64,000 nucleotides of DNA from Candidatus Thorarchaeota archaeon (lineage in GTDB: Archaea > Asgardarchaeota > Thorarchaeia > Thorarchaeales > Thorarchaeaceae), in NCBI GenBank assembly GCA_963726195.1, contig CAVSBO010000005.1, positions 96,001 through 160,000 of the forward strand. The letters run 5' to 3'. Numbering within the stretch: position 1 is the stretch's first letter; each line of letters starts with the position of its first letter. The translations under genes and the position numbers were made by a program. The notes below the pieces were generated by a model. It was given only the letters and a program-made list of their open reading frames with translations, was not told where the DNA came from and searched no databases. This document shows positions 1 to 64,000 of this stretch, piece by piece.

Positions 1-80
1 CAGACATACAACGCTATCAGAGCAAGGCCCACTGCGAAACCAACATAGTACGCCAAGATACTCCTCGATTTGGGCACCAA
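1..80 (-). CDS. 5' part of a probable membrane protein running off the window edge
   Basis: Minus strand reads GGTGA (SD-like), then TTG/GTG start and PKSRSILAYYVGFAVGLALIALYV, a hydrophobic helix; open to position 1. Confidence 0.35.
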   Translation of the reverse strand, partial: MVPKSRSILAYYVGFAVGLALIALYV

Positions 81-183
81 TTCTATCACCGAAGGAACGG
101 TTAGGGGTCTGCTTTGCCCTCAATTGCGGTCGCACATATAACTGCTTTGAAGCGAAGGATAACCCTTAACTCAGAAGTACTTC

Positions 184-534
184 ATGGCGGCCTCGTGGTT
201 GAACATGGGCACGTATGTTGAGGACATATACTTCCCGCTCGGAAACTCGGAAGCAATACGCCGTGTCAATAAGTGGCACGAAGGTGAGGGAAAAGACTTC
301 AAAGTACTCAACAAGGGCGAGAACCATATTGAGATCAGACACAAAACACTGCATATCACAATCACTCTCATACCTGATCACGTACGAATCGAAGCGTGGG
401 TGGGTGGGATAACGAAATACTCCATCGCACCGGATGTGATAGTCGGCGCCCTTGCTCGGCGCCAAGGCTGGAAAGAATATCAGACTCTGAAACAGGTGCT
501 GGCCTCAGGTATAGAACCAGGATCTCTTGGTTGA
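184..534 (+). CDS. Hypothetical protein (start may be ATG 205)
   Basis: 116-aa ORF with globular composition; no family recognised. Confidence 0.6.
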   Translation: MAASWLNMGTYVEDIYFPLGNSEAIRRVNKWHEGEGKDFKVLNKGENHIEIRHKTLHITITLIPDHVRIEAWVGGITKYSIAPDVIVGALARRQGWKEYQTLKQVLASGIEPGSLG

Positions 535-617
535 TAGGCCGAGTCGCAGATTCACTAACAAGCATTTGCAGAAGCTCAACCAGAAATCATTTGAGACGAC
601 AGCATCTGTCGAAGCAC

Positions 618-625
618 TTTTATAA
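618..625 (+). promoter_or_regulatory. Candidate TATA box for the nuo-like operon
   Basis: TTTTATAA in the intergenic gap about 100 bp upstream of nuoA. Confidence 0.4.
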
Positions 626-723
626 CCCATCAGGCAGGCTGGCCCTTTGACATGGCAGAGTGTCCAAGTGCCACGCAACTATGTCTGCCCTCTTAGAACT
701 GTGACTAGGAACGGTCCCGCTGA

Positions 724-1167
724 ATGAGGCTCTTCATTGACTTCAACTACGTCTTCGTTTGGGCCCTTCTTGCGATAGCCCTAGTCGCCATCATGCTCGC
801 GGCATCGTGGATACTTCGCCCCCACGTTCTACAGAACTCAGACAAGACTTCCACATACGAATGCGGCGAAGAGCCGATAGGTCCCGCAAGAATCTCCTAT
901 CCCTATAGTTACTTTCTGTACACGATTCTCTTTGTTATTGTAGATGTCATGGGCGCGTTCCTGTGGCTGCTCTCTGTGTCTCAGTTCAGAACTTCAGTAG
1001 CTGCTGCTTGGCAGATGCTCTTCTTTGTGCTGCTGATTTCAGCTGGAATTGGTTTTGCACTGCGGATGTTCCCGCAAACGATTCTCAGCGGGAAAGAAAC
1101 CCTCAAGCTCTACAGAGAGGGAAAGGCAAGACGTGAGTCTCAGAAGACGGAGGCGGCCCAGGAATGA
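724..1167 (+). CDS. nuoA: Complex I-like subunit A
   Basis: KTSTYECGEEP loop motif, three TM helices. Confidence 0.92.
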   Translation: MRLFIDFNYVFVWALLAIALVAIMLAASWILRPHVLQNSDKTSTYECGEEPIGPARISYPYSYFLYTILFVIVDVMGAFLWLLSVSQFRTSVAAAWQMLFFVLLISAGIGFALRMFPQTILSGKETLKLYREGKARRESQKTEAAQE

Positions 1168-1820
1168 TGATGCAGGGTGTTGAGGTCTTGCTTGAGCAGG
1201 CAGAGTTCGTCGCGATAGCTTTCATCGTTCTTCTTCTTGCCTATCTCGCGCTTGAACACAAGGAAATCACCTATGCTGTATTCTTCTTTGGATTCATGGC
1301 AGCAGCGGTCTCAGGTTTCTTTCTCCTGCTGGATGCTCCTTTCTTGGTAGGATTACAGATAGCGGTTTACACGGGAGGCATAAGTGCACTGATCATATTC
1401 GGTGTTCTTCTCCTTCCTCGGGCTCAGGACTCCTCACTTGAAATCTTTCAAACTCCGAGAAGGAGACGGTTGGGACTCCTTCTTTCAGGCACGGTCATGT
1501 TGCTCTCGGCGGTTCTTGCATTCCTCTATCCATGGTACGAGCTACCACCGGTCAGCCCTCCGGAACTTCCTCAGAGCCTCCAGGGTTTGGCCGCTTGGCT
1601 CTGGAGCAGTCATGGGATTTACGTTGAGATGATTGCCTTGATCATGCTGACGGCCCTTGTCGGGTCAGTTGCTATTCTGAAGATGATGAAGGCAGAAGAA
1701 CTGCATCCCTTGATTGCCGAATCTCATGCAGAGCCCGCGGGGAAGAAAGATGCCGCCGGTTCTTCTTCTGTGTCTCAAACTGAGACCGGAGAAGAAGAGA
1801 AGGAGGTTGGCCCCAAGTGA
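1164..1820 (+). CDS. nuoJ: Complex I-like subunit J
   Basis: LDAPFLVGLQIAVYTGGISAL motif, five TM helices, ATGA overlap with nuoA. Confidence 0.9.
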   Translation: MMMQGVEVLLEQAEFVAIAFIVLLLAYLALEHKEITYAVFFFGFMAAAVSGFFLLLDAPFLVGLQIAVYTGGISALIIFGVLLLPRAQDSSLEIFQTPRRRRLGLLLSGTVMLLSAVLAFLYPWYELPPVSPPELPQSLQGLAAWLWSSHGIYVEMIALIMLTALVGSVAILKMMKAEELHPLIAESHAEPAGKKDAAGSSSVSQTETGEEEKEVGPK

Positions 1821-2137
1821 TTCCCCTGAGCTGGTTCCTAGTCGTGGCATTCATGCTCATCGGCCTTGGGGCCTATGGGATGGTTACCAAGAGAAACTTG
1901 ATTCGAATAATCATAGGCGCTGAGATAATGGCCAATGGAGTGAACATCGCTCTGGTCGCGTTCTCAGTTTATACCAACGTATTCACATTCACTGGCCAAG
2001 CTCTTGTCATCATCGTAATATCAGTGACAGCGGCTCATACTGCGCTAGCCATGGCGCTCATGCTGATGTACAACGCTCGATACTCAACGGTGGACCTCGG
2101 AGAGCCTGTTGTTTCGGAGGCACGTAAGCATGAGTGA
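1817..2137 (+). CDS. nuoK: Complex I-like subunit K
   Basis: KRNLIRIIIGAEIMANG motif, three TM helices. Confidence 0.9.
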   Translation: MIPLSWFLVVAFMLIGLGAYGMVTKRNLIRIIIGAEIMANGVNIALVAFSVYTNVFTFTGQALVIIVISVTAAHTALAMALMLMYNARYSTVDLGEPVVSEARKHE

Positions 2138-2648
2138 GTCAGCTGTCTCTCCAGCAGCAGTTGCTCAGGCGGTGAGAAGCAGATGTCCCGATGTCACACA
2201 GGAGAGCATGCAGGGCAACCGTCTAGAGCTGGCAGTTCCACCTTCGAGAATCCGAGATGTCGTGAGCCTGCTTAACGAATTGATTTCTGACGCACTTCCC
2301 GAGTCCGTCTTTGGTATCGATCTTCAGAATGACCGATACGAACTGATCTACGTCTTCTGGTCCCACATCAATCGAATCCTGTGCCAGCTTCGTGTGAGTC
2401 TGGAAGGCGCCGCACCCGAAGTCGACTCTGTTTGTGACATATTCCCGGGGTTGGAGTGGCACGAACGCGAGACACATGAGATGTTCGGCATAGGTTTCAA
2501 GGGCCATCCTGACCTGAGATTGCTTTTGCTGCCGGAGGAACTGAGCGGCAAGTACCCGCTTCGAAAGAGCTTCAAGACTGACAGAAGCCGATTGAGCGAA
2601 ACTGGATTGCCCGAAGCCAGACCCGGTTCGAAGGAGGCTGAAGCATAG
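2130..2648 (+). CDS. nuoC: Complex I-like subunit C
   Basis: WHERETHEMFGIGFKGHPDLRLLL...YPLRK signature; ATG 2130 overlaps nuoK end. Confidence 0.92.
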   Translation: MSESAVSPAAVAQAVRSRCPDVTQESMQGNRLELAVPPSRIRDVVSLLNELISDALPESVFGIDLQNDRYELIYVFWSHINRILCQLRVSLEGAAPEVDSVCDIFPGLEWHERETHEMFGIGFKGHPDLRLLLLPEELSGKYPLRKSFKTDRSRLSETGLPEARPGSKEAEA

Positions 2649-3785
2649 TGAGCCCTGAAATCGTTGATGAAGCAGCGCAGATCTGGTTTGGACCCCAGCA
2701 CGTTTCTGCTCACGGATGGGCCACGAAGCTCACTATCGTGGGCGACTACATAGTCGAATGCGATCCGAATGCGGGTTACTTCCATCGTTCTGCGGAGAAA
2801 TGCCTCGAGTTCAGGAACTTCCAGCAGGGCGCAATGATCATGGAACGGCTCTGTATGCTTGAGGCTTTTCTTGCAGAGTATCCTTACGTCAAGGCAGTTG
2901 AACAAATCGCCCAGCTCGAAGTGCCAGAGCGAGCTAAGGTGATGAGAACAATAATGATGGAGGCGAGCAGGATTCACAGCCTCCAATTCTGGTGGGGTCA
3001 ATTCGGCGCCGAGCTCGGTCTCTTTGCAATGACGCTCTGGCCTTGGGTCGATCGTGAGTATTTTCTCAATGCATTTGAAGAACTGACTGGTTCTCGACAT
3101 GCAGTCTCTTACAACACACCTGGCGGCGTCAAGTACGATTTCACCGAGAAGTCCGTCAAGACGCTGGAACAGGCTCTCGACAGACTTGAGGATCGGCTGC
3201 CGAAGTTCCATGACATGATTCTGAGGAGCCCCACTTTCAAGTTACGAACCAAGAAGGTTGGACTATTTGACGCAGCACAGGGTCTCAAGTGGGGGCTGAG
3301 CGGGCCGAATATCAAGGCCTGTGGCATCCCGATGGATTTGCGAAAAGACGACCCCGACCCCAATCTCGCATACGGGATGTGCGACTGGGAAGTACCAGTG
3401 ACGACCAATGAGGATCATCCTGGTCAATGCGACGCGTACGATAGGATGCATCAGCGGTTCAAGGAAATCGAGAACCTCCATTGGCATTATCAGACAACTC
3501 CTGCCGCAGGTGCCTGAAGGTCCTATCGTGGACCCCAAAGCCCGCGCGAAGGCAAACAGGCTGCCCGAGGGAGAGGCATACGGTCGTGTCGAGGGCACAA
3601 GGGGAGTGACAACACTCTTTCTCAAGACTACTGACAAGGCTCAGACTCCTTACAGGGCAAAGATACGCGGCCCATGTTTCGCCTCTTACTACTCGTTGAA
3701 GCATTTGGTTCCTGGATCGACGTTCGCTGACTTCGTCGTGATATTCGGCAGCCTCGACCCATACCCAGGGTGGTGGGATCGCTGA
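2648..3785 (+). CDS. nuoD: Complex I-like subunit D (non-NiFe large subunit), split by an apparent 1-bp insertion near 3475
   Basis: GPQHVSAHG and GYFHRSAEK in ORF 2648-3517; C-terminal EAYGRVEGTRG...PYRAKIRGP...GSLDPYPGWWDR in ORF 3408-3785; removing one C gives KEIENSIGIIRQ. Confidence 0.9.
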
Positions 3786-4927
3786 TGGGGGTCGGCACGA
3801 TTCTTCAGATAGACATCGTGGGCTGGCTAGGCGGACTGCCCTCTTGGATCTACGGTGTAATCAGCTGGCTGTTCAACCTTGTCTGGGCCCTCTTCAACTG
3901 GATATGGAACATTGTTGTATGGTTCTGGGCACTGGCTATTGACCAGATATGGTGGCTGTTCAAGGCCATAGTGTTTCCGGGGTTAGTCTTCATACTGTTC
4001 TCCATCATCTTCTCCGTGTGGTTCACGAGAAAGGTATGGGGCCGCGTGCAAGCAAGACGGGGTCCGTTTCACCTCGGTAAGTATGGGGGCCTCCAGGTAT
4101 TCGCAGATGCGATAAAGCTGATTGGAAAAGAAATCGTGATACCGGACAAGGCTAAGCGATGGATGTACCGCATACTTCCATCTCTGCTACTTGTCGCAGT
4201 TCTCATTCCATTTGCGTTCATACCGTGGAGCAACGAGTGGTATATCGCGGACCTTTCAGTGAGTCTAATACTGACCTTTGCATTTCTTACAGTTGTTCCA
4301 GTTGTATCACTGCTCTCGGGCTGGATTAGCGGATCGAAGTATACACTCATTGGTGGCTTCAGGGCGGCTAACAATCAATTCGCAGCCGAGATACCCTTGA
4401 TCATATCGTCTGTCGGACCTGCAATGCTTGCCGGTTCGCTGAGCATCATGGGGATTTCGCAAGCACAGTCAGGTCTTTGGTTCTTCATTCTGCTTCCCGT
4501 GAATTGCGTGACGTTCTTGGTGAGTGCTACTGTGATAACTGCGCTCGTGCCATTCGATGCGCCAGTTGCAGACTCAGAGATTCTTTTCGGTTGGCGCACT
4601 GAGTTCAGCGGCATTTACTTCACTATGACCTATTTCGCAGAGTTCGCAAAGCAGTTGCTGTTCTCCGGTCTGATAGTAGCTCTGTTTTTCGGAGGCTCCT
4701 ACGGCTTCGCATTCATACCTCCTGTCCTGAACTTCATCTTCAAGTTCTTGGTCGTGCTGTTCCTCATGATCTTGGTAACATCATCATTCTACAGGATGCG
4801 ACAGGACCAAGTGACGCATTTCTGCTGGAAGTATCTTCTCCCGCTGTCTTTGCTCAATGTTGTCATTGCGATGTTTGCTATTGTCTATGTCCCGGGCTTA
4901 GCACAGCTGCTGGGAATAGGAGGTTGA
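3785..4927 (+). CDS. nuoH: Complex I-like subunit H
   Basis: RKVWGRVQARRGP, GGLQVFADAIKLIGKE, SKYTLIGGFRA motifs; ATG overlaps nuoD stop. Confidence 0.92.
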   Translation: MGVGTILQIDIVGWLGGLPSWIYGVISWLFNLVWALFNWIWNIVVWFWALAIDQIWWLFKAIVFPGLVFILFSIIFSVWFTRKVWGRVQARRGPFHLGKYGGLQVFADAIKLIGKEIVIPDKAKRWMYRILPSLLLVAVLIPFAFIPWSNEWYIADLSVSLILTFAFLTVVPVVSLLSGWISGSKYTLIGGFRAANNQFAAEIPLIISSVGPAMLAGSLSIMGISQAQSGLWFFILLPVNCVTFLVSATVITALVPFDAPVADSEILFGWRTEFSGIYFTMTYFAEFAKQLLFSGLIVALFFGGSYGFAFIPPVLNFIFKFLVVLFLMILVTSSFYRMRQDQVTHFCWKYLLPLSLLNVVIAMFAIVYVPGLAQLLGIGG

Positions 4928-4934
4928 TGGAAGA

Positions 4935-5366
4935 ATGGGATTCTTTGGCACACTGGGCGAGATATTCAGGGTTCTTCGCCATACATTTCGTCAGACAATG
5001 TCCCGACCTTTCACCTATTTCTATCCCTTTGAAGACCGATACTATCCAGACAGAACGAGGGGCAGACACATTCACATAAGAAAGAACTGCACTGCATGTG
5101 CACAGTGTGTGAAAGCTTGTCCTACTATTGCGATAAGGATTGACAAACAGGATCACATGTATGAGAAGGATGCCGCTCTGTACTTCGACTATACGCGCTG
5201 CATTTTCTGCGGCCTTTGTGTTCAGGCCTGTAAGTTCAACGCACTATTCCATACCAAAATCGTCGATCTCAGTGAAGAAACCAGAGAGGACCTGCAATAC
5301 GGCCCTGACAGGATGGGCACACTCGAAAGGAAACCCCTCGAGTGGCGTGGGAGGAAATTCAGGTAA
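4935..5366 (+). CDS. nuoI: Complex I-like subunit I, 2x[4Fe-4S]
   Basis: CTACAQCVKACP and CIFCGLCVQAC. Confidence 0.93.
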   Translation: MGFFGTLGEIFRVLRHTFRQTMSRPFTYFYPFEDRYYPDRTRGRHIHIRKNCTACAQCVKACPTIAIRIDKQDHMYEKDAALYFDYTRCIFCGLCVQACKFNALFHTKIVDLSEETREDLQYGPDRMGTLERKPLEWRGRKFR

Positions 5367-6880
5367 TGCAGACGCTACAACTCCCGTTCATGGCGATTTC
5401 GCTGGCCGTGTTGTTCTTTGGTGCACTGGGCATATACTTACTGAAGGGCAGGCTGAATGCCGGGGCCGGCAAAGCAGCAGCGGGTATTTCGTTTGCTTCG
5501 CTCTTGCTCATGATTCCACCATTCTACAGGGTTGTCGCAGAAGGTGGGCCCGCCATGGAGTCCACCGTATGGTCTCAAGTCTTCGGCAGGGTAGGTCTCT
5601 ACCTTGATGGCATCGCATTCCCAATAACATTCGCAGTCGTGGTTCTTGGATTTCTTTCAGTAGTCTATGCAATCGGGTACACCCAAGAGATATCCAACAG
5701 GGCATCGTTCTTTGCAAACCAGCTGTTCTTCATCATGGGAATGCAATGGGTAACCCTGGCTACGAATCTGATTGAGTTCTTCATAGCATGGGAAATCATG
5801 CTTGTTCCCACCTACTTCCTGATTCTATTCTGGGGATTACCCGAGACCAGAAAGCGCACTGCGTTGAAGTTCTGGTTGTACACACAGTCGGGCGCACTAT
5901 GCATCTTCGTCGGATTCGGTCTGCTGTACTACTTTGTTGGCTCGTTTGAGCTCTCGGTCATCCAATCGCTTCTTCCCACATTCGTGGGTTCAGTCGACGC
6001 GCTGAAACTCATCTTTGTCTTGCTGGCGGCAGGTTTCCTCGTGAAGATGGCGGTGTTTCCTATTCATTGGTGGTTGCCTCCTGTTCACGCCGAAGCCCCA
6101 ACTCCAATCTCTGTGCTCTTGTCGGGCGCAATGATTGAGACCGGTGCTTATGCACTAGTCAGGTTCGGAACGATCACACTGGGGATTGCCGCTTCATCTC
6201 TTTCTGTGTGGATTGCTGCGATTGGAGTAGTAACTATGTTCTATGGGGGACTCATGGCGCTCGCCCAATCAGACATCAAGAGGTTGCTTGCATACTCCTC
6301 TGTGTCCCAGATGGGCTATGTCCTCTTTGCGCTCGGCACTTTCACGACTTACGGAGTGTCAGGAGGTTTGTTTCATCTCATTAATCACGCATTCTCCAAG
6401 GGTCTCCTATTCATGACAGCAGGAGCCGTCATTCACGAGACCAAAATCAGAGACATTGCTCAGCTGGGCGGATTGTCAAACAAGATGCCTGTGACTGCCT
6501 TTGCTGCTGCTGTTGGGGCGCTTAGTATCGCAGGGAGCCCTCCACTGTCCGGCTTTGCCAGCGAATGGATGATGTTTCTAGGTGGCTTTCAGGCTGCGCT
6601 GCCCGGTGCAGGCGGGCTGGCCCGGCCTGAGTTCTTTGTTCTGGCATTGCTCGGAGTATCAAGCACGATAATCAGTGCAGGATACATGCTGAGGTTCCTC
6701 TGGAAGGTTTTCTTGGGCCCGACACCAGAAAGTCTCGAGCACGTGAAGGAAGGACCTAGATCAATGACCACTCCGATGGTCGTGTTGTCCATTCTGATAG
6801 TCCTGTTTGGAATATTCCCGGGGCTCGCTCTGTCAGTGATATCCCCGGCAGTAAGTGCCATAGCCAACATAATCCCCTGA
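5366..6880 (+). CDS. Extra antiporter-like subunit (NuoM/MrpD-like)
   Basis: FFIAWE, KMAVFPIHWWLPPVHAEAP, DIKRLLAYSSVSQMGY, LINHAFSKG; ATG 5366 overlaps nuoI stop. Confidence 0.88.
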   Translation: MQTLQLPFMAISLAVLFFGALGIYLLKGRLNAGAGKAAAGISFASLLLMIPPFYRVVAEGGPAMESTVWSQVFGRVGLYLDGIAFPITFAVVVLGFLSVVYAIGYTQEISNRASFFANQLFFIMGMQWVTLATNLIEFFIAWEIMLVPTYFLILFWGLPETRKRTALKFWLYTQSGALCIFVGFGLLYYFVGSFELSVIQSLLPTFVGSVDALKLIFVLLAAGFLVKMAVFPIHWWLPPVHAEAPTPISVLLSGAMIETGAYALVRFGTITLGIAASSLSVWIAAIGVVTMFYGGLMALAQSDIKRLLAYSSVSQMGYVLFALGTFTTYGVSGGLFHLINHAFSKGLLFMTAGAVIHETKIRDIAQLGGLSNKMPVTAFAAAVGALSIAGSPPLSGFASEWMMFLGGFQAALPGAGGLARPEFFVLALLGVSSTIISAGYMLRFLWKVFLGPTPESLEHVKEGPRSMTTPMVVLSILIVLFGIFPGLALSVISPAVSAIANIIP

Positions 6881-6881
6881 G

Positions 6882-9107
6882 GTGAGCCAGATGCTGTTCG
6901 GACTACCCTACTATTTGATTCTCGTTATTCCGCTGGCAGGCTCGCTGGTCGTGCCTCTCGCTGGACGCTTCAATGAGAGGCTGAGAGACTGGACGCCGGC
7001 TATTCTCATGGGCGTTACAATGGTCTTGTGCTGGTCTCTTTTCCCGGACATAGGTAACCCGCAGGGCCCAACTAGTTGGCCTTGGATTGAAGCTCTGGGT
7101 CTTCGTTTCGAAGTTCTGCTTGATCCACTATCGGTCATCATGGCAGTTCTTTCAAGCACTTTGTGTTTCCTAATCTACGTCTACAGCACAGAGTATATGG
7201 CTCACGAAGGAGACCGTGACAGGTTCTTCTTCCTAATGCTTGCTTTCGGTGGGGGCATGCTGACCCTTGTTCTCAGCAACAATCTACTGATTGCATTCAT
7301 CGGGTGGGAGATAATGGGCTTCTGTTCCTACGGACTGATTGGGTTCTGGAACGACAGGAAGAACCCACCGGAGATTGACCCGACCGGCATTGAACCCAAG
7401 AATCGATTGCTCCACTTCAAGACAGAGGGAGAGTACAACACTCACTGTGGAACAAAGGCATTCATCGTAACGAGAGTCGGAGACGCATTCATGCTTGGGG
7501 GAATTCTGGTTCTATTCATGTTCACTGGCACCTTCTCATTTACAGACATGGCCGCAGATGCTCAGAGTTGGTGGCAGGTTTTGTCTTCGGTTGGGATGCT
7601 AGTCCCGGTATTCCTCCTCATATTCGCAGGCGCTATAGGAAAGTCCGGACAAGCTCCGCTCGATGTTTGGCTGCCGGAAGCGATGGCAGGACCAACTTCG
7701 GTCTCAGCACTGATTCACGCAGCAACCATGGTCAACGCGGGAGTGTACATAACAGCAAGGTTCCTTATCACCATGCTAAGTGCTGCGAACCATTACACGT
7801 ATTTTCCAATGGGGCCTCCTCCGTTCGCGTCGGCCACATCTTTCTTCACAATCGTGGCCATAATCGGAGCTGTTACTGCATTCATGACGGCGACCATGGG
7901 GATGGTCTCCAACGAGCTGAAGCAGATACTGGCATTCTCCACGCTGAGCCAGCTCGGATACATGATGTTGGCGATAGGCACAAGCGGACTGATACTCAAC
8001 TATCAAGAGGCATACATGAGCGGAGTCTTGCATATCGTAAGCCATGGTGCGTTCAAAGCTCTCCTCTTTTTGGCGGCTGGCGGTGTCATTCATGTTGTTC
8101 ACACGAAGTACCTCAGCAAAATGGGCGGTCTCAAGCAGTACATGCCCAAGACGTTCCTTCTGATGTGGATTGGTGTGCTAGCTCTTTCTGGTATCCCGCC
8201 CTTCTCAGGATTCTGGTCGAAAGACTCGATAATCGAATACACGTACGAACTGGCGCTTCATAGCCAAGTAGGTATGTTCCTCTTTGTTCTGTCTGTTCTT
8301 GCAGCGGCCTGCACAATCTTCTACAGCATAAGGCTCATGGGAATGGCTTTCTATGGGCCTTCACGTGGCGCAGCATCAGATGGGCAATCGGTCACCCAAT
8401 CTGAGCACGAAGCTCCCGAGCACTCAGAGCCCGAGGAACACAGTGGCCATGAAGAGCCGCATGACCCAGGTCCGGCAATGATGGTTCCGCTCTATATTCT
8501 GGCTGCTTTCACGATTGTGGCCTTTGCGATCTTCCCATTCATCCAAGGCGTACTGTTCAGTGAAAGTCCGTTAACACTGGACACATGGGCCATGAGCCTT
8601 GTAGGGATGGCTCTCGCGAAGTTTACAATGCCGGGGCTCGTCCCTCTTGTCTTCACGTTCGGAGCTTTGGCTTTGGGCGGCATCCCGGCCTACGTTCTTT
8701 ATATCAGGAGATCGGACAGGCCAAACACTGCTATACCCGAACACGGTGTGAGAAAGCGGCTCTACGGTTTTCTCAAGCACCGATGGTACATCAACGAATT
8801 CTACTACTGGATTGTCGGCGGCGTTCTTAGATTCACGAGTTCGTGGAAAGCAAAGGTGGATGACCGTATCATTGACGGCATCGACTTTGGTTCAGCTCGT
8901 GTAGCGACCTCAGCTTCTACCCGGGTACGATGGTTCGATGACCATGTGGTTGACGGGTTTGCTGAAGAGATATCAACAGCCAGCGTAGCCGTTTCCGAGT
9001 CGAGTGAAGCCATTGAAACCGGAAGAGTGAACGACTATGTGGCCGTCCTTATCTTCGGCGTTGGTCTCTTGGTTATTCTCGCTCTCATTTCCATGGGGGT
9101 AATCTAG
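6882..9107 (+). CDS. nuoL: Complex I-like subunit L
   Basis: GKSGQAPLDVWLPEAMAGPTSVSALIHAATMVNAGVY, GFWSKDSI, long C-terminal lateral helix. Confidence 0.93.
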   Translation: MSQMLFGLPYYLILVIPLAGSLVVPLAGRFNERLRDWTPAILMGVTMVLCWSLFPDIGNPQGPTSWPWIEALGLRFEVLLDPLSVIMAVLSSTLCFLIYVYSTEYMAHEGDRDRFFFLMLAFGGGMLTLVLSNNLLIAFIGWEIMGFCSYGLIGFWNDRKNPPEIDPTGIEPKNRLLHFKTEGEYNTHCGTKAFIVTRVGDAFMLGGILVLFMFTGTFSFTDMAADAQSWWQVLSSVGMLVPVFLLIFAGAIGKSGQAPLDVWLPEAMAGPTSVSALIHAATMVNAGVYITARFLITMLSAANHYTYFPMGPPPFASATSFFTIVAIIGAVTAFMTATMGMVSNELKQILAFSTLSQLGYMMLAIGTSGLILNYQEAYMSGVLHIVSHGAFKALLFLAAGGVIHVVHTKYLSKMGGLKQYMPKTFLLMWIGVLALSGIPPFSGFWSKDSIIEYTYELALHSQVGMFLFVLSVLAAACTIFYSIRLMGMAFYGPSRGAASDGQSVTQSEHEAPEHSEPEEHSGHEEPHDPGPAMMVPLYILAAFTIVAFAIFPFIQGVLFSESPLTLDTWAMSLVGMALAKFTMPGLVPLVFTFGALALGGIPAYVLYIRRSDRPNTAIPEHGVRKRLYGFLKHRWYINEFYYWIVGGVLRFTSSWKAKVDDRIIDGIDFGSARVATSASTRVRWFDDHVVDGFAEEISTASVAVSESSEAIETGRVNDYVAVLIFGVGLLVILALISMGVI

Positions 9108-9108
9108 A

Positions 9109-10627
9109 GTGCAGATTCTGCTAGACTCAGCAGCTTATCGACCTAATCCCCCTAGGAATACTTCCGTTCATGCTTGTCCTTCCCCTAGTTGCCTCACTTG
9201 TTGCTTACGCAGCTCGTGGGAAGGCTGCAAGAATCATTACGCTCGCCGTGACGATCATTGAGCTTCTACTGTCGCTTCTTCTCGCGATGGCATTCGATCC
9301 TGCCATAGGCTCTGGTGATCCAAACGCCGGAATGAAGTATCTGTGGAATTTCGTGATGGGCCAGATTGTCACGGGCGGAGGATCGACTCAACTTCGAATA
9401 GCCGTGGGAGTTGACGGCATCTCTGTGGCCATGATTGCTCTATCGAACTTCGTTGTCATGATTGCCACAATTAGCTCGAATCATATTCACAAGTCAGAAG
9501 GATTGTACTACGCCCTGATGCTGCTTCTGCAGGTAGGGCTTCTCGGTGTCTTCATGTCGCTCGACCTCATTGGGTTCTTCATCTTCTGGGAGCTTGTCCT
9601 GATCCCAATGTTCTTCATCATTGGTCGATGGGGCGAGGAGGGATGCCAGCACGCTGCTGTCAAGTTCTTCATCTACACTCATCTTGGTTCTGCAGTGATG
9701 CTCGTCGGTTTCTTCGTCCTGTACTTCGCGGCGGTGCCTCACACATTTGACATGATAGCACTCCGGAGCATGGGCTTGCCTCCAACCATCCAGCTTGGAT
9801 TTGCACTTGCTGTATTCATGGGTGCAGGAGTGAAGCTTCCTGTCTGGCCACTACACAACTGGCTTCCGTGGGCTCACGTGAAGGCTCCAACGCCCGGATC
9901 TGTGATTCTTGCTGGAATACTCCTGAAGATGGGAGGCTACGGGTTCATTCGCCTTGGAGTCTGGATGGTTCCATCCGCCTTTGCAAGACTGAGTATTCCA
10001 CTCGCTGTGCTCGCGGTGTTCACCTGTATCTACGCGGCATTCACGGCCATGGCCCAGACCGATTTGAAGAGCATGGTGGCCTACACTTCGATAAACCACA
10101 TGTCTTGGGTTCTGCTGGGCGTCGCTATCGGGACAACCGCCGCACTGCAAGGTGCGGTCTACATGATGGTCTCCCACGGAGTAATCATATCTGTCATGTT
10201 CATTGTTGCAGGACAACTCAAGTACTCTGCAGGATCTAGGGAAATCCCTCAAGTCAAGGGATTGATGGCGCAAGCTCCTCGACTGTCATCCGTTTTCATC
10301 TTCGCGTCGTTTGCCGCATTTGGTCTGCCCGGTCTAAGCGGATTCATCGCTGAGGCGTTGATTCTATTTGGATCGATAAGGGTCTACGTGTGGACCGCGC
10401 TAATCACTCTGGGTGTTTTCCTGACTGTGGGTTATCTGCTTTGGACACTCAACAGAGTCGTATTCAGTGATCCCAGCTCAGAGAAACCAGTTACAGAGGC
10501 ACCTTGGTCTGACCTCATCGCGCCCTTGATTATTCTAGTTCCAGTTGTAATCCTAGGAATTTGGCCCGACCTCTTACTTGGATTAGTGTCGCCAGTCGTG
10601 TCATTCATTGTTGGGGGTGTGCCATAG
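9109..10627 (+). CDS. nuoM: Complex I-like subunit M; probable GTG start at 9109 with a 1-bp insertion near 9125 (ORF track starts at 9170)
   Basis: FFIFWELVLIPM, KLPVWPLHNWLPWAHVKAP, LLKMGGYG; correction gives MQILLAQQLIDLIPLG in frame. Confidence 0.9.
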
Positions 10628-12126
10628 TGTTTCAGCTTTTTACGCCCATCATCGATTTCATACGCGCCGTATTGGCTCCTCTCACACAGCAATTGCTTCT
10701 GTTCATTCCTGCCGATTGGATTGGATCGCTGCCCGCACTTACTCTCGTAGTGTTCGCGTTGCTCGCTCTAGCAGTGGGCATGCGATGGAACCCACTAGCG
10801 GTCAGCTTCGTAGGAGTCTTGGTGACCACAACTGAGATGGTTGTTTTCGCCCCGGTGCCCTCTTTCGGAGGTCTTTTCACCAGGGATGCATTCGCTGACT
10901 TCTTCATCTACATCATTCTGATTGTCGCTTTCCTTGTCCTGATGTCCTCTACGCTGCATGGTGGAGACCGTGGGCCGTACAACTTCCTGCTGCTCATGTC
11001 TTTCGCAGGAGCCATCTGGGTGGTCATGGCGACTGACCTCATTGCATTATTCATAGCATGGGAATTGATGTCCACTCCTACCTACGTTCTTGCAGCGCTT
11101 AGCCCGAATCACGGAGCCGTCGATGGAGCAACTAAATACTTCGTCATGGGCCTAATGGCAACTACACTCATGATATTCGGAATTGCTCTGGTGTACGGCG
11201 TCACGGGTGAGACCAGCTTGTCAGTGTTGTCGTCTACCGTAGCGGCAATTTGGAGTTCTGGTCCTGAACTTTCTCCCGCAGCGTACACCCTGATGCTTGC
11301 CATGATTCTGTTTGTGATTTCATTCGGATTCAAGGTCGGCATCTTCCCTGGCTGGATGTGGGTGCCGGATACCTACTCCACTGCTGACGGAAGCGTTACC
11401 TCGTACTTGGCGGGTGGAGCGAAGAAGGCCGGAGTCAGCGCACTGGTTAGGATACTGATGATTGCGTTCATTGTTGCGAGACTCAGCTGGACTCCTCTCA
11501 TAGTCGGAGTATCGATTCTGACGATGGTGATCGGAAACGTACTCGCTCTGGCACAGCGCAACATAATGCGAATGCTGGCGTATTCGAGTATTGCGATGAT
11601 GGGATACCTGCTGATAGGGCTCGCAGCAGGTACGGAACTCGGGCTGGCTGCGGCTTTCTTCCAAGCTTTCGTTCACGCCCTGATGAAGACAGGGGCTTTC
11701 ATCTTGATATGGACAATCTCAGTCCGTTTGGCCCGAGATGTAACATACGACGATCTGGCAGGATTGAGTCAGAGGGCTCCGCTAGCATCGGCGATGTTCG
11801 CAGTATTGATGCTTGCTCTTGCGGGGATGCCACTGACTGCCGGATTCTGGTCAAAACTAATCCTATTCCAGAGTGCGGTCGAAGTTGGGATGTGGTGGCT
11901 TGCGTTGATCGGGCTCCTGAACTCGGTGTTCTCTCTAGGCTACTACCTAAGGGTGCTCAAGTACTGTTATATGGTAGAGCCGAAGGACGGTGCACCATTG
12001 AAGCTGGCTAGGACCCCTGTCATAGCTGCTGTTCTATGCGTCGTAGGTGTTGTCGTGCTCTTCATCTACCCGGGAGCGGTGCTCGACTATGCAATCAGGG
12101 CTGCCGCCGGAATAGTTGTACCATAG
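10627..12126 (+). CDS. nuoN: Complex I-like subunit N
   Basis: WELMS, ATKYFVMG, FKVGIFPGWMWVPDTY, RMLAYSSIA, GMPLTAGFWSK; GTG overlaps the previous stop. Confidence 0.92.
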   Translation: MFQLFTPIIDFIRAVLAPLTQQLLLFIPADWIGSLPALTLVVFALLALAVGMRWNPLAVSFVGVLVTTTEMVVFAPVPSFGGLFTRDAFADFFIYIILIVAFLVLMSSTLHGGDRGPYNFLLLMSFAGAIWVVMATDLIALFIAWELMSTPTYVLAALSPNHGAVDGATKYFVMGLMATTLMIFGIALVYGVTGETSLSVLSSTVAAIWSSGPELSPAAYTLMLAMILFVISFGFKVGIFPGWMWVPDTYSTADGSVTSYLAGGAKKAGVSALVRILMIAFIVARLSWTPLIVGVSILTMVIGNVLALAQRNIMRMLAYSSIAMMGYLLIGLAAGTELGLAAAFFQAFVHALMKTGAFILIWTISVRLARDVTYDDLAGLSQRAPLASAMFAVLMLALAGMPLTAGFWSKLILFQSAVEVGMWWLALIGLLNSVFSLGYYLRVLKYCYMVEPKDGAPLKLARTPVIAAVLCVVGVVVLFIYPGAVLDYAIRAAAGIVVP

Positions 12127-12235
12127 ATGGCTTCACTCATGGTCAGAGCGCCGTACCGTATCCTATGCTGTCCTTCGGCATATTCTCTTCCCAGCCGCCA
12201 GAGAATTCATATGAAAGAGCAATGAATATGAAAAC

Positions 12236-12706
12236 GTGCGCTTGAAGACGCTGCGGCAGAAAGTAATCGCGGTCTCGTTGATTCTTGTCGTGGGAGTGGC
12301 AGCCTCTTTCTTCTCTTGGCACGCTCTTGGAAGCCCTCAATGGGTTGCCGAATGTGGTCGATACTGCTACGTCAGCGATGTGTACGGTGAGAACGGCAAC
12401 GAGCCATACACGGTGGAGTTCGCCGGTGCCAAGTTCATGTTCCTCTATTCAGAGTACACGGGATATCAAGTCTGGAATGGCACCACCGTATATCTCTGGG
12501 ACTTCCCGGACAGAGCTCACTTCAACATCGAGTTGTCAGGTTGGACCGCATACAATATCACAATTGATGTGGGTGGCTACGTGCCTATCTCCCCTTCTGC
12601 TCCTCTAAGGCTATCCATCGTTGAACACGATGGAAGATTCGTGGGTGTGGCTACAGCGGACACCTACTCGCTCTGGGGCAAGTGGGTTTTCTTGGTCTCA
12701 GTCTGA
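12236..12706 (+). CDS. Hypothetical secreted or membrane-anchored protein
   Basis: Basic N-terminus plus hydrophobic helix, beta-rich remainder. Confidence 0.65.
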   Translation: MRLKTLRQKVIAVSLILVVGVAASFFSWHALGSPQWVAECGRYCYVSDVYGENGNEPYTVEFAGAKFMFLYSEYTGYQVWNGTTVYLWDFPDRAHFNIELSGWTAYNITIDVGGYVPISPSAPLRLSIVEHDGRFVGVATADTYSLWGKWVFLVSV

Positions 12707-12807
12707 TATGCCCGAAGTCTCTACTAGCAAACGATAAATGAAATATCCTCGCCTTGTCGCGTGGCCCGACAAAGTTCGGGTTCAAAGTAAGAGACGGTGT
12801 GAAACTT

Positions 12808-13254
12808 ATGGGATTTCTCAGCAGGCTTCAGGCGCCGAAGGCGAGCCTAGCAGTGATGCTAGACAAATCAACATATAGTAATAGAGAGCCGCTCTCGGGC
12901 AAGCTTGACATCTCGTCCTCGGAAGAGTTCGATGCGGACGAAATACGTATTGAGTTCTGGGTAAATGAATGGACCAAAGCTACTCAGCAGAAAACTGTCG
13001 GCCAGCAGACCACTTCTGTGACCGCCGAACAGACCACTGCGCTCCATAGGGGCAAGCTGACGGTATCTGGGGGAAGGCACTTCACAGTTGGCTACCGGGA
13101 TACGATTCCGTTCAGTCTACCATTGCCATCAAACGTGCCGCCGACGTACCGTGGTCAGAATGCCCGCAACAGCTGGATGATAAAGGCAGTGCTCGGTGTG
13201 AAGGGCCGGCCTGACGTAGAGACCCGCGAAATGGAAGTCGTCATCACCTACTAA
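12808..13254 (+). CDS. Arrestin N-domain/SpoOM-like beta-sandwich protein
   Basis: LDKSTY...LSGKL...IRIEF and IPFSLPLPSNVPPTYRG...WMIKAVL, matching the arrestin_N pattern PF.F.LP..LP.S..G....Y..KA. Confidence 0.75.
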   Translation: MGFLSRLQAPKASLAVMLDKSTYSNREPLSGKLDISSSEEFDADEIRIEFWVNEWTKATQQKTVGQQTTSVTAEQTTALHRGKLTVSGGRHFTVGYRDTIPFSLPLPSNVPPTYRGQNARNSWMIKAVLGVKGRPDVETREMEVVITY

Positions 13255-13440
13255 GCATGTTGTCCCGCAGTCCTAGCCTGTTGAGGATGGCTATCGGCTA
13301 GGCCTGCGATCCATCATGGGGCAGTTTCGGACTCTGTGTTCGAAATCGGGAAGTTCGGGATGTGTTCGCTGCATCCTTTGCCTGCCATGCCTCGTCATCC
13401 AGAAGTTGGCCGTGGCGAAGTACTTCACACTGCTCTATCT

Positions 13441-14769
13441 TTATCCGATCCTTCGTTCGCGTCTCTTCAGAAAGAGTTCTGTAGCTGCTACCACGGCAAC
13501 AACCATTATTCCTGCTGCCAGGATTAACGACGGCCAAGGTACGCCTTGCGTCACCTGTGAAATCTCAAAGATGCTCACATAAGCCTGCCACTTCTTTTCT
13601 TCCTCCCACGTTGTCACATTCACCGTGTCTACATCGTAGGACACGTACAGCAGGCCCCCATGAAGTATCACCCACGGTCTTCCACCCTTCTTGTCACCCC
13701 CGTAGGTGAAATTCGTGATCGTTGCATCGTGCAAGAGGTTCCAATTGCGATCGAATGTCGCAAGGTGCACGTTCGGGTAGACCGGAAAGAAGGCTGAACC
13801 GTTTCTTTTGCTGGTATCCAAGTAAGCGACATAGAAATGTGCTCCGTCAAAAGCCATCCCTTGTGACCAATGGGCTTTTGGTATCAGGCTCTTGTTGCCA
13901 AGGAAGTTCCACTGACCATCATACTTCATCAAAGTCAAACCACCGGAATAGAAGTCGGCCGACACGAAATAGTAAATGCCATCAACATAGATGATGGAAG
14001 ACCCGTCAATATGCGGACTGTCATCAAGCGTGATATTTCCTAGCGGCTGGAGGTCGGCTGTAAAGAAGTGATGGCGACTCGAAAACCCCTCTTGCCAGAT
14101 TCCTGAAGGGTTATACTGGTTGCTGACATCGAGCTGCCCGTTAACGTATGCAACCATGGGATCGGTGTTTCCCTCAATCGAATCATTGTTTCCCGGAAGT
14201 GGCTTCGGAAGGATGACGTAAATCTCTTTTAGTCTCGACCAATTCGCGGCATCGTACTTGACTATTCGCCAGCCATAAGGGTCCCCCGCGTTCTGGGATA
14301 CAAAGACGTAGTAGTAAGTGGAGTTCACCATGAATGAACCTGAATCGCCTGCCTCACTCGCGTTCGGGTACCATTCTAGAAGACCACTCTTGCCCGTCTC
14401 CTGCATATTGAGGTTGTATTCCTTGTAGGCGTATCCAGCACCGAGAGTTACGTTTGTTACCGTACTCGCCTTCGTTCCAAATGAAACAACAAAACGGTCG
14501 GTTGCAGGAACATAATTGATGCGGGGGAAGCTGCCTGTTAGGAATTGGCCATCTGGCGTTACTTGAACAGTCTGTATGAACCTGATGGGCGGCTCTTGAG
14601 CCAGCACAGGTGTGGGTGCAGAGAAGAGACACTGTGTCAAAAGCAACGACGCCAACACGATAAGTGATAGCAGCAGTGTACTCACTTTTCTCTGATTTGG
14701 CACTATGTGATTGTGCGATAGCTGCTTACTAGCTCGTTCCCGCTCAGCCCTCTCCGAATCCTTGACCAT
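13441..14769 (-). CDS. Cell-surface protein with signal peptide and C-terminal TM anchor, possibly beta-propeller
   Basis: N-terminal hydrophobic signal, 10 N-x-S/T sequons, C-terminal TM followed by KRRERR. Confidence 0.75.
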   Translation of the reverse strand: MVKDSERAERERASKQLSHNHIVPNQRKVSTLLLSLIVLASLLLTQCLFSAPTPVLAQEPPIRFIQTVQVTPDGQFLTGSFPRINYVPATDRFVVSFGTKASTVTNVTLGAGYAYKEYNLNMQETGKSGLLEWYPNASEAGDSGSFMVNSTYYYVFVSQNAGDPYGWRIVKYDAANWSRLKEIYVILPKPLPGNNDSIEGNTDPMVAYVNGQLDVSNQYNPSGIWQEGFSSRHHFFTADLQPLGNITLDDSPHIDGSSIIYVDGIYYFVSADFYSGGLTLMKYDGQWNFLGNKSLIPKAHWSQGMAFDGAHFYVAYLDTSKRNGSAFFPVYPNVHLATFDRNWNLLHDATITNFTYGGDKKGGRPWVILHGGLLYVSYDVDTVNVTTWEEEKKWQAYVSIFEISQVTQGVPWPSLILAAGIMVVAVVAATELFLKRRERRIG

Positions 14770-14962
14770 CGTTTTCTACCCCAATGTCATCTTCCATCTG
14801 GACCAAGAATGCTTTCCAAGCTTATAAGATGCCCCTGGGCTCGCGCTGCCAGCCGATGAGGAACCGGTGTCTGTACCGAATCAGGTCATTGCTTCTAAGG
14901 CTGCTCTTATAATGTAGAATCTGCTCTTGCCCGGCCTGACGGATTAGCAGCGGCGCATAGAA

Positions 14963-15595
14963 ATGGGATGGCTGGATAAGTTCGCCAAAGGGCTCGACAA
15001 GTTTGCAGGCAAGTCGATGAAAGCAAAGGTCATGAAAGCTGTTTCAGATGCTTCCGCTGAGAAAAGCGCGGAGCAGATTACAGAGTGGCTCATCGCCGCT
15101 ATCGATAGGATGGATACCTTCGTACCAGACAATGAGACGCGCCGAAGCATCATGCTATGTTGTTCCGAGACATTCCCCCAGAAGAGAATCCAGAAGGTTC
15201 GCGCCGAGTACGAACGAACAGGTGACCTAGACGCGCTCATCAAGTGGATGGAGCAAGATAGTTCGTGGAAGGGACTCCCGTTCTACGAGTATCCAAAACG
15301 CGAAGGCAACGTCATCTATGTCACCAAGATCCCACACGACCCGAAAGGCTTTCAAGAAGCCAAAGACGCCGCACACAAGCGTGCATCATACTGCCATTGT
15401 GCCTTGATTCGCCCCGCAATACTGAATGGAACTCCGGTCTCTTCGACATTCTGCCTGTGTGGATCCGGCTGGTACAAGTCTCTCTGGGAGGGAGTATTGG
15501 GCAAACCAGTGCGAGTCGAAATCGTGGAGGCCGTTGGTCAGGGAGCGGAACGCTGCACTTTCGCCATTCACCTTCCCCTCGACACTGACCGGTAG
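14963..15595 (+). CDS. Cys-rich protein resembling DUF6144/V4R-like folds
   Basis: CC, YCHC, FCLCGSGW and VEIVEAVGQGAERCTFAI motifs. Confidence 0.6.
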   Translation: MGWLDKFAKGLDKFAGKSMKAKVMKAVSDASAEKSAEQITEWLIAAIDRMDTFVPDNETRRSIMLCCSETFPQKRIQKVRAEYERTGDLDALIKWMEQDSSWKGLPFYEYPKREGNVIYVTKIPHDPKGFQEAKDAAHKRASYCHCALIRPAILNGTPVSSTFCLCGSGWYKSLWEGVLGKPVRVEIVEAVGQGAERCTFAIHLPLDTDR

Positions 15596-15731
15596 CGTTT
15601 GTTCAATAATACGTCAAGAACCTAGGCCAGCACAAGATGTTTCAATCTCGTCACTCACGCAACACAACGAAAGCATTCTCTTCGTTGCTTTCATCATAGT
15701 TTGTGATACCCTAAGATAATACAATAGGTCC

Positions 15732-16193
15732 ATGGTTAACCGAAACAATGATAAGAAAGCTGAAGGAGACGTTATTGGAAAGCTTGGAAGCGTGGTTAAC
15801 ATGCCAGGGGAAATATCAAAATCAGCGAAGTACATCTTCTTGCTATATTTCATTGTGACAATTGTCTTCGGGGCCTTTTGGTTCCTACTACCAGCGTACT
15901 GGAACACTCTCACCGGGTGGCCATCAGAGATAGCCTCAGGCCGGATAGTGGGGGCGGCGATAATTGTAATGGCAATCGGCGCGCTTCTTGCCTATCGTGC
16001 AACTTCTTGGCAGCAGGTCGAGATATTCGTTATGATGGGAATCATGTTCGGCATTCTCGGTGTTCTCGGACTGCTCTGGGACATTCTGGCACCTCCGCCA
16101 GTACTCCCCATGATTGCTTGGTTGCTTGTGGGACTACAATTACTGCTTTGGCTACTGTTACTCTATGTCTACTTCAAGGGAAGGAAGTCCTAG
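15732..16193 (+). CDS. Four-TM hypothetical membrane protein
   Basis: Four hydrophobic segments. Confidence 0.7.
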   Translation: MVNRNNDKKAEGDVIGKLGSVVNMPGEISKSAKYIFLLYFIVTIVFGAFWFLLPAYWNTLTGWPSEIASGRIVGAAIIVMAIGALLAYRATSWQQVEIFVMMGIMFGILGVLGLLWDILAPPPVLPMIAWLLVGLQLLLWLLLLYVYFKGRKS

Positions 16194-16386
16194 AAAGTCC
16201 GGAATCACCCGCGAAAGTCGGGAGCCTGCCGAGCAACACATGGCTGTGCTGACATGTAATCCCGACATCGAGTTCAGAATAGTACACGGCCCCGCATGAG
16301 ATGGTTTGTCGACGGGACCGTTGTATTTCTTCTACTCTGGAATCACAGAGGTTTTTATCAACGTCGAGCTAGAGTTCCCCGTTACT

Positions 16387-16680
16387 ATGACCAAGTATTT
16401 CGTCTATGTGATTGAGACCGAGGACCACAACTACTATACGGGCCAGACAAACGACCCCTTGAGACGTTTCAAGGAGCACGTGGCACGAAAGTCGCACTCG
16501 GCATCGTACTTCCGGATGCATCCTCCAAAGTACTTGGTCTATCTTGAGGAAGTTGACAGCCGGACCAAAGCGTTGCGTCGTGAGCGTCAAATCAAACTGC
16601 ACCGACGGCTCAAGATGAGCCTGATAGGTAGTCGTCGTGATTTGCTTGAAGTGATAGACTCCGAAGCCAGCTACAAGTGA
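16387..16680 (+). CDS. GIY-YIG nuclease (UPF0213-like)
   Basis: YFVYVI...YYTGQTNDPLRRFKEH...ALRRERQIK. Confidence 0.88.
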   Translation: MTKYFVYVIETEDHNYYTGQTNDPLRRFKEHVARKSHSASYFRMHPPKYLVYLEEVDSRTKALRRERQIKLHRRLKMSLIGSRRDLLEVIDSEASYK

Positions 16681-16689
16681 TTCTCTAAG
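16645..16689 (+). repeat. Direct repeat copy 1 (45 bp, 3' end of the GIY-YIG gene)
   Basis: CTTGAAGTGATAGACTCCGAAGCCAGCTACAAGTGATTCTCTAAG; 42/45 identical to 17655-17699. Confidence 0.92.
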
Positions 16690-16796
16690 ATTTCCGATGG
16701 ATGCCGAGATATCCAACCGGTTCATGTCTGTCTTCGGTCCAGAGCTCAAGCAATTCTCTTAATCAAATCGTCAGGGCAGTCGTTCAAAGAGCAATG

Positions 16797-16829
16797 CTTA
16801 AGTACAGAGGTATATACGTATATACGTAT
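16797..16829 (+). promoter_or_regulatory. TA promoter with palindromic operator
   Basis: TATA-like CTTAAGTA at 16797, then perfect 16-bp palindromes GTATATACGTATATAC (16810-16825) and ATACGTATATACGTAT (16814-16829) abutting the ATG. Confidence 0.65.
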
Positions 16830-17115
16830 GGCTGAAACGGTCAGGAATAGATCTCTTCAAGAGAAAGCCAAGATAACCCTGAGTCTTGACAAGAGTCTTG
16901 TCGAAAGGATTAGATCCGAGCTGTCAAGTGGAGAAACTCTAAGCGGCGCGGTAGAGGTTTCACTGGCGAATATGTCCTCTGAGATGTTCCTTGAGAGAGT
17001 CGGTTTTGCACTTCAACTGAAGAAGGAGGTTCAATCTACCAGAGAGATTCTGGCAATGAGAAAACCGGGTCTCAAGGCTGAGGAAGTCGTCCGTGAGATC
17101 AGAGATGAGGCATAA
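16828..17115 (+). CDS. Putative antitoxin (VapB-type, RHH-like N-terminus)
   Basis: KITLSLDKSLVERI; C-terminal AEEVVREIRDE; directly upstream of the PIN gene. Confidence 0.75.
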   Translation: MAETVRNRSLQEKAKITLSLDKSLVERIRSELSSGETLSGAVEVSLANMSSEMFLERVGFALQLKKEVQSTREILAMRKPGLKAEEVVREIRDEA

Positions 17116-17554
17116 ATGACAGAGAAGGTCTATCTTGACACGAGCGCCCTTGTAAAGCGTTATCTGGAGGAGGAGGGGTCAGAGAAGGTAGATTCTCTCT
17201 TCAATGAGAGCTACGATAAGAGCGTTGTCTTAGTGATCTCACAATGGAACATAGGGGAGGCCGCCGTCGTCTTCGACAAGTACCAGAACAGAAAGGTGAT
17301 TCGCGATGCCCGTCAACCTTTCCAGTCGCTGTATAATGAGGCAAGTCTCCTCAGCTGGGCTCGGACAGTTGGAGGCAGTGCCTGTACTTGGAGAAATCAT
17401 TGCCGGAAGTATCCCATTGATTCTTGCGTACCATGTCTATTTGGCAGATGCGATTCAGGTTGAGACATGCAGACAGCAAAGGTGTGGTGTTTTTGTTTCA
17501 TTTGATGACAGACTGAATAAGGTGGCACAACAAGAGGGCATGAAGCTAGCCTAG
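17116..17554 (+). CDS. vapC: PIN-domain toxin with an apparent 1-bp insertion near 17352
   Basis: VYLDTSALVKRYLEEEGS in the first ORF; YLADAIQV...FVSFDDRLNKVA in the second; joined at TCAGCT. Confidence 0.87.
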
Positions 17555-17654
17555 GAACGCAAATCCAACCACTGCCAGGGATATGTAAGATTCTGAGTGC
17601 GGACCGGTCACAAAGTGCAAAACCTCGCGCAGCATGCCCAAGTATTCTAGCGCA

Positions 17655-17699
17655 CTTGAAGTGATAGACTCCGAAGCCAGCAACAAGTGACTCTCGAAG
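17655..17699 (+). repeat. Direct repeat copy 2
   Basis: CTTGAAGTGATAGACTCCGAAGCCAGCAACAAGTGACTCTCGAAG, exactly 1010 bp after copy 1. Confidence 0.92.
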
Positions 17700-17744
17700 C
17701 TTTCATATCCCCCGCAATTCTGCTAGCCTGCTAGGTAGAGGCAG

Positions 17745-19317
17745 ATGACACAGCTGAGTCGCGGCAATAGATGCAGGGACTTCGGGCGTTCGCTCAATGC
17801 TGTTCAACACGGACGGCACGGTCGTGTCCAAGGCATACGAGGAATTCAGTAGCTACTATCCTAGTCCTTCTTGGGTTCAGCAAGATGCTGCTGATTGGTG
17901 GGCAGCGGCTGGAAAAACCATGGAACAGAGTCTCAAGGAAGCGCATGCCACTGGGAGTGACATCATCAGCGTGAGCGTGACAAACCAGCGTGAGACCATC
18001 GTCCCTATTGACAAAACAGGTGCTCCTCTTCGCCGTGCCATTGTCTGGCAAGACCGGAGAACGGTTCCACAGTGTGAATGGATCAAGAGACAGATCCCAC
18101 CGGACGAGGTATATTCAATCACGGGTCTCACAATCGACCCATACTTCTCTGCACCGAAGATTCTCTGGGTGAAGGAAAAGGAGCCGAAAACGTTCAAGGC
18201 AGCCTTCAAGTTCCTTCTTGTCCATGACTTCATCATCTACAAACTCACCGGTAGGACTGTCACAGACTTCTCCAACGCAAGCCGAACTATGCTATTCGAC
18301 TTGAGGCAAGCCAACTGGTCCGACAGGCTTCTTCGCGAATTCGGGATTCCCAAAGAGAAGCTGCCAGACCCCGTTGCACCCGGAACGCTTGTGGGCGAGG
18401 TGACTTCTGAGGCTGCAAAGTTGATCCATCTGAAGCAAGGTACCCCTGTTGTTGCGGGTGGCGGTGATCAGCAGTGTGCTGCTCTTGGTGTTGGAGTCGT
18501 AAGGCCGGGTTCAATCAAAACAACAACAGGAACCGGGACATTCATGCTCGCATATTCCGAGACACCAAGACTCGATTCAAAAAGACGGGTCTTGTGCAGT
18601 CGTCATGTGGTTCCTGATGCCTTCGTCGTAGAGGCAAGCATGTTCACGACCGGTTCAGCTCTTCGATGGTTCCGTGATAATCTTGGCAGTGAGGAATGCG
18701 CAGTAGCGACCAGGCGTGGAGTAGACCCCTATGATGTCATCACAGAGAGGGCAAGTAAGATACCACCGGGCTCGGAAGGGGTCGTCCACATTCCACATCT
18801 TGCAGGTGCGGGTGCTCCTTACTGGAATCCCAATGCACGAGGGGTCTTCGCAGGTCTCGCCTTGGGTCATACGAGAGAGCATCTGATGCGTGCAATACTT
18901 GAGGGCGTGTGCTACGACATACGTACGAATCTTGAGGTAATGCGAGAGCTGGGACTAGCTGCTTCGGAGGTACGTGTCGCTGGAGGAGCAGCACGTAGTG
19001 AGGTCTGGATGCAGATTCAAGCCGACGTCTTGGGTGTGCCGGTCATTCGGACATCAATGGAGGAAGCCACTGCCCTCGGCGCCGCAATACTGGCGTGCAA
19101 GGGCATAGGCGTATTCTCTTCAGTCGCCGACGCAGCAGAGCAGATGGTTCGTCCTCTACCCCCGCTTCAGCCTTCGCCCAACAATCGTGCCGTCTATGAC
19201 CACGGTTTTGAGAGATACAAGAAACTATATGCCCGCTCTCTCGGGATTTACGTGGGACTCCGTGTAGGCACTTGCCTAGACGAGCTGAAGACGTCCCCCA
19301 AGTCAGACCCGTTCTGA
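17745..19317 (+). CDS. FGGY-family carbohydrate kinase (xylulokinase-like); insertion near 17756; true stop may be 19267
   Basis: AAIDAGTSGVRS lies upstream of the ORF-track start; TNQRET, VWQDRR, DFSNASRT, GGGDQQ, GGAARS. Confidence 0.9.
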
Positions 19318-19327
19318 AGGCCCCAGT

Positions 19328-20614
19328 CTATTTAGTATAGACGGCAATCTTGTTGCCCTTATCAAAGACGAGTATCTTCGTCCTTGAATCTTTGGCAATC
19401 CACTCATCGACAACAGCCTGTGGGTCGTCTACCTTCTCAAGATGTGCCGCTTCAACCGTCTGAGCGTCCAGATTGGTGTACATTTTCACGCAACTGATTC
19501 GTTTGAGCAGCTCTGCAAACTTGTACGCCTTGTGCTCGTATAGATGGTATTGACCGTGAATGGTACTGAGCACCTCGTCGAGCGGAGCGGTTAACTTGCG
19601 GTAGAAGTTCTCAATGGCCTCTTCTGGCGCAACGCCATCCTTGCATTCGGCTATCAACAGAATCTCACCGCCATCGGCAACTGCATTCTTGGTCAGCTCA
19701 ACTGCCCTTTGGGCATGATAGAGACTCTTGTCTTCAGGATAGCCGCCGGGAGAAACTATGATTCTCGGCACCGGCCTGACACAGAAACTGTCCGTTTTGT
19801 CGACCGACTCGATGCCGCCCTCTATCACGGGCTTGAGGAGTCCGGCATCAGCCCAGACTAACTTATTGTCATCGGAAACGACTGCCAGTGCGAACGCCTT
19901 TGCCCCCTTGGTGATGATTTCCATCGCTTCTCTCATGTCATCAGCAAGCGGGTTGTCTCGTCTATTGGGGTCCGGATGATATGGGTGTCGTCCGAATGTA
20001 GACCTAGGATCCAAAGCCATGGCATGATTCGCTTCGATTGTCGCAAAGGCGCAGACTCCCGGGAGGAAATCCTTCAGAGCATTTGAATACCCACCGAAGT
20101 AGTGAGCTTTCATATCGGAAAGTGCGACATAGACATCATGACCAGCTGCTGCCGAAGAGATGATGACGGGCGTGCCTCTGCTTGTTGTGCCCAAGTTGAC
20201 TACATCGGTATCATGACAGTCATTAATCTTAACTCTGAAATTAATCAGGCCCGCATCCTTTGAGGCCCGGTTGATCATATCAACAATCTCTCGGTTCCCT
20301 GGATGCTCGACCTCGTGAGAGCCGGTTGTTATAATGAATTGAACATGGCTGGCGTCTCTTAGTGATGGCATGACGGCATTGATGAGTTCCCAGCGAGGCT
20401 CTTCCCTCGTATGATCCTCGACGAGGACACAAACACTCTTGCTCTTTGTCAAACTTGCCAATGAAGGGCCATGGGGGTTTTCCATTACATGTCTTAGTTC
20501 GTCTAGAGTATTTCCCCTGACCTGCGGATTCTTCGGCGCAAGCACGCCTGCTAGATTTCGCTTTGGTATCTCAATCTGCACTTCTCCGCTGCCGTTTCTC
20601 AAGCTTACTTTCAA
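19328..20614 (-). CDS. larA: Lactate racemase (LarA) family nickel-pincer epimerase
   Basis: EDHTR, TGSH, HYFGGYSNALKDFLPG, EANH, SPGGYP; TTG start inferred at 20614. Confidence 0.82.
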   Translation of the reverse strand: MKVSLRNGSGEVQIEIPKRNLAGVLAPKNPQVRGNTLDELRHVMENPHGPSLASLTKSKSVCVLVEDHTREEPRWELINAVMPSLRDASHVQFIITTGSHEVEHPGNREIVDMINRASKDAGLINFRVKINDCHDTDVVNLGTTSRGTPVIISSAAAGHDVYVALSDMKAHYFGGYSNALKDFLPGVCAFATIEANHAMALDPRSTFGRHPYHPDPNRRDNPLADDMREAMEIITKGAKAFALAVVSDDNKLVWADAGLLKPVIEGGIESVDKTDSFCVRPVPRIIVSPGGYPEDKSLYHAQRAVELTKNAVADGGEILLIAECKDGVAPEEAIENFYRKLTAPLDEVLSTIHGQYHLYEHKAYKFAELLKRISCVKMYTNLDAQTVEAAHLEKVDDPQAVVDEWIAKDSRTKILVFDKGNKIAVYTK

Positions 20615-20728
20615 GTCTGATGCCCAATCTAGGTTGCACTGAGTTGCTGAAAAGGCTTCACTAGTATGCACTCTGTTCAATATTGCATACCGAAACTGAT
20701 ATTCACAAATGTCGCCGAGAATGGGTCT

Positions 20729-21070
20729 ATGGAGAACTCGGCGAACCGGGAACAGAGCGGGTTCGGCGGTGCTGGCAAGTACTTGGCTGTGGCCTCTGAG
20801 CTGCCCTGCACAATCGTGGCAATGCTTTTCGCCGGGCAAATAGTGGGAGCCTCCATATGGGGCGTACAAGGTGGCGTCTGGGGCGCTATCATAGGAACGG
20901 TTGCGGGATTCATCCTAGGTGCCTATGGGGTGTACGTCACGGTGGGCTACTTTGATAGATTGGAACGAGGCACTCACCTGAAGGGCAAGTATATGCCGAC
21001 TCCTGATGAGATAGCTGAGGATGTCGTCTTCCGTCTAGATGAACAAGAGCCCGATGGTTCTACTTCGTGA
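20729..21070 (+). CDS. Small two-TM protein, AtpZ/AtpI-like
   Basis: YLAVASELPCTIVAMLFAG...GAIIGTVAGFILGAYGVY resembles the ATP synthase gene-1 pattern. Confidence 0.5.
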   Translation: MENSANREQSGFGGAGKYLAVASELPCTIVAMLFAGQIVGASIWGVQGGVWGAIIGTVAGFILGAYGVYVTVGYFDRLERGTHLKGKYMPTPDEIAEDVVFRLDEQEPDGSTS

Positions 21071-21680
21071 ACTCCGAATCGTCTGAGTCGAGGACTCCGG
21101 TTATGATCTTCGACGCGTTTCTTCCAACGCCTGCGATTATGATCTGGATCAGGAGAGCTATGAAGAATGCACCTAGGGCCCATGTGAAGAGGCGCAGCGA
21201 AATGGAGTTGTAGGGAGCTACGAAGGGGTAAAGGATATCCTTGTCCAAGAGGTACCAGATATAGAACCCGGTCACTCCCATCAAGACAGTCAGAATCGCA
21301 TACATATACACGACAGTCTTCACTCGCGGAGTGTCCAAGCGAACCGTCTGAAGAGTGGGTCCTGTTACTGCATCACCTATGCGTCGCGATCCTCGAATGA
21401 AGATGCTTATTGCCGCGAGGAATATGCTTAGAGTCAAAATGCTGCCTATCAACAAAAGTAGTATCTGTACGTCAGTGCTTAGTCCCGGGATGATTCGCGC
21501 GACGTAGAACGCCGCGAGTGACCCTAACATCACAATGACCGACAGGATCTCAACAACGAAGCTGATAATCGCCGAGCTTCTGAACAAGCTGCCGATATCG
21601 AAAACCTCTGAATGCTCGCGTGCAGCTGACTTGCCTTCACCTGTCGTCTTGTTCACTCTCGCGATTGGAGTAACTGCCAC
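21060..21680 (-). CDS. Four-TM hypothetical membrane protein
   Basis: Four hydrophobic helices, GTG start. Confidence 0.75.
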   Translation of the reverse strand: MAVTPIARVNKTTGEGKSAAREHSEVFDIGSLFRSSAIISFVVEILSVIVMLGSLAAFYVARIIPGLSTDVQILLLLIGSILTLSIFLAAISIFIRGSRRIGDAVTGPTLQTVRLDTPRVKTVVYMYAILTVLMGVTGFYIWYLLDKDILYPFVAPYNSISLRLFTWALGAFFIALLIQIIIAGVGRNASKIITGVLDSDDSEFTK

Positions 21681-21815
21681 TTATGTCAACTACCCGCGAC
21701 TAAAGTCGTAGGCTTGCCACTGCGATCCGCGGTAGGAACTCCACCTCGTCATTTCGCGCGACATTCGGGCGGTTGACTTGCGCCCTCCCGACCACAGCAT
21801 TGCCACGGTCGGACG
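21665..21815 (-). ncRNA. Putative TnpB-type reRNA/omegaRNA scaffold plus flank-derived guide
   Basis: TTTAAA at 21840-21845; hairpin 21788-21812; GGGCGCAAGTCAACCGCCC stem; right-end hairpin. Boundaries are inferred. Confidence 0.5.
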
Positions 21816-21911
21816 TGATTCTTCAGTCTCAAGCTCACATTTAAACTCGTATGTCACGGGCGGCGATTCCTCCCCCAACTGAAGTTGGGGGTCTCCTCGC
21901 CGCGTTTCTCT
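21685..21911 (-). mobile_element. Non-autonomous IS200/IS605-family derivative (227 bp, no tnpA or tnpB)
   Basis: Left-end hairpin CCCCCAACT-GA-AGTTGGGGG (21872-21891) inside a GCGGCGA/TCGCCGC stem; right end CAAGCCTACGACTTTAGTCGCGGGTAGTTGAC on the minus strand; TTCAT 5' of the left end; no target duplication. Confidence 0.8.
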
Positions 21912-22024
21912 ATGAACTCTTCTTTTGGCTGCTCACGGGTTCTTTGTCAGAGGATGAGTTTATATGTTGCGTCCAGGCTGCAGGCCTCGTTTCCCCCATG
22001 ACCAGAGAAGGCGGTCTATGGAAC

Positions 22025-23089
22025 ATGGCCACCAAGGCTGCAAGTGAATATGCATTCGTCAACGCCCGGATTCGCGGCATCAAGTCGTACTTTCTGCCTG
22101 TCGGTGAATACGAGCGTCTGTTGCAGTCAGGTAGCTACGAGGATTTCATCAAGCTTCTTGCAAACACGCACTATGGACCAGTTATGCAGAGAGAGTCTCC
22201 TCAAGGCATGCCCATGCCAGACGAACTGGCGATTATTCTCTCGAAGGATTTCGTTGAGGTCAGCTATAGCATCTCGCGGTCTCTCACGGGAAGAGTCAGC
22301 TGATTTTACGCGGGCATACACAGGCATGTTCTTGGCTGAGAGCCTAAAGTCTCTCATTCGCGGAGTACATGTCGGTCTGGAACGAGACGAGATACTCAGG
22401 TTCTGTGTACCTACCTCCCCGGCACAGGCGGAGGTGTTTTCTCAGCTGGCAGATGCCGGGTCGATTCAGAAGCTGATTGACGTTGTACCTTACCGAGACG
22501 TGAAAGTGGCATTGCTCACAAGGCTTCCTGCGTACGAAGAACTTGACTCAACTGCACCACTCGAAGTAGCTCTTGAGGAATGGTTCCTTAGATCTGTTCT
22601 CGAAGCTCTGAGAGCTTCCCAATTGAAGACCGACGACGTGTGATGAATCTTCTTGAGACTCGGGTTGATCTTCGAAATGTCATGACCATGCTGCGCGCAC
22701 TTGTGCTAGGGCTGGACGCGCGCGCAGTTGAGATGTCATTGGTCCGGTTTACGTTTAAGTCGAAAGCGTTGGTGGAATCAATGAGGGGTCAGACTTCTTG
22801 GCGAGATGTGTTTACGCGGCTAGAGAAGACGAAGTATGCGCAACTCGCAGGCAGGCTTGCCCGGCTGTACGAGGACAGTCAAGATCTGGCGAATGTGGAA
22901 TTGGCGATTGAAGATTACATCGCGCAGCAGGTGAAGCTTCTTATGAGCGCTTTCCCGTTCCACCCTGGTACGATTCTAGGCTTCTTCAATTTGAAGTTCT
23001 ATGAGATTCGAAACATCCGGTCAATTGCTGTGGGAATCGAACGAGGCGAACCAACTGATACAATAAGACGCATGATTACAATTTGGTGA
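22025..23089 (+). CDS. atpC: A/V-type ATP synthase subunit C (V0 d-like), two apparent frameshifts (~22297 and ~22590-22640)
   Basis: YAFVNARIRG, THYG, C-terminal LKFYEIRNIRSIAVG spread over three consecutive ORFs. Confidence 0.87.
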
Positions 23090-23105
23090 CGGAGGACAAG
23101 ACCCA

Positions 23106-23510
23106 TTGAATCCTAATACATCTATAATCAAATCTGTTGCAATGGTTGCATTCTCTACGCTCTTTGCCACGCTGATGTTAGTCTCTTCGATGTGGTTTGT
23201 CAAATCAGCAGCCGTGGGTTCATTGAGCTTTCAGCCAAGACCGATTCTGGAACAACTGATTGCCGAACCGAGCGGATGGGCAATACTCGGTGCCGCAATA
23301 GGCGCGGGCTTGGCCGTTGGTCTCGCGGGTGTAGGCGCGGGCCTAGGCATGGGAACTGCTTCGGCAGCGGCACTAGGCGCCATTACGGAGAAGCCGGAGA
23401 CCTTTGGTAAGAGCATTCTGTATGTTGTGTTCATTGAGGCTATCGCAATCTACGGATTCGTCATTTCATTCCTTTTGCTCGGGTATATTCCGACCCTGAT
23501 TGGAGCATAA
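23106..23510 (+). CDS. atpK: A/V-type ATP synthase proteolipid subunit K/c (single hairpin, N-terminal extension)
   Basis: GLAGVGAGLG...EKPETFGK...FIEAIAIYG with the carrier Glu; Ala after Glu, so no Na+ E-T/S signature. Confidence 0.93.
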   Translation: MNPNTSIIKSVAMVAFSTLFATLMLVSSMWFVKSAAVGSLSFQPRPILEQLIAEPSGWAILGAAIGAGLAVGLAGVGAGLGMGTASAAALGAITEKPETFGKSILYVVFIEAIAIYGFVISFLLLGYIPTLIGA

Positions 23511-23646
23511 GAGGCTGAGTGACTTCATTCAGAGGCGATGGACTCTTCGGACTGGCTTGGGGTCCAGTGACGAAGGATAGAATGAACCAGCAACGCCTTC
23601 TTGCAGGATTGCGATTGAAGACGGAGTGCCGAGCTCCTACAGGATT

Positions 23647-24276
23647 CTAGTCAGGCTTTGCTTTCTCAGTAAACAGTATCTTTGCAGCGGCGTCCCTGAT
23701 GGAGCCCGCAAGTCGCTGTGCACGAGCTTCAAGGGTATTGTCCACGGACTTCAAGTGGTCGGTTGTCCTGATTATTAGGCCGCCCGATGACCTGATAGTA
23801 TCCTTGGCGATAGTGACAGAGACCTTGTCTCCAGTGGCCTTTGTGATCGCTCTAGCAACCTCAGCTACGTCGATGCTTGTTTTCATCTTCTGTGGCAGCA
23901 CAAGTTCCAATGATTGAGTGCCTAGCGCCACTCCTCCGTCCACAGCGAGCCGATTGAGGATGTCTTTGCTTTTCTTCCCTTCAATTTCCTTTGTTGCTAC
24001 GGTAGTCGCCGAGTCGAGGACATCTTTGATGACAATCTCTTTTGCATCCAGCATCCTGTACTTTGCCTTGAGCTTTGCACTTGCCTCTTGCCTAGCCAAC
24101 TCGGCTTTGAGTTCCTTCTCCGCCTTGGCTGTTGCTGAATCAGTGATTGCGGCTGCCTTGTCCTTTGCCTCTTTGAGCCGCAGTTCTCTGAGTTCTTCAG
24201 CCTCTTTCATCATCTTGTCTGCCTTTTCCGAAGTCTTCGTCTCAATGAGGTCAAGTATGCCCTTTACACTGCTCAT
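23647..24276 (-). CDS. atpE: A/V-type ATP synthase subunit E
   Basis: N-terminal coiled coil; SSGGLIIRT...VDNTLEAR. Confidence 0.88.
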   Translation of the reverse strand: MSSVKGILDLIETKTSEKADKMMKEAEELRELRLKEAKDKAAAITDSATAKAEKELKAELARQEASAKLKAKYRMLDAKEIVIKDVLDSATTVATKEIEGKKSKDILNRLAVDGGVALGTQSLELVLPQKMKTSIDVAEVARAITKATGDKVSVTIAKDTIRSSGGLIIRTTDHLKSVDNTLEARAQRLAGSIRDAAAKILFTEKAKPD

Positions 24277-24277
24277 C

Positions 24278-24604
24278 TCAGGATTCCTCCCCCAGTAGCA
24301 TCTTAACGACAGTCTGGATCGCAGCGGTTCTCCGGTTGCGTCCGGATTCCTGTATCCTTGACACATAGGCCTCCGTTCCAGAATTCACTTTCTGTTCTAT
24401 CTCTGCTTTCTTCTCGTCAATGTCTGACTTCAAGATGATGGCTGCTTGTTGTGCCTGCCCTTCGGCCTCTTTGAGAATCCGCTTCACTTCTTCTTCGGTC
24501 TGTTCCTTCAATTCTTTGACTCGCCGCTGGGTCTCCTCGATTCTCTTGGCCGCGTCTTCTTCAGCTTGATGAATCGTTTCTATTTCGTCATTGCCTGCGC
24601 TCAT
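24278..24604 (-). CDS. atpH: A/V-type ATP synthase peripheral stalk subunit H/G
   Basis: IETIHQAEEDAAKRIEE, fully helical 108 aa, coupled to atpE. Confidence 0.8.
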   Translation of the reverse strand: MSAGNDEIETIHQAEEDAAKRIEETQRRVKELKEQTEEEVKRILKEAEGQAQQAAIILKSDIDEKKAEIEQKVNSGTEAYVSRIQESGRNRRTAAIQTVVKMLLGEES

Positions 24605-24811
24605 CGTGGAACTCTCCGAAATGGCGAGTTGAGGTTCTCGCGGCTAATCACCTGATAAACATTGACCTGTATTGGCAAATCGTCCGGTGCGAGACTTGTG
24701 GGGCACTACGTTTAAATCAGCCCTGCCCGCGCTGACGTCACTCAGCCTCGTTAGTGTGTGCTTTCGAGGTCCGAGCGTGAAACGAACTCAGATGCCACGG
24801 TGACGGCAGAA

Positions 24812-26998
24812 ATGCGTCTATCAATGAGTCCTGCGAGCATGGTTATCGCCAAGGTGGTCTCACACAGAGACCTCGAGAGGCAGGTAGTGATGGCGCTCGA
24901 GGAGTTCGGCCTTTTCGAGTTCATAGATGTCCGTCATCAAGCGGGTCTCTCCGAGGTCAAAAGATCCCGCGAAGAGGAGACCGTCTACTCGGTGTTCGAC
25001 AGGTGCTCCAACCTTGTGACTTTTCTCAAATTGGACGTTCAGCGTCGTAGTCCTGTCCCGATCGAAATCGATGACACGAGTCTGTCTGGTTCTCTCGATT
25101 ACGTCGGTGGCGTGATCAAGTCTGTAGAATCCGAAGCTCTGGAACTTCAGAAGAACATTGCATCGGCCCGGCTGGAGTTTGACCGACAGCAGAGTACCCG
25201 GGACGTGGCGGCATCATTGAAGCCGCTCGGACTCGACCTCAGTAGAATAGGCACGACTGAGTACACGTTCACGACCGCTGGAGTTATTCCAACTACTCAT
25301 GTCACACAGCTTCAGTGGAGTCTTAGCGAAGTTACGGAGGGAGCGTTTGCTTCAAAGTCAATCGCCGTGCGAAAGGGCATGTCAGTAGCAACCGTTATCG
25401 TGCCTGTCGATCGGAAGCCCGCGGTTCAGCGCATTCTGTCTGCACTGGGATTCGAAGCATTCGAAGTGCCTGAGAAAACAAGTGGGCGCCCCGATGATAT
25501 TGTGCAATCGGCGACAAAGAGAATGGCAGAGCTCGAGCATGAACTCGACGAGCTTGAGTCAAAGAGGAAGTCCATCGCTAGGGAGTGGGGCAATCGCATT
25601 GTCGCTGCTTGGGAGATACTTCAAATTGAGCGCAAACGGATTGAGGTCAAGTCCTTCCTCGCTTATACTGAGCATTCAGTGAAGGCTTGGGGCTGGATTC
25701 CGGAAGGCTCAGAAGAGCGGCTTGAGTCCCTTCTGCGTGAAAGGGTCGGGACCGCTCTTGACGTGAAGTTCGACCGGCCTGATTTTGCAGAGGAAGAGTC
25801 CCCAACATATCTCACTAATCCGTCTTTCATGAAGGCGACAGAGGGCGTTGTAACTGCATATGGTGTTCCGTCGAAACATGACTTGGATCCAACAAAGATC
25901 ATGTTTCTCTCGTTCCCATTGATATTCGGATTCGTGTTCTCAGACGTGGGCCAAGGATTCATCATTCTCCTGATTGGCCTGGCAGCTTGGAGGTCGGTGC
26001 GCAAGGGGCAGAACTGGGGATCCACCATGGGATACTTGCAGGCAGGTGCGCAGGGCTTGATGATGCTAGGCGTCTTTGCGATGCTGGGCGGGCTCTTGTT
26101 TGGCAGCTTCTTCGGTTCCGACACCGTGATACAGCCCCTCTGGCCCCTTTTTGCACACACTCTGTCAAACGGGACGCCCAATCCCTATCGATCTGCACAC
26201 ATGCTGAAACTGTCAATCGAAATTGGTGCGATTCATATCACGCTAGGCATCGTGCTGAACCTGTATAACAAGCTGAAGCATCATTCGTATCGCGAAGCAC
26301 TTGCGGCACTATCATACCTTTGGCTTTATCTTGGCTTCATCAATCTCATATTCGGCGTGAGCTACAACAGTGTGAGTAGCTGGTTCAGTTCCACAGGTGG
26401 AGTCCATCTATGGGTTCCGATCCTGGGTCTCGGTCATGGAACAGGCGACAATGGTATCTATCCCTTGCTACCGATAAGTCCTTTCATCTTTACGATAGGC
26501 ATGTTCATTGTTCCTTTCATTGTGATGGCAGTCTCATCGGCGATGGGCGGCATGGAGGGTGCTGTCACATTCCTCGAGAACAGTATTGGCATGATTAGTC
26601 ACACAGTGAGCTATGCCCGAATATTCGCCTTGAACACAGTACACGTGATACTGAGCAGCGTCTTCATGTCCCTGCCTGCGTTATACGTGATATACTTCCC
26701 GCAGATTTCCATTCTCGGAGTCAACATAATCCCTGCAAGCTTCGCCGTTCAGGAGGCAGGCAAGACGGTGCTGCTTCAACCCCAAATACCTCTGCTTGGG
26801 GCGTTCATAGGGTCCATCATTGTCGGATTCCTCGAAGGGCTTATCTCCTTCCTGCAGACACTGAGGTTGCACTTTGTTGAATGGTTTAGCAAGTTCTATC
26901 ACGCAGGCGGAGTAGCCTTTGCCCCGTACCATGTGATTCGTCTTCACACTCTTGGCTCAAAGGTCGCGTCAGCAACACAGACGCAAATGAACACCTGA
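24812..26998 (+). CDS. atpI: A/V-type ATP synthase subunit I/a
   Basis: YGVP...DPT, FSDVGQG, SYARIFAL (essential Arg), LRLHFVEWFSKFY; start uncertain. Confidence 0.93.
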   Translation: MRLSMSPASMVIAKVVSHRDLERQVVMALEEFGLFEFIDVRHQAGLSEVKRSREEETVYSVFDRCSNLVTFLKLDVQRRSPVPIEIDDTSLSGSLDYVGGVIKSVESEALELQKNIASARLEFDRQQSTRDVAASLKPLGLDLSRIGTTEYTFTTAGVIPTTHVTQLQWSLSEVTEGAFASKSIAVRKGMSVATVIVPVDRKPAVQRILSALGFEAFEVPEKTSGRPDDIVQSATKRMAELEHELDELESKRKSIAREWGNRIVAAWEILQIERKRIEVKSFLAYTEHSVKAWGWIPEGSEERLESLLRERVGTALDVKFDRPDFAEEESPTYLTNPSFMKATEGVVTAYGVPSKHDLDPTKIMFLSFPLIFGFVFSDVGQGFIILLIGLAAWRSVRKGQNWGSTMGYLQAGAQGLMMLGVFAMLGGLLFGSFFGSDTVIQPLWPLFAHTLSNGTPNPYRSAHMLKLSIEIGAIHITLGIVLNLYNKLKHHSYREALAALSYLWLYLGFINLIFGVSYNSVSSWFSSTGGVHLWVPILGLGHGTGDNGIYPLLPISPFIFTIGMFIVPFIVMAVSSAMGGMEGAVTFLENSIGMISHTVSYARIFALNTVHVILSSVFMSLPALYVIYFPQISILGVNIIPASFAVQEAGKTVLLQPQIPLLGAFIGSIIVGFLEGLISFLQTLRLHFVEWFSKFYHAGGVAFAPYHVIRLHTLGSKVASATQTQMNT

Positions 26999-27041
26999 CC
27001 AACGCGTGTGTTGGGATATGGTCTCCGTAAACAAGAAACAG

Positions 27042-29409
27042 TCATTGCTGTCCTCCAGTGCCCAAGTACAGAGCCGCTCAGCTCGTTATCACCCATGTAG
27101 GTTGGGGTCTGATCGGTATCCATTCTCTGTCTGTTATCCCAGACGCTTCGTGCAATCAAGTCCGTCGTGCGAGCTTTGTTATCGACGCTCTGAGCGGCCT
27201 CGGCGTCTCCGATGTTCTGGAACATCTGGGCCGCGACGGTGTAGCTGCCAACAGCTTCTCTTAGTGCGTCGCTAGCCTGTGAGAAGTACTGCTTGGCTTT
27301 GGACGTGTCCCCTTTCTTAGAGAAGACCTCTGCAAGAAAATCGTTTTTGGCCCCAAGAAGCCTGGACAGGTCGCCCCTGAACTTCACGACGACGCCCTGC
27401 AGCTGTTTCACCTGTGAATCCACGTTGTTCTTGCGCCGGATCTCTTCGCCCTTAACACTGTTCAGTTCATTCGTCGCCGCTTCAAACGCCGCGACAGTCT
27501 GTCTGATTCTCTTGATTGTATCGTCGTGAAGCGTCACCGTACTGTCAGAAGCATCGTCTTCTTGAAATTGCGCCATTTCATCCTCGAATTCCTTGAGGGC
27601 ATTCGCCCGTGAGAGTTGTGCCTTGAATGCCCATTGCTCTGACTGCTTGGCAAATATCTGGGCCTCCGACGCGTACGCGGTCGAAAGAGCTAGTTTGCCC
27701 AGGTCTGTCAATTCATCAGCTTCCGGCGTTTCACCTATGACCTTGTAATAGGAGGCCGCGTCAGACGCATGGAGGTTCTCTAGAATCCTCGAGAGAATGA
27801 ACTGAACTCCATGCTGTTTCTGCGAACTCACTTGAAACTGGATGACGTACTTGAGATGACTCAGCATCGCCAAGGTTCTGTTCCTAAGGTTACCCACCTC
27901 TTCGTCATCAGATTCCAGACTAAGGAGTATTCCTAGACTGCTCAAACCCTCTCTGACAGAGTCGAGAGCCCCCGATGGGTCCGAAGCTGGCTTTGACCCC
28001 GCTTCATCAAGTGACTTGCCCACAATCTCAATGAGTGCTGTCTTCCTGAGGTCTTTGGCAAAGTCAATCTGGCCCTTTATGGAACCGATGTCACCTGTTT
28101 GCTTGGTCAACATGTCTTCAATGAATGAGAATATCTTGAGGTTCTCCTTAATAGCTGCAACCAACTCTCGCGCCTTAGCAAGCTTCTCTGCTTTCTTGAG
28201 GTCCTTGAAGATTTCCGCAAGCACGGTCATGGCTTCTTCCCTTGTTGTTAACCTCAAGGAGCTCGGAAAGGGTTGGGACCGAAGCTTCTGCTCTACAGAA
28301 CAAGGATAGAGCTTTCTTCTGCTCCTTATCATTTGCAGACTGTTCCGCGTTGCTCTGAAGAGCAAGCACCTCTTGGAAGCACTTCTCTGCGCGGCCAAAT
28401 GCATCCGATGACTCTTGGTAAAGCTTGGAAGCATCCTCGAGATTGCCCGACCTCATCTGCGCGTCAGCAATGTCGTTGTAGGTCATGGCCATATAGACCT
28501 CACTTAGGCCCGCCGTATTCTGTTTCCATGCCTTTATCATCGACAAGCGTTGCTTGTCCGCTGTCTTGCTCTTTTCGAACAACGGTAGAGCTTCATTGTA
28601 CAGGTCCGTCGCCTGTTCGAATATGAAGGAGCTAAGCATGTCGCGTGGAATCAGTTCATCAAATGGATTGAACGCCTGTCTGAATGTGCTCTCGGTGCCT
28701 ATGAGTTCGTTGAGGAACTCGTCATAGAACTCCGCTTCTGCGGTCTTACTCCTGCTTTGAATGTCTGCTGAATCTGCCTCTTGAGCTTTGGATGACCCCG
28801 TGATCAGGCTCAAGGCCATGTGACCCAGCGCCACTCTTCTTAGCTTCTGTGCGCCGTCAGTCTTTGATGGAATGGCTGAGAATGGTTTCTCCAATAGGCT
28901 GTACACTGCGGCTAGGTGTCGTGAAGCTTCTTTTTTCTTGTCCTCATGTTCGCGTTCAACGAATGGGCCGCTTGCAGCGGCGGCTTGATGTAACCAAGCC
29001 AAGACCCTTGCCATCCACATCTCAGACATGTTCTGCTGAATTTCTTCTTCAAGATCTTTCAGGCCCTTGGAAAGCTGCTCCTGACTCCTGGCTCCGAGCT
29101 TTCAATCTTGCTTCTTAGATATGCAACGTCAAACTCCTGACTCATGGCAGCCTCAATGAATTGGGCGGCTTCATCATAGAGCTGTGTGAAGGCATCATGC
29201 ATTGCCACGCGTTTCTTTTCGAGCCCTTCAGTGTCATCGATGTCGTGGAGGGCGAACTCGCGTACTGCATCTTGAGCCATTATGTTGAGCTCGAAGAGTC
29301 TGCTGGTATAGACTGTCACTTCCTCTTCTTCCGACTCGACAGGTGTAGTGTTTACTACCTCTACAGGTTTGGACTGCTTGCGTTTCGAGGCACGTGGTTC
29401 ATTGCCCAA
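27042..29409 (-). CDS. Large alpha-helical (TPR/solenoid-like) protein, ~788 aa after correcting three frameshifts
   Basis: ORFs 29059-29409, 28175-29029 and 26944-28434 join by single-base changes at ~29100 and ~28240; a third at ~27079 gives a stop at 27042, removing the overlap with atpI. Confidence 0.7.
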
Positions 29410-29535
29410 TCAGACTAACCCCAGCAGTAGATTCTCTTCTGAATGAGTCTTCCGCCCCTATACTTAAGAATACCTTGGGGGAACAATCTGTTTTTCAGCA
29501 CTCACGCCGACAGGAATAATCGAGCAGAGAAGTTC

Positions 29536-29916
29536 TCAGTCCGGTGTCGATCTGAATCTGATTCTGCGGCCATCTCTAAGCTTGACAACATGCCCGTCTT
29601 CTGCGAGCCTATTCAGGACTTCACTAGTTCTTGAGCGCGACTTACCCCACTTCGTTGCGAGTTCTGCAGCTGTTAGACCAGTTCTCTCGTGCCGCAGGTA
29701 TCCAACGAGCCTTTGCCAGCCGATATCGTAGTCAATGCAACTCTGCTGGCCTGCAAAGACACTGTATTGTGCAACTTGCGGTGGCGAGGCCGCTTGAGAG
29801 TCGGGTTGGCCGATTCTGGCGTTCAATTGACTGACAGTCTCTCTGAGTTTTGACACAGTCTTCTTGAGTTCTTTGATTTCATCTTTGAGCTGGCCTACTT
29901 CGGATTCTTCTGACAT
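29536..29916 (-). CDS. Coiled-coil plus winged-helix DNA-binding protein
   Basis: LKDEIKELKKTVSKLRETVSQL heptads; LTAAELATKWGKSRSRTSEVLNRLAEDG HTH; GGAGG SD upstream. Confidence 0.8.
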   Translation of the reverse strand: MSEESEVGQLKDEIKELKKTVSKLRETVSQLNARIGQPDSQAASPPQVAQYSVFAGQQSCIDYDIGWQRLVGYLRHERTGLTAAELATKWGKSRSRTSEVLNRLAEDGHVVKLRDGRRIRFRSTPD

Positions 29917-29929
29917 AGGTCTCCCCCTC

Positions 29930-30298
29930 CTACTCTTTGCCATAATCGAAGCGGAACTCGGCGTAATTCCTATGCTTTCCTTTTTTCTCGAATCGGACCT
30001 TGGGCTCCTGACAATCGAACTTGAGTTCTGTAGGTGGTTTGTAGTTCTCGAAGTCATCAGTCGCACGATCGTCAACCTGGACGTGTTCGGCTTCTTCTTC
30101 AGAGACGGGTTCCTCATCTTGACATGGGAGAGCATTCGAGATTGTTCTCCCGTCGGCTATCTCATGAAGTAGGCTTGTCGCCTTGATAGTTTCCGAAGGG
30201 TCGGTCACGTCGTACTCTGAATCCTTGCACATGATAATGTTCTCTAAGATGTCTTTTGATGTCTTGGAACAAGGAGCCTTTTTGTGCTGGTATGTCAT
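29930..30298 (-). CDS. Acidic hypothetical protein
   Basis: ORF between trmI and the wHTH gene on the same strand. Confidence 0.55.
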   Translation of the reverse strand: MTYQHKKAPCSKTSKDILENIIMCKDSEYDVTDPSETIKATSLLHEIADGRTISNALPCQDEEPVSEEEAEHVQVDDRATDDFENYKPPTELKFDCQEPKVRFEKKGKHRNYAEFRFDYGKE

Positions 30299-30356
30299 TA
30301 TGGAGCCCCGTCGACAACAATCGACAGTCAACACATTGACCCGACTGGATATAAGG

Positions 30357-31142
30357 TTATTCAACTGCCTCTGCGAGTGACCTTGCGAACGTAAGATAAC
30401 AAGTGTGAGCAATCATCCAAGTGGTTGGCCGAGTCTTGTTCTCACGGACCATTATTTCTCGCTGGAGTACCTCTAGGGTCTTTATCATGCCCCATTTCCC
30501 ACTGTCCGAAAGGGCTTTGCAAGTCTTCATCACTTGTTCGATGGTCGGACTGCAGCTGACCATGAAATGGCTTGGCTTCAGTGCTTTGTGGGCTACGTCA
30601 ACGACCTCCCATGGAGTAGCGAGGTCCAACACGACAGCGTCCAACTCTGTTTCATCGATGCCCTCGAGAACGTCCTTTCGATACATTGTGATTCTATCCA
30701 TCGAGGCGCAGCGTTCCAAGTTCTTCTTCGCAGCCGCATACATATCTTCGCGAATCTCATACGTGTAGACATGACCGCCTGAGCCCACTGCGTTTGCCAG
30801 AACATAGGTCAGCGCTCCCGAACCCGTTCCTGACTCAGCTACGCGACTCCCTGCTCCGATTCCGGTTTCAGCTAGGATTGTACCCGCATCTTTCGGATAA
30901 ATGATTTGAGAGTTCCTGCCAAGCGAGATTTGTGTATCTGCAAGACTGGGCATATGTATCTGGAAGATCACGCCGGAGTGACTTGCAACCTTGATGCCGT
31001 AAGGACGACCGATGATGTCATCAAACTTGATGATGCCCTTGTTGGAATGGAAACTATCTCCAGCCTTAACCTTCCTTATCCAGTTCCTCTTTGCATCGAG
31101 AAATATATAAACACTGCTGCCGTCCTGGATTAGCTCTTGCAT
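30357..31142 (-). CDS. trmI: tRNA (adenine-N1)-methyltransferase
   Basis: QIIYPKD, ESGTGSGALT, VLDLATPW, MIAHTCYL. Confidence 0.93.
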   Translation of the reverse strand: MQELIQDGSSVYIFLDAKRNWIRKVKAGDSFHSNKGIIKFDDIIGRPYGIKVASHSGVIFQIHMPSLADTQISLGRNSQIIYPKDAGTILAETGIGAGSRVAESGTGSGALTYVLANAVGSGGHVYTYEIREDMYAAAKKNLERCASMDRITMYRKDVLEGIDETELDAVVLDLATPWEVVDVAHKALKPSHFMVSCSPTIEQVMKTCKALSDSGKWGMIKTLEVLQREIMVRENKTRPTTWMIAHTCYLTFARSLAEAVE

Positions 31143-31283
31143 GCGCCGTCGGTGATTATCTGAGGTTTTGAGTGTTACCCATTGACCCCTAATCGCGAAT
31201 CTCATGCGCGAATCATGACCGATGGGCGCTATCGTGCAAACGTTTATTCGAAGTCAATCTCGATTAGTTTCACGGGGACAGCC

Positions 31284-33491
31284 TTGGACGAGCATGACTC
31301 GCGTGACCCTGACCCGCGCCCAGAGGTCGAGTCATCCGCTAACAAAGATGTTGTCGACAAGCCCTTAGCCATGATTCCAGAGTCAGTTCTGGAGTATCAT
31401 CCGAGCGTAGGGATTACAGGAAATCTGCATGTCGACGTGGACAAGGGCGTCATTCTCGGAAGGTCGGAGTCCTTTCACAAGAAATACCGGTCCACGGGCA
31501 TTGGATTCATAGGTGCGGTCACAGAGGCGTCCAATGATCCCTCCACATCTCTCCTGGGAATGCCAGTGAATCTCGATCTAGTGAGCCCTCATGTCATGCT
31601 CGTTGCAGGTAAGAGGGGCTCCGGCAAGAGCTACACTCTCGGGCTTATCGCGGAGGAACTGACTCGTGCCATGTCACGAAGAGAGATAGAGGTCGCAGTC
31701 GTTATAATCGACATAGTCGACGTCTTTCGACTGATGGTTGAGCCCAATAGCGAGCAAGCAGGCTCTCTTGGGAAGTGGGGACTCACCGCTGAAGGCTTTC
31801 CCGCTGCAGTCTACATTCCAAGACGCGCATATACGCACATTCCGGATGAGGTGAAAAAGAAGTCTCACCTTTACCCGTTAGCGATAAGCCCGTCTGAGCT
31901 ATCGGTGTCTGACTGGGGATATGTCGTCGAAAGGCATGGCGTTCTCAGCACCGCAATGGAGAACCTCATTGGTGACATGATTGATGGCTTGAGACGTGGT
32001 TATGCTCTGGGAAAAGGAGGAGAACAGCCTCCGAATGCAGACTTCAGCATTCAGGACATGATACGGTGTATCGAATCAAGTTCATCCATCGCCGACCTGT
32101 ACAAGCCCTCGACTAGGACCGCCCTAATCCAGAGGTTGCGGCGAGCACAGAACCTCGGCATATTCCATCCGGGCGGAACCAGTGCTCAGGATCTTGCTGT
32201 CGCAGGACAGATTACCATTATTGACATGGCACCTTTGGGATCAGACGCAGAAACAGTGTTAGCAATACTAACAAACATGCTGAGCAGGCAGATACTAACT
32301 TACCGAATGGCTTGGACTGACGACGGAACGAGCGCAAGAGAAGAACTCCCTCCGACGTGGTTGATTGTTGATGAAGCTCAGACTCTGGTTCCCAGATCTG
32401 GAACGACTCCGGCAAAGGACGCAATAGTGAGCTATGCAAAGCTTGGAAGAAGATTCGGTTGCAGTCTGGTTCTATGTACTCAGCAGCCATCGGCCGTGTC
32501 CGATGAAGCGATATCGCAAGCCGACATTGTGATTTCACACTCTCTGTCGCATGACGCTGACATAAGGGCACTTCAGCAGAGAGCTCCAGCGGCAATGCCT
32601 GAGGTCTTCAAGGACAAGGCATTCATCAGCGGCCTTCCGAGAGGCGTTGCTCTAGTATTCGATCAATCCACCGAGAACAGGCGGGGATTCATAATGCAGG
32701 CGCGCCCGCGGATGTCACAACATGGCGGTACGGATAAGCTCTCTGCTTTGCTTGAGGCAACTAGGCTTCTTCCTCCTGAGGTACCCGAGGCAGAAGCAGG
32801 GGCGACCGTCACTTCACAAGGGCCGACTGGCGCCGAAGATACTCTCCTCTGGAGTCTTCCGGATGTACCCAGGCCTCCATTGAAGCTGAGCCAGAAGGAC
32901 TGGGATGTTTTGGATGATTGGATTAAGACCTACGTCGAGGGTTTCTTCGAGCGACAGAACAGGGAGTATGCCATTACAGAGGAGTCTGCTCCGAGAACAG
33001 AAGAGGCTCGTCCTGAGGTTCCAGTGTCACACCCGGCAGCCTATGGAGAAGGGACGCCGGCTCGGACTTCCGCGAAGTTCGTCGGGGTCATAGATGGGAA
33101 GAGAATTTCAGCGAGGGTTTTCGGTGACCTGCCGCGCTCGCTTCTTGAGAAAGCTATGCTACGCAAGGTGCTTTATTCCAAGTCGTCACAGTCCTACCTA
33201 TTCACTAGCTCATCCCTCCCCAGAGAATCCGTTGTGGTGCAACGCAACGATCCCACAGGCAACACCACGTTGCAGTCCGTCATGTCCTCGTTGTCGTCAG
33301 TGGGCATGACCTCGGAGTCAATTGTCACCGAAGACGGATTCACATTTGTGTTGATGAAGAAAGACTCCGTAAGGGCTTCCTTGTCAGTCGCGTTGAGTGG
33401 AAACACAACATGCGTGCCAATTGTCCTGGTCGGTTCCGATAAGAAGCAATTAGACTCTCTTGCTGGAAAACTGCGAGAGACAGCTCGTTAG
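31284..33491 (+). CDS. HerA/DUF87-family P-loop ATPase with C-terminal extension
   Basis: GKRGSGKSYT, LIVDEAQ, GRRFGCSLVLCTQQPS; start uncertain. Confidence 0.85.
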   Translation: MDEHDSRDPDPRPEVESSANKDVVDKPLAMIPESVLEYHPSVGITGNLHVDVDKGVILGRSESFHKKYRSTGIGFIGAVTEASNDPSTSLLGMPVNLDLVSPHVMLVAGKRGSGKSYTLGLIAEELTRAMSRREIEVAVVIIDIVDVFRLMVEPNSEQAGSLGKWGLTAEGFPAAVYIPRRAYTHIPDEVKKKSHLYPLAISPSELSVSDWGYVVERHGVLSTAMENLIGDMIDGLRRGYALGKGGEQPPNADFSIQDMIRCIESSSSIADLYKPSTRTALIQRLRRAQNLGIFHPGGTSAQDLAVAGQITIIDMAPLGSDAETVLAILTNMLSRQILTYRMAWTDDGTSAREELPPTWLIVDEAQTLVPRSGTTPAKDAIVSYAKLGRRFGCSLVLCTQQPSAVSDEAISQADIVISHSLSHDADIRALQQRAPAAMPEVFKDKAFISGLPRGVALVFDQSTENRRGFIMQARPRMSQHGGTDKLSALLEATRLLPPEVPEAEAGATVTSQGPTGAEDTLLWSLPDVPRPPLKLSQKDWDVLDDWIKTYVEGFFERQNREYAITEESAPRTEEARPEVPVSHPAAYGEGTPARTSAKFVGVIDGKRISARVFGDLPRSLLEKAMLRKVLYSKSSQSYLFTSSSLPRESVVVQRNDPTGNTTLQSVMSSLSSVGMTSESIVTEDGFTFVLMKKDSVRASLSVALSGNTTCVPIVLVGSDKKQLDSLAGKLRETAR

Positions 33492-33594
33492 GCGCGTGGG
33501 GGAGTACTCCAATCCGGGCATGTCGCGTGCCGAGATGACTTCTCTTAATGTAAGCTCTTATATGTAGGAATCAACATCTAAGTGCGCGACCCGT

Positions 33595-33954
33595 ATGGTA
33601 ACCCAAAAGGACATCCGACCGCCGGTTAACCTGAAGATTGCATCCATGAAGGACCTAGCCAGAATGTTGGTTTCTTGGTCGGGGCGGGACAGGCCCGCGA
33701 GCATGCTCTATTTTGAGTATCGCGGCAAACACATCTATGGTACCTTGATTTCCAATCATGGATACTTTGAAATGTATGGGCTTCCTCTGTGGGTGTACAC
33801 TGAGGGCGATGGGCCGCCGCGCGGAAACTTCATGACTTACAAGACTCGTGATAAAGAGACTATCGATTTTACTGAGTCTGTGGATTCTGATCCGATGACT
33901 GTCCATCTTCCAATAATAAGGCTGACAGAAAAGCCAATTATGATTGAGCTCTAG
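33595..33954 (+). CDS. Hypothetical protein
   Basis: 119 aa with TATA-like CTTATA about 35 bp upstream; no function recognised. Confidence 0.7.
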   Translation: MVTQKDIRPPVNLKIASMKDLARMLVSWSGRDRPASMLYFEYRGKHIYGTLISNHGYFEMYGLPLWVYTEGDGPPRGNFMTYKTRDKETIDFTESVDSDPMTVHLPIIRLTEKPIMIEL

Positions 33955-34166
33955 ATGCCAGAGAAGCTATTGGCCTGTGTGAAGTGAGCTGTCACAATTG
34001 GGCCGCAGTTCCGTAACGGAACAAAATGAATGTCCGCTTGCGAAACCATCCATTGCAAGAGTCTCCACTTGAGGCTATGTGGCGAAGCAGGAACCTGATG
34101 TAGTTACGTTGTCGACCTCCAAGTCTCGGACTCTGTTCATTTTGGCTTGATGGCACCTATTACGCT

Positions 34167-35210
34167 TCAATAGATCTCCCTAGGTGATGCTCGAAGCAGG
34201 CTCACCAGAATTACACCCGCGAAAATCAAGAAAGCCAGCCATATGACAAGGGTCACTATTAGCAAATCCGTCTTGAAGAATATCTCAACCAAGAGAAACA
34301 TCCCGACGATGACCACATTCGAGGTGCCTCCGAATGTGCTGCTGTCAGCGGTCTTGAGTCGCCATCGCACGAGGACCATTAGGACAACTATGAGCAGTGA
34401 TATCCAATTGATGTACTCAGTGAACAGCCAAGACATGTTCTGGAATGGAACAGTGCCGAAAGGAGTGGGAATGGGAGGAAGATAGAATACTACGAATGTC
34501 AGAAACAGGAATGTCTCGAGAGTCCTAATCCATCCTGCAGGAGTTGTTGTGTATACCTCTCCGTAAAGTCCCTTGTCGTACTGGCCCGCAGCAAAGTAAA
34601 CAAAATAGACGGGGGCACCAAAACTCAAAGCATTCACGAGGCACTGCGCGATTCCGTAAACGATACTGAACCAGTAAGTGCTCCAAGCTGCTAGTATCGC
34701 CTGCCAAACCTGAAGGTAGGCTGCGGTGAACTGAATCATCACAATGAATGGCAATATGCAGAGTGCAATTCCCACAAGGGCCCCCAGTGCGGCCGCGGGC
34801 TTTCCTCCGCCCATCTTGCCGACCCCGACTGTGTAGAAGACATGACCTGCCACAAATAACCCTCCCACAAATGCCATGGGCGCCGTGATCAAGGGCAGAA
34901 TGAAGAAAACCAGGACAAATGCAGCGTTGGTGCCATAGAAGATCCTCCACCTTAGTGGCACAGTCGTTGTGGTTTCTCGCATGAGACGGACTGCGTTTGC
35001 TAGGCGATAGCGTTCGTAGTACATCATTCCAACCCACGCTGCCGAAAAGACCGTTGGCGCTGCGACATGATGGAATAACCAGTTTAGCAGAGGGTCCTCG
35101 AACGGCGCCATCTCAAAGGGCAATACGAACATCAGTAGAAAGAAATAGACTGGTCCTAGTATGGCGAGCACAACAACAACGATTCGCGTCATTAGCCAGT
35201 CAGGACTCAT
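34167..35210 (-). CDS. Polytopic membrane protein of unknown function
   Basis: About 9-10 hydrophobic segments; start MSPDW inferred. Confidence 0.75.
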   Translation of the reverse strand: MSPDWLMTRIVVVVLAILGPVYFFLLMFVLPFEMAPFEDPLLNWLFHHVAAPTVFSAAWVGMMYYERYRLANAVRLMRETTTTVPLRWRIFYGTNAAFVLVFFILPLITAPMAFVGGLFVAGHVFYTVGVGKMGGGKPAAALGALVGIALCILPFIVMIQFTAAYLQVWQAILAAWSTYWFSIVYGIAQCLVNALSFGAPVYFVYFAAGQYDKGLYGEVYTTTPAGWIRTLETFLFLTFVVFYLPPIPTPFGTVPFQNMSWLFTEYINWISLLIVVLMVLVRWRLKTADSSTFGGTSNVVIVGMFLLVEIFFKTDLLIVTLVIWLAFLIFAGVILVSLLRASPREIY

Positions 35211-35302
35211 CAAATCTGTCTCCAAGCGATATTTCCGAATTGGATATATGCGAGCGTCAACATGGACGAAATAAGAGTTATCGGATATTGAAGGTGCTGA
35301 TT

Positions 35303-36106
35303 GTGCAGGTCCTGAAACGCAAGCTGGCGGCTGCCGCATATCTGAGGAAGAGTCGACTGATAGTCGGGCTCGATTTTACAGCGAACATGGCACAAGCACC
35401 GGGCAAAGACCCGCGGCTGGAAAGGGATCGGCTCGAAAAGGACGCCTTGAGAGTGATTACCAGTACAGCTGACTATGCAGTCGCATTCAAGTTCAATTAT
35501 CAATTGGTTTTGCCCTTGGGTTTGTTTGACAGGGTCCCAAGTCTCATTGACAAGATTCACGGTTACGGTCTCACTGCAATTATGGACTGCAAGATGAACG
35601 ATATTGGGAACACAAATGAGCATGCGGCTCGGTACTACTATGACGCAGGCTTCGATGCTATCATTGTGAACCCAATGGTCGGCTGGGAGGGTGGTTTGGA
35701 CTCGGTGTTCAAGATAGCTCAAGCTCAGGACCGTGGCATAATCACGCTGTGCTACATGTCTCATCCTGCCGCTGACGAGGGGTATGGTCTCAACGTTGCA
35801 GTCGACAAGAAGATGAAGGTCCACGAGCCCTTGTACGTCATATTTGCTCGTCGCGCACAATCGTGGAAATCGGACGGGGTAATTGTGGGAGCCACATATC
35901 CCGAGAAGATAACTGAGGTTAAGGGAATTCTCGGCGATGAGATACCAATTATCGCTCCGGGTGTCGGAGCTCAAGGTGGAAGTGCAGCAGAGGCCATAAG
36001 CGCTGGCGCATCCTACGTGATTGCTGTGAGGTCAATAATAGAATCAGCAGATCCAGGGGCCGCAGCGAAAGCTCTAGCCGCAGAGACGCAGAGAGCTTCT
36101 TCTTGA
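35303..36106 (+). CDS. pyrF: Orotidine 5'-phosphate decarboxylase
   Basis: IVGLD, MDCKMNDIGNT, VGATYP, APGVGAQGG; GTG start after AGGTG. Confidence 0.93.
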   Translation: MQVLKRKLAAAAYLRKSRLIVGLDFTANMAQAPGKDPRLERDRLEKDALRVITSTADYAVAFKFNYQLVLPLGLFDRVPSLIDKIHGYGLTAIMDCKMNDIGNTNEHAARYYYDAGFDAIIVNPMVGWEGGLDSVFKIAQAQDRGIITLCYMSHPAADEGYGLNVAVDKKMKVHEPLYVIFARRAQSWKSDGVIVGATYPEKITEVKGILGDEIPIIAPGVGAQGGSAAEAISAGASYVIAVRSIIESADPGAAAKALAAETQRASS

Positions 36107-36243
36107 GGACCATTAAGGGCCCACAGTCAGAGTCTTGGCCCAACAGACATAGTACGGTTGTGTACACCATGGTCAGATATGCAGCACTTCCACGATTCGA
36201 TAGCAGGAAACAGTTAAAGGACAAGGCCCGTATGTCTAGCGTG

Positions 36244-36265
36244 GCATGTACAGTATTGTACATGC
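36244..36265. promoter_or_regulatory. Perfect inverted repeat, candidate operator
   Basis: GCATGTACA-GTAT-TGTACATGC between a TTAAA box (~36214) and the aminotransferase start. Confidence 0.5.
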
Positions 36266-36316
36266 GTAACAGAAAGGGGTGATGCCCAGCCATCATTCTT
36301 TTTGGAGAGTAAGTTC

Positions 36317-37585
36317 ATGCCGAACAATGAGGGCTACGCCTTTGCGACTTGGACAAGCTTCATTGAAGAGTCGCAGATTCGAGCACTTCTCAAGTACAAA
36401 GTGAAGTACTACTTTGCTGGCGGAAAACCGGGAATCGTGCCTACCGGCGTCTTTGCAAAGATAATGGCCGACTTGAGCGAGCGGTACAAGAAAGATCCTG
36501 TAATGGCATTGGATGATTTGAACTACGGACCAACCGGGGGTCAGCCGTATTTTCTCAAGACACTGGCAGAGCGGCTTCACAGAGTTAGGGGTCTCTCGAT
36601 TGATAGCGAAACTCAGTGGGAACGAGTCTGCATTACGAATGGATCCCAGCAGGCTATCTATGCTTTGCTTGACACACTCATTGACCCTGGCGATGTGATA
36701 ATCACTCCATCCCCCGCATATCTCGGATTTCTTGTGCCCGCAGTGAAGCTCGGAGCGCGGGTCGTAACGGTGCCAACTGATTTGGACGGAATAATCCCGG
36801 AGTACGTCGAGAAGGCTATTGGCGTTTCGCAAGAGAAGTTCGGCAAGAAACCCGATATCGTCTACGTAGTACCCGAATCGGACAACCCGAAGGGGACCAC
36901 GTTGCCCTGGAAGAGACGGCAAGACTTGTTTGATATTTCTGAAAACCACAAGATGCTGATAATCGAAGATGCGGCGTATGCTGAGATACAATTCAAGAAA
37001 ATTCCAAAGCCGATCAAGTCGCTCGACAAGGAGAATCAACGCGTGGCATATCTCGGAACTACGAGTAAGGAAGCTGCAGTCTTGCGAGTAGGCTATTCTA
37101 TGCTTCCAGATAGTGTAAGAGAGCAGGTCCTCAAAGATAAGGGATACCTCGACCTCTGCACCTCAAGCTTCGTTCAGCGGATTCTCGATGAGTACTACCG
37201 CAAGTATATCGATGAAGCTATGCGAGTGGCTGTTCCAAAGTACAAGGAAAGATGTACAGCGATGGCGAAAGCAATCGACTCTGACTTCCCAGCCGGAGAA
37301 AGAACGGACCCCACTGGCGGGTTCTTCATCTGGTGGCAAAGTGACAAGAAAAGCTTTGACAGCAGCGAGTTCATGGAGAGGGTCGCGATTCCCAACGACG
37401 TCATGTATGTTCCAGGAGCTCCGTTCTACCCCATCTCAGGGTTCACACTGACGAATGACGGAACTGACCTAGTGGCAAGTGTCCCTGAGGCGAATACCAT
37501 GCGTTTGGGTTTTTCATTCGAGGAACCAAAGCTAATAGCAGAGGGCATAGAGCGGCTCGGAAAGCTTCTGTCCAAGGAGCTATGA
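36317..37585 (+). CDS. PLP-dependent aminotransferase class I/II (2-aminoadipate/aromatic type)
   Basis: YGPTGG, ITNGSQQA, DNPKG, IEDAAY, GTTSK..LRVG, MRLGFS. Confidence 0.88.
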   Translation: MPNNEGYAFATWTSFIEESQIRALLKYKVKYYFAGGKPGIVPTGVFAKIMADLSERYKKDPVMALDDLNYGPTGGQPYFLKTLAERLHRVRGLSIDSETQWERVCITNGSQQAIYALLDTLIDPGDVIITPSPAYLGFLVPAVKLGARVVTVPTDLDGIIPEYVEKAIGVSQEKFGKKPDIVYVVPESDNPKGTTLPWKRRQDLFDISENHKMLIIEDAAYAEIQFKKIPKPIKSLDKENQRVAYLGTTSKEAAVLRVGYSMLPDSVREQVLKDKGYLDLCTSSFVQRILDEYYRKYIDEAMRVAVPKYKERCTAMAKAIDSDFPAGERTDPTGGFFIWWQSDKKSFDSSEFMERVAIPNDVMYVPGAPFYPISGFTLTNDGTDLVASVPEANTMRLGFSFEEPKLIAEGIERLGKLLSKEL

Positions 37586-39329
37586 TCAACGCCCTTCTCG
37601 CGATTCGTTCTCCCGAATCGAGAAGTTGACGAAGACTGTCGCACCATTCTTCATCTCATCGAAATACGCTCGGTCATAAGGCCCGAAAAGATCAGGGAAC
37701 CCTGAGTTGATTGCCCACTCAATCCAGGACCAAGCACTTTCCTGTCCGGCCTTTTCTTCCGCGAATTCACCGAATGACCAGCTCAAGTAGCGCTCAAGTT
37801 CAAATCTGGTATCTAGAAGAGTGCTGGCTTCCTCTTCTGATGAATGAGACGCAGAGTCCTTGACCCTCGCTAGATCCTCGTTCAATGTCTCTCTCGTCGT
37901 TGCTACTAGCTCAGCCAGATCCCACAATGCTGAATTCATTTCGTCGAACCTGCGCTTGCTGCGAAGCTTGGCCATCTTGCCTAGCATGCTGAAAAGCCTT
38001 GGCGAATGCATAACTGAGAGTCCGCGTGCTTTCAAAGCGCCTGCGAGTCTGTTCGTTCCAGGGAGTGTTGAAATAGGCTCGTGGGTATTTTACGAATAAC
38101 GGGAATGGCACATCTAGAGCATTGGCGACGGGTATGACTTGCGCGTAGTAAGCTGCCTCCCCTATCCCTCCAATGTGAACTATGATAGGCAAAACGAAAT
38201 CCATGATTAGTTGTCTGGAATCAACACGGGGTGATAGGCATTCGGCGACGTCGCTTAGATCCGGTTCGTCGGCATCTAGTTCGATGTTAATCTTGTCCCC
38301 ACACGAGGGACATTGACCCGTGAGCGCAACCCTTGAACCCTGCTCGGAGTGTTGTAGTTCTGTCCTGCTTGAATGGCAGGGGGCTTTCTGGCACTCATAA
38401 TAGAACGGAACGTATTCTTCGCCTCTAGAACCCATCCCTGGCCTGAAACCATTCTCGGTGATGAGATTAGTGGCTGCTTCATGTGCCTGCAAGAATATGG
38501 TCCTGTTGGGACGGGCGAGAAGGAATTCCATACCTGCGGTCATCAAGTGTCTGATTCGAGAATCGGAAGCGGGCACGATGGGAATTCCGAGGTCCTGTTC
38601 AATATTGAACAGCCGAGCGAGGATTCTTTCCGACCATTCCCCTAGCATACGAGAGTTGACGAATGCAGACCGTGCGACAGCAAGACAGTGCTCGAGTCGT
38701 TCTTGGAAGAGAGTATGGGCGTTCCCGGACAGAGCTTTGAAGAGCGGTCTATATCCTGCCCGGATTCCTTCCTCAACCTGCGAGTACCAATCGTGATCGG
38801 GTAGGGGTATCGCATGAACTGGAGCGTATTCATACCCCTCTGGGACCGGCAGACTGGCAAGATTGCCAGCCTGTCCTTCAGCTGGCGTTCTTGTGTTCGT
38901 CAGCTCCGGCTGAACGATATCGTAGTCTGCTACGAAGAAGACCGGTGATAGGTCGATGCTTTTCTCGTGTCCGAGTGCAGATATCTTTCTAGCTGAAGCA
39001 GCCTTGTTGAGTATGTAGCAGGGCCCGCCCATCGCAACACTCTGGTGCGATGCTTCGACCACGCCCTCCGGAATGCGCTCAATAGCTGCCTTCACCTTCG
39101 GCGTGAGACCGTTCAGGTGCTGGTTCAGGTCTTCGAGTGCCCTTCGAAGCATCTCCATACGTTCGTTGGTATGCCATCCCATTTTGGCATATGTACTTAC
39201 AATGGCTGGTGCCCTTTCTCCGAAGCCGCCCATTGTCACTACTGGATTATCATAGAGCTTCTCTGCAAGCTCTGCAAATCCCCCTTTCCAGATGAAGTCT
39301 TGATAGACCTCCACAATGCCGAGGTCCAT
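37586..39329 (-). CDS. bshC: Bacillithiol cysteine-adding enzyme BshC homolog, apparent 1-bp insertion near 38048
   Basis: SHQ...GGPCYILNKA, PVFFVADYD, LSPRVDSRQL, IGGIGEAAYYAQV; C-terminal helical part in ORF 37586-38035; adjacent to bshA. Confidence 0.75.
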
Positions 39330-39344
39330 TTCTACTGTCCTCCT

Positions 39345-40517
39345 TCAGCTGGCGATGGCCTCTTCGAATACCTTCTCGTACATGGGCACGATTTTGTCCG
39401 GTGAGAAGTTCTCAACTACTCTCTTCCTCCCGGCCTTGGCAAGCCTGCTGCGAAGGGAATCATTCTCGAGGATTCTGATAACCTCTTGAGCATACTCATC
39501 AGGCTCGAAGGTCTTTGTAACAATCCCATCCACTCCAGAGCGTACTAGTTCCGGCACGCCGCCAGCTGGAGTAGTAACAACTGGTACCTGACATGCCATC
39601 GATTCCAGCAAGACGAGAGGCATACCTTCCAACGTTGAGTTGAGGAGGAATGCGTCCGCGCCGCATAGAATCTCCTGTATATTCGACCTCACACCTAGGA
39701 GGTGAACGTTGTCGCAGAGACCCAGTTTCTCCATTTTTCTTTCGACATCAACCCTGCTGGGTCCTTCTCCAACTACTATTAGATGGGTCTTGGGTAGCTC
39801 ATTAACCACTGTTCGAATGATATCGATGAGATCGGTCACGCGTTTCACTTCTCTGAAGTTAGAAATATGAAGGAGCACCTTCTCATCAGGATCGATGGTC
39901 TTCGTGCTCTCTCCCTTGTTTATCCCGACACAGCCGCTCTCAACTTTGATGCGGCAGCCTTCCATGGGATGAAATTGCTGAATATCCACGAAATTCGGGA
40001 TTACGTGGATTTCTCTTTCTATGCCAAGTGCGTCATACGCCTTTTGCTGGAGGAATCTTGAAACCGCGGTGACCGCGTTCGCTTTCTCTACTGTGAATTG
40101 GACTACCGGTTTGTAGGCCGGGTCGGGCCCAAGTGTGTGAACGTCTGAACCATGCAGAGTGATCACGTAAGGTAGCCCTGCGATTTCTCTTGCCATGTAT
40201 GCCGCCATTGCATGAGGGATTGCATAATGCGCGTGCACCATGTCGAGTTTGGCGTCGTTTGCTACCTTCAGGATCTTCGAAGTCAACGGCATTGTGTAAG
40301 GAGATCCTATGCCGCTGAAGAGTGGATAGTCGAGCCTGTCAACCAAGTCAACGTAAATGCCCGGGGGCTGTTCCCACATTAGTGCGAACGGACGTTGATA
40401 CGTGATGAAGTGTATGATGTGTCCTCGCTGAGTGAGATGCTCTCCGAGTCGAGTTGCTAGATGGCCCGATCCACCGACTCCAGGAAACAGGTTCACACCT
40501 ATGCGCAAATTGCTCAC
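39345..40517 (-). CDS. bshA: GlcNAc-malate synthase BshA (GT4)
   Basis: PGVGGSGHLATRLG...RGH.IHFIT..RPF, YPLF, HAHYAIPHA, TLHGSD, HISNFREVKRV. Confidence 0.88.
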   Translation of the reverse strand: MSNLRIGVNLFPGVGGSGHLATRLGEHLTQRGHIIHFITYQRPFALMWEQPPGIYVDLVDRLDYPLFSGIGSPYTMPLTSKILKVANDAKLDMVHAHYAIPHAMAAYMAREIAGLPYVITLHGSDVHTLGPDPAYKPVVQFTVEKANAVTAVSRFLQQKAYDALGIEREIHVIPNFVDIQQFHPMEGCRIKVESGCVGINKGESTKTIDPDEKVLLHISNFREVKRVTDLIDIIRTVVNELPKTHLIVVGEGPSRVDVERKMEKLGLCDNVHLLGVRSNIQEILCGADAFLLNSTLEGMPLVLLESMACQVPVVTTPAGGVPELVRSGVDGIVTKTFEPDEYAQEVIRILENDSLRSRLAKAGRKRVVENFSPDKIVPMYEKVFEEAIAS

Positions 40518-40666
40518 TCAGTATTGGAAACTCGTTCTTTCCCTTTAAGCGAACTGGTCCAGCAAAGCGGATTTCCAAGAGCACTGTGTCGCTTTCGTGA
40601 ATGCGGACGATCCGTAGATCCAGATAGGTCCAAACCTTGATTAGCCACCCTCTGTGAGTTCCAATC

Positions 40667-41335
40667 ATGACTCCCTCCGACCATGCCTCAATCCTTGTGG
40701 TAGTGGCACATCCTGATGATGAATGCATTGGCGCAGGTGGCACAATCAGGAAGCATGTTGACCAAGGTTTCGAGACCGATGTCTTGTGTTTGACGGGCAA
40801 TGAAGTGCGAAACGCGGAGCTCAAGGCCGCATGCGAGGTACTTGGAGTTAGGGAGGTGTACACGAACGAGCGTGACGACTTTGCCATTGACTGGCCCCTT
40901 GAGCAGGAGATAGTGTCAGCCATACTGAAGTCTCGGCCGTCAGTCATCATCACACATTCTGTGAAGGACTACAACCGAAATCACGTTCGATGCTCGAAGC
41001 TTGTCGCCGATGCCGTCGAATGGGCGTCACACGTGACAATGTACGAGGATGCTGTTCGCGTTGACAGGGTCTATTGCATGGAGATCAACAGCCTGCATTC
41101 ACGACCTAACGTTCTCGTTGATGTGTCCAATTCCTTCGATGCGGCCATGGATGCCCTTCGAAAGCACAGCTCGCAGCTTGAGAAGGCTGATGGCTTCTAC
41201 TCACGATTCTATGATGCAAGAACCCGTCTGCGTGGAGTTCAGGCTGCGTGCGATAGAGCTGAAGCCTTTACGGTCTCGTTTCCTTTTCACGCAGGACCGT
41301 TCTATCGAAGAAATGCGGTCGAGAGTCTGATCTAG
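40667..41335 (+). CDS. bshB: PIG-L/LmbE family deacetylase, BshB-like
   Basis: VVAHPDDECIGAGG, HSSQ, RGVQA...AEAF; divergent from bshA. Confidence 0.75.
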   Translation: MTPSDHASILVVVAHPDDECIGAGGTIRKHVDQGFETDVLCLTGNEVRNAELKAACEVLGVREVYTNERDDFAIDWPLEQEIVSAILKSRPSVIITHSVKDYNRNHVRCSKLVADAVEWASHVTMYEDAVRVDRVYCMEINSLHSRPNVLVDVSNSFDAAMDALRKHSSQLEKADGFYSRFYDARTRLRGVQAACDRAEAFTVSFPFHAGPFYRRNAVESLI

Positions 41336-41347
41336 AAGCTTGAACTA

Positions 41348-41771
41348 CTACCCGGGACCTTCAGCCCCACCTGTGTCTCCCTTCTTCCTTCTTGCAGAAA
41401 GAAGTGACTTCAGTTCTCCCATGAGGTTGCCTCCTGCACCAGCAGGTGCGGCAGCGGGCAGGCGGTGGCGTTGCGGCTTTGGCAGCTGCGCCCTTTGACG
41501 CAGGAGCTGGTCCACCTTGAGCGGGAGCCGATGGACCCGCAGTCTTGGCGCTTGAAATCTTACTGTCGAGTTGGCTGATACGTGCTTCGAGTCCTCCGAC
41601 CTTGGTCTGAAGCTCTGAGACCGTGGTCTGCAGTTCACCGATCACACCAACCAATTTCATCGTGACGGTAGAGACGACTTCTCCGAGCTCACGGATCTTC
41701 TCATCATTGGGGTCCTTTAGTGCCCACTCGAAGTCTTCCATGATTCCCAATTCGTCTTTGTCGTCAGCCAT
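41348..41771 (-). CDS. ~140-aa protein: coiled coil, Pro/Ala linker, WH2/VASP-FAB-like tail; 1-bp insertion near 41457
   Basis: ORFs 41361-41840 and 41348-41638 join to give ...ATPPPAAAAPAGAGGNLMGELKSLLSARRKKG. Confidence 0.7.
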
Positions 41772-41888
41772 GGCACAGACCACTTCTTCAAGTTTCAATG
41801 ACTTGGTTTTGCTATAAACATTACCTGCATATTGAATCATCTACTTGGTACGTGAAGCAAATCGATACCAAAAGGTCCTAGGTTCCGT

Positions 41889-43301
41889 CTAGCGAGTTCG
41901 TTGAATGGCTTCCGCGACGACAGCCTTTGCCCGCTTCATGGTTTCTTCCGCTTGGCGGGGCGTGCGTGCTTCACAAGTGATCCTTACCACGGGCTCCGTG
42001 CCTGAGGGCCTAACTAGTACCCAACCTTCCTTGAGTGATATGCCTAGGCCATCCACCGTCACGACGTCAACAGTATCTCTGAATGCTTCGGGCAGTCTTT
42101 TCGTTACGGCTTGCATCACAGCCGGCTTCAATTCGTCTTGGCACTGCAGCTTCGTTTTCAGAAGAGGATACAGAGGTATTTCCCGAATGAGGTTTCCGAA
42201 CCCCTGTCCTGTGTGTGCCATGAGCTCGAGAATCTTGCATGCAGCAAGGAATGGCTCTGGTGCCAAATGAAACTCGGGAAGAATGAAGACACCACATGCC
42301 TCACCACCCATGGCCGCCTTGGTCTCATTCACCTTCATGGATACTTGTATGTCTCCTACCGGAGTTCTGATTGTGCGTCCCCCCGCCTTTTCCACCGTTT
42401 CATCCAAGACCCGTGAACTGTCGACTGTTGTGACTATCGTCTTGCTGCTCGATGTCTTCAAGGTCTCTCTCGCCAAGAGTGCTATTGTTCTGTCTCCTCT
42501 CACAACTTCACCGGTCTCCGTCACGAAAACAACTCTGTCAGAATCGCCGTCATGAGCTATGCCGAGATTCGCCCCTGTCTCTGGAACCATCCGTGCGAGG
42601 TCTTTCAGCGTCTCTTCATCTGGTTCGGAGATTCGCCCTGGAAAGAACCCATCCGGCTGTCCATTGATTGTGATAACCTTGCATCCCAGTTCCCTCATGA
42701 GGTATGGTGTCATTGCGCATGCGGCGCCGTTGCCCGGATCGACAACCACTTTGTAGGCCCTTTTTCTGATTAGGTCCCCGTCGCATCTCGACATCACTGC
42801 TTCCATGTGTTCCGTTACTGCACTCTCGAGGGTTTCTTCGGCACCCAGCTGATTCCATGCCGCGACCTTGAACTCGCGAGAATCATAGAGATTCTCAACT
42901 CTTTCTTCTTCTTCCGGAGTGTAGCCCATGCTGTTTCGAGACCAAAACTTGACGCCCGTATACTCTGGGGGATTGTGAGACGCAGTGACCGTAACTCCAG
43001 CATCGTAGCCGTGACTCATTGCGACGAAAGCAAGCGTGGGAGTTGGCAACATGCCCGCCCTGACCACGTTTGTTCCAGTGGAAAGCAAACCAGCCGAGAA
43101 AGCATCAGCCACCATGCGTCCAGTCGTTCGCACGTCGTGCGCCAAGGCAACCGTCCCTCCATTGAGATACGTGCCAAGCGACTTGCCGAGATTCAGTGCC
43201 ATCGCGAGGTCAAACTCCGATCCGTAGACCTTCCTGACTCCGGTTGTGCCGAACAGCTTTCCCAAACTGCTTTCCCGAATCGTTCCCAAGCGACACTGCA
43301 A
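41889..43301 (-). CDS. glmM: Phosphoglucosamine mutase / phosphohexomutase
   Basis: LFGTTGVR, TASHNP, HDGDSDR, VRPSGTEP; exact start and substrate uncertain. Confidence 0.85.
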   Translation of the reverse strand: MQCRLGTIRESSLGKLFGTTGVRKVYGSEFDLAMALNLGKSLGTYLNGGTVALAHDVRTTGRMVADAFSAGLLSTGTNVVRAGMLPTPTLAFVAMSHGYDAGVTVTASHNPPEYTGVKFWSRNSMGYTPEEEERVENLYDSREFKVAAWNQLGAEETLESAVTEHMEAVMSRCDGDLIRKRAYKVVVDPGNGAACAMTPYLMRELGCKVITINGQPDGFFPGRISEPDEETLKDLARMVPETGANLGIAHDGDSDRVVFVTETGEVVRGDRTIALLARETLKTSSSKTIVTTVDSSRVLDETVEKAGGRTIRTPVGDIQVSMKVNETKAAMGGEACGVFILPEFHLAPEPFLAACKILELMAHTGQGFGNLIREIPLYPLLKTKLQCQDELKPAVMQAVTKRLPEAFRDTVDVVTVDGLGISLKEGWVLVRPSGTEPVVRITCEARTPRQAEETMKRAKAVVAEAIQRTR

Positions 43302-43434
43302 AAAAACCTGCCTGCGGCTTCTTGGTGATGAATTTCGCCTGTGTTGCGCGAAAGCTTATTAGAAGCTAAGAATCCTAAGCGGTTTGAAAAAATCTCCGCG
43401 GCGTTCTGCATATCGTGAATCGGGGTTATCCGTG

Positions 43435-43995
43435 ATGAGTAGCACTTATGACCGACTGTACAAGATTGTGGTGCTCGGGGAGGGGGCAGTGGGCAAAACT
43501 GCGATTGTGACCCGATTCTCGCACGGCTTCTTCAGAACTGACTACAAGACGACGATTGGTTCTCAGTTTGCGGTGAAGAACTTAGACATCAAGACCAACG
43601 AGAACAGAAGACTGACTGTCAAGCTGCAGATCTGGGATGTGGCCGGCCAGTCGCGTTTTGCGATTCTTCGACCAATGTACTACCGAGGTGCAAGTGGCGG
43701 AGTTCTCGTATATGATGTGACTAGGCGTCGCACGTTCATCGTATTGCACGAGTGGCTCGATGAACTCCATAAAGCGATTAACAAGACTATACCTCTCGTA
43801 CTTGTCGCAAACAAGACCGATCTCACAGATCGCGTTGTTACGCCGGCTGAGGGCAGGGAATTTGCAGACAAGCATAGCCTGCCTTACGTAGAGTCCTCTG
43901 CAAAGACTGGCGAAGGTGTTATCGACATATTCGAACAGCTTGCGAAGACTCTTGCTGAGGAACACGAGCACGAAGACGAGTCCAATACATCATAA
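43435..43995 (+). CDS. Rab-like small GTPase
   Basis: GEGAVGKT, TTIG, WDVAGQ, NKTD, SAK; RabF-like KLQIW, YYRGA, LVYDVT; no C-terminal Cys. Confidence 0.93.
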   Translation: MSSTYDRLYKIVVLGEGAVGKTAIVTRFSHGFFRTDYKTTIGSQFAVKNLDIKTNENRRLTVKLQIWDVAGQSRFAILRPMYYRGASGGVLVYDVTRRRTFIVLHEWLDELHKAINKTIPLVLVANKTDLTDRVVTPAEGREFADKHSLPYVESSAKTGEGVIDIFEQLAKTLAEEHEHEDESNTS

Positions 43996-44070
43996 CGCAC
44001 ATCCAGTTCTCAGTTCGTTTTGACTGCACAGTCAGGAATATCAGGCAATCTCCTCTGAGTGATTCCGAAC

Positions 44071-44676
44071 ATGACAAAACCTGACGAGTACTACGCTGCC
44101 AACGTAATCCCTCCGATTGCTTGGGCACTTGACCTGTACTTCAAGCAGGGCCATCGCCCTAAGGATGCACCTGTCGTCGAGATTTCGTTCCCTGCTGGAC
44201 AGCACAAAGAAGCACTTCGGACGCTGGGCAAGCACGAAATTGCGGTCTGGATTTCCAAACAGGAGGTTTTCGTTAGACCCCGATGCTCTTACGATAAGGA
44301 CTGCAAGTTCATGGGGCCGCGGATTGACGCTCGAGACAGGGAGGCTGTCAAGGCACTGGCGTGGGACAAGACGGACAAAACCAAGTTCTTCAAGACGATT
44401 CGCGACTGGCTACTTGAACTCAACCTGGACTTTACCACCCTGGTCAGGGCTCTGGTTACCGTGTGTGACAGAATGGTGACGATTCCTCTCACTACGCGGT
44501 ATGGCAAGACCTTTGACAAGTTCGACGATTACAGGCGCCACAAATGGCCCGAGGATGCGACACCGGATGACAAGCCGCGTCTTCTTGAAGAAGTGCTTTT
44601 CAGGGTTGCATTCTGGTTTCAGACAGCAGCTGATGTCGGGGCGCTGAAGAACGCTCAGGTCAATCGACACTCATAA
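44071..44676 (+). CDS. Hypothetical protein downstream of the GTPase
   Basis: ~200-aa soluble ORF, no family recognised. Confidence 0.75.
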   Translation: MTKPDEYYAANVIPPIAWALDLYFKQGHRPKDAPVVEISFPAGQHKEALRTLGKHEIAVWISKQEVFVRPRCSYDKDCKFMGPRIDARDREAVKALAWDKTDKTKFFKTIRDWLLELNLDFTTLVRALVTVCDRMVTIPLTTRYGKTFDKFDDYRRHKWPEDATPDDKPRLLEEVLFRVAFWFQTAADVGALKNAQVNRHS

Positions 44677-44720
44677 GACCGCTTTCTGCGGGACGACAAT
44701 GGACAAGTTGTGGGATTGCC

Positions 44721-45842
44721 ATGATACTTGGTTTGCTTGTCAACCCAATAGCTGGAATGGGCGGCCGTGTCGGGCTTAAGGGAACAGACGGAGTCGTCGA
44801 CGAGGCGGTCAGAAGAGGTGCGACACAGGTGGCTCCCGGCCGTGCTGTCGAGTTCTTGGAGACCCTATCTTCGTTGAAGCTCTCAGGTGTTGAGCTGACA
44901 ACCTGTCCGGGAATAATGGGTGCGGAAATCTGCAGGCGGGCAGGTATCGAGCACAAGACCGTCAAAATCAAACTGGGACCCAAGACCGATGCCAAAGACA
45001 CCGTTCGTTGTGTCAGAGCTTTGTATGAATCGGGCGTGCGGCTGTTGGTATTCGTGGGGGGAGACGGGACTGCAAGAGATATCCTTGACGCAGTGAAAGT
45101 CGGGAATTTGTCAGACCTTCTCGTTCTGGGCGTCCCGTCTGGGGTTAAGATGTACAGCGGTATGTTTGTTGTCAACCCACGCGATGCAGCTGAAGTCGTG
45201 AGGCTGGTGAATGAAGGCGCAACGGGCACCACTGAGTTTGAGGTGATGGACGCCGATGAAGCCGCCATTAGGCAGGACCGATTCATCGTGCAGCTCTACG
45301 GTTATCTCACAGGACCATCAGTTCCAGCTCGGTTTCAAGGCTCCAAGCAAGTTAGCCCGGAGACCGTGGATGAACATGAGGCCCAGGAGGCCATAGCAAA
45401 GTACGTGATTGATTCGATGCCACAAGGCCAGACGCTCATTCTAGGTCCGGGAACCACAATCAAAGCGCTCACGGACCTTCTCAAGATAAGGAAGACGACA
45501 CTTGGTGTCGACCTGTTTCAGGACGGTGTTGTGTACAACGATGTCAACGAGTCGAGGATACTGGAAGTCGTCAAAGACTTTGCGAAAGTGTGGATCGTTG
45601 TGTCACCTATAGGCCACCAAGGTGTCTTGTTCGGACGAGGCAATCAGCAGATTAGCCCAAACATAATTCAACGTGTAGGCCGTGACAACATACGCGTTCT
45701 GTGTACCGCGTCCAAACTGAGAGGTATCGAAGACGGCACACTAAAGGTGGACACCGGTGACCCCTCCGTGGACAAGCTTCTTCGTGGCTACATAAGGGTC
45801 ATTACTGATTATAGTGAGATGCGTCTCGTGAAGATAGAATAG
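44721..45842 (+). CDS. ATP-NAD kinase family protein
   Basis: VNPIAGMGGRVGLKGTDG, GGDGTARD, GVKMYSG, GRGNQQIS. Confidence 0.88.
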   Translation: MILGLLVNPIAGMGGRVGLKGTDGVVDEAVRRGATQVAPGRAVEFLETLSSLKLSGVELTTCPGIMGAEICRRAGIEHKTVKIKLGPKTDAKDTVRCVRALYESGVRLLVFVGGDGTARDILDAVKVGNLSDLLVLGVPSGVKMYSGMFVVNPRDAAEVVRLVNEGATGTTEFEVMDADEAAIRQDRFIVQLYGYLTGPSVPARFQGSKQVSPETVDEHEAQEAIAKYVIDSMPQGQTLILGPGTTIKALTDLLKIRKTTLGVDLFQDGVVYNDVNESRILEVVKDFAKVWIVVSPIGHQGVLFGRGNQQISPNIIQRVGRDNIRVLCTASKLRGIEDGTLKVDTGDPSVDKLLRGYIRVITDYSEMRLVKIE

Positions 45843-45898
45843 AGCCTCTTGCGTTCTGTGTCTTGGATTATTGGTACTATTGTTCTACATTGGTTTCC

Positions 45899-47266
45899 CT
45901 ATTTTGTGACTTCCTGCAAGCATTCCTCGAACACTTCGAGGACCCTGTCCACTTGTTCTTCCGTGATTGTGAGAGGCGGCTTGAATTTGATCACATTGCG
46001 CAAGTCATAGCCCCAAGGGGACAAACTAGGCATATTATAATCAAATATCACACCACGTTTCCAACCCTCTTCGATGAAGTTGTTCGCCGCCTCAACTGCA
46101 GGGGTCTTGGTCTTCGGGTCCTCAACAAGCTCAACTCCCTTGTAGAGTCCCGGGCAGCGCACGTCTCCAATAATCGGATATTTCTCTTGAAGCTCAAGGA
46201 TGCCCTTCTTGAATTTGTCTCCGAGTATCTTGCTTCTCTGCAGCAGCTTTTTTCTCTTGATGATTTCGATATTCACCAATGACGCCGCGAACATAACAGG
46301 GTTAGAGCCGAACGTAGAATGCTCCTCGGACTCAGTGAATCCGACGATATCGCCGCGTGTAAGTATTGCACCCATGGGGACTCCGCCAGCAATCGCCTTG
46401 GTCAGGCACATGACATCGGGCCGCATGTTGTGCAAGTCCGAGGCACACCATTCTCCAACTCTACCAAAACCGGTCTGTGCTTCGTCGAATATCAGCAGGG
46501 CATCAATCTCTTCACAAATCTCCTTGAGCGCTTTCAGGTATTCAGTATGCGCTTCGATATGTCCGCCAGGTCCACTTATTGGCTCTAGAAGGATACCTGC
46601 TACAGGACCTGTTACACCATGCTTGATGGTCTGTTTCACAAACTCCGCACAGACTCCTGTACAGTCCTCCTTCTCTCTGTCGTGCCCAAGGTAGCATCTA
46701 TAGCAGTACGGGTAAGGAACTTTGACGAAATGCTCTCTTCCAAAGCCGGGGAATCGTGTGGCTGTGGGCATGTAAGCACTTGCAGCCAGTGTTCCTAGGG
46801 ACGCACCATGGTACGCTCGCCAAGTCGTGATGAATGTGTCTGCGCCGTTCTTGCGGAGCATGGCTACCTTCATGGCCGCCTCGACCGCTGCTCCTCCACC
46901 CATGTTGTTGAAGCTCGCCCGCGGCATCTTGAATAGCTTCGTGAGTTCGTTAAGCAGCTTCAGCCGAGGCACTGTCGGGAACCCATACCTAACGTGAGAG
47001 AGACGCTGCATCTGAAGAGCCGCAACGTATGCAATATCGGGGTCGCAGAATCCGATGTTCAATGTCCAAGCTTGTGATGTGCAGTCGATGTACTCGTTTC
47101 CCTTGAGGTCTCTGATGACAGCTCCGCCCGGTTCTCCCTCAAACATGATCTTGTCTTTGAGCGGAGTCAGTGAGTGTTCCTCAGCCTCCTTGATCTCTTC
47201 GTCTGTGATTTCGGTTATCATTTCCTCTATTTCGTCTTCAGTCAGGGTCACGGGCTTAAGCTTCAT
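45899..47266 (-). CDS. Class III aminotransferase
   Basis: FDEAQTGFGRVG, PDVMCLTKAIAGG, STFGSNP. Confidence 0.92.
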   Translation of the reverse strand: MKLKPVTLTEDEIEEMITEITDEEIKEAEEHSLTPLKDKIMFEGEPGGAVIRDLKGNEYIDCTSQAWTLNIGFCDPDIAYVAALQMQRLSHVRYGFPTVPRLKLLNELTKLFKMPRASFNNMGGGAAVEAAMKVAMLRKNGADTFITTWRAYHGASLGTLAASAYMPTATRFPGFGREHFVKVPYPYCYRCYLGHDREKEDCTGVCAEFVKQTIKHGVTGPVAGILLEPISGPGGHIEAHTEYLKALKEICEEIDALLIFDEAQTGFGRVGEWCASDLHNMRPDVMCLTKAIAGGVPMGAILTRGDIVGFTESEEHSTFGSNPVMFAASLVNIEIIKRKKLLQRSKILGDKFKKGILELQEKYPIIGDVRCPGLYKGVELVEDPKTKTPAVEAANNFIEEGWKRGVIFDYNMPSLSPWGYDLRNVIKFKPPLTITEEQVDRVLEVFEECLQEVTK

Positions 47267-47359
47267 CGAGTATTCCTCCTGAATGCCAACCTCTCACAGA
47301 GCTCGTCACCAATTATTAACTCTGATGGGCGGCCTCGGTGCAAGAAAGCAATAGTCCTG

Positions 47360-48370
47360 CTAGGAGCGGGCGTTGGTACCATACCATCTCTTGAGAACCC
47401 TAGCTGCTCTCAAGGTCACCCATTTTGATGGCTGGCCCTTTTCTTCAATGTTACATAACATCTTGCCGTTGTACGTGTTCTTCAACAGCCACCGACCATC
47501 TGGTCTTCGCGTCTGTTCAACCAGCTCAATCGCGTCTTTCATTCTTGCATCATGAATCCCCAGACTTGTGAGCACGTCAAGAACCTCAAGCGCGTCTGAC
47601 TGATAGAAGAGGGGAAAGCCAAATCGCTTCCAGCCCTCCTTGTCCTTGCGCTCGCCCTTCGGCCCGCGGAGATACTTGTAGACCCGGTTGGTGAGAATGG
47701 ATTCCGTCTCCTCCTGAATGATCTTGCGGACTTCCTGTGACCTCTTGCTAGTGGGGATTATGGACAGAGCTTTGAGAACTTTGACAGCCCCCATGTAGCA
47801 GTTGACGGGGAACACTTCTGCCCTGTGAATGGGATAGCTCCGACAGGGCCAGCCGTAATCCTTGCTGGAGTGATCTGCAACAAGGAAGTCAATTAGCTTC
47901 TTGGTCCGAGCGTCGTCCAAGTAACCAAAGTGTATCAAATAGTACAGAATGTTTCCGTCGAAACAGCATGCATCTGTGACAGTGCTCGCCTTTCCTTTCT
48001 CCGACTTCGGTGCGTTGTGCCAGAAGTGACCTGAGTCGCGCTGAAACGAATACATGAACTCGATGGCTTTACGGATGGCAGGCGTCGAGTCCGCACCAAG
48101 TTCGGCAAGAATGAGGAGATCATGCGTTGTGGCCGTGTACTTAGGTAGGTACATACTATCCTTCTTGCCCCAATATCCCTCGGGCTTCTGAGCTTCCATA
48201 ATTGCTTTGACACAAGGTGACTGCATGAGGGCTCGTCGCGCCGCACCGACTTCCGGGTCCGATTGGTTCTTGTCCTTCAGATGTTGAAGTGCCCAGAACC
48301 TGACACTGGGGTCATCTTCAGCCAATAGCCAGTCAATGACTTCCCTGTTAGGTTCTTTCTCTGGATTCAT
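47360..48370 (-). CDS. Prenyltransferase/squalene-cyclase-repeat (alpha/alpha toroid) protein
   Basis: QW-like repeats QKPEGYW, QRDSGHF, RRPDGRW; FGFPLFYQSD; PSKWVTLRA. Confidence 0.7.
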   Translation of the reverse strand: MNPEKEPNREVIDWLLAEDDPSVRFWALQHLKDKNQSDPEVGAARRALMQSPCVKAIMEAQKPEGYWGKKDSMYLPKYTATTHDLLILAELGADSTPAIRKAIEFMYSFQRDSGHFWHNAPKSEKGKASTVTDACCFDGNILYYLIHFGYLDDARTKKLIDFLVADHSSKDYGWPCRSYPIHRAEVFPVNCYMGAVKVLKALSIIPTSKRSQEVRKIIQEETESILTNRVYKYLRGPKGERKDKEGWKRFGFPLFYQSDALEVLDVLTSLGIHDARMKDAIELVEQTRRPDGRWLLKNTYNGKMLCNIEEKGQPSKWVTLRAARVLKRWYGTNARS

Positions 48371-48535
48371 GTGAATTCATCTCCATCCTGTGACACAGGC
48401 GAAGGGTCTTGGTTTTCCTTGTTGCCCTGCATCGCGTCTTTACACCACCGACGTTTGGCCTAGGCCCGGATTGAACCATCCTGAGCCTGGGCCTGTAATC
48501 GGAAGTTGGCCATATCGCTATGAATGTCATTGAGA

Positions 48536-49852
48536 CTACAGTTCGAACCCTGTCTTGGCGCCGCCCCAAGTCTCCATTGCGACTCTCAGTTCTTCGTGGT
48601 CGGTTGCGTACTGGCTGACTGGTATGCCTTGCATCTTTGCGTCAATCGCTTGTCTGAATGCAGTCGCACCAGCACGGGGTCCCATGGGATGAGCATGGAT
48701 TCCTCCGCCAGAGCCAATCACGATGTCTGGTCCGAGATCGTTCATGACCTCCTCTACCATGCCGGGCGATATGCCGCCGCTCGGCATTGGAGCTGTCTGG
48801 TCGATGTGAAGCAAGGGCATGACCATTTCGTGTGCCATTCCGAGGTATCTTTCCTTAAGCACAGGAGCTTTGCCATAAGGGCAAGGGAAGACAGTTATGT
48901 CCGCGCCGCAGATTCTCGGCAGCTTTCCAGTCACCAAGTTCGAAGATATCCCTGTTATCGGCGATTCGTAGAATGCACCTGTAATGTCCATGTGTGCTAG
49001 AACGGGGACCTTGACAGATGGATCTTCACAGATGTGCTGGAAGACAGAATATCCTACAGCAAGAAAATTCACCATGAGCGCATTCGCGCCCCATTCTTGT
49101 GCCTTCTCTGCGTTCTCAAAGACCTTGGGCACACTGTCTGTTATGTTCGCAGTATAGAGCGTCTTCTCTCCCTTCTCTGAATCGGCCCTGTCGGCGGCTT
49201 CCATGAAGAGAGGAACGCGTTCAGCCAGAGTGTTGAAATCAGGATTGGCAAGCAACTCATCATCCTTGATTATGTCTGCTCCGCCCACCGCTGCGCCGTA
49301 GAAGAGGCCTGCCCCCATTTTTGCTGAAGTGTAGACACAAGGTTTGATCATGTTGTTCAGCCACGGTCTGTCTTTCACTCCAGTGAGTTTCCTCAGACCC
49401 TTGATGCCGAACTTTGGGCCTTTGAATCCTTTCAACCAGCTCTTGGGGAAACGAAGATCCAGGCACTTGATTCTGCCTCCAAGGGAAATGTTGCCTATTA
49501 CAGTGCTGAGCAACATGGGAATCTGCTGACCGAAGTTCTCCCAAGGGAAAGCTACTTGTATGACGTACTCCCGTCGCTCGATATCCTTTGGGATGCTGTA
49601 TTCGTGATAAGGAACTTCATAGACCCCAATGACCTTGGCGATATGTCTCTTGCGGACTTCCACCGTTTCGCCCGGCACGGGTGTCCAAGTTCCGGTACTC
49701 TGTTCAATTGCCGCCGCCTGAGCAAGCTCTCTCGCGTCGAGCATGGGCGGAAGGCCGATGTAATAGGTTCCTATCACATATTTCTCAATGTCAATGCCGT
49801 CAGGCAATGCATCAGGCAATGCGTCAAGCGGTATCCTTTCCATTCTTATCAA
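48536..49852 (-). CDS. RuBisCO-like protein (form IV)
   Basis: EQSTGTW, GPKFGI, GADIIKDDE, PSGG, GGGIHAHPMG; IKPC instead of KPK. Confidence 0.9.
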   Translation of the reverse strand: MIRMERIPLDALPDALPDGIDIEKYVIGTYYIGLPPMLDARELAQAAAIEQSTGTWTPVPGETVEVRKRHIAKVIGVYEVPYHEYSIPKDIERREYVIQVAFPWENFGQQIPMLLSTVIGNISLGGRIKCLDLRFPKSWLKGFKGPKFGIKGLRKLTGVKDRPWLNNMIKPCVYTSAKMGAGLFYGAAVGGADIIKDDELLANPDFNTLAERVPLFMEAADRADSEKGEKTLYTANITDSVPKVFENAEKAQEWGANALMVNFLAVGYSVFQHICEDPSVKVPVLAHMDITGAFYESPITGISSNLVTGKLPRICGADITVFPCPYGKAPVLKERYLGMAHEMVMPLLHIDQTAPMPSGGISPGMVEEVMNDLGPDIVIGSGGGIHAHPMGPRAGATAFRQAIDAKMQGIPVSQYATDHEELRVAMETWGGAKTGFEL

Positions 49853-49968
49853 ACCTGTATAGCCATAGAAAGGACGGTCTTATTTTCTTTTGGAACGGCA
49901 TGGTCTCATTGGCATTCTTTATCTAGGATGGAAATCGTTATGGCATAACAACATCCGGACAGTGCAGT

Positions 49969-51567
49969 ATGATGATTCCAATAGCAGATGTCGCAGAGAA
50001 GGCTGGTATACCCCTTGAGTTCCTTGAACCATATGGCAAGTACATGGCGAAGATAGACCTTGGAATCAGGAAGGAACTCGGTGAACGGAAGGGGAAGCTC
50101 ATTCTCGTGACAGCCACGAACCCTACTCCCGCCGGAGAGGGGAAGACCACGAATTCCATTGGACTTTCCATGTCTCTCAATTCCCAGGGCTACAAGGCGG
50201 TCGTGACCCTGAGAGAACCCTCACTAGGCCCTGTGTTCGGTGTCAAGGGAGGCGCTGCAGGTGGTGGCAAGTCTCAAGTGCTGCCATTCGAGAAGATCAA
50301 TCTGCTGTTCACTGCAGACTTCCCTGCTGTCTCTGCTGCTCACAATCTGCTCTCTGCAATGATTGACAATCACATCCACCAAGGCAACCAACTGGACATT
50401 GATTCGCGAAGAGTCCACTGGCCAAGGACAATTGACATGAATGACAGAGCATTGAGGAAAGTTACCGTGGGGCTTGGTGGAAAAGCAAATGGTTTCCCAC
50501 GTGAGGATACATTCGTCATTACTGCAGCATCCGAAATCATGGCGATTCTTGGACTGTCTACGGACTATGACGACCTGAAAGCGCGCCTTGGACGAGTGCT
50601 CGTCGGACGAACGATGAAGCTCGATGAGGTTCACGCGAGTGACCTCAAGGCAGAGGGTGCAATGAGTGTTCTCCTACGGGATGCGCTGATGCCCAATCTC
50701 GTTCAGACATCTGAGGGTACTCCTGCGTTGATACATTCAGGTCCATTTGCTAACATTGCTCATGGCACGAATTCCATCACTGCTATCGACCTTGCTCTGA
50801 GGTTGTTTGACCACGTAGTCGTTGAGGCTGGCTTCGGTGCTGACTTGGGCGCGGAGAAGTTCATCAACATAGTCACTAGAATCGGCGGTTTCAAGGTTGA
50901 TGCAGTTGTTGTGGTCACATCAATCCGTGCACTGATGGGTCACGGAGGTGGCGTCCTTGAGAAGGGATTTGGAAACTTGGAGAAGCACATGGAGAACGTG
51001 AAAGCCTTTGGCCTGCCAGCTGTTATTGCGCTCAATAGATTCCCTGATGACACCGCAGACCAGATATCCGCACTGAAAGCGTTCTGCACGAAGCGTGGTT
51101 GGAGAATGGAGGTCTCAGAGGTCTATGCCAAGGGAAGCGAGGGCGGCAAGGATTTGGCCAAGGCGGTAGTCGATACTCTCACCCAGAAGAGCAAGATTGC
51201 CTATACCTACGAACTCGAAGATGACCTGAAGACTAAGATCAGCAAGGTCGCAACGAAGATCTACGGTGCAAGAGGAGTCGTGTATTCCGAAGACGCTGAC
51301 TCTGACATCAAGTCGCTGGAGAAGCGCGGATATGGAAAGCTGCCCGTGTGCATTGCGAAGACTCAGTTCAGTCTCTCTGATAACCCCAAGCTTCTAGGCC
51401 GACCGACAGGATTTGACGTGTCCGTCAGAGGAGTCGATGTGAGTGCTGGAGCGGGTTTTGTTGTTGTCTATATGGGCGACATAATGCTCATGCCCGGTTT
51501 GCCCAAGGAACCCGCAGCGGTCAACATGGGGTTGGACGAGAACGCCAATATCTACGGCGTATTCTAG
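49969..51567 (+). CDS. fhs: Formate--tetrahydrofolate ligase
   Basis: PTPAGEGKTT, KGGAAGGG, GPFANIAHG, EAGFGADLG, MPGLP. Confidence 0.95.
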   Translation: MMIPIADVAEKAGIPLEFLEPYGKYMAKIDLGIRKELGERKGKLILVTATNPTPAGEGKTTNSIGLSMSLNSQGYKAVVTLREPSLGPVFGVKGGAAGGGKSQVLPFEKINLLFTADFPAVSAAHNLLSAMIDNHIHQGNQLDIDSRRVHWPRTIDMNDRALRKVTVGLGGKANGFPREDTFVITAASEIMAILGLSTDYDDLKARLGRVLVGRTMKLDEVHASDLKAEGAMSVLLRDALMPNLVQTSEGTPALIHSGPFANIAHGTNSITAIDLALRLFDHVVVEAGFGADLGAEKFINIVTRIGGFKVDAVVVVTSIRALMGHGGGVLEKGFGNLEKHMENVKAFGLPAVIALNRFPDDTADQISALKAFCTKRGWRMEVSEVYAKGSEGGKDLAKAVVDTLTQKSKIAYTYELEDDLKTKISKVATKIYGARGVVYSEDADSDIKSLEKRGYGKLPVCIAKTQFSLSDNPKLLGRPTGFDVSVRGVDVSAGAGFVVVYMGDIMLMPGLPKEPAAVNMGLDENANIYGVF

Positions 51568-51578
51568 GTGATGTATTC

Positions 51579-52514
51579 ATGACTACTATCGAGGCTACTG
51601 CGGAGACTTTCTGTGAAGACAAAGTTGTCAGCGGCAAAAAGCTGGCAGCACAGATAGAAGACGAAATCGCACGCGAGGTCACTCGTTATACCGAGATGTA
51701 TCAACTCCCCCCCAAACTTGTCACCATCCAAGTTGGCGAAGACCCCGGCTCAACAATGTACGTTCGCATGAAGCACAAGGCATGCCAACGTGTCGGTATC
51801 GCTTCGGGGCAGTTCAACCTCCCCGAGAATAGTACGGAGGAGGATTTGATTGAGGTCATACGCTCTCTGAACCGTGACACGACGGTCCATGGTATACTGG
51901 TTCAACTTCCTCTGCCCAAGCACATGAGCGAGGAACGAATTATCAGCGCAATCGAGCCCACGAAGGATGTGGATGGGTTCTCACCAACAAACATCTACCG
52001 TCTCTTCTATGGCAGTGAGCTGCTCAGTGCTGCCACTCCCCAAGGCATCGTGACGATTCTTGATCATCTCTGCAGTTCACTACAGGGGAAGCACGCCGTG
52101 GTTGTTAACAGGTCGACGATTGTTGGAAAGCCCCTGATACTGATGTTACTGAACCGTGATCTTACTGTGACAGTCTGTCACTCGAAGACGATAGATCTCC
52201 CCTCGTTCACAAGGCAAGCTGACATTCTCATAACCGCTATCGGTCGTCGCAAGTCGAAAGAGGACGCGTACTTGATTACTGCCGACATGGTGAAGGAGGG
52301 CGCGATTGTGATTGATGTGGCTACTCCAAATGGCGATTGCGATTTCGAGGCCATGAAAGACAAGGTGTCGTTCATAACGCCCGTTCCCGGGGGCGTGGGT
52401 CCCATGACCATTACGATGCTGCTGAAGAACGTCCTTTCAGCCTACGCATACGAAAGGGCGGCAACGAATGTCTTGACTAGTGACGCAATCGACTTGGGAA
52501 CGTACGCCAGCTAA
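51579..52514 (+). CDS. folD: Methylene-THF dehydrogenase/cyclohydrolase
   Basis: YVRMK, GILVQLPLP, KDVDG, TPVPGGVGPMT. Confidence 0.95.
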   Translation: MTTIEATAETFCEDKVVSGKKLAAQIEDEIAREVTRYTEMYQLPPKLVTIQVGEDPGSTMYVRMKHKACQRVGIASGQFNLPENSTEEDLIEVIRSLNRDTTVHGILVQLPLPKHMSEERIISAIEPTKDVDGFSPTNIYRLFYGSELLSAATPQGIVTILDHLCSSLQGKHAVVVNRSTIVGKPLILMLLNRDLTVTVCHSKTIDLPSFTRQADILITAIGRRKSKEDAYLITADMVKEGAIVIDVATPNGDCDFEAMKDKVSFITPVPGGVGPMTITMLLKNVLSAYAYERAATNVLTSDAIDLGTYAS

Positions 52515-52578
52515 GTCATCAGTACTTCGCAGGAGCCTGCCCAAACCTTTTTTGCCGGTTTCCCCAGCCTCCGCATCG

Positions 52579-54162
52579 GTGACAATCGCGAAGATTGTAG
52601 AGTGCGTGCCAAACTTTAGTGAAGGCAGACGAAAGGAGATTATCGACGCTCTGGCTGAAGCGATGCGCAGTGTCGAGGGCGTAAGGCTTCTGGATGTTGA
52701 GTACGACCAGGACCACAATCGGTCCGTCTACACTCTGATCGGCGAGCCGCAGAAAGTCAAGCAAGCTGTCTTGAAAGCATCGCAGCTTGCAGTTCAGAAG
52801 ATAGATCTCAACAAGCACAAGGGTGCCCATCCGAGAATGGGAGCGGTCGACGTTGTTCCCTTCATACCGCTTCACGGTGTCACAATTGGGGAATGCATAG
52901 AGCTTTCCAAGGAATTCGCTGAGGAGTTCTCGAAGGCCTGCAATGTTCCGGTGTATTTGTACGCGAAGTCTGCTACGAGACCGGACCGTGTTGACTTGCC
53001 CAATGTCAGAGAAGGCGAGTTCGAGGGACTGAGGAAACTGATTGGCACTGATCCTACGAAAGACCCTGACTATGGACCAAAGAAGATCCATCCGACGGCT
53101 GGTTGTACTGCATCAGGTGCGCGCAACTTCCTAATCGCGTTCAATGCCAACTTGAACACAACAGATCTGAGAGTCGCCAAGGCATGTGCAGATGCAGTCA
53201 AGGCTAGCGCAGGCGGGTTCGTTTATGTCCAAGCAATGGGCCTCGATTTGCCCAAGAAGGGCATGACCCAGATTTCGATGAACCTTACGAATCCACGACT
53301 TACGAAGATGCATCAAGCAATAGAGGTAGTGCGCATGGAGGCACGCCGCCACGGTGCTACCGTCGTCGAAACAGAGATTGTCGGAATGGTGCCGCTATTC
53401 GCGCTCATTGATGCACTAAGGTACTACTTCCAAGTTGAGAAGCTTGACGAGTCGATGATTCTCGATCTCTATTATCTGGCCGGGGCTGAGGAACCGACCA
53501 AGAAGACCTTCACAGAGATGTCGCTCATAGAATTCGGTGACGAAGTCAGACGTGCAAGCGCGACCCCGGGCGGGGGCAGTGTTGCAGCCGTGATGGGGTC
53601 CTATGGAGCGGGTCTCGTTTGCATGGTAAGTGGCCTATCATTATCAGGTCGCAAGTTTGCAGCCGTTCACGACGAGATGATTGACCTAAGACACGCTGCA
53701 GAAACGGAGCGCGGGGTACTGATGGATCTCGTAGAAAAGGATTCGGCCGCGTTCGAGGATGTCTTGTCTGCCTTCAGGCTCCCTGAAACAACTGAAGCAG
53801 ACAAGAAGACAAAGGCTGACAAGGTCGAGGCAGCTACAAAGCACGCCTCGGAGATACCACTGCAGACCATGCAGCATTCATTCAAGGCTCTTGAACGTGC
53901 GAAGGTAGTTGCAGAGAAAGGGAATGCAAATGCGATCACCGATGCTGGTGTCGCGGCCATCGCTCTCTCTGGAGCCATAGAGGGTGCGGCACTAAACGTG
54001 CGCATAAATCTTGGAAACATCCACGACAAGGCGTTCGTAAAGAAGATGAGCGATGAGGTCGAGAGACTGACGACAGATGGTCGAGAGCTCAAGGAAGAGA
54101 TACTTGAGATAGTGACTACTCGAATGAAGGAACTGTCATCTCAACAAGCCCCTACTTCCTAG
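52579..54162 (+). CDS. ftcD: Glutamate formiminotransferase-cyclodeaminase (bifunctional)
   Basis: ECVPNFSEGR, DHNRSV, HPRMGAVDV, TPGGGSVAA, LNVRINL; start inferred. Confidence 0.92.
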   Translation: MTIAKIVECVPNFSEGRRKEIIDALAEAMRSVEGVRLLDVEYDQDHNRSVYTLIGEPQKVKQAVLKASQLAVQKIDLNKHKGAHPRMGAVDVVPFIPLHGVTIGECIELSKEFAEEFSKACNVPVYLYAKSATRPDRVDLPNVREGEFEGLRKLIGTDPTKDPDYGPKKIHPTAGCTASGARNFLIAFNANLNTTDLRVAKACADAVKASAGGFVYVQAMGLDLPKKGMTQISMNLTNPRLTKMHQAIEVVRMEARRHGATVVETEIVGMVPLFALIDALRYYFQVEKLDESMILDLYYLAGAEEPTKKTFTEMSLIEFGDEVRRASATPGGGSVAAVMGSYGAGLVCMVSGLSLSGRKFAAVHDEMIDLRHAAETERGVLMDLVEKDSAAFEDVLSAFRLPETTEADKKTKADKVEAATKHASEIPLQTMQHSFKALERAKVVAEKGNANAITDAGVAAIALSGAIEGAALNVRINLGNIHDKAFVKKMSDEVERLTTDGRELKEEILEIVTTRMKELSSQQAPTS

Positions 54163-54218
54163 TGGTCATCACTGTGGCTGACCGGCCAGTCCTTATTTAC
54201 TAGGATGTTCCACGTGCC

Positions 54219-55316
54219 CTACTTAGGACCTAGTGCAAGCTTGATTGCTGTCTCGAAGTCTTCAGGAGTGACTCCCGGCGAATCGATTCCCACGTCTTCG
54301 TAAGCTTTCCTCAATCGGTCAATGATGTCGTTGCCAGTCGTTCTGGCTCCCAGCAGCGCATGCTCAATAGCTGCAATCGAACCAGAAGGCACTAGGAAGA
54401 AATCGCCGCTGACAACTATGTCTCGAATCGTTTCTTCGGTTTCTTCGACTGTCACCCTAATCAGACCTCCGGGCGCCTTGTGGTTCGCGGTCCCGACAGC
54501 GGATGTTGCTGATATCTTCACAGTCGTTGCGTCCGCTAAGGCTCTGTCGCCATGCCAGTGTAGCCACTCATCGGACAAGTACTTGGACCGCAGCTTGGCC
54601 ATCCGTTTCTTCTCCCATGCTGACAGACTACCCTTTTTCAGCTCGATGCCAAGTGTTGCCTCATAGAGCCGCAAGAGGTCTTTCTTAACTTCGTTCCTGT
54701 CAGGCAAGCTGCCCTTTTCAAGAAGGATCGTCGTGAGCCTTTCTCTGAGGCTCTTGGCTACCTTGTCCCGGAACTTCTCGTCGGGAACTTTGAGAACCCT
54801 TACCATCATATCGAAATTGAAATCGAAGATTAGGTTGCCCGTTAGAATTCTCGCGTCACCGACATCGCCTGCTCCATTGCCCGAGATCTTCTTCCCGCCC
54901 ACCTGAATGTCATTGACGGGTTTGTACTCGGCGTCAATGCCCAAGTTTCTATAGGCCTGCACAGGAGCTATAAGGAACTTGCGATAGTACGCATCAATAC
55001 TTCTTGGGGTTGTGGGACTGTCTATCCTGCCAATGAGCTGATAGAACATCTGTCCATCATCGAGATAGACCCCGCCTCCACCAATCACTCTACGTGTCAC
55101 AGTGATTTTGTTCGAGTGGCAGAATGCCAAGTCCACATCCTTGTCCGCCTCTTGGAAATACCCCAGACAAACGATAGGCTTCGCCGGCCAGCATATGATA
55201 AGAGTGTTGTCGGCTTTCTTCTCAGTAATCGCTTGAGCGACAACGTCGTATATGATCTGGGTATCTAATGGATCCAGAGGGCCGAGATCCAGCATTCTCC
55301 ACTCTTCTAGGGCCAT
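54219..55316 (-). CDS. lplA: Lipoate-protein ligase A
   Basis: RRVIGGGGVYLD, NDI...KKISG, C-terminal KAPGGLIRV domain. Confidence 0.87.
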   Translation of the reverse strand: MALEEWRMLDLGPLDPLDTQIIYDVVAQAITEKKADNTLIICWPAKPIVCLGYFQEADKDVDLAFCHSNKITVTRRVIGGGGVYLDDGQMFYQLIGRIDSPTTPRSIDAYYRKFLIAPVQAYRNLGIDAEYKPVNDIQVGGKKISGNGAGDVGDARILTGNLIFDFNFDMMVRVLKVPDEKFRDKVAKSLRERLTTILLEKGSLPDRNEVKKDLLRLYEATLGIELKKGSLSAWEKKRMAKLRSKYLSDEWLHWHGDRALADATTVKISATSAVGTANHKAPGGLIRVTVEETEETIRDIVVSGDFFLVPSGSIAAIEHALLGARTTGNDIIDRLRKAYEDVGIDSPGVTPEDFETAIKLALGPK

Positions 55317-55420
55317 AGGTCACGCTGAAAAACAGGGGCTAATAATCCCAACGTCTGAGGAAACTCTCTCTCTTATGCTAACCATTAAAAGCTGTGTCAT
55401 TTGAGTCAGGCACGATTGAG

Positions 55421-56194
55421 ATGATTGAGGCAGTCGGTCTGACCAAGACATTCAGTGAGTTCACAGCTGTGAAAGACCTGTCATTCAAGGTTGAAACTGG
55501 GGAAATCTACGGCCTCTTGGGTCCGAACGGCTCAGGAAAATCGACCACGATGAAGATGCTTCTCGGCTTGTTGAGACCCACATCCGGCACTGCACTCATA
55601 GCTGACCACGACATCACAAAGGAGATTGTCGCTGCGAAGCGTATCATGGGCTACGTTCCTGAAGAGCCGGTCTTACCAGAGCGACTGACTGGCTGGGAAT
55701 ATGTGAACTATGTCGCCGACATTTGGCGTATGCCGCGCGGCTCTCAACGCCAGCAGGATATAGAGGAATTGCTGGCGCTGCTTGACATTCGTGATGCCAG
55801 CAACGATCTCATTGAGACATACTCAAAGGGCATGGCACGCAAGATTAGCCTTGTTGCGGCTTTGGTCCATAGACCCAGGATTCTCATCCTTGATGAATTG
55901 CAGGCGGGAATAGACCCGAGAGGTGCCGCAACGATAAAGGAGATTCTGAATGGACTTCGGTCTCAGGGTGCGACCATTCTGATGAGCACACACATACTTG
56001 AGATTGCCGAGCAGATGTGTAATCGTATCGGCATAATAAGGGATGGGAGCATGATAGCCGAAGGAACAATGGACGAGCTCCGGATGATGGCCAGGGGTCA
56101 GAGCAGCTTGGAGGAGATATTCCTAAGCCTGACCGGTGGACCCGATATGCAACTGATTACACAGTATCTGAAAGGATCCGGTGACTCAACTTGA
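55421..56194 (+). CDS. ABC transporter ATP-binding protein
   Basis: GPNGSGKST, YSKGM, ILDE, STH. Confidence 0.92.
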   Translation: MIEAVGLTKTFSEFTAVKDLSFKVETGEIYGLLGPNGSGKSTTMKMLLGLLRPTSGTALIADHDITKEIVAAKRIMGYVPEEPVLPERLTGWEYVNYVADIWRMPRGSQRQQDIEELLALLDIRDASNDLIETYSKGMARKISLVAALVHRPRILILDELQAGIDPRGAATIKEILNGLRSQGATILMSTHILEIAEQMCNRIGIIRDGSMIAEGTMDELRMMARGQSSLEEIFLSLTGGPDMQLITQYLKGSGDST

Positions 56195-57900
56195 CATCGG
56201 ATCTACTGGTATTGCTGAGACAGGACTTGAAACAGAACTTCCGTCTCTCGTCAGTCAAGGGTAGTCGCAGTGAGAAGAGGAGTTCCTTTAGGCGCATGCT
56301 CCCTGTCATTGCTCTTGTGACGGTCGCGGCGGCAATCATCTACGTTATCGCCCTTGCAGGTCCGCTCATATGGACGTATGTCGAAGGAGCTGTCATAAGC
56401 GATCCCGGTCTTGGAGCCACAATTTTCAATGCGATTGCTTTGTTTGCCTTCTTGAGCTCAATGATGGTATCCGCGACCACGGTTGGAAATAGCTCTAAGA
56501 TGGAATACCTACTTGTGATGCCTGTTTCAATGCGTACAATATTCCTTGAGAAGACAGTCTTGGTCATCTTCTCCAATTGCATCTTATGGCTAACAATAGG
56601 GGTGCCCATCTTTGTGGGCTTCTCGTTCGTGTCGACAGCAAGGTTCGCCTTGCTCTCAGCGCCGGTGTTCGTCGGGCTGGCGCTGATGCTAGTCTGTTTG
56701 GGGGTGTCCTTGGGAGGTCTGGTTGGTCTCGTCTTCACGCGGTTGTTGGCTGGCAGGCGGGCACTCAAGCAGGTTGGATATTTCGTGCTATCTGGTGGGG
56801 CGATAATCTTCAGTGCCTTTTGGTACTACTCCATCTATTTCGGGGATTCAGGCGTACCCCTCTTCGGATGGCTAGTGACCTTTGCTAGGAATATTGGCTT
56901 CTCGTCAGGTATCAGTCCAGGCTATGCTGCCAGCGTGATTTCGTTGGGGCTTCTTGTTGGCCTTCCGTTCCGGGTTCAGGATTTGTTGCTCGCGCTCGTT
57001 TTCGTGTTGATTTCTTTGGTCCTGCTCGATGCCAACTCGATTCTGAGCGAAAGAGCGCATTACAGCGGTTGGTTGGCCATCGGGTCTAAAAGAAGCTCAA
57101 AGAAGTTCATCCCGATTGTTCACGCTCCGTGGACTCCGAAGTCAATCCCGCTAGTGAGGTCCAACACTACTATCAGCGTATCCATTTGGTACAACATCAC
57201 ATCGATACGTCGGGAAGCGCGTGTATTCTCTCAATACCTGCTCGGCCCTATCAGATTGGTCATATGGATTCTTCTCCCAGCGTTTGCAGTTGGCCAAGAG
57301 ACGACGGTCTTTACCCCATACTTGCTTGTTCTTGCCCTGATTCCTTTCGCTACCCAGTATGGCCTGTATTTTGCGGGATATGAGATCGTTTACGAAGGCA
57401 AGAATCTGATGAACCTGCAACTGGCTGCTGCAAACATGGAGGATTATGTCAAGGGCAAGGTATACAGTGCTGTACCCTTCACCCTTGCAGCCAGCATCGT
57501 ATTCTCGGTTGTGATTGCTTTTCTTTCGCCACCGATGCTCATCTATCTGCCTGCAATCGTAATCAGTGCTCTCTTCCTCACTCTCGCATCTGGTGCGGTC
57601 GCGGCGAATGCCGCCGCCATAGGAGGCGATTTCAAAGCAGCACGGATGATACTCAGACAGAGGGGTTCGGCCGTTCAGATGCCGATCAGGGGATGGTCAA
57701 TGGTGCGAGCTGGACTCTTGCCCTATATTCTTGGGTATGGCGGCGTGTTCTTGATGTTGGCGTTAGGGACGTTCTTCAATCCTTTGTACTCTTACTTGGC
57801 GCTTCCTGTGTTCTCGGTCGTCTGTCTGCAGGTCCTGAGGTCATATGCACATGGGGCTGGAGTGAAGCTGGCACAGATTGAGGCGACGAAGTACCTGTGA
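56191..57900 (+). CDS. ABC exporter permease
   Basis: About 12-13 TM helices, coupled to the ATPase gene. Confidence 0.8.
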   Translation: MTSDLLVLLRQDLKQNFRLSSVKGSRSEKRSSFRRMLPVIALVTVAAAIIYVIALAGPLIWTYVEGAVISDPGLGATIFNAIALFAFLSSMMVSATTVGNSSKMEYLLVMPVSMRTIFLEKTVLVIFSNCILWLTIGVPIFVGFSFVSTARFALLSAPVFVGLALMLVCLGVSLGGLVGLVFTRLLAGRRALKQVGYFVLSGGAIIFSAFWYYSIYFGDSGVPLFGWLVTFARNIGFSSGISPGYAASVISLGLLVGLPFRVQDLLLALVFVLISLVLLDANSILSERAHYSGWLAIGSKRSSKKFIPIVHAPWTPKSIPLVRSNTTISVSIWYNITSIRREARVFSQYLLGPIRLVIWILLPAFAVGQETTVFTPYLLVLALIPFATQYGLYFAGYEIVYEGKNLMNLQLAAANMEDYVKGKVYSAVPFTLAASIVFSVVIAFLSPPMLIYLPAIVISALFLTLASGAVAANAAAIGGDFKAARMILRQRGSAVQMPIRGWSMVRAGLLPYILGYGGVFLMLALGTFFNPLYSYLALPVFSVVCLQVLRSYAHGAGVKLAQIEATKYL

Positions 57901-57928
57901 ATCATGAGTACATGCAAGCTTCTTCAAT

Positions 57929-58648
57929 CTAGGGCGAGAGCTTCTTGATGACCTTGCCGAGAGGCACTGTGATGTCAACGTCGAAGTAAAGTCCCATCAT
58001 TACATTCTCTACCTCAATCATACTCAGGTCATCCTGTGGCCCACTATTGACTTCGATTTCGGGGGTACCTGAACGCCCCTTCTTGACATCGTAGGTGAGG
58101 TGCGCTGACGTGATTGTCGCGACATCGGAGCCTTTCCCGTCGACGCTCGGTATCATCTTGATATTCACATTCGGGCCACTCTCGATCCACTCGCCTTCAT
58201 CTGTTAGGGTACAGGTGGCCTTCAGCAGGGTTTTTCCTCCCCGGGCCGTCGTGGCAACAACCTTGTCGCCGCGAACATCGAGTGAAATCTTGGCGAGTTT
58301 GCGCGGGTATCCCCAAATCTCTCGGCCGGCTGCAATAGCAACGTCTGTATCTGCATATTCGAATGGGAAGTACACGCCGACCTCCTCCTGCTTAGTTTCA
58401 GGATTGTCAAACACACACTGAACAAGGACGCCCGACTCCATGAAGGTTCCCGCTTCTTTGCACGGCTGTTGCGCAAACATCAGGCCCGCAAGCTTCAGGT
58501 CTGAGGGCCGCAGCTCGGGGGGTAACAGTTTCTTGAGGCAACTATCTGTCGGGTTGAAGAGTGCCAGAAACAGCTTGGACCCAACGTAGTGATATGGTGG
58601 CTTCGGGTATACCGGACTCAGAAGCGGAGTACTGTACTTACGACTCAT
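57929..58648 (-). CDS. Acetoacetate decarboxylase-like family protein
   Basis: YPKPPYHY, AAGREIWGYPRK, KMIPSVDG. Confidence 0.82.
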   Translation of the reverse strand: MSRKYSTPLLSPVYPKPPYHYVGSKLFLALFNPTDSCLKKLLPPELRPSDLKLAGLMFAQQPCKEAGTFMESGVLVQCVFDNPETKQEEVGVYFPFEYADTDVAIAAGREIWGYPRKLAKISLDVRGDKVVATTARGGKTLLKATCTLTDEGEWIESGPNVNIKMIPSVDGKGSDVATITSAHLTYDVKKGRSGTPEIEVNSGPQDDLSMIEVENVMMGLYFDVDITVPLGKVIKKLSP

Positions 58649-58852
58649 GTTCTCACTGCCAAAAGCTCACGTACCGCAGTTATTGAATCTGCCGAGAACT
58701 CTCTCCGGCAGACTACTCACTTGGCACGATGTTCTAGTGAATGACCTGCCTTTGAACAAGAAGGCTCTTGGTGAGCGGGCCCATGGTCGGGCTCGGATTC
58801 TCATGCCACCGGAGGACGACATTGAAGCCCGCGCACTCAAGAGACTAGCCGC

Positions 58853-59735
58853 TCAAAGCTTTGCAGCCTTGAAGATCAGTGGCCACACGAAGGCGCCTAC
58901 GATTGCCACGAGTGCATACCGCAACGCTCTCAGCCAAATCTGAGCCGTCGGTAGAAATGGCGCTAAGCCTACCATCGTCGCAATCACAAGGACGAGTCCT
59001 ATGACAACTCGCAGGACCAGCCTCCATTTCTGGCCACCTACGGGCTCGACAGTGAAGTTCACGAACTTGTTCTCGAGGAGCAACCCGATGGCGATGCCCA
59101 TGGTTAACCCGCCAAGAGCACCGAAGTTGTCCAGTGGGGGCTGCGGCAGAAGATAGGCGCTGATGAGTGTTGCACCAAAACCGAACAGAAACAGGGCCAG
59201 ATACAGATACCCGACCTTGTATCGCGATAGAGCCTTAGACAGTGGTCTCTCTGCCAATAGCAGCACGACAAGGAGACACAGACCCAGTGCCCATCCCAAC
59301 AAGACATCAGCTGAGGTAATGCACACCAAGATAGACTCGCGATATCCCGATCAATACAGTCATCACAATGGCCACGACATACATCCACCATCTCTTTGCC
59401 TTGACCGCCAGCCAGCCAAACAGCATTGCCGAGTTCTGAGCGTGTCCACTTGGGGTGCTGTAGTTTGAGGCATCCGCTCCTGGCCACCAATACATGGCCG
59501 GGGGTCTCGGGTTTGCTATAGCCAGTTTAATCCAGTAATTAGAGAGAACCGAGACCAGAAGGACCCACACAACAAGGATTGAATCTTTCTTCTTGTAGGC
59601 CCAAAAGCCTGTCAGCACAAGCGCGACATAGAAGATGTCAGAACCTAACTCCGTGATTAGGGCGAAGAGCAGTCCTGCCCACGGCATTAGAGTTCGGAGC
59701 CACGTCGTTATTGAAGGATCAAATAGGGACGACAT
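58853..59735 (-). CDS. PAP2 phosphatase family membrane protein, 1-bp insertion near 59312
   Basis: K.....RP, PSGH, SRVYLGVHY...D; second ORF continues DVLLGW. Confidence 0.85.
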
Positions 59736-59879
59736 ATCTCTCTCCTCAAGTCTCAGACATGCACTAGGTCTCTAGAAAAACCTGCTTGTTTCCTGACCGG
59801 AAATAGGTGTCACTTCTTGGGGACAGGTTTAAGGACTCGTCTCCAAGCGGAGTTCTCTGCCTATGTTCTCCTGTTGAGG

Positions 59880-61409
59880 ATGGCAAAGATGGTACTAGAG
59901 AAGCTTGAACCTAGCATTGTATGGCAGATATTCGAAACACTCCTTACCCGCACACCTAGAGAGTCAAAGAGAGAGGCAAAGATACGGGCGACCATCAAGA
60001 AGTGGGCTGCAGACCAGTCGAAGGCGGCATCGGTGCCTTATGGCACGCTCGAAGACTCAGCAGGCAACCTGCTGATTAGAGTGCCTGCGACTCGCGGCAT
60101 GGAATCATGCCCACCAGTTCTGCTTCAAGGACACCTCGACATGGTATGCGAGACCAACCGCCCCGGAGGGTTCGACTTCCAGAACAACCCGATTCCGGTG
60201 CGCATAGACAAGAACGCCGAGTGGGTGAGCGCTGACGGAACTACTCTGGGCGCAGACAACGGGATAGGAGTAGCCCTAGCCCTCGCGCTTCTTGCCGACC
60301 GCAGCAAGGACAATGTGCACGGTCCTCTGGAGATTCTGTTTACGGTAGACGAAGAGACCGGGCTCACAGGTGCATTTGCGTTGGATATGAAGAGCTTCGG
60401 CATCAAGAGCAGAATGATGCTCAATCTCGACTCTGAGAAGATGGGCTACATAACGATTGGCTCTGCTGGAGGGGGAGACTTGGAGTTAACCAAGGAGCTT
60501 TCACAAACGGAGCGGCTTGGGAAGGACAAGCAATTCATGAAGCTGAGTGTATCCGGTCTTCAGGGCGGTCACTCAGGTGTTGACATTCATCTCCCTAGGG
60601 CTAGTGCGAACAAGATCATGGCTCGCCTCCTCTCACTTCTGAGCAGGGAAGTCGGGCTGAGTCTCTGCTATTGGAACGGAGGCACAAAGCACAATGCCAT
60701 AACAAGAGAAGCAGAGGCGAAGTTCGCAGTATCTATTGACAAGGGAGCGCAGGCTGAACAACTCCTTACTGCGGAGAAAGCGGCTCTGCTTGCATACTAC
60801 AGGAACACCGCAGGAAACGCGTCTCCTCTTGAGCCAAACATGAAGATTGATTGGACGAAGTCTGATTCTGCCCCAATCTTCTCTGCAGAGGAATCCTCAC
60901 GAATCTTGTCTACAGCGAGCATTATTCCTCATGGGCCAATCCGGTTTTCGCCTGACGTACCGGGTCTCGTTGAGACTTCCTGTAACTTCGCGATTGTCAA
61001 GACTGAAGGACCGAACATTCTGTTCCATCTGTCGACGCGCAGCAGTGTGGATGCGGAGTTGGAGGCACTGCGCAATTCTCTAGTCGATTTGGCAAAGCTG
61101 GGCGGCTGGAGTGTTGCGAAATTGCCTGCCTATCCCGGGTGGAAGCCAGAGCCCAAGAGCAAATTCCTACAGTTCGTGAAGAGCCACTACGAGTCGGTCT
61201 TGCAGCGCGAGGTGACGATTGAGGCCGTTCACGCTGGCCTAGAATGCGGAATAGTCGGAGCCCGGATTCCGGGGATGCAGATGGTGTCCATTGGGCCTAC
61301 GGTCGAGAATGCTCATTCACCAGATGAGAGGCTTCACATACCGGATGTGGCAATCTTCTACAAACTGTTGAAAGACTTGCTGACTTCGGTGTCCAGTCTG
61401 AAGGCATGA
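59880..61409 (+). CDS. pepD: Aminoacyl-histidine dipeptidase (M20)
   Basis: QGHLDMV, TLGADNG, DEETG, GGHSG, HAGLECG, HSPDE. Confidence 0.92.
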   Translation: MAKMVLEKLEPSIVWQIFETLLTRTPRESKREAKIRATIKKWAADQSKAASVPYGTLEDSAGNLLIRVPATRGMESCPPVLLQGHLDMVCETNRPGGFDFQNNPIPVRIDKNAEWVSADGTTLGADNGIGVALALALLADRSKDNVHGPLEILFTVDEETGLTGAFALDMKSFGIKSRMMLNLDSEKMGYITIGSAGGGDLELTKELSQTERLGKDKQFMKLSVSGLQGGHSGVDIHLPRASANKIMARLLSLLSREVGLSLCYWNGGTKHNAITREAEAKFAVSIDKGAQAEQLLTAEKAALLAYYRNTAGNASPLEPNMKIDWTKSDSAPIFSAEESSRILSTASIIPHGPIRFSPDVPGLVETSCNFAIVKTEGPNILFHLSTRSSVDAELEALRNSLVDLAKLGGWSVAKLPAYPGWKPEPKSKFLQFVKSHYESVLQREVTIEAVHAGLECGIVGARIPGMQMVSIGPTVENAHSPDERLHIPDVAIFYKLLKDLLTSVSSLKA

Positions 61410-61493
61410 TAGGCCATGCAAGTGATGACGAGTTGAGGCTTAGTTGCTCGATGTCGAGATCTCAGTGATTGACCCTTGTTGAGGTAAAGACGA

Positions 61494-62036
61494 ATGAAAT
61501 ATGCAGTGTTCTCTACTGCGATGGGCTACAGCGGGATTGTGTTCGGCGACCATAGGCCCGAGTTGAGGGCCATCAAGATCTATCTTCCTCGTTCTAAATC
61601 CTTGATTGAACAGACAATTGGGTATGAGCATGCCTCCGCAACTGAAATCAAGAAAGACCTACCACAGCTGTGTTCTCTTGTTCGCGATTTCCTTGGAGGC
61701 GATAACCTTGCAATTCCGTTTGAGCTTGTAGACATGTCTGTGTGCTACACATTTCAGCTCAAGGTGCTCAAGGCGGAAAGAGAGATTCCCCGTGGTACCG
61801 TTGCGTCCTATTCTTGGGTGGCCAAGAGGATCGGTTCAAGGGCTGTGCGGGCTGTGGGCAGTGCTCTTGCAAGAAATCCCTTTCCCATCGTTGTACCATG
61901 CCATCGTGCAGTCAGGTCTGACGGTTCTCTCGGCGGCTTTCAGGGAGGGCTGGAGATGAAGAGACGGCTCCTGGAGTTAGAGGGCGTTCAGTTCGACTCA
62001 AGAGGCCGCGTGACAAGTTCTATCCTGGGACCATGA
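61494..62036 (+). CDS. ogt: O6-methylguanine-DNA methyltransferase
   Basis: RAVGSALARNP...VPCHR. Confidence 0.93.
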   Translation: MKYAVFSTAMGYSGIVFGDHRPELRAIKIYLPRSKSLIEQTIGYEHASATEIKKDLPQLCSLVRDFLGGDNLAIPFELVDMSVCYTFQLKVLKAEREIPRGTVASYSWVAKRIGSRAVRAVGSALARNPFPIVVPCHRAVRSDGSLGGFQGGLEMKRRLLELEGVQFDSRGRVTSSILGP

Positions 62037-62100
62037 CTCTCTAGGGCCTATGAAGGTGTCTCGACCCTCGTGCCCTCAAGTGGGTCTTGCGTCGGCGAAA

Positions 62101-63927
62101 CTACTGAGATTGCAGCCCTGCTAGGCCAAGTTCTTTGACCTTCGACTTGGGTGGTTTTCCTGTTCGCCTGTCCCATCCCCTGTACTGGTACCACTTGTTG
62201 AGTTGAGCCTCCACATCAGGAACGTGACCTTCTGACGGCCCCTTGAGAGGATGAAGGACAATCTCCGGTAGCTTTTCGTTCTTGGGGTCGTAGCCCATCT
62301 TCAGATTGAAGAGACGCATCAGGGTGAATATTCTCTCGCCCGCACGCTTCAGGTCGTCAACCGAATATGTCCAGCCTGTCACGAGCGTAAGGAGTTCAGC
62401 GAGTTCGGTTGATGCTATGGGATAGAAATGGCACATGACTGCTGAATTGGTGATGCATCTGAAGTCCTGAAACTTGGCGACTAGGTCTGCTTCGTTTCCG
62501 AACCTATCCTGACTCTCAATGCCGAACCCTTCGTCTCCTTGACCCATCTGAACATTGTACATATCTGCGGTCATATGGCAAGCTCCTCGGGGAGAGGTTG
62601 CATAGGTCATCGCCATGCCCGAAAACCCGCGCACATCGTGTTGGGCCAGCTCGAGCCCGTTGACCTGTGGTGCTAGATTTCCCACGCCGAACTTGTTACC
62701 GAAGGCGAGGCTTCCTTCAGCCATCAGGTTACCTACGCCCTCTCTCTTCGCTATCTTCTGGAGCAGAGCCAGAGCAGAATCAATCTCTCCCCACTCAGGC
62801 TTGATGCCGTCTAAGTCCTTCGCCGCAATTTTCCCCTGCTTGAACAGGTAGTATGCGAATGCAACTGTGTTTCCTCCAGTGATAGTGTCAATCCCTAGGA
62901 GGTCGAGCTGCTTGTTGGCATAGGCCAGCGCCTCAAGGTTATTGTTGAGTAGCTGTGCTCCCATTGTCCCAGTGACTTCGAGCTCAGGACCCGCGAACCG
63001 GCCGGTTGCGTATTTTCCCTCTTTGATTTCAATCACGCGACCGCAGCCAATTGGGCATCGGAAGCATGCGCTCTTGCCAACGAGGATCTTCTCCTTGACT
63101 GTGGATCCGCTGATGTTGTAAGTAGAGAAGTCAGGCACAGAATAATACCCGGCCGTAAACGATCCATACATGTCAGTCGCCATGTCGATAAACCCTGCAG
63201 TGCCCAACTCGGAATAGAGTCTGAATGTGGCTGTGTCCTTCTTTTCCTCGTTCAGTTGCCTGCAGCGTTCAGCAAGTTTCTGTTCATCCACGACTGGCAC
63301 TTTCCTGTCTGTGCCGTTGACGACTATCGCCTTGAGCTTCTTTGAGCCCATCACGGCGCCAAGACCGGCCCTGCCCGCTGCTCTGAAGTGATCTATGATG
63401 ATGCTCGCATACTTGACCAGATTCTCTCCGGCTATCCCAATGCGCGCGATGCCTGCGTTCTTGAAACCGGTCTCGGTCTTGAGGGTCTCCCATACTTTCT
63501 CTGTGTCCTTGCCCCAGAGGTGTTTCGCATCCCTGATCTCGACCTTCGAATCGTCAACGAGTAGGTAAACGGGCTTCTTGGACTGACCCGTAATCATTAT
63601 GCCATCATATCCGGCAAACTTGATGTCCGCCCCGAGGTGGCCTCCGAATGTGCTGTGTGCCCATAGTCCCGTTAATGGCGACTTTGAGCAGGCAGAGGTC
63701 TTGCTGCCGCATGGTACCATGGTTCCACAAAATGGCCCGTTCATGATGAGAAGAGGATTGCTAGGTCCCAGCGGATCCGTCTTCGCATCGACCATGTCGT
63801 AAAGCATTCTGCATGCAAGCCCGGCCCCGCCAATGAAATCCCGTGCCATGTCTTGATCCAACGGTGCAATGGAAGTAGCGCCTGAAGCAAGGTCAACTCG
63901 CAGAATCTTGTCCCGGTAACCTTTCAT
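62101..63927 (-). CDS. aor: Tungsten aldehyde:ferredoxin oxidoreductase family
   Basis: KSPLTG, GRAGLGAVMGSK, CFRCPIGC, GIDTI, RGACH; ATG 63927 after GAGGTG. Confidence 0.92.
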   Translation of the reverse strand: MKGYRDKILRVDLASGATSIAPLDQDMARDFIGGAGLACRMLYDMVDAKTDPLGPSNPLLIMNGPFCGTMVPCGSKTSACSKSPLTGLWAHSTFGGHLGADIKFAGYDGIMITGQSKKPVYLLVDDSKVEIRDAKHLWGKDTEKVWETLKTETGFKNAGIARIGIAGENLVKYASIIIDHFRAAGRAGLGAVMGSKKLKAIVVNGTDRKVPVVDEQKLAERCRQLNEEKKDTATFRLYSELGTAGFIDMATDMYGSFTAGYYSVPDFSTYNISGSTVKEKILVGKSACFRCPIGCGRVIEIKEGKYATGRFAGPELEVTGTMGAQLLNNNLEALAYANKQLDLLGIDTITGGNTVAFAYYLFKQGKIAAKDLDGIKPEWGEIDSALALLQKIAKREGVGNLMAEGSLAFGNKFGVGNLAPQVNGLELAQHDVRGFSGMAMTYATSPRGACHMTADMYNVQMGQGDEGFGIESQDRFGNEADLVAKFQDFRCITNSAVMCHFYPIASTELAELLTLVTGWTYSVDDLKRAGERIFTLMRLFNLKMGYDPKNEKLPEIVLHPLKGPSEGHVPDVEAQLNKWYQYRGWDRRTGKPPKSKVKELGLAGLQSQ

Positions 63928-63939
63928 GTTTTTCACCTC

Positions 63940-64000
63940 TCAGAAGTCAATCGGCTTGCCGGCGTACATGTATTCATACATCTTGCGGATTCCCTCGCTG
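63940..64000 (-). CDS. 3' end of an upstream gene (partial)
   Basis: SEGIRKMYEYMYAGKPIDF-stop immediately before aor. Confidence 0.5.
   Translation of the reverse strand, partial: SEGIRKMYEYMYAGKPIDF

Follow-up and report, generated by a model that had tools for sequence, protein, structure and literature searches.

A divergent intergenic region of the window (the whole 64,000-nt stretch of DNA that was analysed) contains a mini-element that encodes no protein and is almost certainly a PATE (palindrome-associated transposable element) with a complete guide-RNA scaffold. Its right end lies 5-29 nt from the start of a co-oriented ORF of 206 aa, and a gene for a subunit C-like protein of A/V-ATPases (vATP-synt_AC39) starts on the other side (Table 1). 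The latter gene (22025-23089) is spread over three reading frames, matching profile positions 1-74, 75-189 and 196-338, which implies two frameshifts, and its orthologue in a genome of the same genus (G002) occupies a single frame; the split gene is either a pseudogene or a product of assembly indels.

Table 1. Features of the locus and of three related tnpB-bearing elements. Coordinates are window positions except in the last row, which gives loci in the genome to which the window belongs (G000).
Feature	Position	Strand	Basis or remark
LarA-like gene (lactate racemase N- and C-terminal domains)	19328-20869	-	Two genes away; unrelated to the element
Downstream co-oriented ORF, 206 aa, membrane-like, no Pfam family	21060-21680	-	GTG at 21680; conserved GTG at 21656
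Flank, would-be guide of 16-20 nt, ATAAGTGGCAGTTACTCCAA	21665-21684	-	By analogy with TnpB systems
Mini-element (PATE), 227 nt, AGAGAAACG...GGTAGTTGAC	21685-21911	-	Ends common to seven copies, flanks unrelated; segment absent from the orthologous site in G002
Omega-RNA (reRNA) scaffold, 129 nt	21685-21813	-	Alignment A2, RNAalifold, covariance model positions 1-129
Pseudoknot 3' half GUUGAC, also the right-end terminus (transposon-encoded motif)	21685-21690	-	
Scaffold terminal hairpin, UUUA loop	21713-21692	-	
Scaffold composite helix	21762-21716	-	
Scaffold helix 2	21785-21767	-	
Pseudoknot 5' half GUCAAC, in the loop of helix 2	21772-21777	-	Complementary to terminal GUUGAC
Scaffold helix 1	21813-21787	-	
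Linker from TATA box to scaffold, with deletion junction and predicted transcription start	21814-21839	-	Weak alignment to parents
TATA-like TTTAAA, from the tnpB promoter of the parent	21840-21845	-	Invariant in 7/7; homologous to the box of parents and relatives
Left-end subterminal imperfect palindrome	21860-21903	-	Outer GCGGCGA/TCGCCGC, inner CCCCCAACT-TC-AGTTGGGGG; read directly and folded
TTCAT target/transposon-adjacent motif (TAM), directly 5' of the element	21912-21916	-	Copy alignment; kept at the G002 empty site
vATP-synt_AC39 (A/V-ATPase subunit C-like) gene	start ~22025	+	Pfam
Parents P_C16b, P_C5 and P_C8	G000:C16:4490-4618, C5:38278-38406, C8:50827-50955		TGG for TAG

The minus-strand features listed in the initial annotation (TTCAT, a left-end hairpin, TTTAAA and the stems CCGACC/GGTCGG, GGGCG..CGCCC and CGAC-TTTA-GTCG) are all present where it had placed them. 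It had also described the segment as free of any transposase or nuclease ORF, and this is correct: 227 nt is too short to encode either protein, the element's single open frame (62 aa, 21690-21878) is a chance frame that differs from the TnpB frame, and the only other coding trace is a TnpB tail that lacks a start. A small peptide made from this retained tail was considered as a product of the element and was ruled out by an in-frame TGA just upstream together with the missing start codon. On the minus strand the element terminates in GTAGTTGAC at 21685, with a boundary ambiguity of 1 nt, as an A is present on either side. It has no terminal inverted repeats and no target-site duplication, and it occurs in multiple copies with identical ends. 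The left-end palindrome is presumed to be the binding hairpin of a Y1 transposase; its core, GACTTCAGTC in other copies, is similar to the core of the right-end hairpin, GACTTTAGTC, and both hairpins share GACTTYAGTC.

The mini-element family comprises seven copies of 227-229 bp with 89-92 % identity, identified by a search of the genome to which the window belongs (2.92 Mb in 19 contigs, 88.9 % complete). BLAST and a covariance model converged on 11 genome loci, seven of them mini-elements and four bearing tnpB, with identical boundaries and unrelated flanks (example loci are C8:127012-127240 and C16:97480-98753). When the seven mini copies were aligned with their flanks, similarity broke off sharply at both ends. 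TTCAT lies directly 5' of six copies and CTCAT of the seventh, and the copies terminate in GGTAGTTGAC (GTTGAC), with GTTGGC once.

An orthologous site without the element was found in G002, where both flanks align (79-83 % identity) and precisely the element is missing. The empty site reads GAGTTCAT|ATAACTGGC, also written GAGTTCAT|ATAACTGG and in longer context ...AAGAAGAGTTCAT|ATAACTGGCGGC..., without target duplication. Further genome copies with the same ends, an empty allele and insertion 3' of TTCAT without duplication had each been predicted, or put forward as a check, in the initial annotation, and all were recovered: the copies in the genome, the allele at the orthologous place in this same-genus genome, and the mode of insertion from the agreement of the G002 site with the copy alignment. 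The copies and the empty site establish that the mini-element was mobile in the past. Excision is precise in the IS200/IS605 family, so the state in G002 may be either never-inserted or excised. None of the three other genomes of the genus yielded a member of the mini-element family. No match to Y1 TnpA (PF01797) was detected in the genome itself (88.9 % complete) or in the three congeners, with positive controls that worked, and PF01797 matched in four of 86 genomes of the family. Present-day excision is doubtful because no Y1 transposase was found in the genome or its congeners; excision, and hence any homing that depends on it, may at present be absent. The genome nevertheless holds ~30 tnpB loci, yet neither it nor the genus has a Y1 TnpA match.

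At four sites in the genome, two pieces of the mini-element, its initial 57 nt and its final 130-139 nt, lie separated by ~1.2 kb. These are the ends of four intact 1.28-kb elements with the same termini, 79-95 % identical to those of the mini-element, each containing one uninterrupted ORF for a TnpB of 384 aa (for example G000:C16:97498-98649); the motif directly 5' is TTCAT in two of them and TTCAC and TTGAT in the other two. The encoded proteins have the Pfam domains Cas12f1-like_TNB (E 8e-23) and OrfB_IS605 and match solved Cas12f and TnpB chains over the RuvC and zinc-finger region. Two CxxC pairs are present in all four, and the RuvC motifs GVDRG, LEDL and HADLNA in three of the four, the exact GVDRG string not being found in the fourth. 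Pairwise dN/dS was 0.09-0.16, which shows the parental TnpB to be under purifying selection. The genome contains ~25 further tnpB loci that are far more divergent. No close relatives of this TnpB were found at E<=1e-40 in 86 other genomes of the order; among named genome records there was one fragment, in a Promethearchaeota MAG, and a metagenome scan for TnpB relatives yielded eight loci, which served as a source of covariation. A haloarchaeal origin, initially entertained on account of the TATA box and the IS1341 style, was abandoned after the searches of named records and of the order.

Alignment with the closest parent shows how the mini-element is built. Positions 1-77, with the TAM, left end and TATA box, correspond to parent positions 1-77, positions 96-234 correspond to the last 139 nt of the parent, and a linker of ~18 nt joins the two parts. 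This supports a non-autonomous derivative of the IS200/IS605 family (IS1341-type) formed by internal deletion, and it bears out two expectations of the initial annotation, that parents bearing tnpB and the same ends exist (four in the same genome) and that a deletion removed the proteins and kept both ends, the promoter box and a scaffold of ~130 nt. There was one deletion event, because all seven mini copies have the same junction. The PATE goes back to one internal deletion in a tnpB-only transposon of 1.28 kb, after which it spread to at least seven sites, the parts kept being the left end with its presumed transposase-binding hairpin, the tnpB TATA box, the 129-nt omega-RNA scaffold, and the right-end hairpin and terminus.

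In the parents, the scaffold covers the last 37 codons of tnpB and stops at the element terminus. In the last hairpin, the UUUA loop contains the TAG stop codon of TnpB. Three parents have TGG in its place (Table 1), which keeps the ORF open; for two of these at least, it would continue beyond the right end into the flank, giving a locus-dependent C-terminus.

The structure of the scaffold was derived from alignment A2, which consists of 18 distinct sequences (seven mini copies, four parents, six metagenome loci and the one Promethearchaeota MAG fragment) over 129 columns without gaps. RNAalifold gave four helical regions, and a pseudoknot between columns 37-42 (GUCAAC) and 124-129 (GUUGAC) was added. 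The resulting structure has 47 pairs with 97.6 % of cells paired. Pairs changed on both sides numbered 10, compared with 4.5+-1.1 in 500 shuffles (0/500 reached 10) and 1-4 for slid partners; within the pseudoknot there is a single compensatory change, carried by the contig C5 parent (A40G with U126C), besides one wobble change. The fold is confined to the tnpB sense strand because several G-U pairs are invariant. The 252-nt segment of the initial annotation, folded as RNA, gave -101 kcal/mol (z = -4.4 against dinucleotide shuffles). Synonymous rates among the parents were 0.14-0.22 in the 37 codons that overlap the scaffold versus 0.39-0.87 in the remainder of the gene, and this low rate in the tnpB tail is the mark of a functional RNA that overlaps the gene. 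The covariance model built from A2 recovered exactly 11 genome loci, all full length, the training sequences among them matching by construction. Rfam 15 returned no family match at the gathering score over the whole window, and at E up to 10 over 21500-22100 only two chance-level matches, one of which was HEARO on the wrong strand. As in a TnpB reRNA, the region in the parents lies across the 3' end of tnpB and stops where the transposon stops; it combines a multi-stem fold with a pseudoknot, and a cognate TnpB is available (four copies without stops, three of them with all three RuvC motifs). One metagenome relative (L046:879-1017) has a tandem duplication of 10 nt in the arm and loop of the terminal hairpin (GACTTTAGTC twice), which lengthens its scaffold to 139 nt.

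An ATTTAAG or TTTAAA box is conserved after the left-end hairpin in the parents and metagenome relatives, ~31 nt 5' of the tnpB ATG; the TTTAAA of the mini-element occupies the same position and is therefore the tnpB promoter box. It begins 32-33 nt, and lies 26-27 nt, 5' of scaffold base 1, with TCCGACC marking the scaffold start at 21813, 26 nt after the box. In the tRNA genes of the genome (ARAGORN), an A/T-rich box such as TTTTTAAT, CTTAAATA, GTTATATC or CTTAATAT begins 32-36 nt 5' of the mature end in 11 of 20 genes by our reading. Because the TTTAAA spacing equals that of the tRNA genes, transcription is predicted to start no more than a few bases from helix 1. An internal promoter in the parents was rejected, the codons there (CTTAAT, TTGAAT, CTGAAT and CTCAAC) forming no conserved TATA box; the parental guide RNA would more likely be processed from the tnpB mRNA. 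The fusion of promoter and scaffold was a single event, since one deletion junction is common to all mini copies, and it could have been fortuitous.

The best explanation of the locus as a whole, and probably the right one, is a PATE deleted once whose guide RNA is used in trans by the parental TnpB. Transcription would begin ~24-27 nt past TTTAAA, at most a few bases away from helix 1, and the transcript would cross the right end into the flank, yielding scaffold and locus-specific guide without mRNA processing. The four intact parents would supply the TnpB that binds this RNA in trans. Following excision of the element, or entry of an element-free allele, TnpB would cut at TTCAT plus the guide sequence, and repair would restore the element, a cycle of homing or retention. 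We infer transcription, TnpB loading and cleavage; transcription and use in trans are plausible on the grounds of conservation, covariation and promoter spacing, and, judged from the sequences, we lean towards a guide RNA that is expressed and used by TnpB.

By analogy with TnpB systems, the flank would act as the guide. The predicted target of this copy is TTCAT followed by ATAAGTGGCAGTTACTCC (ATAAGTGGCAG...), and TTCAT plus the flank is the empty site seen in G002. The 16 nt past each of the 11 right ends match their own locus only (<=1 mismatch), where they are preceded by TTGAC and not by the TAM, and no second target with a TTCAT TAM was found for any of the 11 guides in the genome at <=1 mismatch. 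Each guide's only predicted target is therefore its own empty site. The initial annotation had envisaged several copies as a dispersed guide repertoire; this was not upheld, there being no targets beyond each copy's own empty site (11 guides, <=1 mismatch). Homing or retention fits better than a wider targeting repertoire and agrees with the model of Meers et al. A nuclease-dead regulator of the TldR type was also considered and rejected, given RuvC motifs in three of the four TnpBs, intact transposon ends, multiple copies and guides that match their own flanks only.

Among the seven mini copies, the scaffold and the TATA box are constrained. Diversity was lowest in the scaffold, at 0.056 against 0.115 for the left end and 0.173 for the linker (Fisher p about 1e-4), which makes the scaffold 2-3 times less variable than the other parts of the mini-element; its first 100 nt have a diversity of 0.049, and the TTTAAA hexamer is invariant. 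Two of the copies were extracted with an offset of one base, so the values at the ends are slightly noisy. The 27 scaffold differences from the mini consensus comprise 15 at unpaired positions, nine that keep a pair, two that repair a mismatch and one that breaks a pair, versus 10.5+-2.5 breaks at random placement. In a stricter test, with each variant counted once and the structure built without the mini copies, there were two breaks versus 6.0+-2.0 (P=0.036). In the old TnpB frame, 11 of 17 variants in the mini copies are synonymous, versus about 38 % expected among changes that the RNA tolerates (p about 0.02-0.03), and of 19 variant states, 13 are shared with copies that bear tnpB, with shared variants at scaffold columns 51, 57, 72, 84 and 105. 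Either long dual-coding evolution has brought the positions left free by the RNA into register with third codon positions, or the parents exchange sequence with the mini copies; gene conversion with the parents could lie behind part of the scaffold conservation instead of selection on each mini copy. The bias of the variants towards synonymous changes and their sharing with the parents weaken the case for per-copy selection but do not remove it.

This last pattern, which suggests homogenisation by recombination and not selection on each copy, also speaks for a different, though unlikely, reading, in which the mini-elements are inert remnants of transposition, with scaffold and TATA box kept by a chance deletion and by the needs of the right end, and without a functional guide RNA. 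One common junction, hence one event, is consistent with such a remnant, as is the lack of a detectable transposase in the genome and the genus. In well-studied elements of the IS200/IS605 family such as IS608, however, the subterminal hairpin together with some 50 nt at the right end is all that the transposase needs. Here the best conserved part of the scaffold is the distal 100 nt, substitutions avoid breaking pairs, and TTTAAA is invariant in seven of seven copies while the adjoining linker is the most variable part.

It is distinctly improbable that the main effect of the element is on transcription of the downstream gene, as a mobile promoter or leader, although such an effect would be compatible with a guide RNA. 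At this locus, a TATA-like CATATAA spans the junction of the empty site TTCAT|ATAA, ~24 nt 5' of the conserved GTG (window 21656-21690; L027:1420-1560). The insertion may have split this likely native promoter of the 206-aa gene and put the element's own TTTAAA promoter upstream in its place, with the right end close to the start of the ORF. Co-oriented ORFs lie <=150 bp downstream of seven of the 11 elements, a count taken from raw ORFs without statistics on orientation or distance, and a bias of orientation and site towards promoter regions is possible. A TAM-driven preference for AT-rich promoter DNA would produce the same pattern, a tightly folded leader of 129 nt has no obvious advantage, and the conservation of pseudoknot and helices would be left unexplained. 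Ancestral, non-mobile regulatory DNA or RNA such as a riboswitch-like leader, which the intergenic position and strong secondary structure might suggest, is already refuted by 11 dispersed copies with unrelated flanks and the precise absence at the orthologous site of a congener, and the ends shared with tnpB elements and the absence of an Rfam match also argue against it.

Guide-RNA-bearing PATEs have been published, so the kind of element described here is already known. PATEs were defined in Haloquadratum walsbyi as fused ends of IS605-type transposons (PMC3119063), a PATE of Halanaerobium hydrogeniformans keeps the last 58 nt of tnpB and the whole right end (PMC7290912), and PATEs are reported often to carry omega-RNAs that TnpB necessarily uses in trans (Meers et al., bioRxiv 10.1101/2023.03.14.532601; Geobacillus stearothermophilus). 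Like these, the present element is protein-less, lacks terminal inverted repeats and target duplication, has subterminal palindromes at both ends, and consists of the fused ends of a tnpB element whose core was deleted; as in Halanaerobium, the 3' end of tnpB and the right end are kept. In contrast to published PATEs, the host is probably an Asgard archaeon, and a search of its genome turned up no cognate Y1 transposase. A further possible difference is the archaeal TATA box in the left-end fragment, which is positioned such that the predicted start falls on scaffold base 1.

In the guide RNA of ISDra2 from Deinococcus radiodurans, the scaffold measures 116 nt and forms four stems; its UUUA tetraloop occupies -20 to -17, and in a pseudoknot adjoining the guide -5..-3 pair with an upstream segment (PMC10097598). 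Compared by the description in that paper, the UUUA loop of the present scaffold is also at -20 to -17, and its pseudoknot uses -6..-1 instead of -5..-3. Both scaffolds overlap the 3' end of tnpB and end at the right end of the transposon, and both elements have a five-base TAM of the TTNAT type (TTGAT in ISDra2, TTCAT here). Unlike ISDra2, the scaffold has 129 nt instead of 116 nt, shows no detectable sequence similarity, and lies entirely inside the parental ORF, with the stop TAG in the loop of the last hairpin. In Halobacterium salinarum, sense-overlapping transcripts (sotRNAs) occur at the 3' end of IS1341-type tnpB genes (PMC4615843); they resemble the present predicted RNA in being archaeal, non-coding and derived from the sense strand of the tnpB 3' end, and differ from it in being described within tnpB genes, whereas the RNA region here stands alone behind a left-end promoter.

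A system role beyond transposon homing in an Asgard archaeon, for example allele drive or exclusion against element-free DNA that arrives during genetic exchange, or co-option as structured leaders or promoters of the downstream genes, is quite improbable; it is raised because four TnpB genes and 11 scaffolds, seven of the latter protein-less and with a promoter box of their own, are under purifying constraint, mostly 5' of co-oriented genes, without a detectable Y1 transposase. The current picture is unchanged, because trans-used guide RNAs on PATEs have already been published by Meers et al. The family illustrates cleanly how a TnpB guide-RNA gene can become separated from its nuclease in nature, with seven protein-less and four nuclease-bearing copies, and it also tests, naturally and on a small scale, RNA-only constraint where the parental sequence is dual-coding. 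For an uncharacterised TnpB family it predicts a TTCAT TAM, a guide that begins after GTTGAC, and a 129-nt scaffold with a defined 5' end, a pseudoknot and a UUUA loop.

Follow-up and report, generated by a model that had tools for sequence, protein, structure and literature searches.

The window, a stretch of 64,000 nucleotides from a Candidatus Thorarchaeota genome, carries on its minus strand (41348–41771) a gene that encodes one protein of 140 aa once a single base is removed from a G run at 41456–41458 (CCC on the gene strand). As the sequence stands, the frame opened by the ATG at 41769–41771 reads MADDKDELGIMEDFEWALKDP..., passes through a heptad-rich stretch and then an Ala/Pro/Gly stretch up to AATPPP, beyond which it yields Cys/Arg/Trp-rich junk that ends at 41361. 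The adjacent frame of the same strand supplies the remainder of the protein, ...PAAAPAGAGGNLMGELKSLLSARRKKGDTGGAEGPG, and is closed by a TAG stop at 41348–41350. A preliminary description of the locus had suspected a frameshift here, hiding an Ena/VASP-like actin regulator. The coiled-coil string and the PPP that it quoted are present as quoted, and the frameshift, real in the window, proves spurious in nature when four public runs, two other assemblies and the orthologs are considered.

The base at 41456 is missing from the contigs of all four runs (from two studies, of peat and of freshwater sediment). These contigs, aligned to 41200–41900, are 99–100% identical to the window, and two of the four show no difference from it other than this base. 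An intact protein, reading PPPAAAAPAGAGGNLMGELK..., is found in two independent assemblies (P0105 and P0123), both of which have PPPAAAAPAG at the site of the frameshift. The deposited annotation is a frameshifted product of 159 aa (P0124, on a 232,645-base contig of the same genome). Since the base is absent from all the runs and the 19 orthologs fetched are all intact, the frameshift is almost certainly an assembly error in a homopolymer, and the C-terminus of the deposited product is wrong. Programmed frameshifting is ruled out because the orthologs and the other assemblies are in frame. That this strain really carries the frameshift, its gene being a recent pseudogene, would agree with the presence of the extra base in both the deposited assembly and its annotation, but is very improbable given that no run contains the base, that two runs are otherwise identical to the window and that the error sits within a homopolymer.

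The orthologs begin at this same ATG (M-A/P/G/S-D...) and, in most of them, the in-frame sequence 5′ of it is neither open nor conserved. An SD-like GTGG or G-rich stretch lies immediately 5′ of the ATG, and a conserved BRE/TATA element, aatgTTTATAgc, is located further upstream (41811–41822, minus strand) with its TATA at about −47 from the start codon. TTTATA occurs at −38 to −54 from the ATG, with identical flanking bases, in 19 of 20 Thorarchaeota orthologous loci. The start at 41771 is supported by the common start of the orthologs together with the conserved BRE/TATA element and the SD-like stretch, and the gene has its own promoter.

At all 19 Thorarchaeota loci the gene is flanked by a convergent gene for a PIG-L deacetylase and, upstream on the same strand, by one for a phosphohexosamine mutase, and a GT4 glycosyltransferase gene adjoins. 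NCBIfam models identify BshA and archaeal GlmM among the neighbours over the cut-off, with BshB1-like and BshC-like matches under it. A Rab-like GTPase gene (Pfam Ras) is located at 43384–43995, and in at least 25 of 30 Thorarchaeota genomes its ortholog and the present gene are 1.7–4.8 kb apart. The preliminary description had drawn attention to this GTPase at 1.7 kb; it is indeed a conserved neighbour and part of the same conserved block, but it is not adjacent, since glmM lies in between. In non-Thorarchaeota lineages the neighbours are housekeeping genes or unknowns, and no actin, profilin or gelsolin gene is a neighbour in the 42 loci examined. The genome encodes actin (445 bits; contig 15, 106925–108028), on another contig than the gene, and gelsolins, of which a two-domain form is on contig 15 and a one-domain form lies about 90 kb from the gene. 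The Pfam profilin model gave no match in this genome, nor in any of the control genomes, and is therefore uninformative on profilin.

Parts of the protein and their conservation

The protein is composed of four parts followed by a short end, all encoded on the minus strand. The N-terminal conserved motif (E7–V33, …IMEDFEWALKDPNDEKIRELGEVV; 41673–41753), defined by its invariant residues and by the AlphaFold2 (AF2) model, overlaps the start of a long helix or coiled coil (residues about 21–77; 41541–41711). This is followed by a disordered Ala/Pro/Gly/Ser linker with one PPP (residues 78–115; 41426–41540) and by a conserved tail helix (L116–K130, LMGELKSLLSARRKK; 41381–41425) whose N-terminal half is hydrophobic and is succeeded by a basic cluster. 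A short Gly/acidic end (G131–G140) completes the reading frame with its TAG stop (41348–41380), and the ortholog C-termini are similar short acidic/Gly stretches.

The AF2 model was calculated from a family alignment of 120 sequences and is numbered here by subtracting 23 from the positions in P0105, where the long helix spans 44–100. It places a short helix on the N-terminal motif, then a break at DP, after which the long helix begins (residues about 21–77, pLDDT 86–91). The linker of about 38 residues has no secondary structure (pLDDT 38–51), and the tail helix has a pLDDT of about 80. Overall the model amounts to one long helix plus disorder (pTM 0.26). The layout anticipated from the raw sequence, an oligomerising helix followed by a Pro/Ala linker and a basic helix, is thus the one which AF2 and the alignment also give. 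The protein is cytoplasmic, without a signal peptide. Pfam and NCBIfam returned only sub-threshold coiled-coil noise for it, and the ESM Atlas only unnamed Asgard clusters and weak helical look-alikes. A full-length profile searched against PDB sequences recovered, among the best 60 matches listed per search, generic coiled coils which are mostly trimeric, such as reovirus sigma-1, haemagglutinin HA2, Lpp, phage gp26 and trimeric adhesins. These matches do no more than hint at a parallel oligomer.

Almost all named relatives come from Candidatus Thorarchaeota, where they are annotated as hypothetical proteins and have no Pfam domain. A protein search gave a match in 24/24 genomes of the same family, and the 19 ORFs fetched from these genomes are single, intact and of 130–150 aa; a profile search detected an ortholog in 57 of 59 Thorarchaeota genomes. 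All 19 ORFs carry the same tail, in frame, so that the tail is both strongly conserved and translated in orthologs, a point on which the preliminary description had made its actin proposal depend. The residues of the N-terminal motif that never vary among the 19 orthologs are I, F, W, A, L, D, P, E, R and G, and this is mostly kept across the 120 family sequences. In the tail, M117, E119, L120, K121, L124, A126 and R127 are invariant in both sets. The length and composition of the linker are conserved but its sequence is not. When all six frames of the 2.9-Mb genome are translated, a loose version of the tail pattern occurs only once, and the pattern goes beyond what chance would produce. A tail that is near-invariant across Asgard families, carried by a freely varying linker, fits a specific and conserved protein partner.

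Distribution, GTPase fusions and proline tracts

The Thorarchaeota profile matches 193 of 251 Asgard genomes and, for several non-Thorarchaeota families, does so over nearly its whole length (E 1e-9 to 1e-16). Proteins from the 23 non-Thorarchaeota loci that were fetched share all four parts. Those of the Loki-like families (f9 and f24) begin MAEEF...APLEEKL..FGDIVEKIM and end P-x-S-L-R-G-A-I-M-G-E-L-K-E-L-F-S-K-R-K-K, further families end ...ARMQLQSELKELFSRLRR, ...RAQMQGELQSFLARRR or ...SLKAQMNMELKEAFARIKK, and in Hodarchaeales members the linker is of Pro/Ser/Thr type and about 105 residues long. E-L-K in the tail is at least 90% conserved across Asgard families. A profile restricted to the tail (30 positions) matches 180 of the 251 genomes, mostly once and in ORFs of 130–240 aa. 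It reaches families missed by the full profile (f3, 4/4; f13, 3/3) and gave no match in f5 (0/26), f20 (0/7), f17 and f27.

We also scanned 185,579 prokaryote species, with one genome per species, using a degenerate DNA pattern for the tail. This gave at least 80 loci, and 77 of the 80 listed hold a true family member as judged by profile. The contigs of these 77 bear Thor-, Prometh-, Hod- or Hermodarchaeota labels or are called "uncultured archaeon", with the single exception of a short contig whose MAG bears a Bathyarchaeota label; the other three listed matches, in bacteria or Thermococci, contain no family member by profile. Among the matches listed, the family therefore appears almost only in Asgard archaea. 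Homologs are not common in actin-lacking archaea among the genomes scanned, a pattern which, had it been seen, the preliminary description would have taken as evidence against its proposal. No published description of the family was found in the literature searched.

The window's protein has what defines this unnamed pan-Asgard family: an N-terminal helix motif, a coiled coil, a disordered Pro/Ala linker and a C-terminal helix with the signature x-M-G-E-L-K-x-L-(L/F) that leads into a basic cluster. Against the family profile, the halves of the window gene on either side of the frameshift reach E-values of 5.7e-38 and 5.3e-7; the gene matches the tail profile with an E-value of 1.4e-11, and the alignment of intact P0105 with 119 family sequences extends over the whole protein. 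The protein is the Thorarchaeota form of the Asgard family.

An exhaustive profile search (759 matches at E<=1e-3, many of them unrelated coiled coils) revealed proteins of 399–464 aa that end in the complete module and whose N-terminal part is an Arf/Gtr1-RagA-like GTPase according to Pfam. The N-terminal motif of the family is retained in these fusions. Two more GTPase fusions are present in f9 genomes alongside the stand-alone gene, and tail-like motifs also occur in a vWA-type protein and one other protein. An earlier word-index search for longer fused or eukaryote-like relatives had found none, although the exhaustive search did find the GTPase fusions. No fusion to gelsolin was seen: the small ORF provides the single tail match of each Thorarchaeota genome, and the Thorarchaeota gelsolin ORFs are ordinary one- or two-domain forms apart from one weak match in an ORF of 340 aa.

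The published co-immunoprecipitation of Lokiactin from L. ossiferum names profilin, five gelsolins, an ARF GTPase and BAR proteins and does not name this family, an outcome that speaks neither for nor against an actin partner. The ARF GTPase is a protein of 38.1 kDa (GNAMCCOK_04696; UYP48373.1); no GTPase carrying the tail was found in five Hodarchaeales genomes. The top match of that experiment (GNAMCCOK_04250, 20.61 kDa) is equal in mass to one of the Hodarchaeales family members. We rejected this as a coincidence: the organism differs, and a linker of ~120 residues that contains neither Lys nor Arg makes a peptide coverage of 91.7% impossible.

The proline content of the linker varies between lineages. 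The window's protein has one PPP, as the preliminary description had cautioned in calling the run short for a profilin site, and its Thorarchaeota orthologs have 0–1 runs of three or more Pro, at most PPP or PPPP. Profilin-type (G/A/L)PPPPP repeats are missing from the Thorarchaeota proteins, that of the window included. Runs of five or more Pro are present in 9 of 10 Loki-like proteins (e.g. GAPPPPPGAPPPPPG), where one or two runs of PPPPP or longer lie directly N-terminal to the tail, and 32 of the 77 members listed in the wide scan have PPPPP or longer. Poly-Pro tracts are thus lineage-specific within the family. Loki profilins reportedly do not bind the polyproline of VASP, and assembly machineries based on polyproline and profilin-actin are yet to be discovered in Asgard archaea (PMC9433394).

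Candidate partners of the tail helix

We tentatively propose that the protein is an oligomeric hub with flexible arms whose tail helix docks onto a very conserved partner, most likely actin, a reading which we hold to be plausible though somewhat short of an even chance. Residues about 7–77, which comprise the N-terminal motif and the long helix, would form an oligomeric, probably parallel, coiled-coil hub, from which each chain would extend a floppy arm of about 38 residues bearing a docking helix of 15 residues. This helix presents hydrophobic L116, M117, L120, L123 and L124, followed by R127–K130, and would act as a short linear motif for its partner. If the partner is actin, as seems most likely, the helix could lie on the filament or in a hydrophobic groove, as do the VASP F-actin-binding site, WH2 and thymosin helices and arcadin-2, and the oligomer could then bundle or tether filaments. 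In the Loki-like relatives the PPPPP runs could, in addition, bring profilin-actin to the filaments. Whereas the analysis shows the intact frame, the architecture, the conservation, the distribution and the GTPase fusions, we infer how the chains assemble, what the tail binds and what the protein does.

Actin is favoured because of the register of the motif, the poly-Pro directly upstream of it in many lineages, the restriction of the family to Asgard archaea and the precedent of arcadin-2; the genome's own actin and gelsolins also speak for it. Against actin are the absence of profile-level similarity to any actin binder, of a canonical LKKT/V and of gene linkage to actin, gelsolin or profilin in the lineages examined, the short Pro runs of the Thorarchaeota members, the families such as f5 and f20 in which no tail match was found, the list of proteins named in the Lokiactin experiment, and the reported behaviour of Loki profilins towards VASP polyproline. 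This lack of linkage, together with the lack of a WH2 or VASP profile match, would also fit the same adaptor, with hub, arm and helix, whose tail binds a conserved partner other than actin, such as a small-GTPase or membrane-trafficking component or another cytoskeletal or remodelling machine. Such a partner is further suggested by the fusion of the whole module to Arf/Gtr1-RagA-like GTPases in several Asgard proteins and by the highly conserved Rab-like GTPase near the gene in most Thorarchaeota genomes. However, no motif match indicates an alternative partner, and the tail fits MIT-interacting motifs less well than FAB or WH2 (by eye only). Poly-Pro beside a WH2-like helix is, moreover, a hallmark of actin assembly factors, and fusion to a GTPase is compatible with actin regulation. 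We consider a non-actin partner possible but rather doubtful.

The chemistry of the tail raises a further alternative, that of a membrane tether in which the tail lies on acidic lipids while the coiled coil and the N-terminal motif hold something else there. The tail has a net charge of +3 to +4 with five hydrophobic residues, the protein is cytoplasmic with flexible arms and no signal peptide, and the GTPase fusions suggest membrane-associated signalling. However, the 16-residue cores of Thorarchaeota and Loki-like tails have a low hydrophobic moment (0.07–0.28), not above that of shuffled sequences, because the basic residues come after the hydrophobic ones along the chain. In addition, specific residues, including the acidic Glu of E-L-K, are invariant across Asgard families, whereas lipid-binding helices usually conserve character rather than residue identity. 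This charge pattern and the invariance of residues, Glu included, favour a conserved protein partner over a helix that simply binds lipid, and make the tether distinctly improbable. The docking of the tail onto a protein, most likely actin, is thus the reading that we retain.

Taken further, the family could be the missing Asgard factor for the assembly and organisation of actin filaments, with a multivalent coiled-coil hub, poly-Pro arms that recruit profilin-actin, an end helix resembling WH2 or FAB that binds actin and, in some lineages, direct control by an Arf/Rag-like GTPase. We think this extended proposal unlikely but worth stating. Asgard archaea have eukaryote-like actin, profilins and gelsolins, and a polyproline/profilin-actin machinery for nucleation or elongation has not been reported in them (PMC9433394). 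The only Asgard actin regulators named in the literature searched are profilins, gelsolins and an ARPC4-like protein (PMC7444086, PMC9433394, PMC13716822), while formins and Ena/VASP are treated as eukaryote-only (PMC13716822). That gap has a candidate in a small Asgard protein of near-universal occurrence in which an oligomerising coil is combined with proline tracts and a helix like those of VASP and WH2. If it is such an assembly factor, the poly-Pro and WH2 logic of VASP/WASP-type regulators would predate eukaryotes; if it binds actin, it would bear on the origin of the dynamic cytoskeleton of the eukaryotic ancestor and of its small-GTPase wiring. If it does not bind actin, it would still be an undescribed and strongly conserved Asgard adaptor.

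Comparison with known systems

Small coiled-coil subunits of WASP-family complexes resemble the family in part. Like BRICK1/HSPC300 and CCDC53/WASHC3, its members have a short N-terminal coiled coil, and in CCDC53 this is also followed by a low-complexity region. CCDC53 of the WASH complex (PF10152) is the best Pfam match in the family (E 8.6e-5; 23.5 bits against a cut-off of 24.6). This sub-threshold match concerns 3 of 29 members, from the f7 lineage only, and none of the Thorarchaeota proteins. BRICK1 is present among the PDB matches with an E-value of 0.019. Both scores lie within general coiled-coil noise.

A closer archaeal parallel in layout is arcadin-2 of Pyrobaculum (PDB 5LY3), whose C-terminal helix of 17 aa, carried on an unstructured linker, binds by itself the hydrophobic groove of crenactin at 31 nM (PMC5173319). 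In both archaeal proteins an unstructured linker of non-conserved sequence joins a structured core to a small C-terminal helix that is conserved. They differ in that the arcadin-2 gene belongs to the arcade cluster beside crenactin, whereas the present gene is not beside actin, in that the arcadin-2 helix relies on Trp, and in that the activity of arcadin-2 is depolymerisation or sequestration. The likeness is one of layout only, with no sequence relation known or seen: no arcadin-2 chain appears among the best 60 PDB matches listed per full-length search, nor with the tail profile.

The tail also recalls WH2 and beta-thymosin (PF02205) in being a short helix with hydrophobic residues at i, i+1 and i+4 followed by basic ones, often placed right after poly-Pro. 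Unlike WH2, it has a longer helix and RRRK or KRKK in place of LKKT/V. In the Loki-like proteins, R-G-A-I-M-x-E-L-K resembles the R-G-A-L-L-x-x-I-R start of WASP-type WH2 and also recalls M-A-E-I-E-K-F of thymosin beta-4. The VASP-like reading of the preliminary description did not find support in Pfam or PDB profile searches, which gave no WH2 or VASP match. Ten members gave no Pfam match at E<=10 to WH2, VASP or any actin binder, the window's tail gave none to PF02205 at E<=1, and the tail-only profile retrieved no PDB match at E<=10, although WH2 chains are expected to be in the PDB. There is no WASP-type VCA, with its central/acidic Trp element for Arp2/3, and the proteins end 5–12 residues past the basic cluster.

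The tail also resembles the F-actin-binding site of human VASP, a protein in which GAB occupies residues 223–239, FAB 259–278 and the tetramerisation coil 343–380 (PMC10340426). The FAB sequence given in the preliminary description agrees with that of residues 259–278 (PMC10340426). Aligned to these residues by eye, the window's AGGNLMGELKSLLSARRKKG is identical at 9 of 20 positions with the LM dipeptides aligned, and orthologs L003 and L014, ending GGGGLMGELKSLLAARRRKT, at 12 of 20. The Loki-like core IMGELKELFSKRKK falls without gaps into the same register as the human FAB. As in FAB, hydrophobic residues occupy positions 1, 2, 5, 8 and 9 and are followed by four basic residues (RRRK), with a Gly run preceding the helix. 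The tail profile, which matches nothing in the PDB, lends this likeness no statistical support.

This shared register, together with the poly-Pro directly upstream of the tail in many members, could mean that the tail is a true homolog of the Ena/VASP EVH2 or of a WH2 module rather than a convergent look-alike. Homology is nevertheless highly unlikely: the similarity is confined to 15–20 residues flanked by low-complexity sequence, the domains are arranged in another order, there is neither an EVH1/GAB nor a Pfam or PDB profile match, and no longer or eukaryote-like forms emerged from the word-index search. The likeness to the human VASP site is that of a motif of 15–20 residues. The identity originally proposed, Ena/VASP-like, does not hold at the level of domains, with EVH1, GAB and a C-terminal tetramerisation coil all wanting. 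No Pfam domain of any kind, EVH1 (WH1) included, is detected in the window's protein or in 29 family members, Pfam VASP_tetra does not match, and the alignment contains no second WH2-like motif that might represent a G-actin-binding site (KLRK), the tail being the sole conserved short motif after the coil. The protein is also short (140 aa) and, in its Thorarchaeota form, has a single PPP, and its coil is N-terminal in the AF2 model in contrast to the C-terminal tetramerisation coil of Ena/VASP. It is not a member of the Ena/VASP or WH2 families and would at most work like them. What it has in common with Ena/VASP is a coiled coil that presumably oligomerises, a flexible region that contains Pro and a basic cluster placed after a short helix, to which the Loki-like relatives add (G/A)PPPPP runs like those of the VASP proline-rich region.

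Genomic setting of the coiled-coil gene

The gene for the coiled-coil protein lies close to a Rab/Ras-like GTPase gene (window 43384-43995; Pfam Ras, E 1.4e-49), and in at least 25 of 30 Thorarchaeota genomes the distance between the coiled-coil gene and an ortholog of this GTPase gene is 1.7-4.8 kb. These GTPase orthologs are 76-90% identical and are separated from the coiled-coil gene by glmM. A bacillithiol-type gene set also adjoins the coiled-coil gene and is followed by the archaeal phosphoglucosamine mutase GlmM, the whole lying within window 37911-43301. BshA (377 bits) and GlmM (518 bits) score above their NCBIfam cut-offs, a BshB1-like PIG-L deacetylase below (87 bits) and a weak BshC-like protein far below (53 bits). 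The order of BshA, deacetylase and GlmM around the coiled-coil gene is constant in all 19 Thorarchaeota loci compared, a comparison which took in these three genes, the BshC-like gene lying beyond the extent of the loci.

Elsewhere in the source genome, roughly 90 kb separates the coiled-coil gene from a one-domain gelsolin gene (227833-228033 of contig 5, the contig of the window), and contig 15 carries the actin gene (106925-108028) with a two-domain gelsolin gene (116250-116768) some 8 kb away. The assembly may be indel-prone, as suggested by the homopolymer error at 41456 in the coiled-coil gene together with three further putative frameshifts in one gene at window 27042-29409.

Family members and fusions in other Asgard lineages

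In other Asgard lineages the entire module of coiled coil, Pro-linker and ELK tail is also found fused to a GTPase. These proteins (P0177, P0214, P0224, P0241 and P0253, and those encoded at L085:1489-2715 (-) and L086:343-1593 (+); 399-464 aa) include a helical N-terminal region, an Arf/Gtr1-RagA-like GTPase and the module, and the genomes which encode them also hold a stand-alone family gene. Tail-like motifs occur at the end of a vWA-type protein of ~519 aa (L087:84-1640 (+); …SIQGALMNELKELK…) and at the start of a ~526-aa protein (L084:1-1578 (-); …SLISELKEVLARRRK…), both weak matches to the tail profile (E ~1e-3 to 7e-3 per genome).

Three paralogs of the coiled-coil family occur in genome G240 (family f28), two of them in tandem (L082:695-1572 (+); L083:1495-1980 (-)). 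In most of the loci examined from the Loki-like families f9 and f24 (L058-L064), a conserved Lys/Glu-rich coiled-coil protein of ~210 aa is encoded upstream of the family gene, on the same strand (nine loci), and a conserved protein of ~589 aa is encoded downstream in six loci; neither has a Pfam match. A genuine Loki-like member with PPPPP runs (L149:1953-2417 (+)) comes from a MAG labelled Candidatus Bathyarchaeota, in which the 7.5-kb contig that carries it may be mis-binned Asgard DNA.

Noise-level likeness to CCDC53 and BRICK1

The resemblance of the family to two known coiled-coil proteins is within coiled-coil noise. Three members from the f7 lineage (L021, L065 and L073) match Pfam PF10152, the model for the WASH subunit CCDC53; the strongest of these matches has an E-value of 8.6e-5 and 23.5 bits, slightly below the cut-off of 24.6. 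BRICK1 (3p8c_E) is among the PDB matches of the full-length family profile, at E 0.019.
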